From: Shigella phage vB_SboS_Gloob
Strand: one strand, 5' to 3'
DNA: 64,000 bases
Sequence record: OL615011
Of this stretch, positions 1 through 64,000 are shown one piece after another. Each line of letters starts with the position of its first letter. The first letter of the stretch is position 1. Made by a program: the position numbers and the translations under genes. The notes beneath the pieces were generated by a model. It worked only from the letters and a program-made list of their open reading frames with translations, made no database searches and was not told where the DNA came from.

Positions 1-2757
1 ATGAAAATGCGCAAGTCCGAGCACTTCATCCGCTCGTCGTCTTCCATTCAGGGGCAGGCGTTTAACGTCAAAATGAACGACAAGATGTTTGAGACTCTGT
101 TCTCATCATTGTATCGTTACAAAGAGGCTGCAGCCCTGCGTGAAACCACCTGTAACGCCATCGACTCCCATGGCATGCGTGATCGTATGCACCGCATGGT
201 AGCATCCCACTACGCGCCTCTCACTCCCCCTCCTGCCCGCCACAGCAAATATCTCGCGCCGAAGGGCACACGAGTTGTTGTGCATTTGCCTGATGACTTT
301 GAGCCATGGCTGGAAATCCGTGATTACGGTATCGGTCTGCCGCTTGAGAAGATCATCGGTGAAGCCATCCCAGCGCAGGAAGATGAGGTGCTGCTGGAAG
401 GCAACATGGTCGTGAAGGAAGACGAGATCCCCGATTCGGCCGAAGTCATCGGTATTCCAGGGTTCTACAATGGGTCTTTGGTGTTCCGTCGTGAAGACGG
501 CGAGATCATTCGCACGCCTGGATTGTACACCACCCTCTTCCACAGTACGAAGGAAGAAGATGATGATCAGATTGGGGCATTCGGTCTTGGCTCCAAATCA
601 CCATTTGCGGTATCGGATTCGTTCACTGTGGAAAGCCGCATGGACGGCAAACTCCATCGCTTCCTGATGTACCTGAATGCCAAGCGCATCCCAACGGTCG
701 ATCTGATCACCAAAGATCTTGAAACCCGTGATCCTAAGCCGGAAGACACCGATGAGTTCAACGGCATGACGGTGAAGATCCCGGTGAAGAACGCTCGTTT
801 CTCTGCATTCTCCGATGAACTGGTCCGTCTTGGTCGTGTTATGCGCCCTGAACAACGCCCAATTGTTGAGAACGCTTCATACCGCTTCAGCTGGGAAGAT
901 ATCAGTTATGATTTCAAGGTCAACAACACGTACATCCAGCCGAAAGGCCAGGGGAACACCCATTATGCTGTGATGGGCGGCGTGTCATACCCGATTGACC
1001 TGGACCAGCTGGACCCGGACACTGCTTCCATCATGAGCAAGTTCCCGTCGTCCTATACATTCTTTGAACTCGGCTCGCTGAACGTACCGCCGTCGCGTGA
1101 AGACCTGTCGTATGACGAATTCACGCGTGAGACGCTCTCTGAGGAGTTTAAGGGCACCGCCAATGCAATCTTGACAGAAAAGATGCGCGACCTGGAGTTG
1201 GCGTGTAAGCGTGGTCCTCTTGCCCTGTATATGGAGAAGGCAAGACTGAGCGAAATGTTCGGCAGCGGGTTCCGTAAGATGGTTGAAAAGGAATACCCGG
1301 CGGACAAGCGCTTCCATGATTCATATTACCGTTACCCGCTGCCTGTTGAGATTGATCGCGATTATGACCATACCGCGCCGTTCAATGAGCTGTCATCGCC
1401 GTTCTCTATGGAGATCTTCTATGGCTGGGGTGAGTCCAGTACCCTGACCATTTCAGAAATCCAGAAGTGGATTGATCGCGGACAGCATGTTACTGTGGTG
1501 ATCGAAGACAGTGTTCGTGCACGTAATCTGAAGATCAAGCAGCTGAAAGATACAGGGACGATGGTCATCGTGGCCAAGCCGAACACATCCTATGTCACCA
1601 AGCGCAACCAATCTAAGGACAACCCTGCGTTCAAGAATTCTCAGGCTCTCTATGATTTCTTTGAAACTTGGATCGGCAAAGAAGAAACGACGGTCGATTA
1701 TCTGTGCTTCGCTGACAAGTTCGTAGATTGGCTGAGTGCGGTGCTGGAGCCTGCTGAAGTTAAGTTCATGAACGAACTGACGTATGTCACGCCTCCGGTC
1801 ACCAAAGACCCTGGCCTGTTTCCGTTCACGTCCAGCAACTTCGACATAAAACAGTATGAAGAACTGACTGGTGAACAGATCTCGGATATTATCAACAAGG
1901 GCGAGCGCATCGTCTATATCGAAGTGTCTGGGCACGAGTGTATCCACCAAGTAATGGACAGAACGTTGACAGCTGCGGCGGCGCGGGGTATTCGTAAATC
2001 TCTGTATGAGCACGCAGTCAGTGTTGACGATGAAGGCAAGCCAGTGTATATCAGCGACATGCTGAACGTTCACAACAGGATCTTCCTGGCTCGCCGTAAA
2101 TCCGTGCCAATGATGAAGAAGTTCCCAGAAGTCTTCATCCCGATCGATGAAATCCTGAAGATCATGTTGGAAAACGTGAAGCCTATGATGGAGCGCGATA
2201 GCGCCAGGCGCATACTGGAATCATACCGCCGCATGCGCCTTGGGGCGGATCGATTAAAATACGGGAGCCGTCTGGTTCACCAGGCGTTTGGTGATGTTGA
2301 AGACGATCGTTATGGCAAATTGGTCAGCCGTTACAACAAGTTAATGAAAGTCGTGGACGATATCTTGGATGAGCAGACTGTACGTCATTACCAAAGCCTG
2401 GCGAAAGCCCCGGTTTCAATCAATGACAAGCGCCGCTTTAGCCATTTCCAGGACACAATACATTCTCTTAACGTGAATTTGTACGCCAACGAGCGTGACG
2501 AAAAGATCTTCCGTTCAGAACATCAGATGCTACAGATCTTTGGCTACGCTTCGGATGTGTTGCGGTCTCATGGATTTACACCGTTTGATATATCGAGGAC
2601 TCCGTCATTGAAAGCAAGGCGGGAAAACCGATTGACCATCGAGCGTCACCGTGTTATCCGGTTCTTGAAAGAGAATTACAAACCAAGCGCCCTGAACCCG
2701 ATTGAAAATTCTTCGGATTACTTGGACGTTATTTCAAATTCCATCATCAGGGCATAA
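1..2757 (+). CDS. rIIA: rIIA-like protein; begins at window edge, may be 5' truncated
   Basis: 918-aa ORF; N-terminal GHKL-ATPase-like motif ETTCNAIDSHG; directly followed by an rIIB homolog as in T4. Confidence 0.6.
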   Translation: MKMRKSEHFIRSSSSIQGQAFNVKMNDKMFETLFSSLYRYKEAAALRETTCNAIDSHGMRDRMHRMVASHYAPLTPPPARHSKYLAPKGTRVVVHLPDDFEPWLEIRDYGIGLPLEKIIGEAIPAQEDEVLLEGNMVVKEDEIPDSAEVIGIPGFYNGSLVFRREDGEIIRTPGLYTTLFHSTKEEDDDQIGAFGLGSKSPFAVSDSFTVESRMDGKLHRFLMYLNAKRIPTVDLITKDLETRDPKPEDTDEFNGMTVKIPVKNARFSAFSDELVRLGRVMRPEQRPIVENASYRFSWEDISYDFKVNNTYIQPKGQGNTHYAVMGGVSYPIDLDQLDPDTASIMSKFPSSYTFFELGSLNVPPSREDLSYDEFTRETLSEEFKGTANAILTEKMRDLELACKRGPLALYMEKARLSEMFGSGFRKMVEKEYPADKRFHDSYYRYPLPVEIDRDYDHTAPFNELSSPFSMEIFYGWGESSTLTISEIQKWIDRGQHVTVVIEDSVRARNLKIKQLKDTGTMVIVAKPNTSYVTKRNQSKDNPAFKNSQALYDFFETWIGKEETTVDYLCFADKFVDWLSAVLEPAEVKFMNELTYVTPPVTKDPGLFPFTSSNFDIKQYEELTGEQISDIINKGERIVYIEVSGHECIHQVMDRTLTAAAARGIRKSLYEHAVSVDDEGKPVYISDMLNVHNRIFLARRKSVPMMKKFPEVFIPIDEILKIMLENVKPMMERDSARRILESYRRMRLGADRLKYGSRLVHQAFGDVEDDRYGKLVSRYNKLMKVVDDILDEQTVRHYQSLAKAPVSINDKRRFSHFQDTIHSLNVNLYANERDEKIFRSEHQMLQIFGYASDVLRSHGFTPFDISRTPSLKARRENRLTIERHRVIRFLKENYKPSALNPIENSSDYLDVISNSIIRA

Positions 2758-2788
2758 TAGTCCTGTTAACCAACGTGGGAACTACAAG

Positions 2789-4351
2789 ATGAACAAGATT
2801 GACGAAAAGATCCTCAAGCATTTGAAGGCAGGCATGAGCCAGAGCGCAATTGCTACTCTGTTGGGCATACCCCGCTCGACTGTACAACGTGTTGCAGACA
2901 CGGAATTCGGTGTTAACCCGTTATCGCTGAAATCTCTGACCACTGAAGAGATTCAGCAGATTCAGGTGAAGAGCAAGGCTGGTGAAAGCAACCGCGCCCT
3001 GGCTGAGTTCTTTGCTGTAAGCGCCAAGACCATTGCTCGCGCTCTGCTGGTCCGGATTACTGAGGAGGAAAACAAGGTAACTGTGATCTCTCCTATCAAG
3101 CAGGAAGAGCAGGAAGTATTCGAAGTACAGCCTGGTGGAACAGCCAAAGACAAAGATGGCTCAGAATGGTATGTTGGGGCATATCTACCGAACCACAACA
3201 AGTATCTGTGTCTCACCAACGACGGTAATTTCACAGGGGCTTTCTTTGAAAAGTCTGAATTGACTCCTGTTGAAGGTGATAGTCGCGCTTTCGGTGTTGA
3301 AGCTATCGGCAAGATGGCAGAAATTTCTGTGGCGCTGTCAGAAGGTGCGGATAAAGTTCCGAGCAACGTTGAAATCAGCGTTGTGGTTGACGGGGAAACC
3401 TATCCTATTCGTGGATCCTTGGATGCCCGTCGTCGTGTTGGTTACTTCGATGCCATCCTCGGCCGCACCCTGCGCCTGGCTCTGTCTTCTGTAGAATTCA
3501 CCGTCGCTATCAAAGACGTTGAAGAAGTGGCTGGTGACAAGAAGACCAAGCAGGACTTCGGCGCGAAAGACCTGGACGTGTTCCTGAACGAACACCAGAT
3601 CCTGATTCTGCCTGACAGCGTTGTTATCGCGATTGATGGCAAGCCGGAAACGATCACCACTTCACATCCAGCATATGACCGCATCGTACAGGCGATCAAA
3701 GACAAAGATGTGAAGCTGGCATACTCGCTGATGCGCCCTCGTGATGCCATCGCGAAGTACGCTGAAGGTCTGGTAGACGTGTCTGACAACCGTGTCCGCT
3801 GGTCTGGCCATGACATCACAGGCACATCCATCGCCAAGCGCGTACTGGCGCTGATGCTGAAGGGTGACTTCCACAACCTGGACCGCATGGCGAAGTTTAT
3901 GGACAAAATGTTCCAGAACCCGTCGGCTGCTCTGGTTCAGTCTGGGCGCATCTATGAGTTCATGGCGTACTCCGACATCGAAATTGACGACGATGGTGAC
4001 ATCATCCTCTACAAATCGGTGCGCGGCAACTACATGGACAAGCACAGCAACACGATCAGCAACGCCCCAGGCACTATCGTGCGCATGGCTCGCTCATTCG
4101 TGAACGACAACAACTCCGACCTGTGTTCATACGGTCTGCATGTGTGCTCCCTGGCCTACCTGAAGGAGTGTTTCGGTTCTGTGGGACAGCGTGTCGTTCG
4201 CTGTAAGCTGAACCCGAAAGATATCGTGTCTATCACCAACGATTACGGCTCCAGTAAAATCCGCTGCTGTGAATACATGGTGTTGGATGATTACACGGCT
4301 GAGTACAACCGTCAGCACAAGTCTATTGACGTGACAGGTCTGTACAAGTAA
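2789..4351 (+). CDS. rIIB: rIIB-like protein
   Basis: C-terminal region (NAPGTIVRM...CSYGLHVCS...RCCEYMVLDDY) closely resembles T4 rIIB as recalled; N-terminal HTH-like segment; ATG at 2789 inside longer track ORF. Confidence 0.75.
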   Translation: MNKIDEKILKHLKAGMSQSAIATLLGIPRSTVQRVADTEFGVNPLSLKSLTTEEIQQIQVKSKAGESNRALAEFFAVSAKTIARALLVRITEEENKVTVISPIKQEEQEVFEVQPGGTAKDKDGSEWYVGAYLPNHNKYLCLTNDGNFTGAFFEKSELTPVEGDSRAFGVEAIGKMAEISVALSEGADKVPSNVEISVVVDGETYPIRGSLDARRRVGYFDAILGRTLRLALSSVEFTVAIKDVEEVAGDKKTKQDFGAKDLDVFLNEHQILILPDSVVIAIDGKPETITTSHPAYDRIVQAIKDKDVKLAYSLMRPRDAIAKYAEGLVDVSDNRVRWSGHDITGTSIAKRVLALMLKGDFHNLDRMAKFMDKMFQNPSAALVQSGRIYEFMAYSDIEIDDDGDIILYKSVRGNYMDKHSNTISNAPGTIVRMARSFVNDNNSDLCSYGLHVCSLAYLKECFGSVGQRVVRCKLNPKDIVSITNDYGSSKIRCCEYMVLDDYTAEYNRQHKSIDVTGLYK

Positions 4352-4365
4352 TCTTCAGTAAACCT

Positions 4366-4393
4366 ACAAGGGGGCTTCGGCCTCCTTTTCTTT
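4366..4393 (+). terminator. rho-independent terminator downstream of rIIB
   Basis: GC stem with ttcg tetraloop (aagggggcttcggcctcctt) followed by T-run. Confidence 0.6.
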
Positions 4394-4402
4394 GAGGTCG
4401 AT

Positions 4403-4708
4403 ATGTTAACCACTGATGTCTACTTCAAATATGCGCGACAGACGTATGGCTCGCATCGTGTGACAGACAAATTCTTGATAGACTCCTTCCAGTTTGAAGG
4501 GGAGATGAGGGAATACTCACACAAACAATTCCCACCCCGTGAAGTTCATGGTGACCAGTTCGTGAAATTGTTCTGTCGCTGCGGCGGTTGTGACTTCACA
4601 GATGATGGGTATGCAATGCACGTATACTGCTGCAATTGCTGTGGTAAATACATAACAGTCTATAGGAGAACCAATCATGGCGAAGAAACCCGAAACCAAG
4701 AAAGTTGA
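4403..4708 (+). CDS. hypothetical Cys-rich protein
   Basis: 101-aa ORF with CRCGGC...CCNCCG cysteine cluster; overlaps next gene start. Confidence 0.4.
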   Translation: MLTTDVYFKYARQTYGSHRVTDKFLIDSFQFEGEMREYSHKQFPPREVHGDQFVKLFCRCGGCDFTDDGYAMHVYCCNCCGKYITVYRRTNHGEETRNQES

Positions 4709-5102
4709 AACCGCAACTACAGCCCCCGTTGATGACATCCAGGCGAAGGAGGAAGGTGTGTTACCCACCTACCTGCAACGCGCTGTGGACAACATGCCTA
4801 CAGGCGGGGATGGAGGCGTCGTCTACGCTGGCGGGTACGGTTGGGTGTGCGAATACCGAGACGGCACCAAAGAACTCCTTCAGGAGCTTCCAGGGCTGGC
4901 GTCCACGCTGAAGCGTTATGGTCGCGACAAGTATGGCAAGCCGTTTGAGAAGGGCGCTGTCGTCTCCACCAACATTACAGCAGATACTCTGAACCTTCTG
5001 GGTGTGGACGACCTGAAGCTGCTGGCTGAACCTTTGGGTATCACAGTAGAAGATCGCATTACGTTGATTGCTCAACTGATCGAAAAATTGCAGATTAAAT
5101 AA
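4677..5102 (+). CDS. hypothetical protein
   Basis: 141-aa ORF preceded by AGGAGA ribosome-binding site. Confidence 0.6.
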   Translation: MAKKPETKKVETATTAPVDDIQAKEEGVLPTYLQRAVDNMPTGGDGGVVYAGGYGWVCEYRDGTKELLQELPGLASTLKRYGRDKYGKPFEKGAVVSTNITADTLNLLGVDDLKLLAEPLGITVEDRITLIAQLIEKLQIK

Positions 5103-5131
5103 AGCAGTGTACAACAGCTGAATTAATCTAT

Positions 5132-5524
5132 ATGGTTATCGTTGACGAAAGCAATCTGATAGAGTATGCCCTGAGGCATTACATTGTTGATTCTATCTCA
5201 CGGGATGAGTTGCTGACAGACATACAGCGAATTTCGCTAATTAACCAATCATTGAAGAGATTTGTGCCTGGCAAGAGTCCAAGGCTCATATTGAATCAGC
5301 TGATCACTCTCTTCAATACGTTCGAAGCAGAAGCAGTCTGTCGTATGCTTGTGTTGAAAACGGATAAGTCTCAGCTTCCGCGCCTCAAGGCTGCTTTGTT
5401 GACGTTAGGCGTATGGCGTGATGATTTATGTTCCGGTTCATACGAACCAGATAACGAGCTATTAATGGCTCTGAACAACGATTTGGGCGAGTGGAGGAAA
5501 CCATGCCAACAATCACTGTATTAG
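5132..5524 (+). CDS. hypothetical protein
   Basis: 130-aa ORF, no clear RBS. Confidence 0.4.
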   Translation: MVIVDESNLIEYALRHYIVDSISRDELLTDIQRISLINQSLKRFVPGKSPRLILNQLITLFNTFEAEAVCRMLVLKTDKSQLPRLKAALLTLGVWRDDLCSGSYEPDNELLMALNNDLGEWRKPCQQSLY

Positions 5525-6312
5525 TAGCACCGGAAGTTGTTCGCAACAAACCGGAAACCGAGCGTCTGCACACCGTGACAGGCACTGCCAAGGGTTGGGA
5601 AAAGACCAGTCTTAACCAAGACCCTGACGAGATCCTGACCGAGTGTAAAGGCCTGGATACACTTCTGACCAAGAGCAATCTGCAGGCTGATGGCGTGACC
5701 AAAGTTGATCCAACCAAGCCTATCGGCTTCGAGATCTCTTACGAAATCCACGACCCAAGCGCCGTGCTGACCACTGGCCTGACCATCACCCCTGCGACTG
5801 CTGGTGGTGAAGTCGGTCAGGTTGTTGAACTGCTGGCGACCGTCGCTCCGGCGAACGCGACCTACCAGGGTGTCAACTGGTACTCTGGTGACATCACCAA
5901 AGCTGTACACATCGGCGGTGGTAAATTCAAGCTGCTGGCTCCTGGTTCTGTGACTGTGTACGGTGTTACCATCGAAGGTGGCCACACTGACTCTACCGTC
6001 ATCACAGTGGCGGGTGCGCTGGCTCTGTCTACTGATCTGGCTGCTTCTCAGGATGTAACAGCAGGTGAAGACGCAACCTTCACCATCGCTGCTACAGGCG
6101 GCACTACCCCATACACATATGCTTGGTACTTCTCTGATGTCCCTGGTGGTGAAGGTGTGGTGATCGATGCTGGCGCTAACGCCACTGCTGCAACTGCGAG
6201 CCTGGTTATCACCGCAGTTGATGCCGCAGACGAGGGTGAGTACTGGTGTGTTGTTGAAGACGCCGATGGCCACTCTGTGACCTCTACCCGTTGTGAAATG
6301 GCTGTGGTCTAA
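5503..6312 (+). CDS. Ig-like domain protein (Big_2-like plus I-set-like), possible Hoc-like surface protein
   Basis: GGAGGAAACC RBS before ATG 5503; tandem Ig-like segments (YQGVNWYSGD...VTVYGVTIEGG; DATFTIAATGG...DEGEYWCVVEDADG). Confidence 0.6.
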   Translation: MPTITVLVAPEVVRNKPETERLHTVTGTAKGWEKTSLNQDPDEILTECKGLDTLLTKSNLQADGVTKVDPTKPIGFEISYEIHDPSAVLTTGLTITPATAGGEVGQVVELLATVAPANATYQGVNWYSGDITKAVHIGGGKFKLLAPGSVTVYGVTIEGGHTDSTVITVAGALALSTDLAASQDVTAGEDATFTIAATGGTTPYTYAWYFSDVPGGEGVVIDAGANATAATASLVITAVDAADEGEYWCVVEDADGHSVTSTRCEMAVV

Positions 6313-6314
6313 TC

Positions 6315-6545
6315 ATGAAGGGCTTCCAGGACTTTCTTGAAGACTCGGCAGCCCCTGGAACCACGACCGCCGATGTGGGGAAACCCGAAGGCGGTATGGT
6401 GAAAGAGCCTGTCAAGAAACCCAAGGATCTTGAGGAAGAACAAGAGCAGACCGACTTCCAAAAGATCTTTGGGAATATCTTCAAAGACCTCGACCTGAAG
6501 AATGCACGAAGGTGGAACTTCAGGACAGGCAAATATGAAGACTAA
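6315..6545 (+). CDS. small protein with capsid-targeting-sequence-like N-terminus (MKGFQDFLED)
   Basis: N-terminus matches the MKxFQDFLTE paralog family in this window and resembles T4 internal-protein CTS MKTYQEFIAE. Confidence 0.6.
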   Translation: MKGFQDFLEDSAAPGTTTADVGKPEGGMVKEPVKKPKDLEEEQEQTDFQKIFGNIFKDLDLKNARRWNFRTGKYED

Positions 6546-6570
6546 AAGAGGCTCCGGCCTCTTTTTCATT
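6546..6570 (+). terminator. rho-independent terminator
   Basis: agaggctccggcctct hairpin followed by TTTTT. Confidence 0.6.
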
Positions 6571-6633
6571 TCCAGCATTCGGTGTATAATGGACCCGTTC
6601 CCCATGAGCGGAACCTAACTGAGGATACACCAA

Positions 6634-7146
6634 ATGCAATCCATGATCAAACGTAAAGTAGAAATCTCCCTGAATGCCCATGTTGAAATGATCCAGCAGC
6701 TTGTGTCTGACGCATATGAGGTACAAAAGGATCGCCAATCGAAGGGAGGCGTGATGGACCCCACCTGTCCCGGAAACATACTACACTATCGCATGCTGCG
6801 CTGGACTGGGCATACGGCTGCTCTGAAGAAACTGCTTTCTAAAAGATTCCAGGCCGAAAACGATGCCTATGTGTTTGGCGTCTTCCATAATTCGCGTGAA
6901 CGCGATGCGCTCTTCTATCCTTCCCGCAACCCAAAGACAGGCGAAGAACTGCCTATCCCTGATGTCGACAAGGAAGAGAGCACGGCCACCATCGCCCATT
7001 TCATGGGCACGAATATCGATAAAGCAAACATCATCGTGTTCTCTGATACACTTCATGATCCGAAACGCTTGGCTGCCGCCCATGAAATGTTGCGCAATAG
7101 CCGCAGTGCTTTCACAAATTTGACTTTAGTAGTGTTTCTGGGCTAG
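6634..7146 (+). CDS. hypothetical protein
   Basis: 170-aa ORF; TATAAT-like box about 45 nt upstream. Confidence 0.55.
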   Translation: MQSMIKRKVEISLNAHVEMIQQLVSDAYEVQKDRQSKGGVMDPTCPGNILHYRMLRWTGHTAALKKLLSKRFQAENDAYVFGVFHNSRERDALFYPSRNPKTGEELPIPDVDKEESTATIAHFMGTNIDKANIIVFSDTLHDPKRLAAAHEMLRNSRSAFTNLTLVVFLG

Positions 7147-7195
7147 ATAGTTACAGGGGAGGAAACTCCCCTATTTCCCTAACAGGAGGCGCACA

Positions 7196-7393
7196 ATGTA
7201 CAAGTTCAGAATTAACAGAGAACGTAATTCGTTCAAGTTCGGTGTAGTCGCTGGAGTTTGTTTGTTCCTGGCGCTCGAAAGCGTTGTCAGCCTGCTTACA
7301 ACATCACAAATGCAGGTGACTCGTTACCTACTTGCCATTATATTTTCTGCTGTCGGTTTACTCTGCTCCTATTTGGGGTGTGTGAAGAAATAA
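7196..7393 (+). CDS. small membrane protein (two predicted TM helices)
   Basis: AGGAGG RBS; hydrophobic segments VVAGVCLFLALESVV and LLAIIFSAVGLLCSYL. Confidence 0.55.
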   Translation: MYKFRINRERNSFKFGVVAGVCLFLALESVVSLLTTSQMQVTRYLLAIIFSAVGLLCSYLGCVKK

Positions 7394-7435
7394 ACTGGCT
7401 GCACACAGCAATACTTTGATTTGAGAAACTACATC

Positions 7436-7924
7436 ATGATGCTGTTAATGAGCGTTCCACAGAACAAGATGACCCCTGAAACAGAGGGTAAGAATCACTT
7501 CAACATCTACAGCCAGAGCCAAACGGAACTCGGGCGCTTCCTCTCGCATTTTGCCCATCATCCAGTGACTACCTATGAGCACGGCGTGTTCAACTCCATG
7601 GAAGGCTACTGGTATTGGCTAAAGTACAGGGATGACAACCTGCGCTTGCTCGACGGCTACGAAGCCAAGCAATATGGGCAGGGGTTGGCGGCCACTCGCA
7701 TCGCTGTCCTTGATCCATCATCCGAAGAATTCAAGCGCGACATTCTGTTTGCCACCAGCATGAAACTCCAGACAATGCCCGACCTGCTGAAGATCAGATT
7801 GGCGTACAGTCGACTCCCTCTGATCCATGCATACGTTCGGAACGGGAAATATAGTTTTCAAAACTCTATGGACTTTATCATAGACCACATTAATCGTCTC
7901 CGCATACAAGGAACTTTGAAATGA
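7436..7924 (+). CDS. hypothetical protein
   Basis: first ATG of track ORF (track start is TTG); stop overlaps next gene start (ATGA). Confidence 0.5.
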   Translation: MMLLMSVPQNKMTPETEGKNHFNIYSQSQTELGRFLSHFAHHPVTTYEHGVFNSMEGYWYWLKYRDDNLRLLDGYEAKQYGQGLAATRIAVLDPSSEEFKRDILFATSMKLQTMPDLLKIRLAYSRLPLIHAYVRNGKYSFQNSMDFIIDHINRLRIQGTLK

Positions 7925-8502
7925 AATTTCTACATACCATCATTGGCACTTCTTACGATTGCACTGCTCATTGCCCTGACCGTTCGTCTGTGTTCGTCCT
8001 AGGTAAACTGGTAGAAGAATTGTGTGAGCTGTCTGATGTCTACAATGGCCTGGCGGCGTCGGAACCCCTGAACGGTGAAATCGCTGATGTTATCATCTCT
8101 GCGATTGATTTGCTATATGTCGTGGAGTTTAACCCTCACCAAATCAATGGTTGCATGAACAAGGAAGAAATGATCGATTCTGTTATCTTCCGTCTTGCAG
8201 AATTGGGGGCGACAGAATCAAAAGATGTGGAGAGCCACTGGTTCCATGTGGGTGATCTGAAACCGGAGAAGCATCTGGCGCTGGCCTTGCACTATCTAGG
8301 CAGAACAACCCGCCTTTTGAACCAACCATACCGTTCAGAAGACGATCTGGCGTACCTGGTGGACAGGATCATCACCTTCGCGGCCAAAATGGCTTGCGCT
8401 GTTGGCATCGTCAACTCTGTGTCTCAGTCGGACACGCGAGTGAAGGTGGAACACGCTATTGAACACAAAGTTGAAAAGTGGCGCACTAAATTTGGTCTAT
8501 AA
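7921..8502 (+). CDS. MazG-like nucleoside triphosphate pyrophosphohydrolase (putative)
   Basis: all-alpha MazG-like acidic motif LVEELCELSD...EIADVIISAIDL. Confidence 0.5.
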   Translation: MKFLHTIIGTSYDCTAHCPDRSSVFVLGKLVEELCELSDVYNGLAASEPLNGEIADVIISAIDLLYVVEFNPHQINGCMNKEEMIDSVIFRLAELGATESKDVESHWFHVGDLKPEKHLALALHYLGRTTRLLNQPYRSEDDLAYLVDRIITFAAKMACAVGIVNSVSQSDTRVKVEHAIEHKVEKWRTKFGL

Positions 8503-8551
8503 CCCAAGCCCATACATAATCTTGTGTGTTTACCATTGACGGGATAGACCG

Positions 8552-10465
8552 ATGTCTGATAAAATTGATATTGAACGCAAGTACAAGAAGCTCACGCACG
8601 TCGAGCATATCCTCCTTCGCCCAGAGCGTCATCTGGGCAGCATCCGTTCGTCTGTTGGTACGGTGTGGGTGTACGACCCAACCAAAGACCAAGTCATTTT
8701 CCGTGACAACTTTGAGTACTCCCCCGCCCTGATCAAACAGTTTGATGAAATCATCACCAACTGTGTTGACCACAGCAAGACGCCTGAGGGTAAATCCCTG
8801 ACGGAAATCACTGTCACGGTTTCCCCGATGAACGGTCAAATCATCGTTGCCGACAACGGGGGTATCCCTGTTGTGAAGCACGGTGTTACCAACGAGTGGT
8901 TGCCTGAGATGCTCTTCGGCTCCCTGTATGCAGGCAGCAACTTCAACGACGAAGACGAAGAGTACAACAACCAGAAGTCTGGTGGGCAGAATGGCGAAGG
9001 GGCTTCGCTCGTCAACGTGTTCTCAAAGTGGTTCCGTGTTGCTACCAGTGATGGCAAGAAGTCTTATGCCCAGCTGTTTGAAGACAACATGAGCAAGAAG
9101 TCTAATCCGGTCATCAGCAATACGCCGAAAGAGTTCGGCACCACCATCGCCTGGATTCCTGACTATGCTCGCCTGGGTGTCAAAGGGCTTGACCAGAACA
9201 ACCTGCTGATGATCTATCGCCGCGCGTTTGAAGTGGCTGCGTGTAACCCGCGCCTGAAGGTTGTGCTGAACGGGAAGCAAATCCGGATTGACCGCTTTGG
9301 TCACTTCGTTGATTACTTCCATGCTGGTTCCGCTGTTGATGAATCTGGTGAATGGTCGGTTGCTGTAGCCCCTTCATCCGGTACGTTCATGCACGCATCA
9401 TACGTGAACTCTATTGCCACCCACATCGGTGGTCCTCACGTTGATTATGTCGCCGACCAGATCGTGGCTGCGATTCGTCCTCAGCTGGTGAAGAAGTTCA
9501 AGACCGAGCTGAAACCTGCCATGATCAAGAACCACATGTCCTTGTTCATCGCCGCCGACATCAACAACCCGCGCTTTGACAGCCAGACCAAGGAGCGCAT
9601 GACCACTCCTGTAAGCCAGTTCGGTACGTCGTACAAACCGAGTGACAAACTCATCCGCAAGGCGCTTGAGTTCGTTATGGCTGGTCTGAGCAAAGAACTG
9701 GCTTCCCTGCGCAATGAGCAGGATGATGCTGAGTTTGAAAAGGCCAAGAAGGATATCAGCAAGCGGGATTATCGTGAGATTGAGAAGTATTACCCGGCGA
9801 CCGCCCGTGGTGACCGCAGCGGTTGCTCCCTGTTGCTGACAGAGGGTGATAGCGCCTCCAATCCTATCCTGAACGCCCGTGACACCAAAAAGATCGGATT
9901 GTTCCCGCTTCGTGGTAAGTTCATCAACTGCCTGAACGCCCCGCGCACAAAGGTGATGAACAATGAAGAGTTCAAGAACCTGTGTACGATTCACGGCGGC
10001 GCAGTGCCCGGTCAGCCACTTGACATCAGCCGCTACCCACAGACTGTTGTGGCTACCGATGCGGACGATGACGGCATTCACATCCGTGGGTTGTTGATCA
10101 CCCTGTATTGCACCTACTGGCCGGAGTACGTCCGTCAGGGCAGGCTGAAGCTCCTGCGCACCCCTTACATGCGTGTATGGTGTGGTAAGGTGATGCATGA
10201 GTTCATGAACAACGCCGAGTATGAGGAGTTCCTGAAGACGCCTGATGCCAAGAAGATCACGAAGAAGAAATATCTGAAAGGTCTTGGCGGTAACAGCACT
10301 GAAGACTTCAAACGTATTCTAAACAACCTGGATGCGTATACTACGACGGTCACGCTGGACGATGGCTACCAACAGTCACTGAAGAATGGCTTCGGTGATG
10401 AGGCCGCCGATTACCGCAAAACCTGGTTTAGCGATGTTTGCCTGTTTGAAACTGAGGATGAATAA
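8552..10465 (+). CDS. type II DNA topoisomerase large subunit (GyrB-like; ATPase plus TOPRIM fused, T4 gp39+gp60 equivalent)
   Basis: GHKL ATPase motifs (ITNCVDHS, DNGGIPV) and TOPRIM motif (LLLTEGDSA, DADDDGIHI) in one 637-aa ORF. Confidence 0.85.
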   Translation: MSDKIDIERKYKKLTHVEHILLRPERHLGSIRSSVGTVWVYDPTKDQVIFRDNFEYSPALIKQFDEIITNCVDHSKTPEGKSLTEITVTVSPMNGQIIVADNGGIPVVKHGVTNEWLPEMLFGSLYAGSNFNDEDEEYNNQKSGGQNGEGASLVNVFSKWFRVATSDGKKSYAQLFEDNMSKKSNPVISNTPKEFGTTIAWIPDYARLGVKGLDQNNLLMIYRRAFEVAACNPRLKVVLNGKQIRIDRFGHFVDYFHAGSAVDESGEWSVAVAPSSGTFMHASYVNSIATHIGGPHVDYVADQIVAAIRPQLVKKFKTELKPAMIKNHMSLFIAADINNPRFDSQTKERMTTPVSQFGTSYKPSDKLIRKALEFVMAGLSKELASLRNEQDDAEFEKAKKDISKRDYREIEKYYPATARGDRSGCSLLLTEGDSASNPILNARDTKKIGLFPLRGKFINCLNAPRTKVMNNEEFKNLCTIHGGAVPGQPLDISRYPQTVVATDADDDGIHIRGLLITLYCTYWPEYVRQGRLKLLRTPYMRVWCGKVMHEFMNNAEYEEFLKTPDAKKITKKKYLKGLGGNSTEDFKRILNNLDAYTTTVTLDDGYQQSLKNGFGDEAADYRKTWFSDVCLFETEDE

Positions 10466-10466
10466 G

Positions 10467-10913
10467 ATGGAATACCCGCTAACTCATCAAATGCAGCCAA
10501 CAAAAGACACGTGCATGTCAACGTGTCTGGCGATGTTGCTTGGTCGCCCGGTTGCTGAGGTTGCTGAAACATGGCATGAAAGTTTCGCAAATTGGGAAAC
10601 CACGATTGGTGACGTTCTTTGTATGGAAGGGGTTCCGTTCTTGTGTGGGAAGGGAGTCAACCAAACTGTCACCATCTATCATGATTATGTCTACCTTCTT
10701 TGCGTGCCAAGTCCAGCAACGCCAGGGATATTGCATCAGATCATTATGGATACCCGAGGCGACAAAGTTGTCATACATGACCCACTGAAGGGTACTGGCA
10801 AAAGATATTACACCCTAGATGAAGACGACAAATCTCCTCTGGCGGTAAAACTTGAAACTTGGATTGTAGACTACATTGTCGACCCGTATGAAGTGGGAGG
10901 TTATCGTGGGTAA
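10467..10913 (+). CDS. C39-like papain-fold cysteine peptidase domain protein (putative)
   Basis: HQMQPTKDTCMSTCLAMLLG resembles the Q...DCGxACLAM active-site region of C39 peptidases; later His residues (YHDYV, VVIHD); GAGGA RBS. Confidence 0.5.
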   Translation: MEYPLTHQMQPTKDTCMSTCLAMLLGRPVAEVAETWHESFANWETTIGDVLCMEGVPFLCGKGVNQTVTIYHDYVYLLCVPSPATPGILHQIIMDTRGDKVVIHDPLKGTGKRYYTLDEDDKSPLAVKLETWIVDYIVDPYEVGGYRG

Positions 10914-10914
10914 G

Positions 10915-12246
10915 ATGGTTGCCAAGAGCATTACTGTAACGGACTTTGTCAACACTGACCATAAGCAGTTTTCTGTGGTCAACAGCATCCGTCAAATCCC
11001 TCAGCTGATTGACAGCCTCAAGCCGAGCCAGCGCAAGATCCTTTTCGCTGCTCTTGAGTACAACAAGGAGGAGATCGTTGACCGCCTTGGTATGTTCGCC
11101 GCCGCCCGGACCAACTACAAGTCTGGTGGTGAGAACATGAGCGGCACTATCGTGAACATGGCTCAGGGGTTCCCAGGCACGAACAACATCCCGTACTTTG
11201 ACCGCGACGGCCAGTTTGGTTCTATCATGGGGCGCGACGCGTCGTCGGCACGTTACATTTCGGTGGCTGTATCTGATGTTATCCGCAAGATCTTCCGCAA
11301 GGAGGATGAGGGCATTTTAGAATACAATTACCTTGGTGAAGAAAGACTGGAGCCGAAGTTCTTCCTGCCCATCCTACCCATGTTCCTGGTGAATGGGATC
11401 AATGGTATCGGCACCGGATATTCCACCGACACCCCGTGTCATTGCGTTAAGTCCGTGCTCAGTGCCCTGAGAGCGCTTCTCCGTGGCGAAGACCCGAAAG
11501 ACTTAAAACCGTACTGGAACGGCTACAAAGGGGAGACAGGCTATACTGAGGAAGGAAGAGCATACAGTCGCGGCATCTTCCGTCGCGTCAATGCCACCAC
11601 CCTGCATATCACCGAAGTCCCAGTGGGTTGGTTCGCCAAGACCTATGAGACCAAGGTGTTGCTGCCTCTGTACAAGGCTGGTATCCTGACCGAGTACGCC
11701 AACGACACGACCGAAGATGGCTGGGATATCACGGTTGTATTCAAGCGGGGTGAACTCTCTAAGCTGAGTGATGAACAGGTTGAGCAGATGTTCAAGTTGT
11801 ACTCTGCTAACAAGCCTGTTTGGACAGCATGGGATGAAGACGGGGTAATCCATCGTTATGCGGGCTGGCAGGATATGTTGCTGCCGTTCTTCAATTATCG
11901 CCTGTCACGGTATGAAGACCGTCGCCAGTATCTGTTGAAGGACATGGCAGACAGGATCCGCAAGCTGGGTGACCGGGCGGTGTTCATTGAATGGGCGACG
12001 CGTGTTGATCTCCGCCAAAAGATTGACGTGCTGAAGTCTCTGTTCATGCAGGACTATCCGGACTTTGGCGGTGATCTTGACGAGTTGTTCAAGATGCCGC
12101 TGTCGTCTATTACTCTGGACGCCCGTGAGCGCCTACTCAAGCAGATTGAGAACCTTGAAGCACAACACAAGGAATTAAGTAAGAAAGAGGACATCGATCT
12201 TTACACTGAAGACCTTGATGACCTTGAAAAGGCTCTTGGCCTATAA
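10915..12246 (+). CDS. type II DNA topoisomerase medium subunit (GyrA-like, T4 gp52-like)
   Basis: N-terminal region (LKPSQRKILFAALEY...ARYISVAVS...LPMFLVNGINGIGTGYSTD) resembles T4 gp52; start taken as ATG after upstream stop. Confidence 0.8.
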   Translation: MVAKSITVTDFVNTDHKQFSVVNSIRQIPQLIDSLKPSQRKILFAALEYNKEEIVDRLGMFAAARTNYKSGGENMSGTIVNMAQGFPGTNNIPYFDRDGQFGSIMGRDASSARYISVAVSDVIRKIFRKEDEGILEYNYLGEERLEPKFFLPILPMFLVNGINGIGTGYSTDTPCHCVKSVLSALRALLRGEDPKDLKPYWNGYKGETGYTEEGRAYSRGIFRRVNATTLHITEVPVGWFAKTYETKVLLPLYKAGILTEYANDTTEDGWDITVVFKRGELSKLSDEQVEQMFKLYSANKPVWTAWDEDGVIHRYAGWQDMLLPFFNYRLSRYEDRRQYLLKDMADRIRKLGDRAVFIEWATRVDLRQKIDVLKSLFMQDYPDFGGDLDELFKMPLSSITLDARERLLKQIENLEAQHKELSKKEDIDLYTEDLDDLEKALGL

Positions 12247-12250
12247 CATC

Positions 12251-12268
12251 GGAGGGGTTCGCCCCTCC
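12251..12268 (+). terminator. GC-rich hairpin (possible terminator, no T-run)
   Basis: ggaggggttcgcccctcc with ttcg loop immediately after topoisomerase stop. Confidence 0.4.
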
Positions 12269-12288
12269 TCACCTGCGAGGGTTGTGCT

Positions 12289-12576
12289 ATGTTCTATCTC
12301 CGTTCTGCGGCACCTGTGGTATTCATCATTTTCCTATTTGATTTCCTGGTTCCTCGCTTTATCAAAGAAGAGGTGGCGTTTGGTCTCTATGGTGAGACGG
12401 AAGACCCAGAGGTCGATGAATATTACCCAATGTGCGCCCTGAAAGATATCGAGGAGGGGGAAGATGTTGCAATGGTCGGCACCATGCGTTCTTTCAACCT
12501 GTTTGGGCTTGCACTCTTTCCGAAACTGGTTGGTGAATTGCGCCCCTACGATCCTGATGCTACTGTAGAGGGTTGA
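12289..12576 (+). CDS. hypothetical protein
   Basis: 95-aa ORF, hydrophobic N-terminus. Confidence 0.45.
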   Translation: MFYLRSAAPVVFIIFLFDFLVPRFIKEEVAFGLYGETEDPEVDEYYPMCALKDIEEGEDVAMVGTMRSFNLFGLALFPKLVGELRPYDPDATVEG

Positions 12577-12578
12577 CC

Positions 12579-12890
12579 ATGTCACAGCTTCTGAGTCCTA
12601 AACTTCTGTCTATGGGTGATTCCCTGTATTTTCACTGCCCTGGATGTGGTATGCTTCACCCATATCGCGTAAAGGGTGATGCCCAAGGTCCGATGTGGTC
12701 GTGGAACAACAATGTTGTTGAGCCTACGTTCACGCCGAGCCTGCTGGTGAATGCATCTGATCCAGCATCACGTTGCCATCTGTTCCTGACCGACGGCAAA
12801 ATACAATTCCTCGGCGACTGTTTCCATGATCTGAAGAACCAGACAGTGGATATGGTCGACATCCCTGAACCTGAAATTTGGATTGAATAG
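12579..12890 (+). CDS. hypothetical zinc-binding protein
   Basis: GAGGG RBS; HCPGCG ... C ... CFHD cysteine/histidine pattern. Confidence 0.5.
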   Translation: MSQLLSPKLLSMGDSLYFHCPGCGMLHPYRVKGDAQGPMWSWNNNVVEPTFTPSLLVNASDPASRCHLFLTDGKIQFLGDCFHDLKNQTVDMVDIPEPEIWIE

Positions 12891-12893
12891 ATT

Positions 12894-13304
12894 ATGAAAT
12901 TACTCGGTTATTTTCGCGAACTCCCAACGGGCACTGAAGGCAAGTTGTTCTCACAGGTGAAAGGGAATGACATCGGTGATACGATGGTTCCTCTGTACAC
13001 CCGTGACCTTCCTGCCGAAGGTGCCTGGGAGCGCCGTGTGGTCGCTGCCGCCAACAAATATGGTGATGTGATTGTCGTTGCCGACCGTCACCATAGCAAA
13101 TTCATGAACAGTCAGCTCAAGATCCTGAAAGAGGCTGGTGTGATTAAATCCACCCATACCCGTGAACAGGGCTTTATCGACAATCAGGGCAACTTCCTCA
13201 CTCGTGAAGAGGCTTGCGTCGTAGCCCGTGAAGCCGGACAAATCAATCAAGTGCGCCTGAAGACAACCCCATTCCGTGAACTCTTTTCCGAAGACCTCTA
13301 TTGA
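12894..13304 (+). CDS. hypothetical protein
   Basis: 136-aa ORF starting 4 nt after upstream stop. Confidence 0.55.
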   Translation: MKLLGYFRELPTGTEGKLFSQVKGNDIGDTMVPLYTRDLPAEGAWERRVVAAANKYGDVIVVADRHHSKFMNSQLKILKEAGVIKSTHTREQGFIDNQGNFLTREEACVVAREAGQINQVRLKTTPFRELFSEDLY

Positions 13305-13309
13305 AGAAA

Positions 13310-13331
13310 AAGGCGGTATTATTACCGCCTT
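13310..13331. terminator. hairpin, possible terminator
   Basis: aaggcggtattattaccgcctt inverted repeat. Confidence 0.45.
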
Positions 13332-13354
13332 GACCCCTTGTTTGGTAAGACAAA

Positions 13355-13597
13355 ATGAACCCAGAATTTGAAAACCTGTTTGAGCGTTGCTTCGAGCCTG
13401 CGTCTGTTGCGGGTTACATGGACCGCCTCAGTAAAGAGATCATTGTCCGTCTGGCGGCGAAGGGTATCCATGTTGGTACGCTCGTGCGCAACGGTGACAA
13501 CTTCATCATACAGATGTCCGACTGTCGTCATCGTTCTGGCATCTTCTACGTTAAATGCATTGACAACAGCATTATTGAATGGAGACAGTACGCATGA
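13355..13597 (+). CDS. hypothetical protein
   Basis: 80-aa ORF; stop overlaps next start (ATGA). Confidence 0.5.
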   Translation: MNPEFENLFERCFEPASVAGYMDRLSKEIIVRLAAKGIHVGTLVRNGDNFIIQMSDCRHRSGIFYVKCIDNSIIEWRQYA

Positions 13598-14193
13598 CCA
13601 CATATGTAATCAACGGCGGTGATTTACTGAAAGCCGCCTGTAGTTTCAACCTGATCGACATCTTCGCCCATGGTGCCAACTGCTGGTCTACCATGGGTGC
13701 GGGTATTGCTCTGCATATCGGCAACATCTTCCCCGCCCTGCGTGAAGCCGATGCGAACGACCCTCGTGGTCCAGAGCAACGCCTGGGTGGCATGTCCTAT
13801 GCATTTGACCACAGCAAGGGCGTTTGGGGTGCGAACCTCTACACTCAGTTTTATCCAGGTCCGAATGCCCGCATGCCGTCTGTCATCAGTTCTGTTCAGA
13901 CCCTGTTTGAGCAGGTTCACGAAATTGTGGAAGCAACTAAAGACGAAACTGTCTATGTCGGCCTGCCTGCTATCGGCTGTGGTATTGGTGGTCTGAACCT
14001 CTACAGCGTAGTGCGCCATATTAACCGGATCGCTGAAAGCGTGTATGAAGAGACCCGCCGTCGTGTCGTCCCAGTCTTCTATATCAGGGAAGGAGACGGA
14101 TTCGATGATGACATGATGGAACTTTCTCATCTGGACGCAGAAGGTATCATGATTGTCAAAGATGAGCAAGAAATCATCGACGAGGAGGCGTGA
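13594..14193 (+). CDS. macro domain protein (ADP-ribose binding/hydrolase fold)
   Basis: INGGDLLKA...DIFAHGANCWSTMGAGIALHI matches macro-domain N-terminal signature; later GIGG motif. Confidence 0.65.
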   Translation: MTTYVINGGDLLKAACSFNLIDIFAHGANCWSTMGAGIALHIGNIFPALREADANDPRGPEQRLGGMSYAFDHSKGVWGANLYTQFYPGPNARMPSVISSVQTLFEQVHEIVEATKDETVYVGLPAIGCGIGGLNLYSVVRHINRIAESVYEETRRRVVPVFYIREGDGFDDDMMELSHLDAEGIMIVKDEQEIIDEEA

Positions 14194-14825
14194 TGTACAA
14201 GTCTAATTTCTTGGCTGTGGCTGATAGCGAGACTCTGGGGCGCTGGGATGATGCTGTGATGTTATCCTGGGCACAGACTATCGCTGATCTGACAAAGCGT
14301 TATACTCTTCAGCAGCTGGTTGAGGAGCGCACGACGTTCATCAAGCTGAATGTCAAAGAGCAGATCGAACTCGGTCGCGTGAAGGACCAGGGGACGGTAG
14401 AATGGTGGTTGGGGACGGGTAAACGTAACCCGTGTGATGCGGCTCGCGCCGTCAGTCTGTACCCGACTGAGCAGGACATCTCTATCTTCCAATTGGCAGA
14501 CGAAATCCGCAAGGGTTGTCATCGTCTTGGGGTAGACCCGCGCTCGGTTGACTGGTGTGACCGTAACTTGTTCGATCTGCGCAAGGCTCAGCACACCATT
14601 GAGGTGACGTGTAAGCAGGACTCCAACGAGCCATGGGATTACCACCACACCTTCGACATCGTGAGCTGGCTGAAGGGTGTCGGGCAACAGGATCGCTACG
14701 CTGGCATCAAGGCGTGGGAACTGGAAGGCATGGTCTATCATGATCCTCGTTATGACGCCGCGCTTGATTGGCTTCGCATTCAAAAGACTATGGAAGACCT
14801 GATGGGTCTGGAGGTGGTAGGATGA
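14190..14825 (+). CDS. dexA: DexA-like 3'-5' exonuclease (DEDD family)
   Basis: Exo I motif AVADSETLG; TVEWWLG and C-terminal region resemble T4 exonuclease A as recalled. Confidence 0.7.
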   Translation: MMYKSNFLAVADSETLGRWDDAVMLSWAQTIADLTKRYTLQQLVEERTTFIKLNVKEQIELGRVKDQGTVEWWLGTGKRNPCDAARAVSLYPTEQDISIFQLADEIRKGCHRLGVDPRSVDWCDRNLFDLRKAQHTIEVTCKQDSNEPWDYHHTFDIVSWLKGVGQQDRYAGIKAWELEGMVYHDPRYDAALDWLRIQKTMEDLMGLEVVG

Positions 14826-15127
14826 GCGCATTCTTCGAATTCGTCGGCGTCATAACAGTGACAGTATTCCTCGTGGTGACGTTGGGAGTTCTGTACTCCC
14901 TGTTTGTTCATCCAGCGTTCCAGGCCATCAGTATCATGCGCTGGATAACAGCTTGCTCCTTGTCGGTGGGTAACAAGCCGCCGACTCTGAAAGAGAGATG
15001 GAGTTTCTTCAAATGGGGATATGAAATCGGTGGTCCCAGAACAACCCGCTACTCTAACAACACCGGAGAATGGTGTGGGATAGGCCGATGGCAAGTATTC
15101 AAATCTGAAGAAGATGAAGCCCCGTGA
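14822..15127 (+). CDS. small membrane protein
   Basis: GGAGG RBS; TM helix VGVITVTVFLVVTLGVLYSLFV. Confidence 0.5.
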   Translation: MSAFFEFVGVITVTVFLVVTLGVLYSLFVHPAFQAISIMRWITACSLSVGNKPPTLKERWSFFKWGYEIGGPRTTRYSNNTGEWCGIGRWQVFKSEEDEAP

Positions 15128-15140
15128 GGGGCTTTTCTAT
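15118..15140 (+). terminator. rho-independent terminator
   Basis: gcccc-gtga-ggggc hairpin then TTTTCT; stop codon lies in the loop. Confidence 0.55.
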
Positions 15141-15169
15141 ATCCGGGATAGAGTATCATTGTTTCACCA

Positions 15170-15403
15170 ATGAATCCTCGGGAAACTGCTATGACTACAG
15201 CAAGAAGTTACAGAAAGAACTTCAACATCGAAGGGATTGAGTTCTACCACCATTACGCCCAGGACACCCATGGCACTGTATGCAACACATACATGCTTGA
15301 CGGTCGCCCTGTAGGTTCCGATGAGTTCTATCGTGTTTTGCGCGAGTCTACAGAAGAATCCCTGTCTTACATTATCAATGCCAACGGATTGATTAAACCA
15401 TGA
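15170..15403 (+). CDS. hypothetical protein
   Basis: 77-aa ORF; start uncertain. Confidence 0.4.
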   Translation: MNPRETAMTTARSYRKNFNIEGIEFYHHYAQDTHGTVCNTYMLDGRPVGSDEFYRVLRESTEESLSYIINANGLIKP

Positions 15404-16086
15404 TCAACGTATCAATAAACGACCGAGATTTCGTCCACGCTGTTATGACAAACAACAAAGACCCTCTTGCGTACAACGGGGAGAAGGTTACTCTGTTCTG
15501 GTCAGGCGGCGTGGACAGCACGTACATGCTATTCTGGCTGTTGGCTCACGGGTACGAAGTTCACACGATCTACTGCGAACTGGAGAACAACTCCTTCAAG
15601 GTGAAGCGTGAGAACTGGTCGCGCAAGAAGATCAGGGAATGGGTGACCACAAATTCGCCGAGGTTGAACACTCATTGGCATCACAGAGAAACCCCGATCA
15701 GCAAAATGAGCATCCAGTCTGGTGAGTTCCGGCCTTGTCTGGCTCAAGCCCCTGTGTGGTTGGTGAACACCCAATTCGCGGGTGGCCATTTTGATCGAGG
15801 ACTGCCAAGAACTTATGTGATGGCATACGTCAACGGAGACGACGCTCTACACTGGATCCCTGCCTTCAACAAGATCGTGGAGGGTTATAACATGTTGGCC
15901 AAAGACGGGCATGAGATCACCGTTCTCTTCCCTCTCGCCAGCATGAAGAAGACATGGTTCTACGAAGCCTTGTCGCCAATCTACGGGCTGATGACCTGGT
16001 GTGAATATCTCGTTCTGAAAAAGAACTGTGAATGCCCCGCTTGTGTCCGCCACCGTCATGAACTTTCCGTGTTTGAGGGGAAATAA
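15400..16086 (+). CDS. QueC-like PP-loop ATPase (7-cyano-7-deazaguanine synthase family)
   Basis: PP-loop SGGVDS with flanking LFWSGGVDSTYML...GYEVHTIY; C-terminal C-x8-C-x-C-x2-C-x-R cluster like the QueC zinc site. Confidence 0.65.
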   Translation: MINVSINDRDFVHAVMTNNKDPLAYNGEKVTLFWSGGVDSTYMLFWLLAHGYEVHTIYCELENNSFKVKRENWSRKKIREWVTTNSPRLNTHWHHRETPISKMSIQSGEFRPCLAQAPVWLVNTQFAGGHFDRGLPRTYVMAYVNGDDALHWIPAFNKIVEGYNMLAKDGHEITVLFPLASMKKTWFYEALSPIYGLMTWCEYLVLKKNCECPACVRHRHELSVFEGK

Positions 16087-16427
16087 TGAAACCGTCTGTT
16101 GTGGTGAACGACATCACTATGTTGATAAACCTCGTCAAGGATGTGTTTCCACAACAGGTGGATGTCGAGTATGTTGGGAAGAACGGGAAGTGCTATCAGG
16201 TTGCTCTGTTGTTGAAGCACGTGTACCCTCAAGCAGAGATCCATTACAGTCAGATTGAAGGTCATGTGTACACTCTGATTGATGGGAACTATTACGACAT
16301 CGACGGCATCCAATTCAGTGTCCCACCGGACACGTGTTTGCTCGAACACAATAGAGGCCACAAACCACATCGCTGGCATAAAGGATTTGTGAACGTACCG
16401 ATTTTAGAATGGTTGAGGAGACCATAA
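16086..16427 (+). CDS. hypothetical protein
   Basis: GAGGGG RBS; TAATG overlap with upstream stop. Confidence 0.55.
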
Positions 16428-17083
16428 TGGCAGGAATTGTGAAGTATCTGGGAGACACCCACCTTGGGCACAAGAAGATCTTCAAGCCCCGTGGGTTCGA
16501 CACACAGGAAGCCCACGACGCTGCGGTCATTGACAGTATCTTCCAGGGACTGAAGTCCCGAGACGTCCTTGAACTGGCAGGAGACATCTGCTTCATCGGG
16601 GCTGAGGGGTTCATTCGCCTGATGCGCGAGGGTGCCAAGCGGAACATTGATGAGTTCAAGCGCCGCCCGGTTCCCGATGATTGGCGTCCGAACTTTATCA
16701 TCAGGGTGGCGCAAGGCAACCATGACAGCTTCAAGATGCTGATGGCTCTGTATATCGACGGCTGGATTAGTTCCTTCGGTGCCATGTATGAGCGTGACAC
16801 TCCGGTCGGTCGTGTGTTGACCACTCACGTTCCTTATCAATTAGACCGCTGGGCGTATAATATCCATGGTCATCTTCACGGTGAAATGCGTGAAGAACGT
16901 GAATACCTGAACTGCAGCTGGGAACAATTCAAGCGCCCTGTGACATTGGCCGAGCTGCTCTATACCAATCTGGGGATTGAAATTTTCCTGGTCAGAAAGT
17001 GCCTTCTGAAGTGGAGAAGGTGGAGTTCACGGGTTATCGGGGAGGAGATCCCAACTTGCGTTTCTCCTCTCCTTGTATCGTGA
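16427..17083 (+). CDS. calcineurin-like metallophosphoesterase (putative)
   Basis: GDTHLGH and GNHD metal-binding motifs. Confidence 0.6.
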
Positions 17084-17285
17084 AAAGAACAGAAACGGGC
17101 TATTACGTCAGACCAATCGTATTGATGGGCAGCGTGATGACATTAAGAGCAACCGCCGACCATGTTTCTATACAAGGCAGCCCAGAGATTACATGTGGGA
17201 TAACCCACATGAACTGCAAGCCGATTATCCCGACATGGTTGATTATTGGTGTGCTTTCTGTTTTGGCTCTGAAAGGGGTATTGTT

Positions 17286-17624
17286 ATGAAAAAGCCGCGC
17301 ATCACAGGACACCAACTCTCGGTTCTCTACGGGATAGAGAACTTTGAGAAAGGTCATCGCCGTTATGGTGAACGGTACTTGCATCCCAAATCCTGGGCCA
17401 ATGACAAGGGCAACACCGTCTGGACGTTCCAGGTATGCCCGAACGCTGGTGGTTTCACCTCCGTCAAAGGCGATCCATGGGACACCCGCACAGGGGCTTC
17501 CCTGCTCGCCAAGGGGTTGATCGAACCAGCTGGCTCAATGGTTCATGACGGTTCGTACGTGAACTGGCCGAACACTGAGGTGACGTTCTACCGCCTGACT
17601 GAACTCGGTAAGTCTTATCTCTGA
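17286..17624 (+). CDS. hypothetical protein
   Basis: internal ATG (MKKPRITG) of 183-aa track ORF with AGGGG RBS; hairpin plus T-rich run downstream. Confidence 0.5.
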   Translation: MKKPRITGHQLSVLYGIENFEKGHRRYGERYLHPKSWANDKGNTVWTFQVCPNAGGFTSVKGDPWDTRTGASLLAKGLIEPAGSMVHDGSYVNWPNTEVTFYRLTELGKSYL

Positions 17625-17694
17625 ATAAAGATTCAGCGGTTATTGAAGAAGGGGGAGTATATACTTCCCCTTAGTTTATTAAGAGGAACCGGAA

Positions 17695-18036
17695 ATGACC
17701 CCATTAAAAGAAATGTATGAGCGCCTGGCTGAACTGCAGGCGAAGGAAAAGCGCTTCTCGGAAGAAGAGACAGAGCTGTCCGAGCTGAACACTTTGATCG
17801 CCACTCGCGAGAAGTACCTCCAGCGCTACATCAACCATCCTCCCCACATGGTGGAGCGTGTGTCTGAAGCGATCATGCCGTTTGCTGGGCGTGAGTTTAA
17901 TGAGCAAACTCGTGAAGAGATACTCAAAGTCATCGTAGCAGAAGTCCATTCCATGGTCTCCCTCGGCCAGATCTTTGGCCGCGCAGACCAGGAGGACATG
18001 ATCTTCCTTCTGAACAAGAATGTGGTGGTGAAATAA
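17695..18036 (+). CDS. hypothetical protein
   Basis: AAGAGGAA RBS; 113-aa ORF. Confidence 0.55.
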   Translation: MTPLKEMYERLAELQAKEKRFSEEETELSELNTLIATREKYLQRYINHPPHMVERVSEAIMPFAGREFNEQTREEILKVIVAEVHSMVSLGQIFGRADQEDMIFLLNKNVVVK

Positions 18037-18542
18037 TGTCCATCAAGCCCCGTATGATGTTTGCGCACATGCGCTCGGCTCATGCATATGCACTGTCCAG
18101 CTATGCTCGGCGCCTGAAGGTCGGCTGTGTTATCGTTGATGAACAGACCGACCAACCTGTTGCCATCGGTTGGAACGGGACTGCTCCTGGCGCTCCTAAT
18201 GTCTGTGAGCAGGAAGTAGACGGTGAGTTGGTATCAGTCGGGGTTGTCCACGCAGAAGAGAACGCTTTGATGCGCATCCCTGAAGCATTGGACAACCGCG
18301 TTGATCTGACGATGTTCGTCTCACACAGCCCATGCCCTGTTTGTACTCAGCTGATAATCAAAAGCTGCGCTATCAAGAAGGTCATCTACAATATACCGTA
18401 CCGAATCACAGACGGCATTATTGAAATGCTGGCTGCTGGAATTGAAGTATATCGCATGGTCGATCAGTATGCTGTAGTCCAGCATTCTGTGAAGAACGGC
18501 GAACTGGTATCCACCCCTGTTTTAGTGAACCCTGACAAGTAA
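18036..18542 (+). CDS. dCMP deaminase (cytidine/deoxycytidylate deaminase family)
   Basis: zinc-binding motifs HAEENAL and SPCPVC. Confidence 0.8.
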   Translation: MSIKPRMMFAHMRSAHAYALSSYARRLKVGCVIVDEQTDQPVAIGWNGTAPGAPNVCEQEVDGELVSVGVVHAEENALMRIPEALDNRVDLTMFVSHSPCPVCTQLIIKSCAIKKVIYNIPYRITDGIIEMLAAGIEVYRMVDQYAVVQHSVKNGELVSTPVLVNPDK

Positions 18543-18552
18543 GGAATTTATC

Positions 18553-18960
18553 ATGCGTTATGTAGATCGTATGCTCGGCAAAGACGAGCACGTTATTGCC
18601 TTCACCCGCCCGACCTGGTGGAGCGGCTTCTGGATGTATGTGTTGGTTGTGCTGCTGTTTGTGCCAACCTTCGGTGTCAGTCTGCTGTTCCTGATCCCGA
18701 CTGTACTGAACGTCCTGACCACTGAATTCGCTGTGACCAACAAGCGTGTCATCGTCAAACGTGGTTTCATCCGTCGTGATGCTGATGAGTTGCGCATCGG
18801 CAAGGTGGAAACAGTGAAGGTCGACCAGTCCATCACAGGTCGCATCCTGGGCTTCTCTACCATCAGTGTCATCGGTACGGGCGGCACTCGCCTGCTGGCC
18901 ACGGGTTGTGCTGGCGGCAATGCGTTCCGTCAGAAGATCTACGACCAGCTGGACGATTGA
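18553..18960 (+). CDS. membrane protein with bacterial PH-like domain
   Basis: two TM helices then bPH-like segment (FAVTNKRVIVKRGFIRR...KVETVKVDQS). Confidence 0.55.
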   Translation: MRYVDRMLGKDEHVIAFTRPTWWSGFWMYVLVVLLFVPTFGVSLLFLIPTVLNVLTTEFAVTNKRVIVKRGFIRRDADELRIGKVETVKVDQSITGRILGFSTISVIGTGGTRLLATGCAGGNAFRQKIYDQLDD

Positions 18961-19175
18961 TTGTGATCACTTCAGGCTACACCATCGACCTGTATTGTGA
19001 ATGCTCCGACTGCAAATCATGTAGTTGGGCTTGGGAAGAACACCACCCCAAATGCGGGTTCAAGCAGTACTCTGGTGAGACTTGGGGTGAGTGTGTCAAA
19101 CAGGCGCGAGCAGACGGCTGGCAAATCGGGCGTGACAGATATACCTGCTACGCCCCTGGCCACAAAAGAAGTTAA
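18957..19175 (+). CDS. small Cys-rich hypothetical protein (non-ATG start assumed)
   Basis: CECSDCKSC...C...C cysteine pattern; only TTG/GTG starts available after upstream stop. Confidence 0.3.
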   Translation: MIVITSGYTIDLYCECSDCKSCSWAWEEHHPKCGFKQYSGETWGECVKQARADGWQIGRDRYTCYAPGHKRS

Positions 19176-19786
19176 GGCAATAGAAGTCCATCATCCCGCT
19201 CCGTTGGGGCGGGTTTAATCTCCTTCCGCATCTGTTCCTTCAGCACCCTGACGCGTTCGGCTTGTCGGCGGTCTTGCATCTCCATATCCCGTTTCTTCTT
19301 CGACTTCAGCTCAAACTGTTTGCGCACATCCGGATCTTCACCTGGAACAAGATGCTCTTCAGTCCAGATAATGAACTTCCAGTTCTTCTTAGCACACAGC
19401 TCACGGGTGGCCTCCCACTTGGCAGAGTTGACCAGCCAGGTTCGCATCGCATTGTTGAATGTCGACTCCTTCATGTTCGGAGTCTTCTTCGGCTGCTTGA
19501 TCTGGTCTTTGGGCTTGATCTCAATGAGGGTGACCTGCAGTTCCTCTTGCCCTTCACGGCGCGTCCAGACCTTGAGGTCCATGAAGTAACGATGGGTGCG
19601 CCCGTCGACTGGGGAAATGTAAGGGATTACAGTCTCCTCGCTCGACCACTTCACTATCGCGGAGTTCATATCACAGAACTTGAAAGCCACCAACTCCAGC
19701 GAAGAGCGGAAGATGATGTTGTTCACATTCCCCTGATACTTCTTGGGATTAACCGGGGTATACTTCCCCTGAAGATAGTTGCTCAT
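19172..19786 (-). CDS. PD-(D/E)XK-like nuclease (putative) with basic coiled-coil tail
   Basis: YFMDLKVW ... TLIEIKPK fits D...E-x-K nuclease core; lysine/arginine-rich C-terminus. Confidence 0.5.
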   Translation of the reverse strand: MSNYLQGKYTPVNPKKYQGNVNNIIFRSSLELVAFKFCDMNSAIVKWSSEETVIPYISPVDGRTHRYFMDLKVWTRREGQEELQVTLIEIKPKDQIKQPKKTPNMKESTFNNAMRTWLVNSAKWEATRELCAKKNWKFIIWTEEHLVPGEDPDVRKQFELKSKKKRDMEMQDRRQAERVRVLKEQMRKEIKPAPTERDDGLLLP

Positions 19787-19836
19787 AATTTAGTCCTAAA
19801 TAGCCATAACACTCTATCTATTTAAGGGCTGAGACC

Positions 19837-20805
19837 ATGTCCGACTTCAAAAAGACAATCGATAAGATCAAAGTTCTGAACACGAAGGGATTGTCCCAGG
19901 CTCAGAAGCAATTGACTTATCCCCTGGACGTCACTGGGGGTAAGACCCTGGGACACTATGTCCTATTCAACATCAACCGCATCTCCGGTTCATCTTACGG
20001 TGACACGGCTACCCAGACTGTCGAGAACCCAATACAGAACCCTCTGGGGAATACTCCTGTGGTCTATGGGTCCAAGTCTGGTTCCATCACCAAATATGCA
20101 TGGGCGCGTCACGTTCGCTCGAACGAATCCATAGTCCTGTGTATGCCAGAGTCCATTACAACCAACTATGGCGTTGGCTGGAATGGCAGTGAGCTGGGGC
20201 TGGCTGGAATGGGGGCACAGTTCCTTTCCCGCGCCGCCCAAGACATGACTCAGTTTAAACTGGGTGATGCATTGAACGTCGGGAAGGAGATGGGGCGATT
20301 CGCTGCCACCAAGGCCATTCAGTCGGCCTCTGAGTCTATTCCGTTCCTGCCGACCATCAACGCCCATGACACCCTTGAGTTGTTCACAGGCACCATGACC
20401 AACCCGTATGTGGAGATGATCTTCCAGGGCGTCCGCAACCGTGAGATTCCATTTACATTCAAATTCACGCCGCGATCTCAGAAGGAAGCCAAGATGGTCC
20501 GCGAGATCATCCGTCTGTTCAAGATGCACATGTACCCTGAGTACAAGTACAACAAGAACTCCAGTGCCTTCTATCTGCATCCATCGACCTTTGATATCAC
20601 GTTCATGGTCAATGGTGAGCGTAACCAATGGCTCCACCGCATCTCCACCTGCGTGCTGTCCAACATGTTCGTCAACGAAACGCCGGACAGTTCATATGCA
20701 GTACACAAGGATGATGGGATCGTGTCTACACAGGTTGACATGACCTTCATCGAACTGGAGCCTCTGCATAAAGGGCGCTTTGAAACCGAAGGTGATAGCT
20801 TCTAA
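19837..20805 (+). CDS. putative tail/baseplate structural protein
   Basis: first gene of a plus-strand block ending in a tape-measure-like gene; no specific motif recognised. Confidence 0.5.
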   Translation: MSDFKKTIDKIKVLNTKGLSQAQKQLTYPLDVTGGKTLGHYVLFNINRISGSSYGDTATQTVENPIQNPLGNTPVVYGSKSGSITKYAWARHVRSNESIVLCMPESITTNYGVGWNGSELGLAGMGAQFLSRAAQDMTQFKLGDALNVGKEMGRFAATKAIQSASESIPFLPTINAHDTLELFTGTMTNPYVEMIFQGVRNREIPFTFKFTPRSQKEAKMVREIIRLFKMHMYPEYKYNKNSSAFYLHPSTFDITFMVNGERNQWLHRISTCVLSNMFVNETPDSSYAVHKDDGIVSTQVDMTFIELEPLHKGRFETEGDSF

Positions 20806-20816
20806 GAGAGGATGCC

Positions 20817-21371
20817 ATGAAATATTTTGAGAAGTTTCCCCTTGTTTGGCATCAATTGCAAGATGTCCAAGAGAATGATCAGGTGCTGTTACAGAACTTA
20901 ACGCGCCGGGTAATGATCTTACAGAAAATTAAGGACATCGAAGGGCTTCTCCTGCCGTATACGATCCAAGAGGGGGAAACCCCAAGGTCTTTCGCAGAAC
21001 GCGTTTACGGATCCTTCGAGTTGTTTTGGATACCTTGCCTGATAAACGGCATCATGGACATCAATAAAGACTGGCCGAAACCGGAACGTCGTATTGTTGA
21101 AGAACTGACTACAGACTATGGCATCGATGGTATGTGGGATACAGCCTATTATGTCGACCAGTTCAACAATGTGACTGACGCCCGTGCGATCAAATTTGCA
21201 TATAACCTGGACCTGGATGAGCCGTCCATAATTGCTAACTATGGTCTGACGGCAGTTTCATATCATGATGACGCAATCAGTAAGAACGAAGCCAAACGGA
21301 ACATCCAAGTACTCGACCCAGATTATGTGTCTTCGTTTGTCAATCAGCTGGAGCAGGAGTTGGCGAAATGA
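20817..21371 (+). CDS. putative baseplate/tail protein
   Basis: position within tail block; 184 aa. Confidence 0.5.
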   Translation: MKYFEKFPLVWHQLQDVQENDQVLLQNLTRRVMILQKIKDIEGLLLPYTIQEGETPRSFAERVYGSFELFWIPCLINGIMDINKDWPKPERRIVEELTTDYGIDGMWDTAYYVDQFNNVTDARAIKFAYNLDLDEPSIIANYGLTAVSYHDDAISKNEAKRNIQVLDPDYVSSFVNQLEQELAK

Positions 21372-22756
21372 TCGAAAACAGAGAGACCCAAGACGGTATT
21401 GTAACACCGTCAACAACATTTGACCTGAAGTATATGGCGATCCTCCCTCATACACCCCAGGGCGGAACACCAACGCCATATGACCTGACGGCGTTGTTTG
21501 AGGAGTTCAACGTCTTCCAGGATCTGGGTCTTGAAGGGAAGTCATCTCCATCGCTTACAGCCAATGTCTTGATAAAAGAGGGGTGGGACATTCTGGACAC
21601 AATGCCTATCTTGGGTGGTGAAGAAGTTGTGGTGTCATTCAAGAGTCCGGCGGCCTCGGATTACACAACCCTTTCTCTGCGCGTGGCTCGGGTAGGGCGC
21701 GTGGCCGATGAGTCCAACAGCTCGTCCAAGAAAGCATTCTGGTTGCACATGGTGACTACCGATGCCTACAAGGACAGCATGATCCGCTGCTCCCTCGGTC
21801 TTGACGGTTCGTACTCTGACATGGCAAAGGTAATCTTCAATCAGCTGGAGTCGCGCACCAAGTTCGAAGACATCGACCCGTCATATGGCATTCAAGAGCG
21901 ATTCGCCACCCCGCTCTGGCCTGTGCTGCGATCTATTGATTATATGGCGAGCCGTTCTTATGACGAATTGTTCATGCCATTCGTTTTCTATGAAGACTTC
22001 AATGGCTATCACTTCAAGAGCCTGACGACGTTGTTCAACCAGGGTAGCCAGTCATTGACGGCAGAAGAGAAGCAGGAACTGGCTCAGCAGAACAAGTTAT
22101 TCCGTGATCCTCAGGACGCGCCGCTCATGCAGGATAACAACTTCAACTCTGAGCGTTTCATGCGCACTATCATTAAGGCAGAGAAGAAGCTGGCGCGTGA
22201 CCAGTTCATGGCAAACTACCGTGATGTCCTAGCGGTGAATGAGCGCGTCTACGACTTTGAGACCAAGACAGTCACCCCAACACAGCGCATCTACACTGAG
22301 TGGTTTGCAGAGACGGCTCACCTTGACCCATTCCCGATGTTCTCAGATGAATTCGATCGTCAGAACGTCCGTTATATTGAAGCACAGCCAGACGGCGCGG
22401 AGCAGATTGATTATGCTCGTCGTGTTATCAACTTCAGTCTTGCCAGTACTGTGATGCGCGTGTTGCTCGTTGGTGATAACCGCCTGAACGTCGGCCAGGT
22501 ATTCTACATCGAAGACCAATCCAACCGTCCTAAGAAGAACGAAAACCTGGCAGAGTTAAGTAAGCTATCGACAGGCCACTATATCGTGACCAAAGTACGT
22601 CACAAGATTTCCCGCCTGACCAAAGATTATCAGTGCATCGCTGAGATTGCCAAGGACAGTTTGCTGGAGCAGGTGCTTCCACCTCAGACCAATCAGACAA
22701 CTGCTTCCACCACTACTCCTCAGGCGATTGAGAAAGGCCAAGCACAGAAGGTTTAA
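21368..22756 (+). CDS. putative baseplate hub/tail protein
   Basis: 462-aa ORF immediately upstream of tape-measure-like gene; start overlaps upstream stop. Confidence 0.5.
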   Translation: MIENRETQDGIVTPSTTFDLKYMAILPHTPQGGTPTPYDLTALFEEFNVFQDLGLEGKSSPSLTANVLIKEGWDILDTMPILGGEEVVVSFKSPAASDYTTLSLRVARVGRVADESNSSSKKAFWLHMVTTDAYKDSMIRCSLGLDGSYSDMAKVIFNQLESRTKFEDIDPSYGIQERFATPLWPVLRSIDYMASRSYDELFMPFVFYEDFNGYHFKSLTTLFNQGSQSLTAEEKQELAQQNKLFRDPQDAPLMQDNNFNSERFMRTIIKAEKKLARDQFMANYRDVLAVNERVYDFETKTVTPTQRIYTEWFAETAHLDPFPMFSDEFDRQNVRYIEAQPDGAEQIDYARRVINFSLASTVMRVLLVGDNRLNVGQVFYIEDQSNRPKKNENLAELSKLSTGHYIVTKVRHKISRLTKDYQCIAEIAKDSLLEQVLPPQTNQTTASTTTPQAIEKGQAQKV

Positions 22757-22767
22757 CGAGGTGACCC

Positions 22768-24714
22768 ATGGCACAGGAAGCAACGAACAATGATGTTGTC
22801 AAAGTTCTAGACAAGATCAAGGCGGAGATGATGCAGCGCAAACAACTCCGCGCTCAGAATGAAACCAACAAACAGCTTGACCGGATGAACAAGAATCTGG
22901 CCAAGCTGGAATCTGCTGCTAAACAGGACACCAAGGCCGAGTCCAAGCCATTTGAAATCCGCATCCCGACGGTCAATGAGATCGTCATGGGATTCGCTCG
23001 CATGTCTCCGATCTTCACCCGCGACTTCGGCGTATGGATGAAGGATACCGTCGATGTGGGCAACGAAGGCAATCGGGAACTGGAAAACATCGCAGGCAAA
23101 ATTGACCGCCTCGGTGAGATCACCCGCATGCCAACGGATGACACGTCCCTGGAGTATCTGAACCTCATCTCAGATCAGTTGAAGTCGGCCAATGATGACA
23201 GCCTCAAGCGCATGGACGAGCAGAGTGTGTCTCTGGTTCGTGTAGGATCATTCCTGAACATGATAGACGGAGTGATGATCGAGGTTCGTGATGATGTTGC
23301 TGAACTGAAAAAGAACTCCGATGACAGCCTTACTCGCTTGTCCAGCATTGAAGACAAGATTGGGCGCACGGGTGGTCATATCGTTGGAGCGCTGACACGC
23401 ATCTTTGATGAAGACCAGAAGTGGCGTGAGAAGGAAGAGATGCGCCGTGGGGAAACCGACAAAGAAACGGGTGGTCATCCTCAGGCGAGTTCTGTTATAC
23501 CCAAAGACGATGACCAGAAAGACGATTCCTCCGGTATCGGGGCGGCGGTGGCGGCCATGCTTGGCCTGAATGCACTGAAGGGATTCCTGCTCAAGCCATT
23601 CAAGATCATCGGTGGCGTTGTCGGGGCTTTCCTCGGTATGTTCTCCAAGCTGGGAGAAGGTATCACCAAACTTCTGGGTCCATTTGGGAAGGTGTTCAAG
23701 TTCCTGAAAGTCGGTCCACTGGCTCTCCTGTCTATGATCTGGGACTTCGGTAAAGGCTTCATTGATGCGAAGGAGATCCTGGGTAAAGGTGCTGTCACGA
23801 TAGTTGACCGGGTACGGGCGGGCATATCCGAGTTGGTCGGTGGCTTTGGTGATCTATTTGACTGGGTGTCCAAGATCTTTGGCTTCGATACAGAGGCGGG
23901 AGAAACCCTGCGCAAATACACCCTCATGCTCACTGAGGCTCCCGCTCGCTGGCTGAATGGTATTGTAGACTGGATTAGTAACGACTTGTTTGCAGGGATC
24001 GGGAGAGGGACGTCTCTTACGGATATCCCTGGCAAGCTGGCAGACAACCTTCAGTCGGAATTGATGAAGCTGGTCGACTGGATCACAGGTGGCATCAGTG
24101 GTGTTATCGACGAGGGCATGGGTGTCGCCAACAAGGTCATTGACGATATCAAGAAGGGTTTTGCCGAAAACGTGAAGAAGCCTTTCTTCAACATGCTGAA
24201 CGCTATCACCAACGCGATGTTCGATATCGTTGACAAATTCGTCAGTATCATCCCAGACGCTCTGGGTGGACAGGCTGCGAAGCAGAAGATGGATGAGGCT
24301 CGCCAGTCTATGCTGATTGGCACTGATGAGAATCCGTCTCCTAATACGACAGCGGCCTCGCAGCCACAGATGCCACCACAACCGAACATTGATCCACAAA
24401 CGCTGACTCCGATACCTTCTGGTGTGTCTTCAGATTACAAGAATGTGACTGATGACCGCACCTCTCAGCTGAAAGATGCATATGGGTCTATCGGTGGTGG
24501 TACTCTGGGTGGGGCTATGCCATCACAAGGGAGGGCGCTGTCTAATATTGAACAAGTGCAAGGCGGCTATTCACCGCCTCCAGCCAGCGTCGTAATGCCA
24601 GTGCAGCAGAATGTGGATGCTTCTAAGAAGATCAACACGACCAATAACTTCAACAGCTCATCCCTTGAGCCTGAGAACAAAACAGATAATTCCCGCATCC
24701 TGTGGGAATGGTAA
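22768..24714 (+). CDS. tail length tape measure / baseplate hub protein (T4 gp29-like)
   Basis: N-terminal coiled coil, central Gly-rich hydrophobic repeats (GIGAAVAAMLGLNALKGFLLKPFKIIGGVVGAFLGMF). Confidence 0.6.
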   Translation: MAQEATNNDVVKVLDKIKAEMMQRKQLRAQNETNKQLDRMNKNLAKLESAAKQDTKAESKPFEIRIPTVNEIVMGFARMSPIFTRDFGVWMKDTVDVGNEGNRELENIAGKIDRLGEITRMPTDDTSLEYLNLISDQLKSANDDSLKRMDEQSVSLVRVGSFLNMIDGVMIEVRDDVAELKKNSDDSLTRLSSIEDKIGRTGGHIVGALTRIFDEDQKWREKEEMRRGETDKETGGHPQASSVIPKDDDQKDDSSGIGAAVAAMLGLNALKGFLLKPFKIIGGVVGAFLGMFSKLGEGITKLLGPFGKVFKFLKVGPLALLSMIWDFGKGFIDAKEILGKGAVTIVDRVRAGISELVGGFGDLFDWVSKIFGFDTEAGETLRKYTLMLTEAPARWLNGIVDWISNDLFAGIGRGTSLTDIPGKLADNLQSELMKLVDWITGGISGVIDEGMGVANKVIDDIKKGFAENVKKPFFNMLNAITNAMFDIVDKFVSIIPDALGGQAAKQKMDEARQSMLIGTDENPSPNTTAASQPQMPPQPNIDPQTLTPIPSGVSSDYKNVTDDRTSQLKDAYGSIGGGTLGGAMPSQGRALSNIEQVQGGYSPPPASVVMPVQQNVDASKKINTTNNFNSSSLEPENKTDNSRILWEW

Positions 24715-25374
24715 TCAGATTCCGTGGGCTTGGATTAGCTCACGGAGTCTCTGTTTTGAATATGTTGTATCCTCATCCGGAACCACAGCATTCGCCTTCC
24801 TGAGCAGGAAAGCCTCAGAGTTCCAGTAGATGTCCTCTCGCAGTTGGGTGTCATACAGGTGGATGAACCCCACGATCTTGTTCAGACCAACCAGGAACCA
24901 CATCGGGAACCGCTTGGTGATGATGTCTGTCAGCAGCGCCGGGTGCCCCTGGCCTGTGCCCTTCACATAATCAATGAACGACAGGTTGCGCTCTTTGATG
25001 GCTGGGATCATCTCCCTCTCGAACTCCTCAAGGAAGTTGTACGTGAAGTTGTCGTACAGCTTGCGATATTCATCATAATTCGATTGCGCCTGGCGGGTAA
25101 GCAACGTGGTCACCCAGGTCTTCGGTGATTTGATGAAGTTGGCGATGATGTAGTTCTCTACCACTTCACCCTGAGATGTTTCGAACCGACGAGCCAGGCG
25201 AGCAAACTGTTTGCACACGGCTTCCTTCGCCAAGAAGGTTTCGAACTTGTAGTTCATCGGTCCATACAAACTGTAGTCGAAGTCCTTGGTGGTGAAGTGC
25301 AACTTAATCGCCATGAAGACACAATACACGTTGAACGCCCGTTCATATTCCATCTTCTGCCACTCTGTCAACAT
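24715..25374 (-). CDS. gp59-like helicase loading protein (putative)
   Basis: overall resemblance to T4 gp59 as recalled (aromatic/basic N-terminal region, SNYDEYRKLYDNFTYNFLEEF). Confidence 0.5.
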   Translation of the reverse strand: MLTEWQKMEYERAFNVYCVFMAIKLHFTTKDFDYSLYGPMNYKFETFLAKEAVCKQFARLARRFETSQGEVVENYIIANFIKSPKTWVTTLLTRQAQSNYDEYRKLYDNFTYNFLEEFEREMIPAIKERNLSFIDYVKGTGQGHPALLTDIITKRFPMWFLVGLNKIVGFIHLYDTQLREDIYWNSEAFLLRKANAVVPDEDTTYSKQRLRELIQAHGI

Positions 25375-25535
25375 TCGCGTTTCCTCGGGTTATTGGCGGC
25401 TCGGCGTTTTTGGTTTCTTGCCCTGCAGTATTCTTCAAATTCTGCTCGCAGACCTTTCAACTGAATGAACGCGTATGCATCGGCCAACATACGAACCAGT
25501 TTGCGAGGATTGTAAGGCTTGTCTTTGATCAACAT
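25368..25535 (-). CDS. small basic protein (55 aa), not in supplied ORF track
   Basis: ATG 25535 with AGAGGAA RBS; MLIKDKPYNPRKL...NQKRRAANNPRKREC; stop overlaps gp59-like start. Confidence 0.35.
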   Translation of the reverse strand: MLIKDKPYNPRKLVRMLADAYAFIQLKGLRAEFEEYCRARNQKRRAANNPRKREC

Positions 25536-25783
25536 TTGCGTTCCTCTTCTTTGACAAATTGCAACAACTCTTCCATCAGCCCTTTCTTCTTGACGAACTG
25601 TAACACCAGGATGAAGCGACGGAAGGAGCGGGGGACAACACGATAACCCTTCGCCCAGTGGTTCACAACATTAGAACAATCCAATAAACGAGCCAGCCCA
25701 GATTGTGACACACCCAGGCTCAGCAGAACCTTGTACATGTACTTCTTGTCATTTACCGGAAGCTCTTTCATTCTTAAACTCAT
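25529..25783 (-). CDS. putative HTH DNA-binding protein
   Basis: helix-turn-helix-like segment LGVSQSGLARLLDCSNVVNHWAKG. Confidence 0.45.
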   Translation of the reverse strand: MSLRMKELPVNDKKYMYKVLLSLGVSQSGLARLLDCSNVVNHWAKGYRVVPRSFRRFILVLQFVKKKGLMEELLQFVKEEERKC

Positions 25784-26006
25784 GGTATCTGTCCGCTAAT
25801 GTCTTGTAATGTTTGTCAGGATTATACTCCTGTTTGGAATAGTGAAGAGTAAGGGAAGCGCTCAGGCCGAGGATCATCACGGCGATGAGCACCTTGTGGT
25901 TATTGATCTCCGGAATAGCTATCCACACCAGCACCATCACAAGCGAGCTGACAACCAGGGACAGCAAGAACGTTAATGTACACACCAATGCGAATAGCTC
26001 GTCCAT
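25749..26006 (-). CDS. small membrane protein
   Basis: two hydrophobic helices (LVCTLTFLLSLVVSSLVMVLVWIAI; VLIAVMILGLSASL). Confidence 0.45.
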   Translation of the reverse strand: MDELFALVCTLTFLLSLVVSSLVMVLVWIAIPEINNHKVLIAVMILGLSASLTLHYSKQEYNPDKHYKTLADRYHEFKNERASGK

Positions 26007-26010
26007 CAGA

Positions 26011-26226
26011 TCACCCCTTCAGTTCGATTTTCAGGTCATCAACATAACAACCCGTCTCTGTGTCCCAGATCTCAATACTGAAATGCTGGGTCGCCACTTT
26101 TGGGGTAAATCCCCAGGCCTCTGCTTTCTCAAGAAAGGAGTTTTGGGCGTCCTCTGGCGTCCCGGACACGGATTGAACCTGTAGACCGTCACACCCATCA
26201 TGATACTGCAGCAAATACACTTTCAT
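26011..26226 (-). CDS. hypothetical protein
   Basis: 71-aa ORF directly downstream of ligase. Confidence 0.45.
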   Translation of the reverse strand: MKVYLLQYHDGCDGLQVQSVSGTPEDAQNSFLEKAEAWGFTPKVATQHFSIEIWDTETGCYVDDLKIELKG

Positions 26227-27650
26227 TATGCAGACTCCAGCAGGAATACAATGTTTTCGATGTATGCTTTCTGAATCGCATAGACTTCATCCAGCGTGTT
26301 GGCCACTTTCTTGTCGATACGAATTTCAGCAAGGCGAGGAAGGAACAGTGACTTCAGCGCATCATCCGTCTTATCCTGTACGCCATTGGAGAGCACTGCG
26401 GCAATCTTGCCAATGTAGTCGCCCTGGTTCTCCCACATACGGAGTCTCAGCTCATCTGAGATCCCTGAGACGCCAACAACAAGCAAGCCATCGGAAGTCT
26501 TACACAGCAGGGAGCCAAAGGTCTTGGCGTGTTTACCTTTCTTGTCCGCCTCGTTGAAGCCCACGATTTCAAGGTCACACTCCACTTCCATCTTCAGCTT
26601 CAGACCTTCCGAGGAAGTCCCGTCTTCCCACGGCATGTCAGCAGCCTTACAGATCGTGCCTTCTTCTTTACGAGCCAGCGCGTCTTTGAAGTGGTCGACA
26701 GCTTCGGCAAATGAGTGAACAACACGGGTTTCCTGAACCTGAACCAGCCCATCTTCTCCGTGGAACATTTGCATGATCATGTCGAAGCGGGTTTCATACG
26801 GCAGGTCTACGCGCTCGGCGTTGAACCACTTCTCATAAGGTACGACATCCCACACCCGGTAGATCACCTGATAACGATCTTCCAGGGGTTCGCCAGTCTG
26901 AATCACGCTGTTGAGTTTGCCGTTGCCGACAGCGCGAGGTAGGATAGAATTCGACTTGAGGTCAACAACGAGTAGTTCGCCATGGAACACGCTCTCACCA
27001 ATCCCCGTATCATAGATGATGTCCTTGAACACCAGTGACAGATTGTCAACCGAACCGCCTGCGATAAGGGAACCGGAGCGAGAGCGGATCTCAGGCTCTT
27101 TGTTGTAACGGCAGATGATATTGGCGAACATACCGTCTGACTTCAGCTGGCTGTAGACGCCGCGCTTGAAGTCCATCTTCTTCAGCAGGTCAATCGTCAT
27201 GTTGTCATAACGATGATACGGAAGGATGTTGATCAGGCGTCCAGTGCCTCCGGCGGTGTTGAATGCAGCGTTGATGCCCTTCTCAGCAATACCCGCCTTG
27301 ATATCACGGTCCAGGATCATCTGGATGAGTTCGTGGTATTGGGGATCCATCTTCAGGGCAACAGAGGCCAGCAGGGCATCAGCCTTTTGACCACCGACAA
27401 GGCGCTGCGCCATCTGGTCGAGGACGTCATAGACTTCGCTGATGTCATCAGTCTTCTCACGGACGAGCATGCGAGGATACGCGCTGAGCTTCAACTCAGT
27501 CCGATAGAACGACGTCATTGGGTCATAGACATACTGCAGGAAGTCTGCCAAGTCTGGGTTGTTCTTGAATGCTTCGGCCAGCACAGCTTTCTTCGCATTG
27601 CTGCCTTTGGTTTCGCGAAGTCGGTGAACTGTTTCGAGGATAGGGATCAT
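26226..27650 (-). CDS. ATP-dependent DNA ligase (T4 gp30-like)
   Basis: adenylation motif KSDG (LKSDGMF); N-terminal region resembles T4 DNA ligase as recalled; 474 aa. Confidence 0.8.
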   Translation of the reverse strand: MIPILETVHRLRETKGSNAKKAVLAEAFKNNPDLADFLQYVYDPMTSFYRTELKLSAYPRMLVREKTDDISEVYDVLDQMAQRLVGGQKADALLASVALKMDPQYHELIQMILDRDIKAGIAEKGINAAFNTAGGTGRLINILPYHRYDNMTIDLLKKMDFKRGVYSQLKSDGMFANIICRYNKEPEIRSRSGSLIAGGSVDNLSLVFKDIIYDTGIGESVFHGELLVVDLKSNSILPRAVGNGKLNSVIQTGEPLEDRYQVIYRVWDVVPYEKWFNAERVDLPYETRFDMIMQMFHGEDGLVQVQETRVVHSFAEAVDHFKDALARKEEGTICKAADMPWEDGTSSEGLKLKMEVECDLEIVGFNEADKKGKHAKTFGSLLCKTSDGLLVVGVSGISDELRLRMWENQGDYIGKIAAVLSNGVQDKTDDALKSLFLPRLAEIRIDKKVANTLDEVYAIQKAYIENIVFLLESA

Positions 27651-27705
27651 GTGGTGTCTCCAGGGTTATATGTGCTGCTATTATAACCCTGGGGACTTCA
27701 ATAGA

Positions 27706-27912
27706 TTATTGGCGGGTGCGGGATCTTGCCTGGCTGATAATGAGGTCAACATGCGGAAGTCGGTCCAATTCCCTTCGGCGCTTGCGTTCCTTACGCCATT
27801 CATGGAATTTTTCGTCTAACATTTCTGTGTTGATGATCGTTGCAATGATGCCAAATGCTCCAACAAAGGTCAAGATCATTTTGATCGAGTCCATCATGAA
27901 CCCTCCGCCCAA
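27706..27912 (-). CDS. small single-TM protein
   Basis: TM helix ILTFVGAFGIIATIINT followed by basic tail. Confidence 0.45.
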   Translation of the reverse strand: MGGGFMMDSIKMILTFVGAFGIIATIINTEMLDEKFHEWRKERKRRRELDRLPHVDLIISQARSRTRQ

Positions 27913-28427
27913 ACAAAGCCGTATTTGTTCAGTAGATCCACAGTTTCACCACGGGCGCGAGCCACGATAGATTCCACTGATTCTTCCACCTCGAGCGGCG
28001 GGCAACCAGCCTTTTCATATGTGTTAAGCAAGAGAGCAAGTTCTTTTACGAACCCTCTTTGTTCCTCTCTTCCAAAGAACCACATCCGCAGATCGTCACG
28101 TTCCCCATGCTTGTTCAGATAGAACATATTCGCGCACACGTAATCGTTTTTCTGAACAACGCCATTTATCTCCGGCCAATGCAACCCAGTCATCGCATAA
28201 TTGAAGAATTCCGAAGGGGTGACTTCGTCCGACACATAATACAAACGGAAGTCACCGCTGGGACCATGTTTGCAAATTCTATCCAGCATTATTTTGTGGA
28301 TGTCAACACGGTCTCGCGTCAAGACTTCCCGTTTCTCTAGTCGACCTCTCAGCCAAGCACTACCAATACACAAAAGAACGAAAGCAGTAGCACCAGTGAG
28401 TATGCCGAAAGAATCAAGATTGATCAT
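27894..28427 (-). CDS. N-terminally membrane-anchored protein
   Basis: TM helix FGILTGATAFVLLCIGSAWL then about 150-aa soluble domain. Confidence 0.5.
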   Translation of the reverse strand: MINLDSFGILTGATAFVLLCIGSAWLRGRLEKREVLTRDRVDIHKIMLDRICKHGPSGDFRLYYVSDEVTPSEFFNYAMTGLHWPEINGVVQKNDYVCANMFYLNKHGERDDLRMWFFGREEQRGFVKELALLLNTYEKAGCPPLEVEESVESIVARARGETVDLLNKYGFVWAEGS

Positions 28428-28469
28428 AAGATCCCCCGAAGTGATAGAGGGGCATAAGCCCCTCCGATG

Positions 28470-29078
28470 TTATTTGCTCAGGCTGGCGAGGTAGTTGTCG
28501 GCTTCGATAGACGACGGGCTGTTGGCGGAGTAGCTCGAATCAGCGATTTCGGTTTCGCGCAGGATGGCATCGATATCGATGGTGGTCATGCCAGCGGCAT
28601 AATCGATATCTTCAGGGAGCACCAGACCCAGGTCGTTCGTCTCTTTTTGAACACGAACCAGCTCGAGGTTGGACTTCACTTCGTCCAGTTTGTCACCCAG
28701 CTGGATGATCGCACCGTTCAGTTTGTCGCTGCTTGCTTCTATGTCCTTCACCTGAGCCAACAGGGCTTCGCCAATACGACGGCGATGCAGGACAATCAGG
28801 GCGTCGGCGCGGGTTGGTGTGACACCGCGAGCGATGGCGTCCTTCAGTACTTCTTCGCGCTTGGCAGCTTCACCCAGGTTCTGTTCTGCGGTCTTCTTCA
28901 GCTTGACGCCGTTGCGAACGTTGGCGACACGGGCTTCTTCCAGGCGGCGGATTTCATCAGACAGCTTACGGGCAGCCAGGTTCAGGCGCTTTTCGGTGCC
29001 GGTCAGTTTATCCAGACCCGTGGTGACGTTGGCTTCAACAGTGGTGAAGATGCGTTTCAGTAAGTTTTTCAGCGACAT
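28470..29078 (-). CDS. PspA/IM30-like coiled-coil protein (putative)
   Basis: N-terminal amphipathic segment MSLKNLLKRIFTTVEANVTTGLDKL resembles PspA N-terminus; long heptad-like coiled coil. Confidence 0.5.
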   Translation of the reverse strand: MSLKNLLKRIFTTVEANVTTGLDKLTGTEKRLNLAARKLSDEIRRLEEARVANVRNGVKLKKTAEQNLGEAAKREEVLKDAIARGVTPTRADALIVLHRRRIGEALLAQVKDIEASSDKLNGAIIQLGDKLDEVKSNLELVRVQKETNDLGLVLPEDIDYAAGMTTIDIDAILRETEIADSSYSANSPSSIEADNYLASLSK

Positions 29079-29093
29079 TAGTGTGATCCTCAG

Positions 29094-29435
29094 TTATTTC
29101 TTCGGGGGTTTAATTGAGGTGAAAGAATCCTTCCAACTCTTGAATTGTTCAACCAGAGCATCTTTACCCAGCTCGCCATTTGACACGCTGTGAACGTAGG
29201 CGAATGCCCCATAGCTGGATCCTGGCATAGCCTTACAGATGCGCAGACTGACCAAAGACTCGCCCACAGAAACAAGGTAATGATCGCGGCGATTGTCCAG
29301 GGCATAGTGGTTGTCATGAAACTTGTCGATAACAACACAGTTCTGAGGTTCGACGTCAATCGGTAGCCCGTTGGCTTCGGATCCACCGCGCCCAAGCACG
29401 CAGCCTGGGAATAATGTTTCTACGAGTGTGGTCAT
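29094..29435 (-). CDS. hypothetical protein
   Basis: 113-aa ORF; TATAAT-like box and AGAAGGA RBS upstream. Confidence 0.5.
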   Translation of the reverse strand: MTTLVETLFPGCVLGRGGSEANGLPIDVEPQNCVVIDKFHDNHYALDNRRDHYLVSVGESLVSLRICKAMPGSSYGAFAYVHSVSNGELGKDALVEQFKSWKDSFTSIKPPKK

Positions 29436-29489
29436 GGTCTGTTCCTTCTGTAAGTTCCCATGTATTATATGGGTGAATCGTTTAATGAA

Positions 29490-29840
29490 TTATTTGTTAT
29501 GAAATCCCAAAGCCTTGCGGACTTCTTCACGGTGTTTCTGCTCTTTCTGAGCCTCTGTGCGATTAATCCGGCGATTGTGATGTCGGACGAGAGCTTTGTA
29601 CACAGCCTTGGCTTCATGGTGAGGCAGGCAATCTGTGTGATAACCAATATCGACTGTGTAGCCTGAACAGCTGTTGACCGTGTAAGCATACACTTTGACG
29701 CCGTTATAGATCACAGCATCGATCCCAACCAGTCGCTCTCCGTTCCATTCAACGTCATCGGCGTCAATGGCATCGATTAGACAACGGATTTCGGCGCTCA
29801 GTGGTGGTATACAGAACAACCAGTTGATAAACTTGATCAT
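29490..29840 (-). CDS. hypothetical protein
   Basis: 116-aa ORF, basic C-terminus. Confidence 0.5.
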   Translation of the reverse strand: MIKFINWLFCIPPLSAEIRCLIDAIDADDVEWNGERLVGIDAVIYNGVKVYAYTVNSCSGYTVDIGYHTDCLPHHEAKAVYKALVRHHNRRINRTEAQKEQKHREEVRKALGFHNK

Positions 29841-29841
29841 G

Positions 29842-30057
29842 TCACTTCCTCATCAGTGAGAGCAGGTTGACCGCAGCCGGACGCGCATCAGGGGCGTAGA
29901 AGACGTCCTGAGAGTGCCTCTTACAGCACGGGCAATCCTTCGTGGCGATTACACAGGGAGCCTTGTCCACGGCAAATCCGGCGGCTTCGGCTTCCTTCAC
30001 GGTGGTGAATGGCAGGTAAGCACTTGTGCCCTGCCCTCCGCATGAACATTCCATCAA
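29842..30057 (-). CDS. small Cys-rich protein
   Basis: CSCGG ... C ... CPCC pattern. Confidence 0.45.
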   Translation of the reverse strand: MMECSCGGQGTSAYLPFTTVKEAEAAGFAVDKAPCVIATKDCPCCKRHSQDVFYAPDARPAAVNLLSLMRK

Positions 30058-30170
30058 CGTTTCCTCTTAAAGGGGATGATCAGAGCTATGATAACAAGCA
30101 TAGCTGTAATCACCCCGCATGCTATTAGACCAAAGGCGAACGACTTCAGAACAAACTCAATCAAATTCAT
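30057..30170 (-). CDS. very small membrane protein (37 aa), not in ORF track
   Basis: MNLIEFVLKSFAFGLIACGVITAMLVIIALIIPF; start overlaps upstream stop. Confidence 0.3.
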
Positions 30171-31372
30171 AACTTCCTCAATTTGGCTCTGGTGACCTGA
30201 GTTTGTTTAACGCCATTATACTCGGTCAGTTCTTTGACACGACCACGGATGATCATGTCGCCCTGCAGGAACTCGGTATCCATGTACGAGGTCTTCCAGG
30301 TAATTGTATTACCTTCTGCTGTTTTGAAAGTGAACAGGTAGCTGTCGCCGTATTCATTAGAGAAGAGGAAGGTACGCTTGTCAAACGTGACGCGGACTTC
30401 CAGCATTTCACCGACTTCTGCTACCCACTTGTTCTCCGTCTTGCGGTCGGTGCGAGGACGATGGATGTAATCGTAATACTTCTTGGCACCCCAACGGACT
30501 GTGTTGGAATCCTTAATGAGGTGATAGCCAGGTTCACACATGCGTTTCAAGCGAACATTGAATTCGTTGGATTCAGACAGCGCGCTGATGAAGAGCATCA
30601 TGTGGTACATTTCTGACTCGGCGTCTTCGCGATATTCACGAGCCTTAATCAGAAACATCTCGGCATCAGAACCCGCCTTTGGCTTCTGCCCAGCACGCAG
30701 GTAGCCCAGCACCTGGTCAAACAGTTCTGATTTGATGTCCACTCCAGCCAGCAGCACCTGGAAGCATGCACGCAAATAACCGTGGGTGTCCGCGAAGCGT
30801 TCATTCCGGACGCGATAGATCCCCTCTGGGTCGTCTTCATCCGGCATGAAGAATTCGGTGATGCCCAGATAGTAAGACATAATCGCATCAAGAGATTTCT
30901 GATGCGGTACGTAGTGATGCATGCAGGTGCTACCGATCAGCATCTGGGTGTGGGTCTGCTCATTCTCAATCACATATGTGTTCTTGCGATTGATGAGCAG
31001 ATTGCAGTGCTGGCACCAAGAAACGTTCTCCCCCTCGAAGCGACGGATGAAGTCGGCATTGATGTTGTCAGACAGTTTGTTCAGGATGACCTTTGGGTAT
31101 TCGTGATTGAACTGACCGATAATCTTCCATCCGCCGTAAGAAACTGGGCGGTCAATGCCTTCTCCTTCGAGGGTGACGGGTTTCCACCAGTGAGTAAGGA
31201 TCTCACCAGTGATGTCACGGGTGTGGGTCTTGAAGGGATCACCATAAGTCACAGTCGGGAACGGGACACCCAGCCTTTCGGCAGTGCGCTCGAGCTTCTT
31301 CAGCCGCTCAACGACCAGTTCTTCATTGTCGATCGGAATGTTGAATGTTTTGGCGTTCATTTCCAGCCTCAT
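30167..31372 (-). CDS. hypothetical protein with Cys/His cluster
   Basis: 401-aa ORF; WCQHC ... STCMHHY motif; AT-rich putative promoter upstream. Confidence 0.6.
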   Translation of the reverse strand: MRLEMNAKTFNIPIDNEELVVERLKKLERTAERLGVPFPTVTYGDPFKTHTRDITGEILTHWWKPVTLEGEGIDRPVSYGGWKIIGQFNHEYPKVILNKLSDNINADFIRRFEGENVSWCQHCNLLINRKNTYVIENEQTHTQMLIGSTCMHHYVPHQKSLDAIMSYYLGITEFFMPDEDDPEGIYRVRNERFADTHGYLRACFQVLLAGVDIKSELFDQVLGYLRAGQKPKAGSDAEMFLIKAREYREDAESEMYHMMLFISALSESNEFNVRLKRMCEPGYHLIKDSNTVRWGAKKYYDYIHRPRTDRKTENKWVAEVGEMLEVRVTFDKRTFLFSNEYGDSYLFTFKTAEGNTITWKTSYMDTEFLQGDMIIRGRVKELTEYNGVKQTQVTRAKLRKL

Positions 31373-31447
31373 GATTTAGTAACAACTCTTCAATAGAGAT
31401 TAAATATTAGGCGCTTTATTCTTGAAAGTAAAGTTATTGAAATTAAA

Positions 31448-31470
31448 AAGCCCAGTACTTGACTGGGCTT
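31448..31470 (-). terminator. rho-independent terminator (minus strand)
   Basis: aagcccagtacttgactgggctt hairpin; T-run on minus strand. Confidence 0.55.
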
Positions 31471-31487
31471 CTTGGTATTCGGTCCGT

Positions 31488-31808
31488 TTATTCTTCAGCA
31501 GAATCAACGTTCGGGTCACGATCCGGTTTAGCGTTCGGGAACAAGGATTCATAAAGATCCTGATACTTCTCGCTCGTTTCGATCGTTTTCTGGTAGGTGC
31601 CATTCGCGCGGTCAGACACAACCTTACGCAGGTCGCTGGCCTTAATGCCCGTGTCTTTCGCCAGCTCGGCCAGAGTCTCAGTAATGAAAGTCTGTTCCGA
31701 TTTGATGCGGACCTGGGCGGCGCGGCAGTTTTCAATCGCGCCCATCAGCTTGCGGCGAGACTCAGGATCAGACGGTAGTGCATAAAAGCCGATTTGTTCT
31801 ACAGACAT
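31488..31808 (-). CDS. hypothetical protein
   Basis: 106-aa ORF. Confidence 0.55.
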   Translation of the reverse strand: MSVEQIGFYALPSDPESRRKLMGAIENCRAAQVRIKSEQTFITETLAELAKDTGIKASDLRKVVSDRANGTYQKTIETSEKYQDLYESLFPNAKPDRDPNVDSAEE

Positions 31809-31823
31809 TTGTTGTTCCTCTTG

Positions 31824-32180
31824 TTAAGATCTCATGCCTTGTGGGATCAGATTAGCCCCACGGCGGCGTAAAAAGAAGTTTACGATGGAGTGATATTGGA
31901 ACTTCGGGATGATCTCTACACCGTCTTCCGTCGTATACCATTCCACTGTGTTGGTGCGCACTGGAAGGGGGAATGACGGCAGATCCAGCTGTACGAGTTC
32001 ACCCTCTTGGCAGATCATGCCGATGCCATATTCCTCCCAGATTTTACGATTGTCAAAGAACTCCAGAGTCTGCTCCGGACTCAGCTCAATCGCTTGTTTG
32101 GTGTGGCACACCTGTTTGGTGGCCTGCACCAGGCCAGCCATAAAATCATTGTGTAACATGATGTGCTCCTGGTTTAACAT
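31824..32180 (-). CDS. hypothetical protein
   Basis: 118-aa ORF. Confidence 0.5.
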   Translation of the reverse strand: MLNQEHIMLHNDFMAGLVQATKQVCHTKQAIELSPEQTLEFFDNRKIWEEYGIGMICQEGELVQLDLPSFPLPVRTNTVEWYTTEDGVEIIPKFQYHSIVNFFLRRRGANLIPQGMRS

Positions 32181-32221
32181 TCAGATCATAGAATTATACC
32201 CTATGACCCACTATATTGAAT

Positions 32222-33655
32222 TTAACCGAAATTCCAATTATTGACTGTTTGGGCTTTCTGCTCATCGCTCGCCGCCGAACCTGACTTGTTGAGGTCATGT
32301 TTGATGTGTACATTCTCAACATATTTGGCCTCAGCCTCAGTCAGGTCCTTCTTAACTTCATTCCAATCCAGGTCAAACAGGATCTGTTTGTCTTGGTCCA
32401 TACCAAACAGGAATGACTTCAGCTTTTGCTTGTTGGCATAACGGTTCTTGAGTATTGAGGCTCGGGCTTTCTTGACCGCCGCCAGTTCGTCAGGAGCATA
32501 GAATGCCATGATGAAGTCGGCCACCTTCGGGATACCGATAGCATCTGCCAGGTCACTGATTCCACCATCCGTGCTATTCTGATTCTCACGATTGAACTGC
32601 ATGCCAGTCCATACAGGGACATCAAACTCAAATCCCAGCGCACGAAACTCACGAGCCACAGACGTGTAATAGACGTTTGTGTTCTGCATCAGGTGGGCAG
32701 GCAGGCGCGAGGAAGCAGCTTCACCAAGGTAGTCAATGATGATGACGTCAGGGGCGCGGCCTGTTGCTTGGATGTACTCAAGGATGTCGCGGCGGAATAA
32801 ACCTGTGTGCCCAGCGCCGGACGGATATTCCTTGATGACGATATCACCCTTGGGTGCACCATCTTGGCGACTGCGGAGCTTCTCTATCGTGGCGATGTAC
32901 TCGTGCCTTGTGAGTTTCTCTAAAGACTCAAAGTCGCGACGCATGATACGGGCATCAAGACGGTGTCGCCAGACGTTCTCGGCCACTTCGAGGGTGAATA
33001 CAAAGACGTTCAGCCCCTGCTCCGAGTACCCTGCGGTCAGGTCAATCAGCGTTGTGGTCTTACCTGCGTTGATCGCGCCTGTTACGATGTTCAGTGTCTT
33101 CTTACCAACGCCGCCGCGCGTCGCCTTGTTGAAGATCTCAACCGCGAACGGGATCTTGGCCTCGTTGGAGTTCATATGGTCATACTGCTCTGCCGCCATC
33201 TCCCAATAGATGTGGCCGAGGTATGAATCAAACCGGATCGCCAGGGCTTCCTGCAACAGGGTCGGGATGTTGTTCATCTCGTCCTTGCGCTTCTCATCCC
33301 CATAGATGTTGACGGCGGTCTTGATTGCGTTATGTACAGCCTTTTGCCGCGCCCAGGTCTCTGTTTCCTTCGCCAGCCACTCTTCATTGAAGGTGTTGTC
33401 GTTGATGTTCTCCAGGGCAGATACCGCCTGGTCAAACACATATTCGTTCAGCTTTGTCCGTTCAAGAATGATAGACAGTGCTTCGATGGACGGACGGGCA
33501 TTGTACTCTGCGGCATAACTGTCAATCAGGCCAAAGATAACCTTTTCGCCTTCGTTGTCAAAATAATCGGCTTTCAGGTACGGCAGGATCTTTCTTTGAT
33601 AATCTTCATTGTAAATCAACTGTGAAAGCACGACAGATTCGAGTAACATTGGCAA
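32222..33655 (-). CDS. DnaB-family replicative DNA helicase (T4 gp41-like)
   Basis: Walker A GAINAGKTT, Walker B IIIDYLG, RecA-like core. Confidence 0.85.
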   Translation of the reverse strand: MPMLLESVVLSQLIYNEDYQRKILPYLKADYFDNEGEKVIFGLIDSYAAEYNARPSIEALSIILERTKLNEYVFDQAVSALENINDNTFNEEWLAKETETWARQKAVHNAIKTAVNIYGDEKRKDEMNNIPTLLQEALAIRFDSYLGHIYWEMAAEQYDHMNSNEAKIPFAVEIFNKATRGGVGKKTLNIVTGAINAGKTTTLIDLTAGYSEQGLNVFVFTLEVAENVWRHRLDARIMRRDFESLEKLTRHEYIATIEKLRSRQDGAPKGDIVIKEYPSGAGHTGLFRRDILEYIQATGRAPDVIIIDYLGEAASSRLPAHLMQNTNVYYTSVAREFRALGFEFDVPVWTGMQFNRENQNSTDGGISDLADAIGIPKVADFIMAFYAPDELAAVKKARASILKNRYANKQKLKSFLFGMDQDKQILFDLDWNEVKKDLTEAEAKYVENVHIKHDLNKSGSAASDEQKAQTVNNWNFG

Positions 33656-33985
33656 CTACCCCACCAAAAATTTATTGTATTCCTGAGCATTACGCTGCAT
33701 GAGGGTTACAAGGATATCCCCTGTCACCTCAGTGAACAAGTCATTTTCTTTCAAATTCACAAACATCAGACGTAATGGTTTCTTCAATATATCGGTCACG
33801 AAAGACAGGCGGGGTTCGCCGTCCACTTCGTTGATGGCAACCTTGCCGAACCGGAATTGAACGCCACGGAATTTGCCAGAAGTGATCTTGATGATCGCCA
33901 GCTGATCAGCACCAGGGTCGATGATTGTGTAGTTATTGGGGGAGTTGCCTCCCCCTCCGTTGTCACTCGGATGTGTTGATAACAT
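33656..33985 (-). CDS. hypothetical protein in the position of T4 gene 40
   Basis: located between helicase and UvsX as gene 40 is in T4; start overlaps UvsX stop by about 20 nt. Confidence 0.45.
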   Translation of the reverse strand: MLSTHPSDNGGGGNSPNNYTIIDPGADQLAIIKITSGKFRGVQFRFGKVAINEVDGEPRLSFVTDILKKPLRLMFVNLKENDLFTEVTGDILVTLMQRNAQEYNKFLVG

Positions 33986-35048
33986 GGTCCATCTGCTCCA
34001 GCATGTTCGCAGGCATAACAGTACCGTTAGAAACACCGAACATCTTCTTCACGTCATCGGCGAAGTCGACATTCTCCAGAAGCGGATACCAGAAATCATC
34101 ATCCATCTGACGCTTCTGATATTTCTTTTCCTTCTCAGGATCGAAGCCGCCCTTGGCTGTACGCACATACCAGCCGGAAGACGGCATATCAACGTAACCC
34201 AGAGCACGAGCGATCTCAAGCAGGCCGCTCCAGCGGTCAATGCCACCGTCGTACAGCACCGTCACAGGGAGCTTGGCTTTCTCTTTGACATGGCGACCTT
34301 TCATGATGCCGATATTGAAGTTCCAGCCCAACAGATCTTTGTCTTCCTTCACCTGAGAACGGGTGATGAACCAGATCAGGTTGGACGACAGGAAGCCCTG
34401 CTTGCCGCCTTTGATGTTAGGCTCGGCATACTGGTTGCCGATCTCGTCATAGTAGGAGTTGATCCACACCAGAACGAGTTCTTTGCTGTTGATTTCGGGA
34501 GTAATGACACGCCAGAAGCTGTTGAGAGCACGGGCGCGGGTCATATCCTGTGTATCTTTACCAGCGATGGCGTCTTCAACTTCTTTGGTAGACGGCAACT
34601 GGCTGATTGAGTCGATGAACACGATGACCTTGTCACCCTTCTTGACTTCCTGAAGGATTTGCAACAGGCGGATCTTGGTCTGCTCAACGTTGTCAATCGG
34701 CACGTACAGGACGCGATCCATGTCAATACCCATAGACGTCCAGTAATCGGCGTTGGCACCCTTTTCCGAGTCCGCAAAGACGCAAATAGCATCAGGGAAC
34801 TTGTCCATGTACGCCTTGACATCTACCAGACCGAACATCGTTTTGAAGGTACGGGAATCACCCACCATCATCTTGATACCGGAGATCAAGCCGCCGTCAA
34901 TACGCCCAGACCAGGCGATGTCAATCAGGGGAATACCAGTAGAACAGATGATAGACGGTTCCAGCGCGTCGGATTGGGACAGCACTGAAGCCTGGTCGTC
35001 ATGTTTCTTGGCAACCTTCAGCATGCGGTCCATTAATGAACTGGCCAT
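33963..35048 (-). CDS. uvsX: UvsX recombinase (RecA-like)
   Basis: strong resemblance to T4 UvsX as recalled (GGLISG, KSNFGL-like, VVFIDSISQL, TRAKAL-like, GGIDRWSGLL). Confidence 0.85.
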   Translation of the reverse strand: MASSLMDRMLKVAKKHDDQASVLSQSDALEPSIICSTGIPLIDIAWSGRIDGGLISGIKMMVGDSRTFKTMFGLVDVKAYMDKFPDAICVFADSEKGANADYWTSMGIDMDRVLYVPIDNVEQTKIRLLQILQEVKKGDKVIVFIDSISQLPSTKEVEDAIAGKDTQDMTRARALNSFWRVITPEINSKELVLVWINSYYDEIGNQYAEPNIKGGKQGFLSSNLIWFITRSQVKEDKDLLGWNFNIGIMKGRHVKEKAKLPVTVLYDGGIDRWSGLLEIARALGYVDMPSSGWYVRTAKGGFDPEKEKKYQKRQMDDDFWYPLLENVDFADDVKKMFGVSNGTVMPANMLEQMDHVINTSE

Positions 35049-35575
35049 TTCACTTCCTCTTTATTGTTGATCGTCGTTAATAATTCTACACCCATAACCT
35101 TCTGGGACAAAATGTTAACCGCCTCTTGGATGCTCTTCAGAGACATCATCTCAACAGGCGACGGTGCGTCATTATGTCGGTCGGTTAGGTACATATTGCG
35201 CAGATTGTTGTAGTTCGTGCGGTTGATGCACGCAGCGTTCAGCGCAATATTCAGGATATACATCATCTGTTCAATGGTTACATCCTTTGGCATGGCGTGG
35301 ATGTAATAGATCGAACCTTCGAAGTAGACGTCCACCAGTTCCTCTGGTATCTCGACGCCACCGCTGGCATACTCTTCGATCATCCTGAACAGAGACTCTG
35401 GTTGCTCGCTGGCGATCTTATGCGTGACAGTCGCCGAAAGACCATCACCCAGTTTAACAGGCCTGGTGTATTCAGTGATGAATACATTATGACCGCCGCC
35501 GATGATGTGCTCGGCGAAATTAGCGGATGCGTTCGCCGCGTTGTCTGCATGATATGAAACGACGACTGTAAACAT
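35033..35575 (-). CDS. hypothetical protein occupying the position held by beta-glucosyltransferase in T4
   Basis: first ATG (MFTVVV) of longer track ORF; lies between UvsX and gp56-like gene. Confidence 0.5.
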   Translation of the reverse strand: MFTVVVSYHADNAANASANFAEHIIGGGHNVFITEYTRPVKLGDGLSATVTHKIASEQPESLFRMIEEYASGGVEIPEELVDVYFEGSIYYIHAMPKDVTIEQMMYILNIALNAACINRTNYNNLRNMYLTDRHNDAPSPVEMMSLKSIQEAVNILSQKVMGVELLTTINNKEEVKWPVH

Positions 35576-36120
35576 TAGAACTCCAGGGTCAGAGGGGTTT
35601 CTGTGGACTTGTCGTAATCCGCGCCGCCAGCAGCACGCAGACGATTGCGATCGTTCTTGCGCTTGTGTGCCAGCATGTAGGTTTCGGCATCCAGTCCCAA
35701 ATAACCACAAGCATACGCAAGGAAAGCAGCCAGCACATTGCGCTCTGGATGAGACATAAAATGCGTGAACAGATTTGTCACATGGAGGAAATCTGGCTTT
35801 CTCTGAATAGGTTGGTCAGACACATAACCCGTCATGTCGTACATATCATGCGGCTCCGCTTCTTTTTGTATAACGGCACACAGCATGAAGTGGACGACAT
35901 CGACCAATTCGTAAACCGCATTGACTTGGTGCCATTGCTGGTCTTTACCATAGATCTTCCAGCTGGTCGAAACTTCGTCAAGGAACTCTGCCCACTCGCG
36001 GTAGATAGAGTTTACCACCGCGACTTCGGTCCAATGCTTCTGCCACTCTTCCCCAAAGTAGGCCACGTTGGTGGCCTTTTGGAGTTCGAGCAGGCTTTTG
36101 ATATGCCCTGCTGTGATCAT
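35575..36120 (-). CDS. gp56-like dNTP pyrophosphatase (dCTPase/dUTPase type, MazG-like)
   Basis: YELVDVVHFMLCAV resembles T4 gp56 region FELVDIFHFVLNMF as recalled. Confidence 0.6.
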   Translation of the reverse strand: MITAGHIKSLLELQKATNVAYFGEEWQKHWTEVAVVNSIYREWAEFLDEVSTSWKIYGKDQQWHQVNAVYELVDVVHFMLCAVIQKEAEPHDMYDMTGYVSDQPIQRKPDFLHVTNLFTHFMSHPERNVLAAFLAYACGYLGLDAETYMLAHKRKNDRNRLRAAGGADYDKSTETPLTLEF

Positions 36121-36686
36121 TTACGTTCTCCGTAGAATTTAACGAACGGTGCCCAACCATCAAATGGATTGAGGAATTCGTAGTCCACTTCCATCTTATC
36201 AATGAAAGCCTCTATATCGTCCTCTATGATACCAGCGCGGTCGGCCTTTGAAATGCGGGTGATAGGACATTTCGTACTCAGCGCCCACTCATATTCCTGA
36301 GGGGTGCGCAGATCGCTCACGATATAATGTACATGAGGGTTCTGCTCCACCAGAGGAAGCTGGAAGCGCTTGAAGAATGCCAGGAACAGATCAGGCTGTA
36401 CGTAACGCAAGCCCGTATCGCTGCCGAGATGAAGCCAGATCTGCCGTGGGGTTAAGCCCTTGGGGTTATCAGGGTGGATGTAAGGAACGTCCTTCACGGC
36501 ATCCTCTACCTCCGCTGGCAGCCACGGGTAAATGTAGTTGGCGACCCGGCGCAGTTCATCTGAGAACGAAAGGCGCTGGATATCCATATCACCCTGTAGA
36601 TGGTGATAGCTGATGAGGGACTCCAAACAGAAGTCCTTACCGGAGCGCTTGCGCCCCGTAAAGAATTCAAGGTTCGGGTACATCAT
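36117..36686 (-). CDS. gp1-like deoxynucleoside monophosphate kinase
   Basis: N-terminal P-loop FTGRKRSGKD matches T4 gp1 (LSGVKRSGKD) as recalled. Confidence 0.7.
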   Translation of the reverse strand: MMYPNLEFFTGRKRSGKDFCLESLISYHHLQGDMDIQRLSFSDELRRVANYIYPWLPAEVEDAVKDVPYIHPDNPKGLTPRQIWLHLGSDTGLRYVQPDLFLAFFKRFQLPLVEQNPHVHYIVSDLRTPQEYEWALSTKCPITRISKADRAGIIEDDIEAFIDKMEVDYEFLNPFDGWAPFVKFYGERK

Positions 36687-45665: not shown

Positions 45666-46173
45666 TACTTTTCTCCAGTTCATAATCGCGCTCCACAACA
45701 TATTGGTAGACACGCATCTTAATATAGTCGGCACCACCTGCTGAAGACAGCACCCTCCATCCACTACTAAGGACATTCATCTTATATTGACCAACACCCT
45801 CTTGAAAATAACTTTTAATCTGTTCCAGCTTTCGCCCACGATGATAATACGAGATGAGTTCACCGATAACAATACAATCGGGATAATGTTTGTCAAGGGT
45901 ATCAATATTTCGGTGGACGTAGACAGGCAACACGTCTTCATCGTCGATAGGGCTGTAGTACGGGTCTACGATGACCACCTGTAGATCATACGACAATAAA
46001 TCCTTGACGCCCATACGACAGAACTTATAATCTTCGTGCTTCATTGCCACCTGGAGGATATTCTCTTTCTTGGCATAATCGGTCAGGAAGATAAAGAAGT
46101 CTGTGTTGGGATCGGGATATTGTATAGACAGTTCTTTGCCTATTTCACTAAAACAAAATCCGCGCATTTTCAT
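45643..46173 (-). CDS. hypothetical protein
   Basis: 176-aa ORF; contains VVIVDPYYSP segment. Confidence 0.5.
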   Translation of the reverse strand: MKMRGFCFSEIGKELSIQYPDPNTDFFIFLTDYAKKENILQVAMKHEDYKFCRMGVKDLLSYDLQVVIVDPYYSPIDDEDVLPVYVHRNIDTLDKHYPDCIVIGELISYYHRGRKLEQIKSYFQEGVGQYKMNVLSSGWRVLSSAGGADYIKMRVYQYVVERDYELEKSNAKRKTR

Positions 46174-46216
46174 TCCTCGTTATAATTACTCTTACAATAT
46201 ACCGTGGAGATACATT

Positions 46217-47023
46217 ATGAATTTGCCATCATTGCCCAGAACAGAAAAGACATATAAAAGCGACTTTTGGCCTACTGTGATCAAATATCGCGCCTTTACT
46301 GCGGGGCAACAAACTTTATTACTTCAGGTGTCAGATCCGCAAACGCCGATTGAAGAACGCGCGGCCATGATGGAGAGCCTCTTCAGCGAGTGTGTAAATG
46401 CAGGTGCGCCTTTCAGCAAACTGCCAATCGGTGTTGTTGAGGAAGTGTTCATCCGTATGCGCATGATCGCCATCGGCGAATTGATGAAGATTCGCTACAA
46501 GTGCAATAATCAGGTTGAAGAAACGATCGATCTAGGGGATGGTCAAGAAAAGCGCCAGATGGTTCCCTGTGAGCAGGAACTGACTCTACCTATCCCGCTG
46601 AACAATGTAAAATGCATTGCTCAGGACGGCTTCCAGGAGACGTTTGACCTGCCGGGTGGCTATCACCTCAAGATGCGCCAACCTTCCTTCTCGGACGCTA
46701 CGGCGCTGTCTGATGCTGCAAGTGTTGAGATGATGCTGGCCACCTTTATCGACTGCCTGTACGATGATGACGGTCAGGTGTGGAAGGTTGAGAATCCTGA
46801 AGAAATCGGGATCACTCCGGAAGAGGCTACCGAGCGCCGCCGTGTGAAAGAAGCATTTGTTGAGTGGGTGAAGGATAACATCGAATCAGATGTCATCGAC
46901 AGCATTACGAAGAACTTCTTCCACAAAATACCGCGCATCCACTACAAGAGTTCAATCAAGTGTCCGAAGTGTGGTAAGGAACACAAGATCGAATTCAATA
47001 GCATTAATGAAATTTTCATCTAA
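46217..47023 (+). CDS. hypothetical protein with C-terminal zinc ribbon (possible baseplate assembly protein by position)
   Basis: ATG 46217 inside track ORF; C-terminal CPKCGKEH; terminator downstream. Confidence 0.55.
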   Translation: MNLPSLPRTEKTYKSDFWPTVIKYRAFTAGQQTLLLQVSDPQTPIEERAAMMESLFSECVNAGAPFSKLPIGVVEEVFIRMRMIAIGELMKIRYKCNNQVEETIDLGDGQEKRQMVPCEQELTLPIPLNNVKCIAQDGFQETFDLPGGYHLKMRQPSFSDATALSDAASVEMMLATFIDCLYDDDGQVWKVENPEEIGITPEEATERRRVKEAFVEWVKDNIESDVIDSITKNFFHKIPRIHYKSSIKCPKCGKEHKIEFNSINEIFI

Positions 47024-47171
47024 TGTTTGAAACTGATTTACTATCCTACTTCGTGATGTGTGATGAATTGAAGTTACACGGCTATAGCATATTTGAAATC
47101 AACGAGTCGATGCCGTGGCATCTTGACTTGTTAACCGAAGCCCTCAAGGTCAGGTTGTCTAAGAAACAGTA

Positions 47172-47195
47172 ATCCCGCTTCGGCGGGATTTTTAT
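47172..47195 (+). terminator. rho-independent terminator
   Basis: atcccgcttcggcgggat hairpin (ttcg loop) then TTTTTATT. Confidence 0.65.
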
Positions 47196-47533
47196 TGGCT
47201 TAACTGTAAAACAGGTTAACGCGTGCTCTCTTTACCTGAAATTGTTATAATGGGCCTGTTCCTGAGTCATTTGTTGGGGATCGTCTATTTTGAATCAGAT
47301 TGTCAGTAAAATACCATTTTTCAAGGAGTGTTCTGAGGTGTACAGTTATTGCCTCGCTCTTATGCCTCCATGGCATTGGAATGGTGCTGCCTGCATAAGG
47401 CGGTGTGATGAGCGAAGCGAATAGGATCGAATAACAAATAAAATGAACGGAAGCAGAGCTTCCTATAGTATATAAGGCAAAATCCGCTGCGCATAAATAC
47501 CTTCAAATCCTTGTTTGACAACCGGAATTCACT

Positions 47534-49141
47534 ATGTTAGACAATATGAGATGGTTTTATGGCACCGTTGAAGATGTCAACGATCCAGACCAAAACGGGC
47601 GCGTCGCCGTCCGCATCTATGGCGTCCACACTGATGACACCGTCCTCCTGCCTACGGATAAACTCCCATGGGCGAAGGTACTGATGCCTGCTTCAAACGC
47701 CTCCTCTGCTGGTTTAGGTTGGTCTCCAACGGGTATCATTCCCGGCACTGAGGTTATGGGGTTCGCCCTTGACGAAGCATACCAGAACCTGCGTATCACT
47801 TGGACTTGGCCTGGGGCAAATCCCACTGATGGGGCAGACACGAATCCACTGGCTCTCGGACAGGTCGTTCAATCGGTAGAACGTCAGGCGTACAACGCCG
47901 TCACTGACGTTCCTGTGAAACAAGAAGACGAACCACAACCAGATCCACAACCACCTGTTGGTGGGTATGATCCTGAAAAATGGATGACCATCGCTCGTGG
48001 TGAGCTGGGTGTCAAGGAGTACGCCGGAAAGTTCAACAACAACCCGCGCATTATAGAATATCACAAGACAACCTCCCTTGGTGCTTCTGAAGATGAAGTG
48101 TCGTGGTGTGCGGCGTTCGTGGGCTGGGTTATGTTGCAGGCTGGATACACGTCTACGCGCTCCGCTCTTGCCCGATCTTACCTTACATGGGGTAGTGCAC
48201 TGTCAGCACCACAATATGGTGCTATCGTAGTCTTCCGGCGCGGTAACAACCCTACATTTGGACACGTGGCGTTTGTACAGAAGTTCGATGCAAACTATGT
48301 CTGGTGTATCGGTGGCAACCAATCCGATTCAGTGAAGGTCAGCCGCTTCAGCCGTTCGTCAGTCCTGGGCTACCGCTGGCCTGGTCCTGCTAACACAGCC
48401 ACAGCCGCGCCTGCGCAGCAGAATGGTAAATGGTCAGAACCTATCCCAGATCGTACTCCAAAGGAACAACCGACTCCGGCTCCTACAGGGCGCGTCCAGG
48501 ATATTGATAACACGGGCGAAACTATGGTTCCGGCAGCGGGTGGCTCCAAGTACCCGTACAACAACGTCATGGCGTCCCGAGCAGGTCACATAATGGAGGT
48601 GGACGACACTCCTGGTGGTGAGCGTCTTCATTGGATGCACATGTCCGGCTCCTACAAACAGATGCTCCCGAACGGCGACGTCGTCAACAAGTCAGTGAAG
48701 GATCATTATGACCTGACCATGTTTGACAAGCGCTATTATGTCGGCGGGGACCACAACCTGACGGTCAAAGGAACTGAAGTTCAGCGCAAGACTGGTGAGG
48801 TCTATCACCTTCACTCCAACAACTACTCAAATGTGGTTGCTGGTACAGCGCTTATGAAGTTCAGCAACCTAGCAGAGATCCAAGCCCAGAATATCCTGCG
48901 CATCATCTGTGAGACTCTGGAAGTTGGTGGAACTCTCAAGGTGCCGAAGATCCTGGCCACTGAGATCATCGCCGACAAACTGTCGGTCGCTCAGACGATT
49001 GATGGCAACATCAAATATGCCGAGGGTGCAGGTCGTGCTTCTTCTCTGTCTGGTGCTACCCCTGCAACCCCATCGGGTCCAGGCGAGATAGATATTAAGG
49101 CAGAATTAAAAGACAATGGTGGTAATTTCGGCACCGAGTAA
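47534..49141 (+). CDS. baseplate central spike protein (gp5-like) with CHAP peptidase domain
   Basis: N-terminal OB-like region, central Cys/His CHAP-like motifs (SWCAAFVGWV ... GHVAFV), C-terminal beta-helix-like repeat region. Confidence 0.75.
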   Translation: MLDNMRWFYGTVEDVNDPDQNGRVAVRIYGVHTDDTVLLPTDKLPWAKVLMPASNASSAGLGWSPTGIIPGTEVMGFALDEAYQNLRITWTWPGANPTDGADTNPLALGQVVQSVERQAYNAVTDVPVKQEDEPQPDPQPPVGGYDPEKWMTIARGELGVKEYAGKFNNNPRIIEYHKTTSLGASEDEVSWCAAFVGWVMLQAGYTSTRSALARSYLTWGSALSAPQYGAIVVFRRGNNPTFGHVAFVQKFDANYVWCIGGNQSDSVKVSRFSRSSVLGYRWPGPANTATAAPAQQNGKWSEPIPDRTPKEQPTPAPTGRVQDIDNTGETMVPAAGGSKYPYNNVMASRAGHIMEVDDTPGGERLHWMHMSGSYKQMLPNGDVVNKSVKDHYDLTMFDKRYYVGGDHNLTVKGTEVQRKTGEVYHLHSNNYSNVVAGTALMKFSNLAEIQAQNILRIICETLEVGGTLKVPKILATEIIADKLSVAQTIDGNIKYAEGAGRASSLSGATPATPSGPGEIDIKAELKDNGGNFGTE

Positions 49142-49219
49142 AGTCTTGGTATAGTTTAGTGGCAGAGGGGCAGCACTTCCCTCTGCCCCTTCTAGTCATC
49201 CTGAGAGGGGGTCACGCAA

Positions 49220-49600
49220 ATGAAAGAGTACAAAGATGTCGATCTGAAGTTCGGCATGCACCCGGTGACCAAAGATGTCACCATGAAATCAGGCGTATAC
49301 GCTGTCTTGCAATCTGTGCGGAATATCGTCATGTCTTCAGTCGGGGACTGGCCCACTTATCCTGGGATCGGTGCAGGGTTGTATAATCTCCTTGGAGAGA
49401 ACACCACCCCAACGATTCAGGTAGATGTGAAGAACAAAGTTGAAGATGCTATTGCTCTGTATGAACCGCGAGCCGAGGTAGAAGAAGTCACGGTGAGTCT
49501 GTCAGAGGATTACCATTCTCTGGGCGTGACCATCACATTCTATGTGGTCAACAATCCAGATCCAATAACAGACACCGTGTGGTTGAAAAGGACGAATTAG
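49220..49600 (+). CDS. gp25-like baseplate wedge protein (GPW/gp25 family)
   Basis: resembles T4 gp25 as recalled (SVGDWPTYPGIGAGLYNLLGENTTP; YEPRAEVEEV; VVNNPDPIT). Confidence 0.75.
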   Translation: MKEYKDVDLKFGMHPVTKDVTMKSGVYAVLQSVRNIVMSSVGDWPTYPGIGAGLYNLLGENTTPTIQVDVKNKVEDAIALYEPRAEVEEVTVSLSEDYHSLGVTITFYVVNNPDPITDTVWLKRTN

Positions 49601-49947
49601 AATTTCGTCCTGAATGCCGGAGCCACGACTAACATGAAGTGGCTCAATAACCTGAACATCTCTTTACCGTTGAAGTGGTAGAGGATAATCATCGGTCTGA
49701 CATCAACTACCGAACCATCCAGCTTCTTGTTCAACACAAATCTGGAACCGACACTAACCTTCCCACGCTCTTCGTCTCCTGGTTTGTCGTAGACCACGCA
49801 ACTGGTGGCATAACCGATCTGAGATCCATCCTCAGACCGCAATGGTAGCATGTGCCCTTCAGACATCAGATGATGCAGGTTCTGGTATAAACCTTTGTCT
49901 GGTATGGGCACTGCCAGCTGCATGCTCAGCTCTTTGTAATCTTGCAT
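49597..49947 (-). CDS. hypothetical protein
   Basis: 116-aa ORF. Confidence 0.4.
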   Translation of the reverse strand: MQDYKELSMQLAVPIPDKGLYQNLHHLMSEGHMLPLRSEDGSQIGYATSCVVYDKPGDEERGKVSVGSRFVLNKKLDGSVVDVRPMIILYHFNGKEMFRLLSHFMLVVAPAFRTKF

Positions 49948-49952
49948 GGCGT

Positions 49953-50414
49953 CTACTCCGTCAGGGTGATCACAACCATATTTAAGACTGTGTCGATAGC
50001 TCGGGCTGTTTCCTCTTCATGGAGGGTTTCGGCGCGGAGGTGAACGTCTGTGATGAAATTGTCGATGTGCATTGACGTCAGGTACGGGCGGTGCTGGCTG
50101 ACCGGACGGTTGATCAGTACATAGTTACGCAGTGTGTTGAAGTCCTGCTGAGAGCACCCTGTGGTATCAATACGCAGGAAGCGTTCATTGTGGCTTGTCT
50201 TCAGTTCAGTTACTTTGCCGAGGTAGACCAGAGGTCCATTGCGACCGATACGGAACATAACATCAACAACAGACTTGAAGATTTCGCGTTCAATCAGTGC
50301 GGTGGGTGACCAGCAGATCTCTTCTTTGTCATCGGCGTACAGGGTGTCGATCACCAGAGGGAGTTGAATGTAACCGAAGTTGTGCAGTGGGTTGGTGAGT
50401 ACTTTGTTTGTCAT
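49953..50414 (-). CDS. hypothetical protein
   Basis: internal ATG (MTNKVLT) of track ORF. Confidence 0.5.
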   Translation of the reverse strand: MTNKVLTNPLHNFGYIQLPLVIDTLYADDKEEICWSPTALIEREIFKSVVDVMFRIGRNGPLVYLGKVTELKTSHNERFLRIDTTGCSQQDFNTLRNYVLINRPVSQHRPYLTSMHIDNFITDVHLRAETLHEEETARAIDTVLNMVVITLTE

Positions 50415-50490
50415 GATATAGTTCCCGCTTTCAATTTGTGGCGAATGCCAATGAATTACTGGGAAGTATAGGGGAGGGCGTTTCAAAAGT

Positions 50491-50513
50491 AAAGCCCCTC
50501 ATTGAGGGGCTTT
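50491..50513 (-). terminator. rho-independent terminator after glutaredoxin/nrd operon
   Basis: aaagcccctcattgaggggcttt hairpin; T-run on minus strand. Confidence 0.55.
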
Positions 50514-50519
50514 GGCTTG

Positions 50520-50744
50520 TCAGCGTTTGAGGCTGGCGGCGAGTCCACTAACGTCGGTCACGGTCTGGTCAGCGAGGACGATTACAGGCATCGACATGCG
50601 CTGTTTACCCGTCAACTTCTGAAGTTCTTCCAGCTGGTAGTCTTTGTCCAGCTTGAGGATCTTGTGTTCCAGCCCTTTCATCTTGCACAGATTTTCGGCT
50701 GTTACACACTGAGCGCAACCTTGTTTGGAATAGATCGTAATCAT
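50520..50744 (-). CDS. glutaredoxin/NrdH-like redoxin
   Basis: CAQC active-site motif in a 74-aa thioredoxin-fold-sized protein downstream of nrdB. Confidence 0.7.
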   Translation of the reverse strand: MITIYSKQGCAQCVTAENLCKMKGLEHKILKLDKDYQLEELQKLTGKQRMSMPVIVLADQTVTDVSGLAASLKR

Positions 50745-50753
50745 TTCTCACCT

Positions 50754-51857
50754 TTAAGCGAATTTGAGGCCGTCGGATACTGAACCAGTCAGTACACCCA
50801 TAAGATAATCAGGAGCTTCAGCTTCCTGCAACGCGTACTGCATTGTCTTATTATTTAGCCACTCGTTGATCCATGGCACTGGGCATTCCTTACGTGGTTC
50901 CCCAGGATACGGGTGTCCGATAGCGCCCATGCGGTGGGTGAGCAACCAGTCTACCATATGGTGTAGGATCTTCGCGTTCAGGCCAAGCATGGAGCCGTCC
51001 TGGAACAGATAGTCAGCCCATTGCTTCTCCTGATTGCCCACGTCCAAGAACATCTGGGTCATCTCACCGCGCAGTTCCTCACGGATGATTTCGAAGTCAG
51101 GGTCCATACCAGGCAGGCGGTTCAGCAGAGTCTGGGTCAGGATCAGGTGATCTTGCTCATCACGGGCGATCTGGCGAATGATTTTAGCATTGCCTTCCAT
51201 CTTCTTCTGGAACTGTGTGAACGCCCAAGAGCACGCAAAGGACACGTAGAAGCGGATGCCTTCCAGTGTGTTGGCAGCAAACAGAGCACGCCAGAATGCA
51301 CGTTTGGCATTCATCATGTCTTCACGGGTAAAGGCGCGACCAGCCATACGCATGCCACTGTAACGAACCATATCGTCATAGTGAGTACTAATCTGATGCG
51401 CGCAATCCACGATCTCTGCAACGTCCAACACGTGGTCAAATACGATACCAGGATCGTTCACAGTATTACGCAGGATGTGGGTGTAAGACAGAGAGTGGAT
51501 GGCCTCCTGGCGCGTCCATTCAAGGACAGCGAACTGCATTTCAGGGGTAGATGCCCATGGACCAAACGCTTCAAACGGAGCCGCACCCTGGATAGAATCC
51601 AGCATGGTCTGGCGCTTCAGGTTGCTCTCATAGATGCGCTTTTCAGCAGGTGTGAGGGTTGCATAGTCGGCCTTGTCCTTGGTGATGTCTACTTCTTCCG
51701 GACGCCAGAACTGACTGAGGCCTTTCTCATACCACTTCTGTACGAAAGGCCACGCCACAATATCATAGCGCTGGATGCTCACTGGGTCACCGAAGAACGG
51801 CAGACCAGTGTTGTTCGAGCTTGGGTCGAATACGGAGAATTGTTTCTGTTCGCTCAT
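50754..51857 (-). CDS. nrdB: ribonucleotide reductase class I beta subunit
   Basis: EAIHSLSY metal-site motif; internal ATG (MSEQKQF) taken as start. Confidence 0.85.
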   Translation of the reverse strand: MSEQKQFSVFDPSSNNTGLPFFGDPVSIQRYDIVAWPFVQKWYEKGLSQFWRPEEVDITKDKADYATLTPAEKRIYESNLKRQTMLDSIQGAAPFEAFGPWASTPEMQFAVLEWTRQEAIHSLSYTHILRNTVNDPGIVFDHVLDVAEIVDCAHQISTHYDDMVRYSGMRMAGRAFTREDMMNAKRAFWRALFAANTLEGIRFYVSFACSWAFTQFQKKMEGNAKIIRQIARDEQDHLILTQTLLNRLPGMDPDFEIIREELRGEMTQMFLDVGNQEKQWADYLFQDGSMLGLNAKILHHMVDWLLTHRMGAIGHPYPGEPRKECPVPWINEWLNNKTMQYALQEAEAPDYLMGVLTGSVSDGLKFA

Positions 51858-51858
51858 G

Positions 51859-52152
51859 TTATGCCTTGCCTTCGTGGAGTTTGATCTGTTCGGTGGTAAT
51901 GTAATTCTTGATGTTAGCAACAAAATCCCGGCGTTTGTCTTCAGGTAATTTGCTGAGGTCTAGAAGGAAGTGGGTACGGTTCACAGTGTCCATTGGATCC
52001 GTGTAGTTCAACGGGATAGCCGTGACTTCGCCGCCGTTGTGCCAAGCAGTGGCCACTTTCACGTTGCGCAGAACATTCTCCGCTTCCATTTTGCTGTTGT
52101 GTTCGAGCAAGATACCTGGTTGGCCAGGGACCAACAATAACGTCTGGAACAT
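51859..52152 (-). CDS. hypothetical protein between nrdA and nrdB
   Basis: 97-aa ORF tightly packed between the two subunit genes. Confidence 0.45.
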   Translation of the reverse strand: MFQTLLLVPGQPGILLEHNSKMEAENVLRNVKVATAWHNGGEVTAIPLNYTDPMDTVNRTHFLLDLSKLPEDKRRDFVANIKNYITTEQIKLHEGKA

Positions 52153-52222
52153 ATAGAACTCCTGATGAATAAGGGGTGATATCTCACCCCTGATGATATA
52201 ACGGTAGCAGGTTTAGACCAAC

Positions 52223-54502
52223 TCACACCACACAGGTGTCACAAACTTCTTCAGCCTGTTTCAGCTCTTCGTCTTCCTTGGCGTCCTTGTTCGTGTTGTA
52301 ATACAGAGTCTTGCCACCCCACATATAGAACGACAGGATATCCTGCATCATCTTAGCACGAGGGATCTTGCCGTCTGGGTACTTCTCTGGGTCATACCAC
52401 GTGTTGGTACTGATGGACTGGTCAACCCAGCGCTGGATGACAGCGGCGGTCTTCAGGTACTCGATGCAGTCCAGGTCCCACTTGAGGTCATACAGCGGTC
52501 CAAGGGTCTCTACATCCGGAACAACCTGCTTGTACGTGCCGTCCTTGCTGCCCTTAATGCTTACCAAGCCCTTCGGTGGCTCAATGCCGTTCGTTGCGTT
52601 GAGGACTTGTGAGGAGCTTTCGGTAGGGGCTACTGCCAGCAGGGTGGCATTGCGGATACCATAGGTCTTCAGGTCATCCTTCAGGTCATCCCAGTCCAGC
52701 CCATATGCCATGCCTTCCGGCTTCTTACCATTTGGCAGGATGTCAAGCGGAAGCGGCTGAAGATCGGCGGTGACCTGTCCCATACCATGGATAGTTCCGC
52801 GTTTACACGCCCCGAACTTCATAGCCAGACGGTTGGATGCCTTGACCAGATAGAAGTGAAGGTGTGCCATCCACGCATCCAGCATCTCGAGGCCAGCTGG
52901 TGAACCGTAGCCCGTGAAGTTCTTGGCCAGGAAGTGAGCCACGTTCACGATACCAACACCCAGAGGACGATAGTCTTCAACAGCCTTGCGAGCCTGAATC
53001 GCTGGATAGTCCTGATATTCAAGCAGCATGTCCAGCGCAGACACCAACACGAACGCCACGTCTTCCATTTCGGTCGGGTCTTCGAATGCTGTCAGGTTGA
53101 AGGAAGCCAAGGTGCACAGAGCCACGCGCCCGTTTTCATCGTTGTACTGCTCGAACTCACGGGTCGGCAGGGCGATTTCAAGACACAGGTTGGAGCTGTA
53201 GATGGTGTCGAGGTTGAATGGGCTGTATTCATTCATGTGATCGACAAATGCGATGTAGATGCGGCCTGTGTCTGAACGCTGGTCTAACAGCATCTGGAAC
53301 ACTTCTTCGGCCTGCAGCTTCTTAGAACGTACCAGGCCTGCATCGGCGGCCTTGATCATGTTCTCATACAGAGTACGGAACTTGTCAACGTCGGCGAAGT
53401 ATGCTTCGTACATTTCACGGTTGTCTTTCGGGTCGAACAGATACAGAGGCTGCTTGGCAACCAGGCGCTCAAACATCACGCGGTTGATCTGAATACCGTA
53501 GTCGATACGGCGTTCGCGGTTTTCTTCAGTGCCACGGTTATTCTTCAGTACAACGACGTCATCGAACTGGTAATGCCACAGAGGGATGTACGCTGTCGCC
53601 GCACCACCACGAATGCCGCCCTGGGAGCAAGACTTGAGCGCCCCAGTGAGATACTTGATGAATGGGATCAGGCCTGTGTGAACCATCTCTCCGCCGCGAA
53701 TAGGACTGCCAATCCCACGGATAGCCCCGACGTCAAAGCCGATACCCGCACGTTTGGACACATAGTCAACGATGGTCTTGGCCGTTGCGTTGATAGAGTC
53801 CAGGGTGTCACCAGTTTTGATCAGGACACAGGAACTGAACTGACGGGTAGGAGTACGAACACCTGCCATAATCGGGGTGGGAAGACTGAACTTGCCTGTG
53901 CTGGCATATTCATAGAACTTCTTCACCATCTCCAGGCGGCTGTCTTTGTCCCAGTTAGAGAACAACGCCATGGCGATTCCCATGTACATGACCTGTGGGG
54001 TTTCGTAGAAGATCTTGCTGTCTTTCTTGGAACGGTCGCGCAGCAGATACTTCTCTGTCAGCTGGCCCATGGCCGCCCACGTGAAGTTCTTATCGCGTTT
54101 GTGGTTAATGACATCGTTCAGCTCGTTGAACTCTTCTGTCGTGTAGAGATCAAGGAACTCACGATCATACACGCGCTGTTTGATGTTCTTGACGAAGATA
54201 TCCAGCAGGTGAGGCGGCTTGTACTGGCCATAGACAGCCTTGCGCAGATCATATGACTTCAGACGAGCAGCCACATACTGGTAATTGGGTTTGTCTACAG
54301 AGATCAGTGAAGCAGCAGCCTGGATGAGGATATCCTGAATGCGATCTGTTCTCATGTTGTCGGTGAACTGAATCTTCGATGCAGCGATCACCTCTGACAT
54401 TGATACACCAGTCAGGCCGTCACATGCGCGGTCTACGACTGCGTGTAGTTTCTCAATATCAAAGGGGACAGAAGATCCGTCCCGCTTAATGACGTTAATC
54501 AT
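52223..54502 (-). CDS. nrdA: ribonucleotide reductase class I alpha subunit
   Basis: ATP-cone N-terminus (VIKRDGSSVPFD), catalytic motif NLCLEIALPT, C-terminal Cys pair. Confidence 0.9.
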   Translation of the reverse strand: MINVIKRDGSSVPFDIEKLHAVVDRACDGLTGVSMSEVIAASKIQFTDNMRTDRIQDILIQAAASLISVDKPNYQYVAARLKSYDLRKAVYGQYKPPHLLDIFVKNIKQRVYDREFLDLYTTEEFNELNDVINHKRDKNFTWAAMGQLTEKYLLRDRSKKDSKIFYETPQVMYMGIAMALFSNWDKDSRLEMVKKFYEYASTGKFSLPTPIMAGVRTPTRQFSSCVLIKTGDTLDSINATAKTIVDYVSKRAGIGFDVGAIRGIGSPIRGGEMVHTGLIPFIKYLTGALKSCSQGGIRGGAATAYIPLWHYQFDDVVVLKNNRGTEENRERRIDYGIQINRVMFERLVAKQPLYLFDPKDNREMYEAYFADVDKFRTLYENMIKAADAGLVRSKKLQAEEVFQMLLDQRSDTGRIYIAFVDHMNEYSPFNLDTIYSSNLCLEIALPTREFEQYNDENGRVALCTLASFNLTAFEDPTEMEDVAFVLVSALDMLLEYQDYPAIQARKAVEDYRPLGVGIVNVAHFLAKNFTGYGSPAGLEMLDAWMAHLHFYLVKASNRLAMKFGACKRGTIHGMGQVTADLQPLPLDILPNGKKPEGMAYGLDWDDLKDDLKTYGIRNATLLAVAPTESSSQVLNATNGIEPPKGLVSIKGSKDGTYKQVVPDVETLGPLYDLKWDLDCIEYLKTAAVIQRWVDQSISTNTWYDPEKYPDGKIPRAKMMQDILSFYMWGGKTLYYNTNKDAKEDEELKQAEEVCDTCVV

Positions 54503-54587
54503 AGCGATCCTCGGTTTGTGTTATAAGCAGGTTTTATTATACGCCGCCCTCGTAGATTGAAGGCGGCGGGGAGTGTTGGTGAGTTAC

Positions 54588-55430
54588 TTAAATGTCGTAC
54601 AGATCGTTGACTTCCAGCATCAGGCGGGTGAAGTCGCCACGCCCGTTGCGGTCGGATTTATCGAACTCAATGATGCTGAACGGTTGAACCCAATCAGGGT
54701 ATTCATCACCGACGCCAACACCATCGATCTTCAGGGTTCCGGCCTCCAGCTTGGCGTTGAAATCGCGGAAGGATTGAACGTACTTTTCCAGGGCGCTATC
54801 ACGCAGGCGCTTGTTGGACTGTTTGATGTCACCGTTGACAAAGATGTAGGTTGAATCAGATGCGCGGGTCAGCAGGTTCTTCAGCTGCTCCATATCGCAT
54901 TCCTGCGCTTCTTCGATGATCAGGAAGGTGTCGTCAAAGGTCATACCCTTGATGGTCTCCAGATCCTGTATCTCGATGATCCGCTTCTCCCACAGATAGT
55001 TGAAGAAACCGTCGCTCCCTGTGTCGGTCTTCAGCACCTTCTTCAACGTCTGAATCAGGGGCATCAGGTATGGCATGAGCTTTTCGTACGTGTCGCCAGG
55101 ACGGAAGCCTGCTGTCTGGCCTGTTGGCAGCGGAGAGCGCGTGATGACAATCTTGCTGACAACTTTATCGATCAGGAGCTTGGCGGCGGCTGAGGCACCG
55201 CAGTACGATTTACCTGTACCAGCAGGACCGATTGCGATGGTGAGGTTTTCTTCAAGAGCAGATTGATATGCGAGGTTCTGATTCTCTGAGAGGCCATTGA
55301 ACGGAGCGATTCTGAAGTCACCTTTGGAGAACTTCATCCAGTCATCTTCTTTCTGAACAGTCTCCTTCTTACGTGCTGACTTGGTCTTGCCCGCTGGCTT
55401 CATACTTACAACTTTGGTGGCAGATTGCAT
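54588..55430 (-). CDS. PhoH-like ATPase
   Basis: Walker A GPAGTGKS and PhoH-like core; ATG with AGGAAGG RBS. Confidence 0.8.
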   Translation of the reverse strand: MQSATKVVSMKPAGKTKSARKKETVQKEDDWMKFSKGDFRIAPFNGLSENQNLAYQSALEENLTIAIGPAGTGKSYCGASAAAKLLIDKVVSKIVITRSPLPTGQTAGFRPGDTYEKLMPYLMPLIQTLKKVLKTDTGSDGFFNYLWEKRIIEIQDLETIKGMTFDDTFLIIEEAQECDMEQLKNLLTRASDSTYIFVNGDIKQSNKRLRDSALEKYVQSFRDFNAKLEAGTLKIDGVGVGDEYPDWVQPFSIIEFDKSDRNGRGDFTRLMLEVNDLYDI

Positions 55431-55513
55431 GGGAACCTTCCTATATCTCAGGGGTGTCATCACCTTTAATTAAGGCGACACACCCAGCATACCCGAGGGG
55501 TGGATAAAGAAAA

Positions 55514-55529
55514 AGGCCGTTTCCGGCCT
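55514..55529 (-). terminator. rho-independent terminator after endolysin gene
   Basis: aggccgtttccggcct hairpin; TTTCTTTAT on minus strand. Confidence 0.6.
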
Positions 55530-55534
55530 TTGAG

Positions 55535-56329
55535 TTAACTGAAACTCTTGTATGCAGCAGCGAGCTTCGTGTCGTACTGGTTCTTGGCATACGCCGGACC
55601 ATTATAGCGCCGCGCAAACTCAGCCCAGTTCTTGTCCTTCAGAGCCTGCCAGAGCTTGGCGTCGGCCTTGATGAACTTCACGAATGCCATCAGATGGGCG
55701 CGTTCGCCTGTCAAGAAGTCATTGAACATCTCCTTGGCGTTGGCGTACCCACAGACCTGGCAGTTGAAGCCCATGATCTGGAAGAGGCCGTATGAAGCGC
55801 TCTCGTACGCACAATCCTCATCGATGTTGATGGCCGCATGAAGTCTATCCAACTCTGCATCGCCGCCCGTGTACCCGCCTGCCACTGGACTGACAAGGGT
55901 TGGATACATCTGACCAGCAGCATTCGCCCGAGCCTGCCCGAACTTCGCCATCATCTTCTTGTACATGATGTGACGCTCAAACAACGTCTTGATCTTACCA
56001 GACTTGGTGAAGCCAGTGCCACGGGATTCAACCTGATTGACTGCCTTCACAGAGGCGAGGTCAACCCCCAGCTGGTTGGCTGCATCGATAAGGTCAGCCT
56101 CAGTCAGGTGATCCTGATGGGCGTCTCCGGCGTTGCGAATAGCATAGGAGGTCTTTGGACCCACAATACCATCAATGACAAGCCCCGCACCCGCCTGAAC
56201 GGATTTGACAGCGTTCTCTGTTGCCTTACCAAAGATGCCGTCAGCGACGAGGGTGAAGCCGATTTTGTTGAGGCTCTGCTGAAGTGCCTTCACTTCAGTG
56301 CCACGGTTGCCAAGTTTTAGAATGGCCAT
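55535..56329 (-). CDS. endolysin: N-terminal peptidoglycan-binding domain plus C-terminal muramidase-like domain
   Basis: PG_binding_1-like repeat (GTEVKALQQSLNKIGF...DGIFGKATENAV...DGIVGPKTSYAI); GGAGG RBS. Confidence 0.7.
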   Translation of the reverse strand: MAILKLGNRGTEVKALQQSLNKIGFTLVADGIFGKATENAVKSVQAGAGLVIDGIVGPKTSYAIRNAGDAHQDHLTEADLIDAANQLGVDLASVKAVNQVESRGTGFTKSGKIKTLFERHIMYKKMMAKFGQARANAAGQMYPTLVSPVAGGYTGGDAELDRLHAAINIDEDCAYESASYGLFQIMGFNCQVCGYANAKEMFNDFLTGERAHLMAFVKFIKADAKLWQALKDKNWAEFARRYNGPAYAKNQYDTKLAAAYKSFS

Positions 56330-56397
56330 AAGAAAATACCTCCGCAATGAATGCGAAGGTATTTAAAGTGAAAGTGAACTACTTGAGGGAGTGTGTA

Positions 56398-56733
56398 CTA
56401 CATTTCTTTGAGCAGCGTTGCCATAAATTCCACCTTCTTGCGCAAACTGATGTACGCTTCCGGAGCCGATTTGCCACGCCCTTCTAATGAATCCCACCCG
56501 ATGATTTTCGCCGACCAAAGTTTCTCATACTGATGGTAGGTCATCAAAAACGACTTACGACACATTTTGATGTCTGCGCCTTCTATGTTTCTGAGTATTT
56601 CCCAGTCCACCTGGCCCAAAGAAATTTTGAGTTCATACAGAGCCAATCTTGACAATTCCAAGTTATTCTTTGGAGTGCCTTCTGGTTTACCTGGCTCTGT
56701 TATGGCCAAAGCCTCTTGTTTTGTTAGTTTCAT
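56398..56733 (-). CDS. hypothetical protein
   Basis: 111-aa ORF. Confidence 0.45.
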   Translation of the reverse strand: MKLTKQEALAITEPGKPEGTPKNNLELSRLALYELKISLGQVDWEILRNIEGADIKMCRKSFLMTYHQYEKLWSAKIIGWDSLEGRGKSAPEAYISLRKKVEFMATLLKEM

Positions 56734-56918
56734 CTTGCTACCACCACTGGCATAACTTCTCTGAAGGACGTACGAACTTCGACGTCGTACCCGTATTTTT
56801 CAAGGACTGCCAGCATCGCCTGCTCGAGTTCCTCTTGGAACTGAGGGAAGACTTTGTTCGGAATGCGGTCGGCAACCCAGAGAGCGCCTGAAGAGGCTTG
56901 GATGACAGCGCGGGACAT
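56730..56918 (-). CDS. hypothetical protein
   Basis: 62-aa ORF overlapping downstream start. Confidence 0.4.
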   Translation of the reverse strand: MSRAVIQASSGALWVADRIPNKVFPQFQEELEQAMLAVLEKYGYDVEVRTSFREVMPVVVAR

Positions 56919-56972
56919 AATGGTCTCCTACCAAAAATCTGAATAAGGAGGGGAGTTTCCTCCCCCTTTCGA

Positions 56973-57461
56973 TTAAGCCAGTTTACCCACCAGGGTCTGA
57001 ACGTCTTTGGCGGTCAGTTTACCCATTTTGACGTACTGAGCTTTTGCTTCACCACCAGCCGCTTTCACGATGTCTTCGTTTGCGTAGCCTTTCTTAGGGA
57101 AGACCATCACAGAGAAGGAACCGTTGTTCAGCGGGTTCAGCTGGATGCGACCTTTACCAACTACGATGGTGCCGTAAGTTTCGGTATTCGCTTCGACGAC
57201 GTGGATGTCGTGACCCAGGTCTTTCAGCATGCCAACTTTGTCGGCAGTCTTAGCAACCACAGCTTTGTCAACCACAACCTGCTCTACCAGGGTGAAGCCG
57301 TTGGTCGCTTTTACTTTGCCGTTCAGCAGGTTCATGAAGGAAGTTTTACCACCAGTGAAGCCAGCTGCCTGAGCGATGCGGAACATTTCAACTTTAGCAA
57401 CTTCGGTGTTCAGTTCGAAAGAGATGGTGCCGTTGGTGATCAGAGTTTTGGTAGTAGCCAT
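56973..57461 (-). CDS. hypothetical protein (possibly abundant/structural)
   Basis: internal ATG (MATTKTL); long structured AT-rich leader upstream. Confidence 0.5.
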   Translation of the reverse strand: MATTKTLITNGTISFELNTEVAKVEMFRIAQAAGFTGGKTSFMNLLNGKVKATNGFTLVEQVVVDKAVVAKTADKVGMLKDLGHDIHVVEANTETYGTIVVGKGRIQLNPLNNGSFSVMVFPKKGYANEDIVKAAGGEAKAQYVKMGKLTAKDVQTLVGKLA

Positions 57462-57608
57462 GATGTAATTCCTCATAATGTAGTTGGTTCGTTTCACTTT
57501 TCATTCGGCGGTGTGTTGCCGCCCTATGTGAACTATAATAGTGCATCATTATTGAAGAGTAAAGTCTTTTTCAATAAATTTTTAAAATAATTTTGAAGTA
57601 TTTTAAAA

Positions 57609-57627
57609 GGCCTCATTCGACGAGGCC
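57609..57627 (-). terminator. rho-independent terminator
   Basis: ggcctcattcgacgaggcc hairpin; TTTTAAAAT on minus strand. Confidence 0.5.
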
Positions 57628-57656
57628 TGGAGGGAGGTGATGTGAAGTAAAAAGTT

Positions 57657-57863
57657 TTAGCTCGGGCGAACTCTTACAAACTCGCGAGCCAATTCGGCCT
57701 GCTCAGCACTGATGGGAACCCCATGGAAGTCCACCTGGCCATTCTTCCAGCCGTGGATGAAACTCGGGGACTCTTCCCCAGATAGGACATACCCCTCACG
57801 AGATTTCAAGTATCCCCGCACGATCTCCCCGTCGTCCAGTTTGTTCAGTTCTTCTAACGTCAT
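57657..57863 (-). CDS. hypothetical protein
   Basis: 68-aa ORF immediately downstream of primase. Confidence 0.45.
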   Translation of the reverse strand: MTLEELNKLDDGEIVRGYLKSREGYVLSGEESPSFIHGWKNGQVDFHGVPISAEQAELAREFVRVRPS

Positions 57864-58918
57864 TTCACTTTCCTCAGTTCAGCGAATTGCAATGAAGCAG
57901 CCATACCCTGGTAGACGTTCTTGGCGATCAGCTTCAGGAGGTCTTGTATCGGCATGTTGCCCTTTGACGGCATGACCATGTCGTTGATATCCTTCCACGG
58001 AACGTCCGGTGGGAACAGCACGACCTTGACACCTTTATCTATCATCTTCTGAATACCGTCACACACCTGCGGGTTCCGGTACTGATTATCAGGGATATAG
58101 ATGTCGCCCTTCACGCTCAACAAGTCGGCATCTGCTGACGCCATACAATTCGGCAGGAAGAGGCTATCAATCGGACCTTCCACCACCAGCTTGGTCTTGT
58201 GAATGTTCACCCGGTCTTCCCCATAGACTTTGGTGTCCTCGTCCTTGGGCTTGACTGTCGCGTATCGCAGGGTCGCGTTCTTGTCGAATGCACGCCCCTG
58301 AACGACCTTCATCCGCCCGTCTTGCGTCCAGAATGGAATCACCAGCCGTTCGTCATCAGGGATCTTCAGTTGCTTTTCGGGGTCTGTTTCAAACAGCTTC
58401 AGGTCTTCACGAAAGCGCTGTGTGTAGTACAGTAAGGACCAAGTGCTCTCCGGCAGCCCTCGCCACTGTACGTACTGTCGAGCCTTATGGTCAGGCGGTA
58501 GTAGATCAAGCCGGAGCATATTGCCGAGGAGGCTCTCGTCGCGTTTTGCCGCCACTGAGCCAATACGGGCGGTCTGTGTCAGCTTTGGCAACGGCTTCAG
58601 GGAAGGAAGTGGTCTGCCCGACGTATCACCCAGCAGGCGGAACTTCTCCATGTTGTACTCTGTTGAGAGGCGCTCATCGAACTTCTTCAGCCAGAACTCA
58701 AATGACCAGCCATTCATCTGGTTGCAGTTGTGGCACTTGAACCGGAAGCAGTCATGATCCCGATCATAGAAGAAGTATCCACGGCGCTTGTTAGCAGACT
58801 TCGTGGAGTCACCACACAGGGGACAACGGAAGTTTGCGACAGTACCAACGCGCTCCCACTTGAACTTGTCAAGGCGGGGCGACACGTTGTTGATAAATTG
58901 CTCGTCAAGAAATTTCAT
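57860..58918 (-). CDS. DNA primase (T4 gp61-like)
   Basis: N-terminal zinc ribbon (FRCPLCGDS...CHNCN) and TOPRIM (LVVEGPIDSLFL) resembling T4 gp61 as recalled. Confidence 0.8.
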   Translation of the reverse strand: MKFLDEQFINNVSPRLDKFKWERVGTVANFRCPLCGDSTKSANKRRGYFFYDRDHDCFRFKCHNCNQMNGWSFEFWLKKFDERLSTEYNMEKFRLLGDTSGRPLPSLKPLPKLTQTARIGSVAAKRDESLLGNMLRLDLLPPDHKARQYVQWRGLPESTWSLLYYTQRFREDLKLFETDPEKQLKIPDDERLVIPFWTQDGRMKVVQGRAFDKNATLRYATVKPKDEDTKVYGEDRVNIHKTKLVVEGPIDSLFLPNCMASADADLLSVKGDIYIPDNQYRNPQVCDGIQKMIDKGVKVVLFPPDVPWKDINDMVMPSKGNMPIQDLLKLIAKNVYQGMAASLQFAELRKVK

Positions 58919-59189
58919 TTATCCACCCGGTACGGAAAAGGATAGATTTATACTCTTCCACCATGTCCTGGTCGTAATCAGTTTGACGGGAATACGATTG
59001 GGCTTCAGCACAATCAGCGCCAAGTTCCACAGAAGCCATAGCGGCTTTCATGTTCAATTTATTTTTGTACTCAGAAACCATCCCATGTCTTTCCAAATAT
59101 TCACTTGCCTGGATAAATCGTTTTTCTCTGGCGAACATTAGACCATAGTTGATTTCTGAAAACTCTCTGTTGTATGCTTCTAATGACAT
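58905..59189 (-). CDS. hypothetical protein
   Basis: 94-aa ORF. Confidence 0.45.
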   Translation of the reverse strand: MSLEAYNREFSEINYGLMFAREKRFIQASEYLERHGMVSEYKNKLNMKAAMASVELGADCAEAQSYSRQTDYDQDMVEEYKSILFRTGWINEIS

Positions 59190-59198
59190 AATGACCTC

Positions 59199-59810
59199 TT
59201 AAATCGCTGGCCTCTGGAACACTTCGGTCACAGTATAGTCTACACCACGACTTTGAGCTATACACAGTTGGCGCCAAGCCCCATACAGGATATTCTGTTC
59301 CCCAGCCGTGTTGCGCTCAAAGTGGGCGAAGCCGTCCAGGAGATCCATGTAGCTGCGCATATGCCGGGTAACGGTTCTTCCTCTCTTGATCTGTTCATCA
59401 AGATACTTCTGATAATGCTCTGGTGATGACAATGAAGAGTACTGCATGTCTGGCACATGAACTGGCATCAGGGACTTGCGGGGTGTGAAGTAGAACAACC
59501 CCCACTTTGGTGGCAGGTCTTCAACCCTGATCACATCCTGAGGGCAGACATAAAAGCGGTATGCACCCATCCCTGTTGTGGGGTCCATCCGATGGGGCTT
59601 CTTCTTGTCGGTGAGGAAGTCGGCGCGGGACACCTTCACTTCCATCAGGACAGAGCACCCACCTGAACGAAACCCGATGGCATCAGGTGATTCTTTGTTG
59701 TCAAACGAATTTGGCTCGATGAAGACAGCGCCGCAGTTCATGCGACCGCGCAGGTAGTTGGCCGCGATCTCACATCCTTCACGATGTGTCGGGGTAAAGA
59801 TTTTGCTCAT
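59199..59810 (-). CDS. PD-(D/E)XK nuclease-like protein
   Basis: PDAIGF ... LMEVK core motif; AAGGA RBS before ATG. Confidence 0.5.
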   Translation of the reverse strand: MSKIFTPTHREGCEIAANYLRGRMNCGAVFIEPNSFDNKESPDAIGFRSGGCSVLMEVKVSRADFLTDKKKPHRMDPTTGMGAYRFYVCPQDVIRVEDLPPKWGLFYFTPRKSLMPVHVPDMQYSSLSSPEHYQKYLDEQIKRGRTVTRHMRSYMDLLDGFAHFERNTAGEQNILYGAWRQLCIAQSRGVDYTVTEVFQRPAI

Positions 59811-59867
59811 TGTCCTTTCCTTTCGGTGAATAATGAGCAAAATTATATGCCTTTATTTCGTATTGAC

Positions 59868-60221
59868 TTACGACAGCTGCTTCAGTTTGTAGATCGTCTG
59901 ATAGCACAGCGTCTTGATTTCATCAAGCGTGTTCTGAAGGTGGGAGTCGCACTGCCTGTAGATGCCATCGACGTCTATCACCACGCTGTTGACATAGGAG
60001 ATAGGGTCTGGGTTATAGAGCTTGATGTTCTCAAACGACGGAACGTACTGGCCACCCGCACCGATGTATGCTTCGGTAAACGTGTCCAGCAAGTCCTCCA
60101 GTTCCCCGTAGAACTCCCCGAGAGCTTTGTGCTTGGCGTAGGACGTTGTAACGAAGTGCAGGGCATGAGAGTGGGCTATAGCAAGCAGTCCACGGTTGAT
60201 GAAAATACTCGCGTTAACCAT
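59868..60221 (-). CDS. hypothetical protein
   Basis: 117-aa ORF. Confidence 0.45.
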   Translation of the reverse strand: MVNASIFINRGLLAIAHSHALHFVTTSYAKHKALGEFYGELEDLLDTFTEAYIGAGGQYVPSFENIKLYNPDPISYVNSVVIDVDGIYRQCDSHLQNTLDEIKTLCYQTIYKLKQLS

Positions 60222-60310
60222 GATTTGTTTCCTGTATTGTGAACCATCTAGTATTTAGTGTTAATGGGTCCATGAGGTACTATATAGAATAATATAACTG
60301 GAGAACGAAA

Positions 60311-60916
60311 ATGAAAACTTTTCAAGACTTTTTGACCGAAGCCGCGCCGCCGATGTCTGTTCATATCAAGGCAGACAAGATCGGCAAGTCCACCGAAGAC
60401 AATATCGGTACTTTCTTGCGAGTTAGTGTTAGTGGCGACAAAGCTACTTTTGAAACCCCAGACGGGCGCAAGATAATCCTGACCAATGCCAAAGACATCA
60501 TTTCCGCATCTGGCCTGAAAGATGGCCAGTTTGCCAGTGCCCAGATGATTGACAAGGTTGATACTGACACCGCTGTCAAGTACAACAAATCAGGCAAATA
60601 TATTGACTTGTTGGATGTCAAATCAGGTATGGGCAATTCCTTTATCTCCATTGACGGTAACAAGCAATGGAAAGAAATGACCGAAGGTGGTTGGTATGCG
60701 TATAAAGGCGGTCGCCCCGGCTTGGCTCGTTATAAGATCGCCATGGTTATGGGACCTCATGCGGGTATGCCATCTCCTGGGGAAGATATTGAATACGAGT
60801 TACCGAATGGCGGCAAAGAACGCGGAACCGTCATGAAACTGAATGGTGCATCCAAGCTGATGGACGTCAAAAACGAAAAAGGTAAGAAAGTACAAGTCAG
60901 TATGTATGTGAAATAA
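60311..60916 (+). CDS. internal-protein-like protein with CTS-like N-terminus (MKTFQDFLTE)
   Basis: N-terminal decapeptide nearly matches T4 capsid targeting sequence; L-x-E cleavage context. Confidence 0.6.
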   Translation: MKTFQDFLTEAAPPMSVHIKADKIGKSTEDNIGTFLRVSVSGDKATFETPDGRKIILTNAKDIISASGLKDGQFASAQMIDKVDTDTAVKYNKSGKYIDLLDVKSGMGNSFISIDGNKQWKEMTEGGWYAYKGGRPGLARYKIAMVMGPHAGMPSPGEDIEYELPNGGKERGTVMKLNGASKLMDVKNEKGKKVQVSMYVK

Positions 60917-60920
60917 CAAA

Positions 60921-60940
60921 AACCCCGCCGAAGCGGGGTT
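60921..60940. terminator. bidirectional terminator
   Basis: aaccccgccgaagcggggtt hairpin with A-run and T-run on either side, between convergent genes. Confidence 0.65.
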
Positions 60941-60944
60941 TCTT

Positions 60945-61427
60945 TTATGGCTTGACCAGAGTCATCTTGACGGTTTCACCCGTGTCGGTGTCTGTCAGGG
61001 TCATGACGTCTTGTGCGTTCACAGACTTCACTTTCCCTTGTCGCTTGTCGCCGTTGCGGTTGTAGTAGTCGATCAGTTCGCCTTTGGTTGGGCGGCCAAC
61101 ATCGGTGATGTCATACTGGCCGCGCTTCCCCAGCGCCCGGTGATCCACGCCTTCGGTCTTTAGATTCTTAACCCCCTCCAGGAATGCTTTGAGTAGATCG
61201 CCTGGGATAGGGGGCAGCTTCAGCTTCTCGGCCAATTCCTGTGGCTCACCTTTGATGGTCGAACCACTAGGGGACTTGTGCCCGTAGAACGTACCAGGAG
61301 TCTTGCCTTGATAGATTGAATAGCTCGGACCTTTGCTGTCGTACACAAGGGAACAAGTCCATTCAGTCTTGACTAAACGCCAACCAACTTGCTTGACCTC
61401 CGTTAGGAAGTCCTGGAACCCTTTCAT
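60945..61427 (-). CDS. internal-protein-like protein with CTS-like N-terminus (MKGFQDFLTE)
   Basis: same N-terminal motif as 60311 and 6315 genes; unrelated body. Confidence 0.6.
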   Translation of the reverse strand: MKGFQDFLTEVKQVGWRLVKTEWTCSLVYDSKGPSYSIYQGKTPGTFYGHKSPSGSTIKGEPQELAEKLKLPPIPGDLLKAFLEGVKNLKTEGVDHRALGKRGQYDITDVGRPTKGELIDYYNRNGDKRQGKVKSVNAQDVMTLTDTDTGETVKMTLVKP

Positions 61428-61435
61428 ACATCCCC

Positions 61436-62005
61436 CTAGACAGGCTTAACGCCGAGGAACTTGGCAATGTCAGCAGCCAGGTTTTTACCCTTGCTGATAT
61501 CCTGCTCCTTGCCGTTGCAGGTGACGATCACATACGGGTCATCTTCACCACCGAAGTTCACGGTGATCGCCTTGCCGATGCCAGGGATGCCAGAGTATTC
61601 GAACTCAGTGCGACCACTCTTGCGGGACTTGCCAACACCCAGTGCTTTACCGATCATCTTGTCCATGTTCGCCAGTTCCTGAGCATAGGCTTCGGTCACC
61701 TGGCCTTTGTCGGCAGACTTGCCAAAGAAGAATTCGAAGCCGTCATGGACAGCAACGACTTCCTGACCTTGGGAGATACCGTGAGTCTGGTCTGGGGTCA
61801 GCTTCACCTTGATGTTGTTGCCGTTGGTTAACTCCAGGTTGTAGACATCCGCCTGATTGTCAGGAGTGATCTGGGTCACGGTAGCACCGGAGCACCACTG
61901 AGTGCCGTCAGCTTGCTTGGTGATGGATACGCTTTTGCCCTGGACACCAGCATGGGTCTGAGGCTGAGCAGCTTGTTCTTTAAAGTATTGAAGGAACGGT
62001 TTCAT
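61436..62005 (-). CDS. internal-protein-like protein with divergent CTS-like N-terminus (MKPFLQYFKE)
   Basis: MK-x-F ... F-x-E pattern; TATAAATA box and GAGGAG RBS upstream. Confidence 0.55.
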   Translation of the reverse strand: MKPFLQYFKEQAAQPQTHAGVQGKSVSITKQADGTQWCSGATVTQITPDNQADVYNLELTNGNNIKVKLTPDQTHGISQGQEVVAVHDGFEFFFGKSADKGQVTEAYAQELANMDKMIGKALGVGKSRKSGRTEFEYSGIPGIGKAITVNFGGEDDPYVIVTCNGKEQDISKGKNLAADIAKFLGVKPV

Positions 62006-62030
62006 CTTGAATCTCCTCGGGGATTTCAGT

Positions 62031-62038
62031 TATTTATA
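62031..62038 (-). promoter_or_regulatory. T4-type late promoter box TATAAATA (minus strand)
   Basis: exact TATAAATA about 25 nt upstream of ATG at 62005. Confidence 0.45.
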
Positions 62039-62062
62039 AGCCCCCGAAGGGGCTTTAGATGA

Positions 62063-64000
62063 TCAGATCTTAATCTGCATGTTGCCGCCCAGGGACTGCT
62101 CATACTCACTGTATGCGCTCTCCCCGTCGTCTTTCGCCCACTGGTCAGACTGCTGGGCGCGAGCCAGAGTCATCAGGTTTGGTTCAGTCGGGTTGTAACC
62201 CTTGGACTTCGCATCCTGGTACAGAGTCTGCAGGTACTGGTTGGCGCGGTCAATCTGAGCTTTGAACTCGCGATATGCACCTTCAGTTGTATTGCGGCGG
62301 AAGGTGATATCCCAGTCCACGTTCAGAGTCTGACCATCACGGCTTGCATAGATCTGCCAATCCAGGTCGCGACCTTTTGGAGCGTTGTCGCGGATGGAAC
62401 CAGCGTATGTTGCAAGGTCAACACCAGTCTTCTTAGCAGTATCCGGTTCTTTATCCAGGCGTTCTGTTTCTTTGGACAGGATACCCAACATAAATTCATT
62501 GGTGCGGCGATCCGCCATGTCGTGCCCGCGCCAAAGGACTGAACCGTTGTTGTCAACAAAAATGTCGTCCAAAAATACTTGTTTCGGATTATGTGACGTG
62601 CTGTTCAGAGTTTGCATATTCCGAGATATCATTTCCATTTTAGAAGAAATTTCATCGATCACGGCCTGAACAATATCTTTCTTCAAAGGAAGTTCATATG
62701 TCTTCGGATTGTTCAACAGTCGCCCTTTCTGAGAGATCATCGGCGTGAACGCGACTTTTCCTTTGTCGTAGTAATAGGTCACATTCGTGGTCAATACAGC
62801 ACCATCATACTTCCCAGTTTTCGGGAAATTGACACCAGACCAAGTGATGGACATACCGTTGACAGTCTCACCAAACACCATGGCGTTGCGCGGCATCTTC
62901 AGGGTTCCAGAGTTGACCAGATCAGCGCCCTGGGCATTCAGGTCGATAGAACCATAGATGGTCCCGCTACGATCTTTCAGCATCAGGGTCTTGTCGCCCT
63001 TCTCTGGGATGATTTCCAGCAGGTGCTTGCCGCGCAGAGGCTCTTTGTTGAGTTCCAACAGAGCAGTGTTCCCTGGCTTCACACGATTCAGGACAGCGTC
63101 GGACACTTTCAGAGTCCAGTTTGCGGTTTCCACATAACCCCAGCCCTGAGAATGACGGATGGCCTTGATAGGGTATGGGGCACTCATTGGCACTGCGCTG
63201 ATTTCCCATTCGCCGCGATACTGATGTTCAGCGACGTATGTGATCGTTTCCATGATTTCGTTTGCCACCCGACGAGCATCGCCAGAGATGACACCAGGCT
63301 GAGTTTCGATTTCAGAGAACACGTTGTAGGTCAGATTCTTGCCATCGACTGAATCGAAGCTGACGATGATCACCAGACCACCTTTAGTTTGATAACGCGC
63401 CTGTCCGATCTTCTTAATGCTTTCCCCTGGGAGATAGCTTGCTTTCTGGTCAATGTTGGTATCAATGATACCCAGAACACGAGCGATGAAACCGCTGTCA
63501 CGCAATTGATCGATACTGGTTGCCCCGATTGTGGTGTTGGAGTCAGCTGGCGCGGTCTTCTGCTGAGAACCTTTCCAAAATTTTGTGGACGCCGTGGTGA
63601 AATCATTCAAGATACTGATAGGGACTTGCGGTAATTTCAACTGACGAGCAATGAAATCAGCACTTTGCCCACGCACAGATTTCTCATTCATGTATGCGCC
63701 AACATACACGCCTGGCTCATTGTAGTGGGGAGCGATATTTGCCGTGTTCATGCGGCCTCTCTCCTTACCAACCCATATCAACATGGGTTGATCCCCGTTT
63801 GAAGTTAATTTCCATCCGTTGGAATCATCAACAGAAGATGAAGCCCCCACATCTGGGGTATTGTCTTGAACCGGAACGTCACCGACCTTGTCTGGGTCAT
63901 CCCAGGTGATACCCTGCATCTTCGGACCGTCGAATACCTGAGCAGGATCTTTGCCCTTACGGACCAACCACACATAACCACGGTCGGGGACGGGCGCATA
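62063..64000 (-). CDS. large hypothetical protein, 5' end beyond window
   Basis: reading frame stays open to position 64000 (track start at 63973 is an internal GTG); more than 645 aa. Confidence 0.6.
   Translation of the reverse strand, partial: YAPVPDRGYVWLVRKGKDPAQVFDGPKMQGITWDDPDKVGDVPVQDNTPDVGASSSVDDSNGWKLTSNGDQPMLIWVGKERGRMNTANIAPHYNEPGVYVGAYMNEKSVRGQSADFIARQLKLPQVPISILNDFTTASTKFWKGSQQKTAPADSNTTIGATSIDQLRDSGFIARVLGIIDTNIDQKASYLPGESIKKIGQARYQTKGGLVIIVSFDSVDGKNLTYNVFSEIETQPGVISGDARRVANEIMETITYVAEHQYRGEWEISAVPMSAPYPIKAIRHSQGWGYVETANWTLKVSDAVLNRVKPGNTALLELNKEPLRGKHLLEIIPEKGDKTLMLKDRSGTIYGSIDLNAQGADLVNSGTLKMPRNAMVFGETVNGMSITWSGVNFPKTGKYDGAVLTTNVTYYYDKGKVAFTPMISQKGRLLNNPKTYELPLKKDIVQAVIDEISSKMEMISRNMQTLNSTSHNPKQVFLDDIFVDNNGSVLWRGHDMADRRTNEFMLGILSKETERLDKEPDTAKKTGVDLATYAGSIRDNAPKGRDLDWQIYASRDGQTLNVDWDITFRRNTTEGAYREFKAQIDRANQYLQTLYQDAKSKGYNPTEPNLMTLARAQQSDQWAKDDGESAYSEYEQSLGGNMQIKI

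What the first reader, a model, noticed from the sequence alone, without database searches (positions are those of the whole stretch)
62063..64000. Large unassigned protein next to the CTS cluster, truncated by the window edge
A minus-strand ORF of more than 645 codons remains open to the last base of the window (the annotated start at 63973 is an internal GTG). I recognise no motif in it. Its N-terminus, which would show whether it also carries a CTS, lies outside the window.
Basis: seen in the sequence. Interest (0 to 1): 0.45.

Follow-up and report, generated by a model that had tools for sequence, protein, structure and literature searches.

The report
Alt-like head-packaged phage protein, new cargo
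The cut-off gene encodes a 792-residue virion protein of a ViI-like (Ackermannviridae) Shigella phage whose front end is related to that of the T4 Alt protein, which rides inside the phage head and is shot into the cell, but whose cargo is a shuffled string of small domains of unknown function, not an enzyme.

Summary
The minus-strand frame 62066-64000 has 645 sense codons and no stop. A public contig identical to the last 7,938 bases of the window extends the gene 441 nt to an ATG with an AGGAG site, giving 792 aa starting MSKPNFLQFMQEKDQLDE|AFNS. The phage is about 98% identical to Shigella phage Ag3. No curated family matches; only phrog_3867 (unknown function) does.

New result: residues 5-176 are homologous to the N-terminal region of T4 Alt (hhalign probability 97%, E 8e-11; shuffles fail). 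The LDE-18 site aligns with Alt's known ITE-6 prohead-protease cleavage site. This N-domain heads about 80 protein clusters (300-1656 aa) with different tails; at least six carry Alt's ADP-ribosyltransferase domain.

Here the tail is four alpha+beta modules that are deleted, duplicated or interrupted by insertions among relatives. Module A is homologous to the neighbouring 160-aa CTS protein.

The LIMEstone1 homologue (ORF081+082) was found in virions by mass spectrometry.

Best reading: an Alt-type head-internal, probably ejected protein with a non-enzymatic, fast-shuffling payload. Packaging is well supported. Ejection and any anti-defence role are inferred. It is a new variant of a known kind.

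The parts
62063..64000 (-). 3' 1,938 nt of a 2,379-nt gene: codons 148-792 plus the stop at 62063-62065. The first 441 nt (codons 1-147) lie beyond base 64000.
   Evidence: The identical contig L005 gives the full 792-aa ORF (P0001).
63848..64000 (-). The last third (residues 148-198) of the Alt-type N-terminal domain and its linker. Residues 15-190 are nearly invariant across Ackermannviridae.
   Evidence: invariant columns; hhalign against the Alt family: probability 97%, E 8.2e-11; AF2 model, pLDDT 88.5.
63542..63847 (-). Module A (residues 199-300): a beta-sheet plus two helices. It is deleted in some relatives and duplicated in others, and is homologous to the neighbouring 160-aa CTS protein.
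   Evidence: module map; model; module A HMM against window ORF 60948-61445, E 6.8e-8; BLASTP E 0.005.
62927..63541 (-). Module B (residues 301-505): alpha+beta. The whole module is absent in P0104, and there is an insertion hot spot at its N-terminal junction (around residue 300).
62438..62926 (-). Module C (residues 506-668): a beta-sandwich plus long helices. There is an insertion hot spot at its C-terminal junction (around residues 665-675).
62066..62437 (-). Module D (residues 669-792): the C-terminal 'TFRRNT' domain. It also occurs as a free-standing small protein (110-300 aa) in many phage-like sequences, about half of them with a short leader ending in L-x-E.
   Evidence: P0184-P0251; these fall in the C-terminal part of phrog_3867; 19 of 37 have such a leader, against 5.3 expected in shuffles.
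62031..62053 (-). Terminator-like hairpin GCCCCTTCGGGGGC (62040-62053) followed directly by a perfect T4-type late promoter box TATAAATA (62031-62038), between the target's stop codon and the next gene.
   Evidence: LIMEstone1 annotates a putative late promoter at the same place.
61436..62005 (-). 189-aa protein starting MKPFLQYFKE (CTS-like leader). Its LIMEstone1 homologue, ORF080, is a confirmed virion protein.
   Evidence: PMC3296691 Table 2.
60945..61427 (-). 160-aa protein starting MKGFQDFLTE. Its body is homologous to module A of the target.
60311..60916 (+). 201-aa protein starting MKTFQDFLTE. Its C-terminal part resembles that of the 160-aa protein.
   Evidence: E 3e-4.

Best explanation
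The gene encodes an 88.5-kDa head-internal protein built on the plan of T4 Alt. Steps are marked as shown or inferred.

(1) Shown by sequence: it begins with an 18-residue leader, MSKPNFLQFMQEKDQLDE. The leader holds a CTS-like F-x-x-F-M-x-E motif and ends in an invariant L-x-E.

(2) Shown by profile comparison: residues 5-176 are homologous to the N-terminal region of T4 Alt, and the LDE-18 site is in register with Alt's ITE-6 site.

(3) Inferred from T4 biology: the leader plus the N-domain dock the protein to the gp22/gp68/gp21-type prohead core that this phage lineage encodes. The gp21-type protease then cuts after E18, leaving an 86.3-kDa mature chain with its basic N-domain (pI 9.3) still attached.

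(4) Shown for a homologue: both halves of the LIMEstone1 homologue are present in purified virions.

(5) Inferred: like Alt and the T4 internal proteins, it leaves the head with the DNA and acts in the newly infected cell.

(6) Inferred, weakest step: the payload is not an enzyme. It is four small alpha+beta modules that are gained, lost and duplicated among close relatives, and one of them is shared with a neighbouring small CTS protein. It most likely works by binding, as an array of inhibitor or decoy modules against host defence or host takeover targets, in the way T4 IPI* blocks GmrSD.
For: Identity and extension of the gene.

Alt homology: hhalign of the N-domain alignment A3 against the Alt N-terminal alignment A4 gives probability 97.0%, E 8.2e-11 over 168 columns, with P0001 residues 5-176 matched to T4 Alt 1-177. 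An independent local run gives 95% and E 3.9e-8. Reversed and 20 column-shuffled controls score 10-22 with P of at least 0.017.

Shared architecture: PF03496, the ADP-ribosyltransferase domain of Alt, sits at the C-terminus of N-domain proteins P0189, P0237, P0243, P0185, P0200 and P0190.

Cleavage motif: 80 of 83 N-domain cluster representatives have [LIVMF]-x-E|[AS][FL][ND] within the first 70 residues. 20 of 83 start with a CTS-like decapeptide, against 0.45 expected. LDE-18 is conserved in 34 of 34 family members, and it is the only conserved L-x-E outside the folded domains apart from none at the module junctions.

Alt's processing at ITE-6, its 40 copies per head and its ejection: PMC5694885, PMC9026906, and the X15811 feature note.

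The near-identical phage Ag3 encodes homologues of gp23, gp22, the gp21 protease, gp68 and gp20.

Context elsewhere: P0189 and P0183, two N-domain proteins, lie in tandem beside Gp23, T4_CASP, Peptidase_S77 and Portal_T4 genes.

Virion presence: LIMEstone1 ORF081 (55.2% coverage, 23 peptides) and ORF082 (19.6% coverage, 4 peptides), PMC3296691 Table 2. These map to the payload and the N-domain respectively.

Modularity. Module A matches the neighbouring CTS protein at E 6.8e-8.
Against: There is no direct evidence for this phage: no virion mass spectrometry, no N-terminal peptide and no ejection assay. In the Ag3 paper only six gel bands were analysed, and this protein was not among them.

The Alt link rests on profile-profile comparison. 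BLASTP and hhalign against a single Alt sequence (P 0.011) are not significant on their own.

The CTS-like decapeptide is shifted by two residues relative to T4, and only about a quarter of the superfamily has one.

No T4-type late promoter box was found directly upstream of the gene.

The extreme conservation of the N-domain would also fit a structural role.
Confidence: 0.62

Rival explanations
1. It is a permanent structural or scaffolding part of the head interior, for example a core or portal-proximal component that helps assembly or DNA organisation. On this view it is not an ejected effector, and the N-domain is conserved because it is a structural building block.
For: Residues 15-190 are almost invariant across Ackermannviridae genera. 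The protein is abundant enough to give 55% MS coverage in LIMEstone1. The payload shows no enzyme or effector signature.
Against: Whole payload modules are deleted or duplicated, or interrupted by insertions, among close relatives; family lengths range from 531 to 1105 aa. That is unusual for a load-bearing structural part. The homologous N-domain in T4 belongs to Alt, which is non-essential and ejected. The same N-domain carries ADP-ribosyltransferase effectors elsewhere.
Confidence: 0.2
2. It is a polyprotein. The prohead protease cuts it at the module junctions, releasing several small internal proteins.
For: It has a beads-on-a-string layout with low-confidence linkers at about residues 198-207, 293-297 and 666-668. 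Module A is homologous to a free-standing CTS protein and module D to free-standing small proteins. Giant-phage head proteins are cut at several sites (PMC5694885).
Against: No conserved L/I-x-E motif lies at any junction. The internal L-x-E motifs sit inside confidently folded elements and are less conserved.
Confidence: 0.08
3. It is a tail or neck protein. One record names the homologue 'tail completion protein'.
Confidence: 0.03
4. It is a non-virion host-takeover protein made early or in the middle of infection, and the virion MS signal is carry-over.
For: It sits among replication and recombination genes (primase, gp46/47, RegB). No T4-type late promoter box is directly upstream.
Against: Twenty-three unique peptides and 55% coverage in purified virions is in the range of the portal and sheath proteins. 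Four neighbouring gene products are virion proteins too. The leader with a protease motif and the Alt homology are also hard to fit.
Confidence: 0.05

Closest known systems
T4 Alt (gpalt), the head-packaged, injected ADP-ribosyltransferase
   Same: The N-terminal region of about 175 residues is homologous. A short N-terminal propeptide ends in L/I-x-E at the aligned position; Alt is cut at ITE-6. Both are large proteins of 80-90 kDa, both occur in virions of a T4-type head system, and both are dispensable-looking accessory genes.
   Different: There is no ADP-ribosyltransferase domain (PF03496 absent). The payload is four non-enzymatic-looking alpha+beta modules. The leader is 18 residues against 6 and contains an extra CTS-like motif. 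No counterpart of Alt's C-terminal LTE-619 site was seen. The genomic position differs: in T4, alt lies next to the ligase gene and gene 54.
[quoted passage not shown]
   Same: The N-terminal leader has aromatic residues three apart followed by [LIM]-x-E. It is adjacent to three genuine CTS-type genes. One payload module is shared with a CTS protein. The family shows the high diversity described for IPs (PMC3012670). The locus order RegB ... internal proteins ... endolysin resembles T4's regB-denV-ipII-ipIII-e.
   Different: It is 792 aa rather than 8-20 kDa. The leader is offset by two residues and followed by a large conserved domain that the IPs lack. The payload is not strongly basic (pI 6.7).
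Polyvalent proteins and MuF-fused effectors of phages (Iyer, Burroughs, Aravind 2017; PMC5512222, PMC9503650)
   Same: The logic is the same: a conserved head-associated carrier domain is fused to variable, shuffled C-terminal modules that are thought to be injected with the DNA.
   Different: The carrier is the Alt-type N-domain, not MuF or portal. None of the recognised conflict domains (methylases, ArdA, peptidases, ARTs) is present in this member.
LIMEstone1 ORF081/ORF082 and Dickeya phage XF4 'unknown structural protein' (phrog_3867)
   Same: They are direct homologues. The N-domain and module D are 91-97% identical, and the proteins were experimentally found in virions.
   Different: The Dickeya-phage version is 531 aa and lacks modules B and C. 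In the LIMEstone1 record the gene is split by a 1-nt insertion.
Ejection proteins of phiKZ/SPN3US-type giant phages
   Same: They are large head-internal proteins with N-terminal propeptides removed after a glutamate by a gp21-related protease (PMC5694885).
   Different: No sequence relation was found. Their propeptides are much longer and their cleavage motifs differ (A/S-x-E).

Membership tests
T4 Alt family (Alt-like RNA polymerase ADP-ribosyltransferase) | Alt-type N-terminal region (about 175 aa) | tested here: met
   hhalign of A3 against A4: probability 97.0%, E 8.2e-11, 168 columns. Local run: 95%, E 3.9e-8. Shuffled controls are negative.
T4 Alt family (Alt-like RNA polymerase ADP-ribosyltransferase) | C-terminal ADP-ribosyltransferase domain (PF03496) | tested here: not met
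   No PF03496 hit in the window fragment or in the full-length SFP10 homologue. phmmer with T4 Alt gives no ART match to any family member. The protein is therefore not filed as an Alt enzyme.
T4 Alt family (Alt-like RNA polymerase ADP-ribosyltransferase) | N-terminal propeptide removed by the gp21 protease at L/I-x-E | tested here: inconclusive
   The motif LDE-18 is invariant and aligns with Alt ITE-6. The cleavage itself cannot be shown with these tools.
T4 Alt family (Alt-like RNA polymerase ADP-ribosyltransferase) | Packaged in the head and ejected with the DNA | not testable with these tools
   Virion presence is shown only for the LIMEstone1 homologue. Location inside the head and ejection are not shown.
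T4-type CTS internal proteins (IPI/IPII/IPIII) | Ten-residue N-terminal CTS, M-K-x-[YF]-Q-[ED]-F-[IL]-x-E, with key residues 4 and 7 (targeting) and 8 and 10 (processing) | tested here: inconclusive
   MSKPNFLQFMQE has F6, F9, M10 and E12, the same spacing shifted by two residues. The three neighbouring genes match exactly. The T4 reference sequence is, and the rules are from PMC9026906.
T4-type CTS internal proteins (IPI/IPII/IPIII) | Small (8-20 kDa) basic protein | tested here: not met
   88.5 kDa; pI 8.1 overall, payload pI 6.7.
Polyvalent proteins / MuF-anchored effectors | MuF or portal-type anchor plus several recognisable conflict domains in one chain | tested here: not met
   There are no MuF, portal or effector Pfam/NCBIfam hits. 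The resemblance is in architecture only.
GNAT (GCN5-related N-acetyltransferase) fold, for the N-domain | Mixed beta-sheet with alpha3/alpha4 topology | tested here: inconclusive
GNAT (GCN5-related N-acetyltransferase) fold, for the N-domain | Acetyl-CoA pyrophosphate loop Q/R-x-x-G-x-G/A and a sequence match to GNAT profiles | tested here: not met
   None of the 41 members matches a GNAT Pfam family, even at E up to 5. The QKRGSV stretch is not conserved in the superfamily.
phrog_3867 (phage protein family of unknown function) | Full-length match to the family profile | tested here: met
   E 1.3e-270, profile positions 148-785 of 787 for the window fragment. The N-terminal 199 residues match positions 1-198.

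The most novel reading that the evidence does not exclude
The Alt N-terminal region may be a general, previously unnamed carrier domain of T4-type heads, not an appendage of one enzyme. It has a GNAT-like fold and an L-x-E-cleaved leader, and phages from several lineages would use it to load very different cargoes (ADP-ribosyltransferases, a DinI-like domain, and long strings of unknown modules up to 1,656 aa) into the capsid for injection. On this reading the Ackermannviridae member is a multi-module, non-enzymatic array of inhibitor or decoy domains, drawn from the same pool as the small CTS internal proteins and reshuffled in an arms race with host defences.
Probability: 0.35. Interest if true: 0.7.

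Novelty: new variant of a known kind. Interest (0 to 1): 0.5.

Why it matters
Ackermannviridae (ViI, CBA120, SFP10, LIMEstone and others) are widely used for biocontrol and therapy. Even so, the cluster of 'unknown structural proteins' between their RegB gene and the primase gene has had no functional reading since 2010-2012.

Linking the largest of them to T4 Alt gives a concrete, testable model: the protein is loaded through the prohead core, trimmed after E18, and delivered with the DNA. The link also defines a roughly 175-residue domain that could be used to load foreign proteins into these phages, as the T4 CTS is used.

The link suggests that Alt-type carriers deliver many cargoes besides ADP-ribosyltransferases. 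The rapidly shuffled payload modules are therefore good candidates for undiscovered anti-defence or host-takeover factors that act in the first seconds of infection.

Tried and rejected
- **Pfam T4SS-DNA_transf hit**. It scores 19.8 bits, below the 20.1 cutoff, and is absent from the full-length SFP10 homologue. Treated as chance.
- **Direct comparisons with T4 Alt.** BLASTP, a PHROG/Pfam cross-scan and hhalign against a single Alt sequence were each not significant. Only family-against-family comparison was.
- **The search for homologous proteins** with the Alt N-terminus and with the N-domain alignment returned only five proteins each and added little.
- **PDB sequence searches** for the protein, for Alt and for the N-domain profile were all empty.
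- **Programmed frameshift.** Both Ag3 and LIMEstone1 records split the gene. Rejected: the 1-nt insertions are at different positions (gene nt 464 and nt 304), and the gene is intact in the window, L005, XF4 and more than 100 relatives.
- **Protease cutting at module junctions.** No conserved L-x-E motif is there.
- **GNAT enzymatic activity of the N-domain.** Only a fold-level resemblance; there is no sequence or motif support.
- **Literature searches** for CTS or internal proteins in Ackermannviridae found nothing specific.
- **Promoter class of the gene** could not be settled.
Full report
**What is in the sequence**

The minus-strand frame from 62066 to 64000 is open for 645 sense codons and ends at a stop at 62063-62065. 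The ORF lister gives a GTG at 63973 only because the frame runs off the window.

The window comes from an Ackermannviridae phage. This stretch is 98.3% identical to Shigella phage Ag3 (Agtrevirus) and about 83% identical to Salmonella Kuttervirus phages.

A 156-kb public contig (L005) is identical to the last 7,938 bases of the window, with no mismatch or gap. It continues the frame for 147 more codons to an ATG preceded by AGGAG and by a terminator-like hairpin. The gene is therefore 2,379 nt and the protein 792 aa (P0001). The same protein occurs in Shigella phage vB_SboS_Gloob.

**What the databases say**

- Pfam, NCBIfam and PDB sequence searches give nothing above threshold.
- One sub-threshold Pfam hit (T4SS-DNA_transf, 19.8 bits against a 20.1 cutoff) is not reproduced in the SFP10 homologue. 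I treat it as chance.
- The only family match is phrog_3867, of unknown function.
- Records call the homologues 'hypothetical', 'unknown structural protein' or, in one record, 'tail completion protein'.

**Experimental anchor**

In Dickeya phage LIMEstone1 the homologue is annotated as two ORFs, ORF082 and ORF081. Both are marked 'confirmed structural protein'. Mass spectrometry of purified virions gave 23 unique peptides and 55.2% coverage for ORF081, and 4 peptides and 19.6% coverage for ORF082 (PMC3296691).

I mapped ORF082 to the N-terminal domain and ORF081 to the rest of the protein. Both parts of the protein are therefore in the virion.

The split is due to a 1-nt insertion that is absent from phage XF4 of the same species. 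The Ag3 record has a different 1-nt insertion. Both are probably sequencing errors.

The LIMEstone1 products ORF078, ORF080 and ORF085, whose homologues flank the target here, are virion proteins too.

**The N-terminus and the CTS question**

The three adjacent genes (60311-62005) encode proteins beginning MKTFQDFLTE, MKGFQDFLTE and MKPFLQYFKE. T4 IPIII and IPII begin MKTYQEFIAE.

In T4 these ten residues are the capsid targeting sequence. Residues 4 and 7 are needed for targeting and residues 8 and 10 for cleavage by the gp21 protease (PMC9026906).

The full target protein begins MSKPNFLQFMQE-KDQLDE-AFNS. It has the same F-x-x-F-[ML]-x-E pattern shifted by two residues, followed by a second L-x-E.

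**The main new result: an Alt-type N-terminal domain**

An exhaustive HMMER search of 1.84 billion cluster representatives showed two things:

- Residues about 5-200 head roughly 80 other protein clusters, 300-1,656 aa long, with unrelated C-terminal parts.
- Residues about 690-792 recur in many small proteins.

Almost all N-domain proteins (80 of 83) carry [LIVMF]-x-E followed by [AS][FL][ND][ST]-x-P-Y within the first 70 residues. The median predicted propeptide is 17 residues. Twenty begin with a CTS-like decapeptide, against 0.45 expected from shuffled leaders.

At least six of these proteins end in PF03496, the ADP-ribosyltransferase domain of T4 Alt.

I then built two alignments: 41 N-domains (A3) and 11 Alt N-termini from different Straboviridae genera (A4). 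Profile-profile comparison gives probability 97.0% and E 8.2e-11 over 168 columns. P0001 residues 5-176 match T4 Alt 1-177. An independent local run gave 95% and E 3.9e-8. The reversed alignment and 20 column-shuffled alignments gave scores of 10-22 and P of at least 0.017.

The alignment puts QLDE|AFNS opposite ELITE|LFDE. T4 Alt is known to lose exactly six residues at ITE-6 through gp21. It is present at about 40 copies in the prohead core and is ejected into the host (X15811 note; PMC5694885; PMC9026906).

Two pieces of context fit this:

- Ag3 encodes homologues of gp23, gp22, the gp21 protease, gp68 and gp20.
- In an unrelated T4-like contig, two N-domain proteins, one of them with the ART domain, lie in tandem beside the Gp23, T4_CASP, Peptidase_S77 and Portal_T4 genes.

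A Pfam family (PF26846) is on record for part of the Alt N-region. It is not recorded for any member of the target family, and it is absent from the Pfam copy I could scan.

**Structure**

With only close relatives in the alignment, the N-domain modelled poorly, while residues 207-792 modelled well with pLDDT of about 75-90. With the diverse alignment A3, the N-domain model reached pLDDT 88.5 and pTM 0.81.

**The payload is modular and unstable**

I mapped 120 family members onto P0001 (examples). The layout is:

| Part | Residues | Behaviour among relatives |
|---|---|---|
| N-domain | 1-198 | constant |
| Module A | 199-300 | deleted or duplicated |
| Module B | 301-505 | deleted in P0104 |
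| Module C | 506-668 | absent from the 531-aa Dickeya-phage version |
| Module D | 669-792 | conserved |

Insertions of 90-120 residues occur at about residues 198, 300 and 668. Family lengths range from 531 to 1,105 aa.

A profile of module A finds the neighbouring 160-aa CTS protein at E 6.8e-8. Module D occurs as a free-standing small protein, and about half of these have a short leader ending in L-x-E: 19 of 37, against 5.3 expected in shuffles.

LDE-18 is the only L-x-E motif that is both invariant and in an exposed leader. No conserved L-x-E lies at any module junction. The protein is therefore probably not cut into pieces. The predicted mature chain is 86.3 kDa.

**Interpretation**

Well supported:

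- The identity and full length of the gene.
- Its virion association, through a homologue.
- The homology of its N-terminal region to that of Alt.
- The conserved protease-type motif in register with Alt's cleavage site.
- The modular shuffling of the payload.

Inferred from T4 biology:

- Docking to the prohead core.
- Cleavage after E18.
- Ejection with the DNA.

Most speculative is the payload's role. I favour binding or inhibition of host defence or takeover targets, because of four observations: the modules look non-enzymatic, they turn over quickly, they share ancestry with small CTS proteins, and T4 internal proteins are described as a diverse set of anti-restriction factors (PMC3012670).

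The main rival is a structural role inside the head. The extreme conservation of the N-domain would fit that. The dispensability of whole modules argues against it.

**Comparison with known systems, and novelty**

The protein works like T4 Alt and like the carrier-plus-effector 'polyvalent' and MuF-fused proteins of phages (PMC9503650). It is not an Alt enzyme, because the ART domain is absent. It is not a classical small internal protein. It has no MuF or portal anchor.

I found no paper that describes the Alt N-terminal region as a shared carrier domain, or that assigns this Ackermannviridae protein to it. The literature search covers open-access papers only.

I rate it a new variant of a known kind, of moderate interest.

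Noticed in passing
window 62031-62053 (minus strand): A GC-rich hairpin, GCCCCTTCGGGGGC, is followed within two bases by a perfect T4 late-promoter box, TATAAATA. It lies between the target's stop codon and the 189-aa CTS gene, so that gene appears to have its own late promoter directly after a terminator.
   Followed up: partly
L005:5960-5985, just beyond window base 64000; also L002 and L003 upstream of the homologous genes: A conserved motif, GCTAATTA[AG]G[GA][GA]AAACCGC, lies about 20-40 nt upstream of the start codon in Agtrevirus, Kuttervirus and Limestonevirus, after a terminator-like hairpin. It is not a T4 late box, and its meaning is unknown.
   Followed up: no
L001 (Ag3, NC_013693) 5557-7936 and L004 (LIMEstone1, HE600015) 4416-6012: Both reference records split this gene into two or three ORFs because of single-base insertions, at gene nt 464 in Ag3 and nt 304 in LIMEstone1. 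The gene is intact in the window, in XF4 and in more than 100 relatives, so the records probably carry sequencing errors and the annotations should be merged.
   Followed up: yes
window 59868-60221 (minus strand): A 117-aa protein annotated as 'starvation-inducible transcriptional regulator' (phrog_858, DUF5856) has a LIMEstone1 homologue, ORF078, that is a confirmed virion protein with 28% coverage. A regulator-like protein packaged in the particle is unexpected.
   Followed up: no
window 60945-61427 (minus) and 60311-60916 (plus): The C-terminal halves of the 160-aa and 201-aa CTS proteins resemble each other (E 3e-4). Residues 77-159 of the 160-aa protein match the middle of a 676-position PHROG (phrog_5709). 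Domain sharing between small CTS proteins and larger modular proteins therefore seems general.
   Followed up: partly
L005:4806-5441 (homologue of LIMEstone1 ORF085, two genes upstream of the target, outside the window); P0182: The cluster representative P0182 (133 aa) begins like this 212-aa virion protein (MNITPSQTGYEH...) but ends with 55 residues that are 76% identical to the target's C-terminus (residues 737-791). This looks like a recombinant between two genes of the locus.
   Followed up: no
window about 55535-64000, compared with T4 62279-66997 (L021): The gene order RegB ... virion-internal proteins ... endolysin on one strand resembles T4's regB-denV-ipII-ipIII-e. The locus may be the positional counterpart of the T4 internal-protein locus.
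   Followed up: no
L018:616-3968: In a T4-like metagenomic contig, two proteins with the Alt-type N-domain lie in tandem right next to the major capsid, scaffold, prohead protease and portal genes. One is 580 aa with an ADP-ribosyltransferase domain; the other is 516 aa with an unknown tail.
   Followed up: partly
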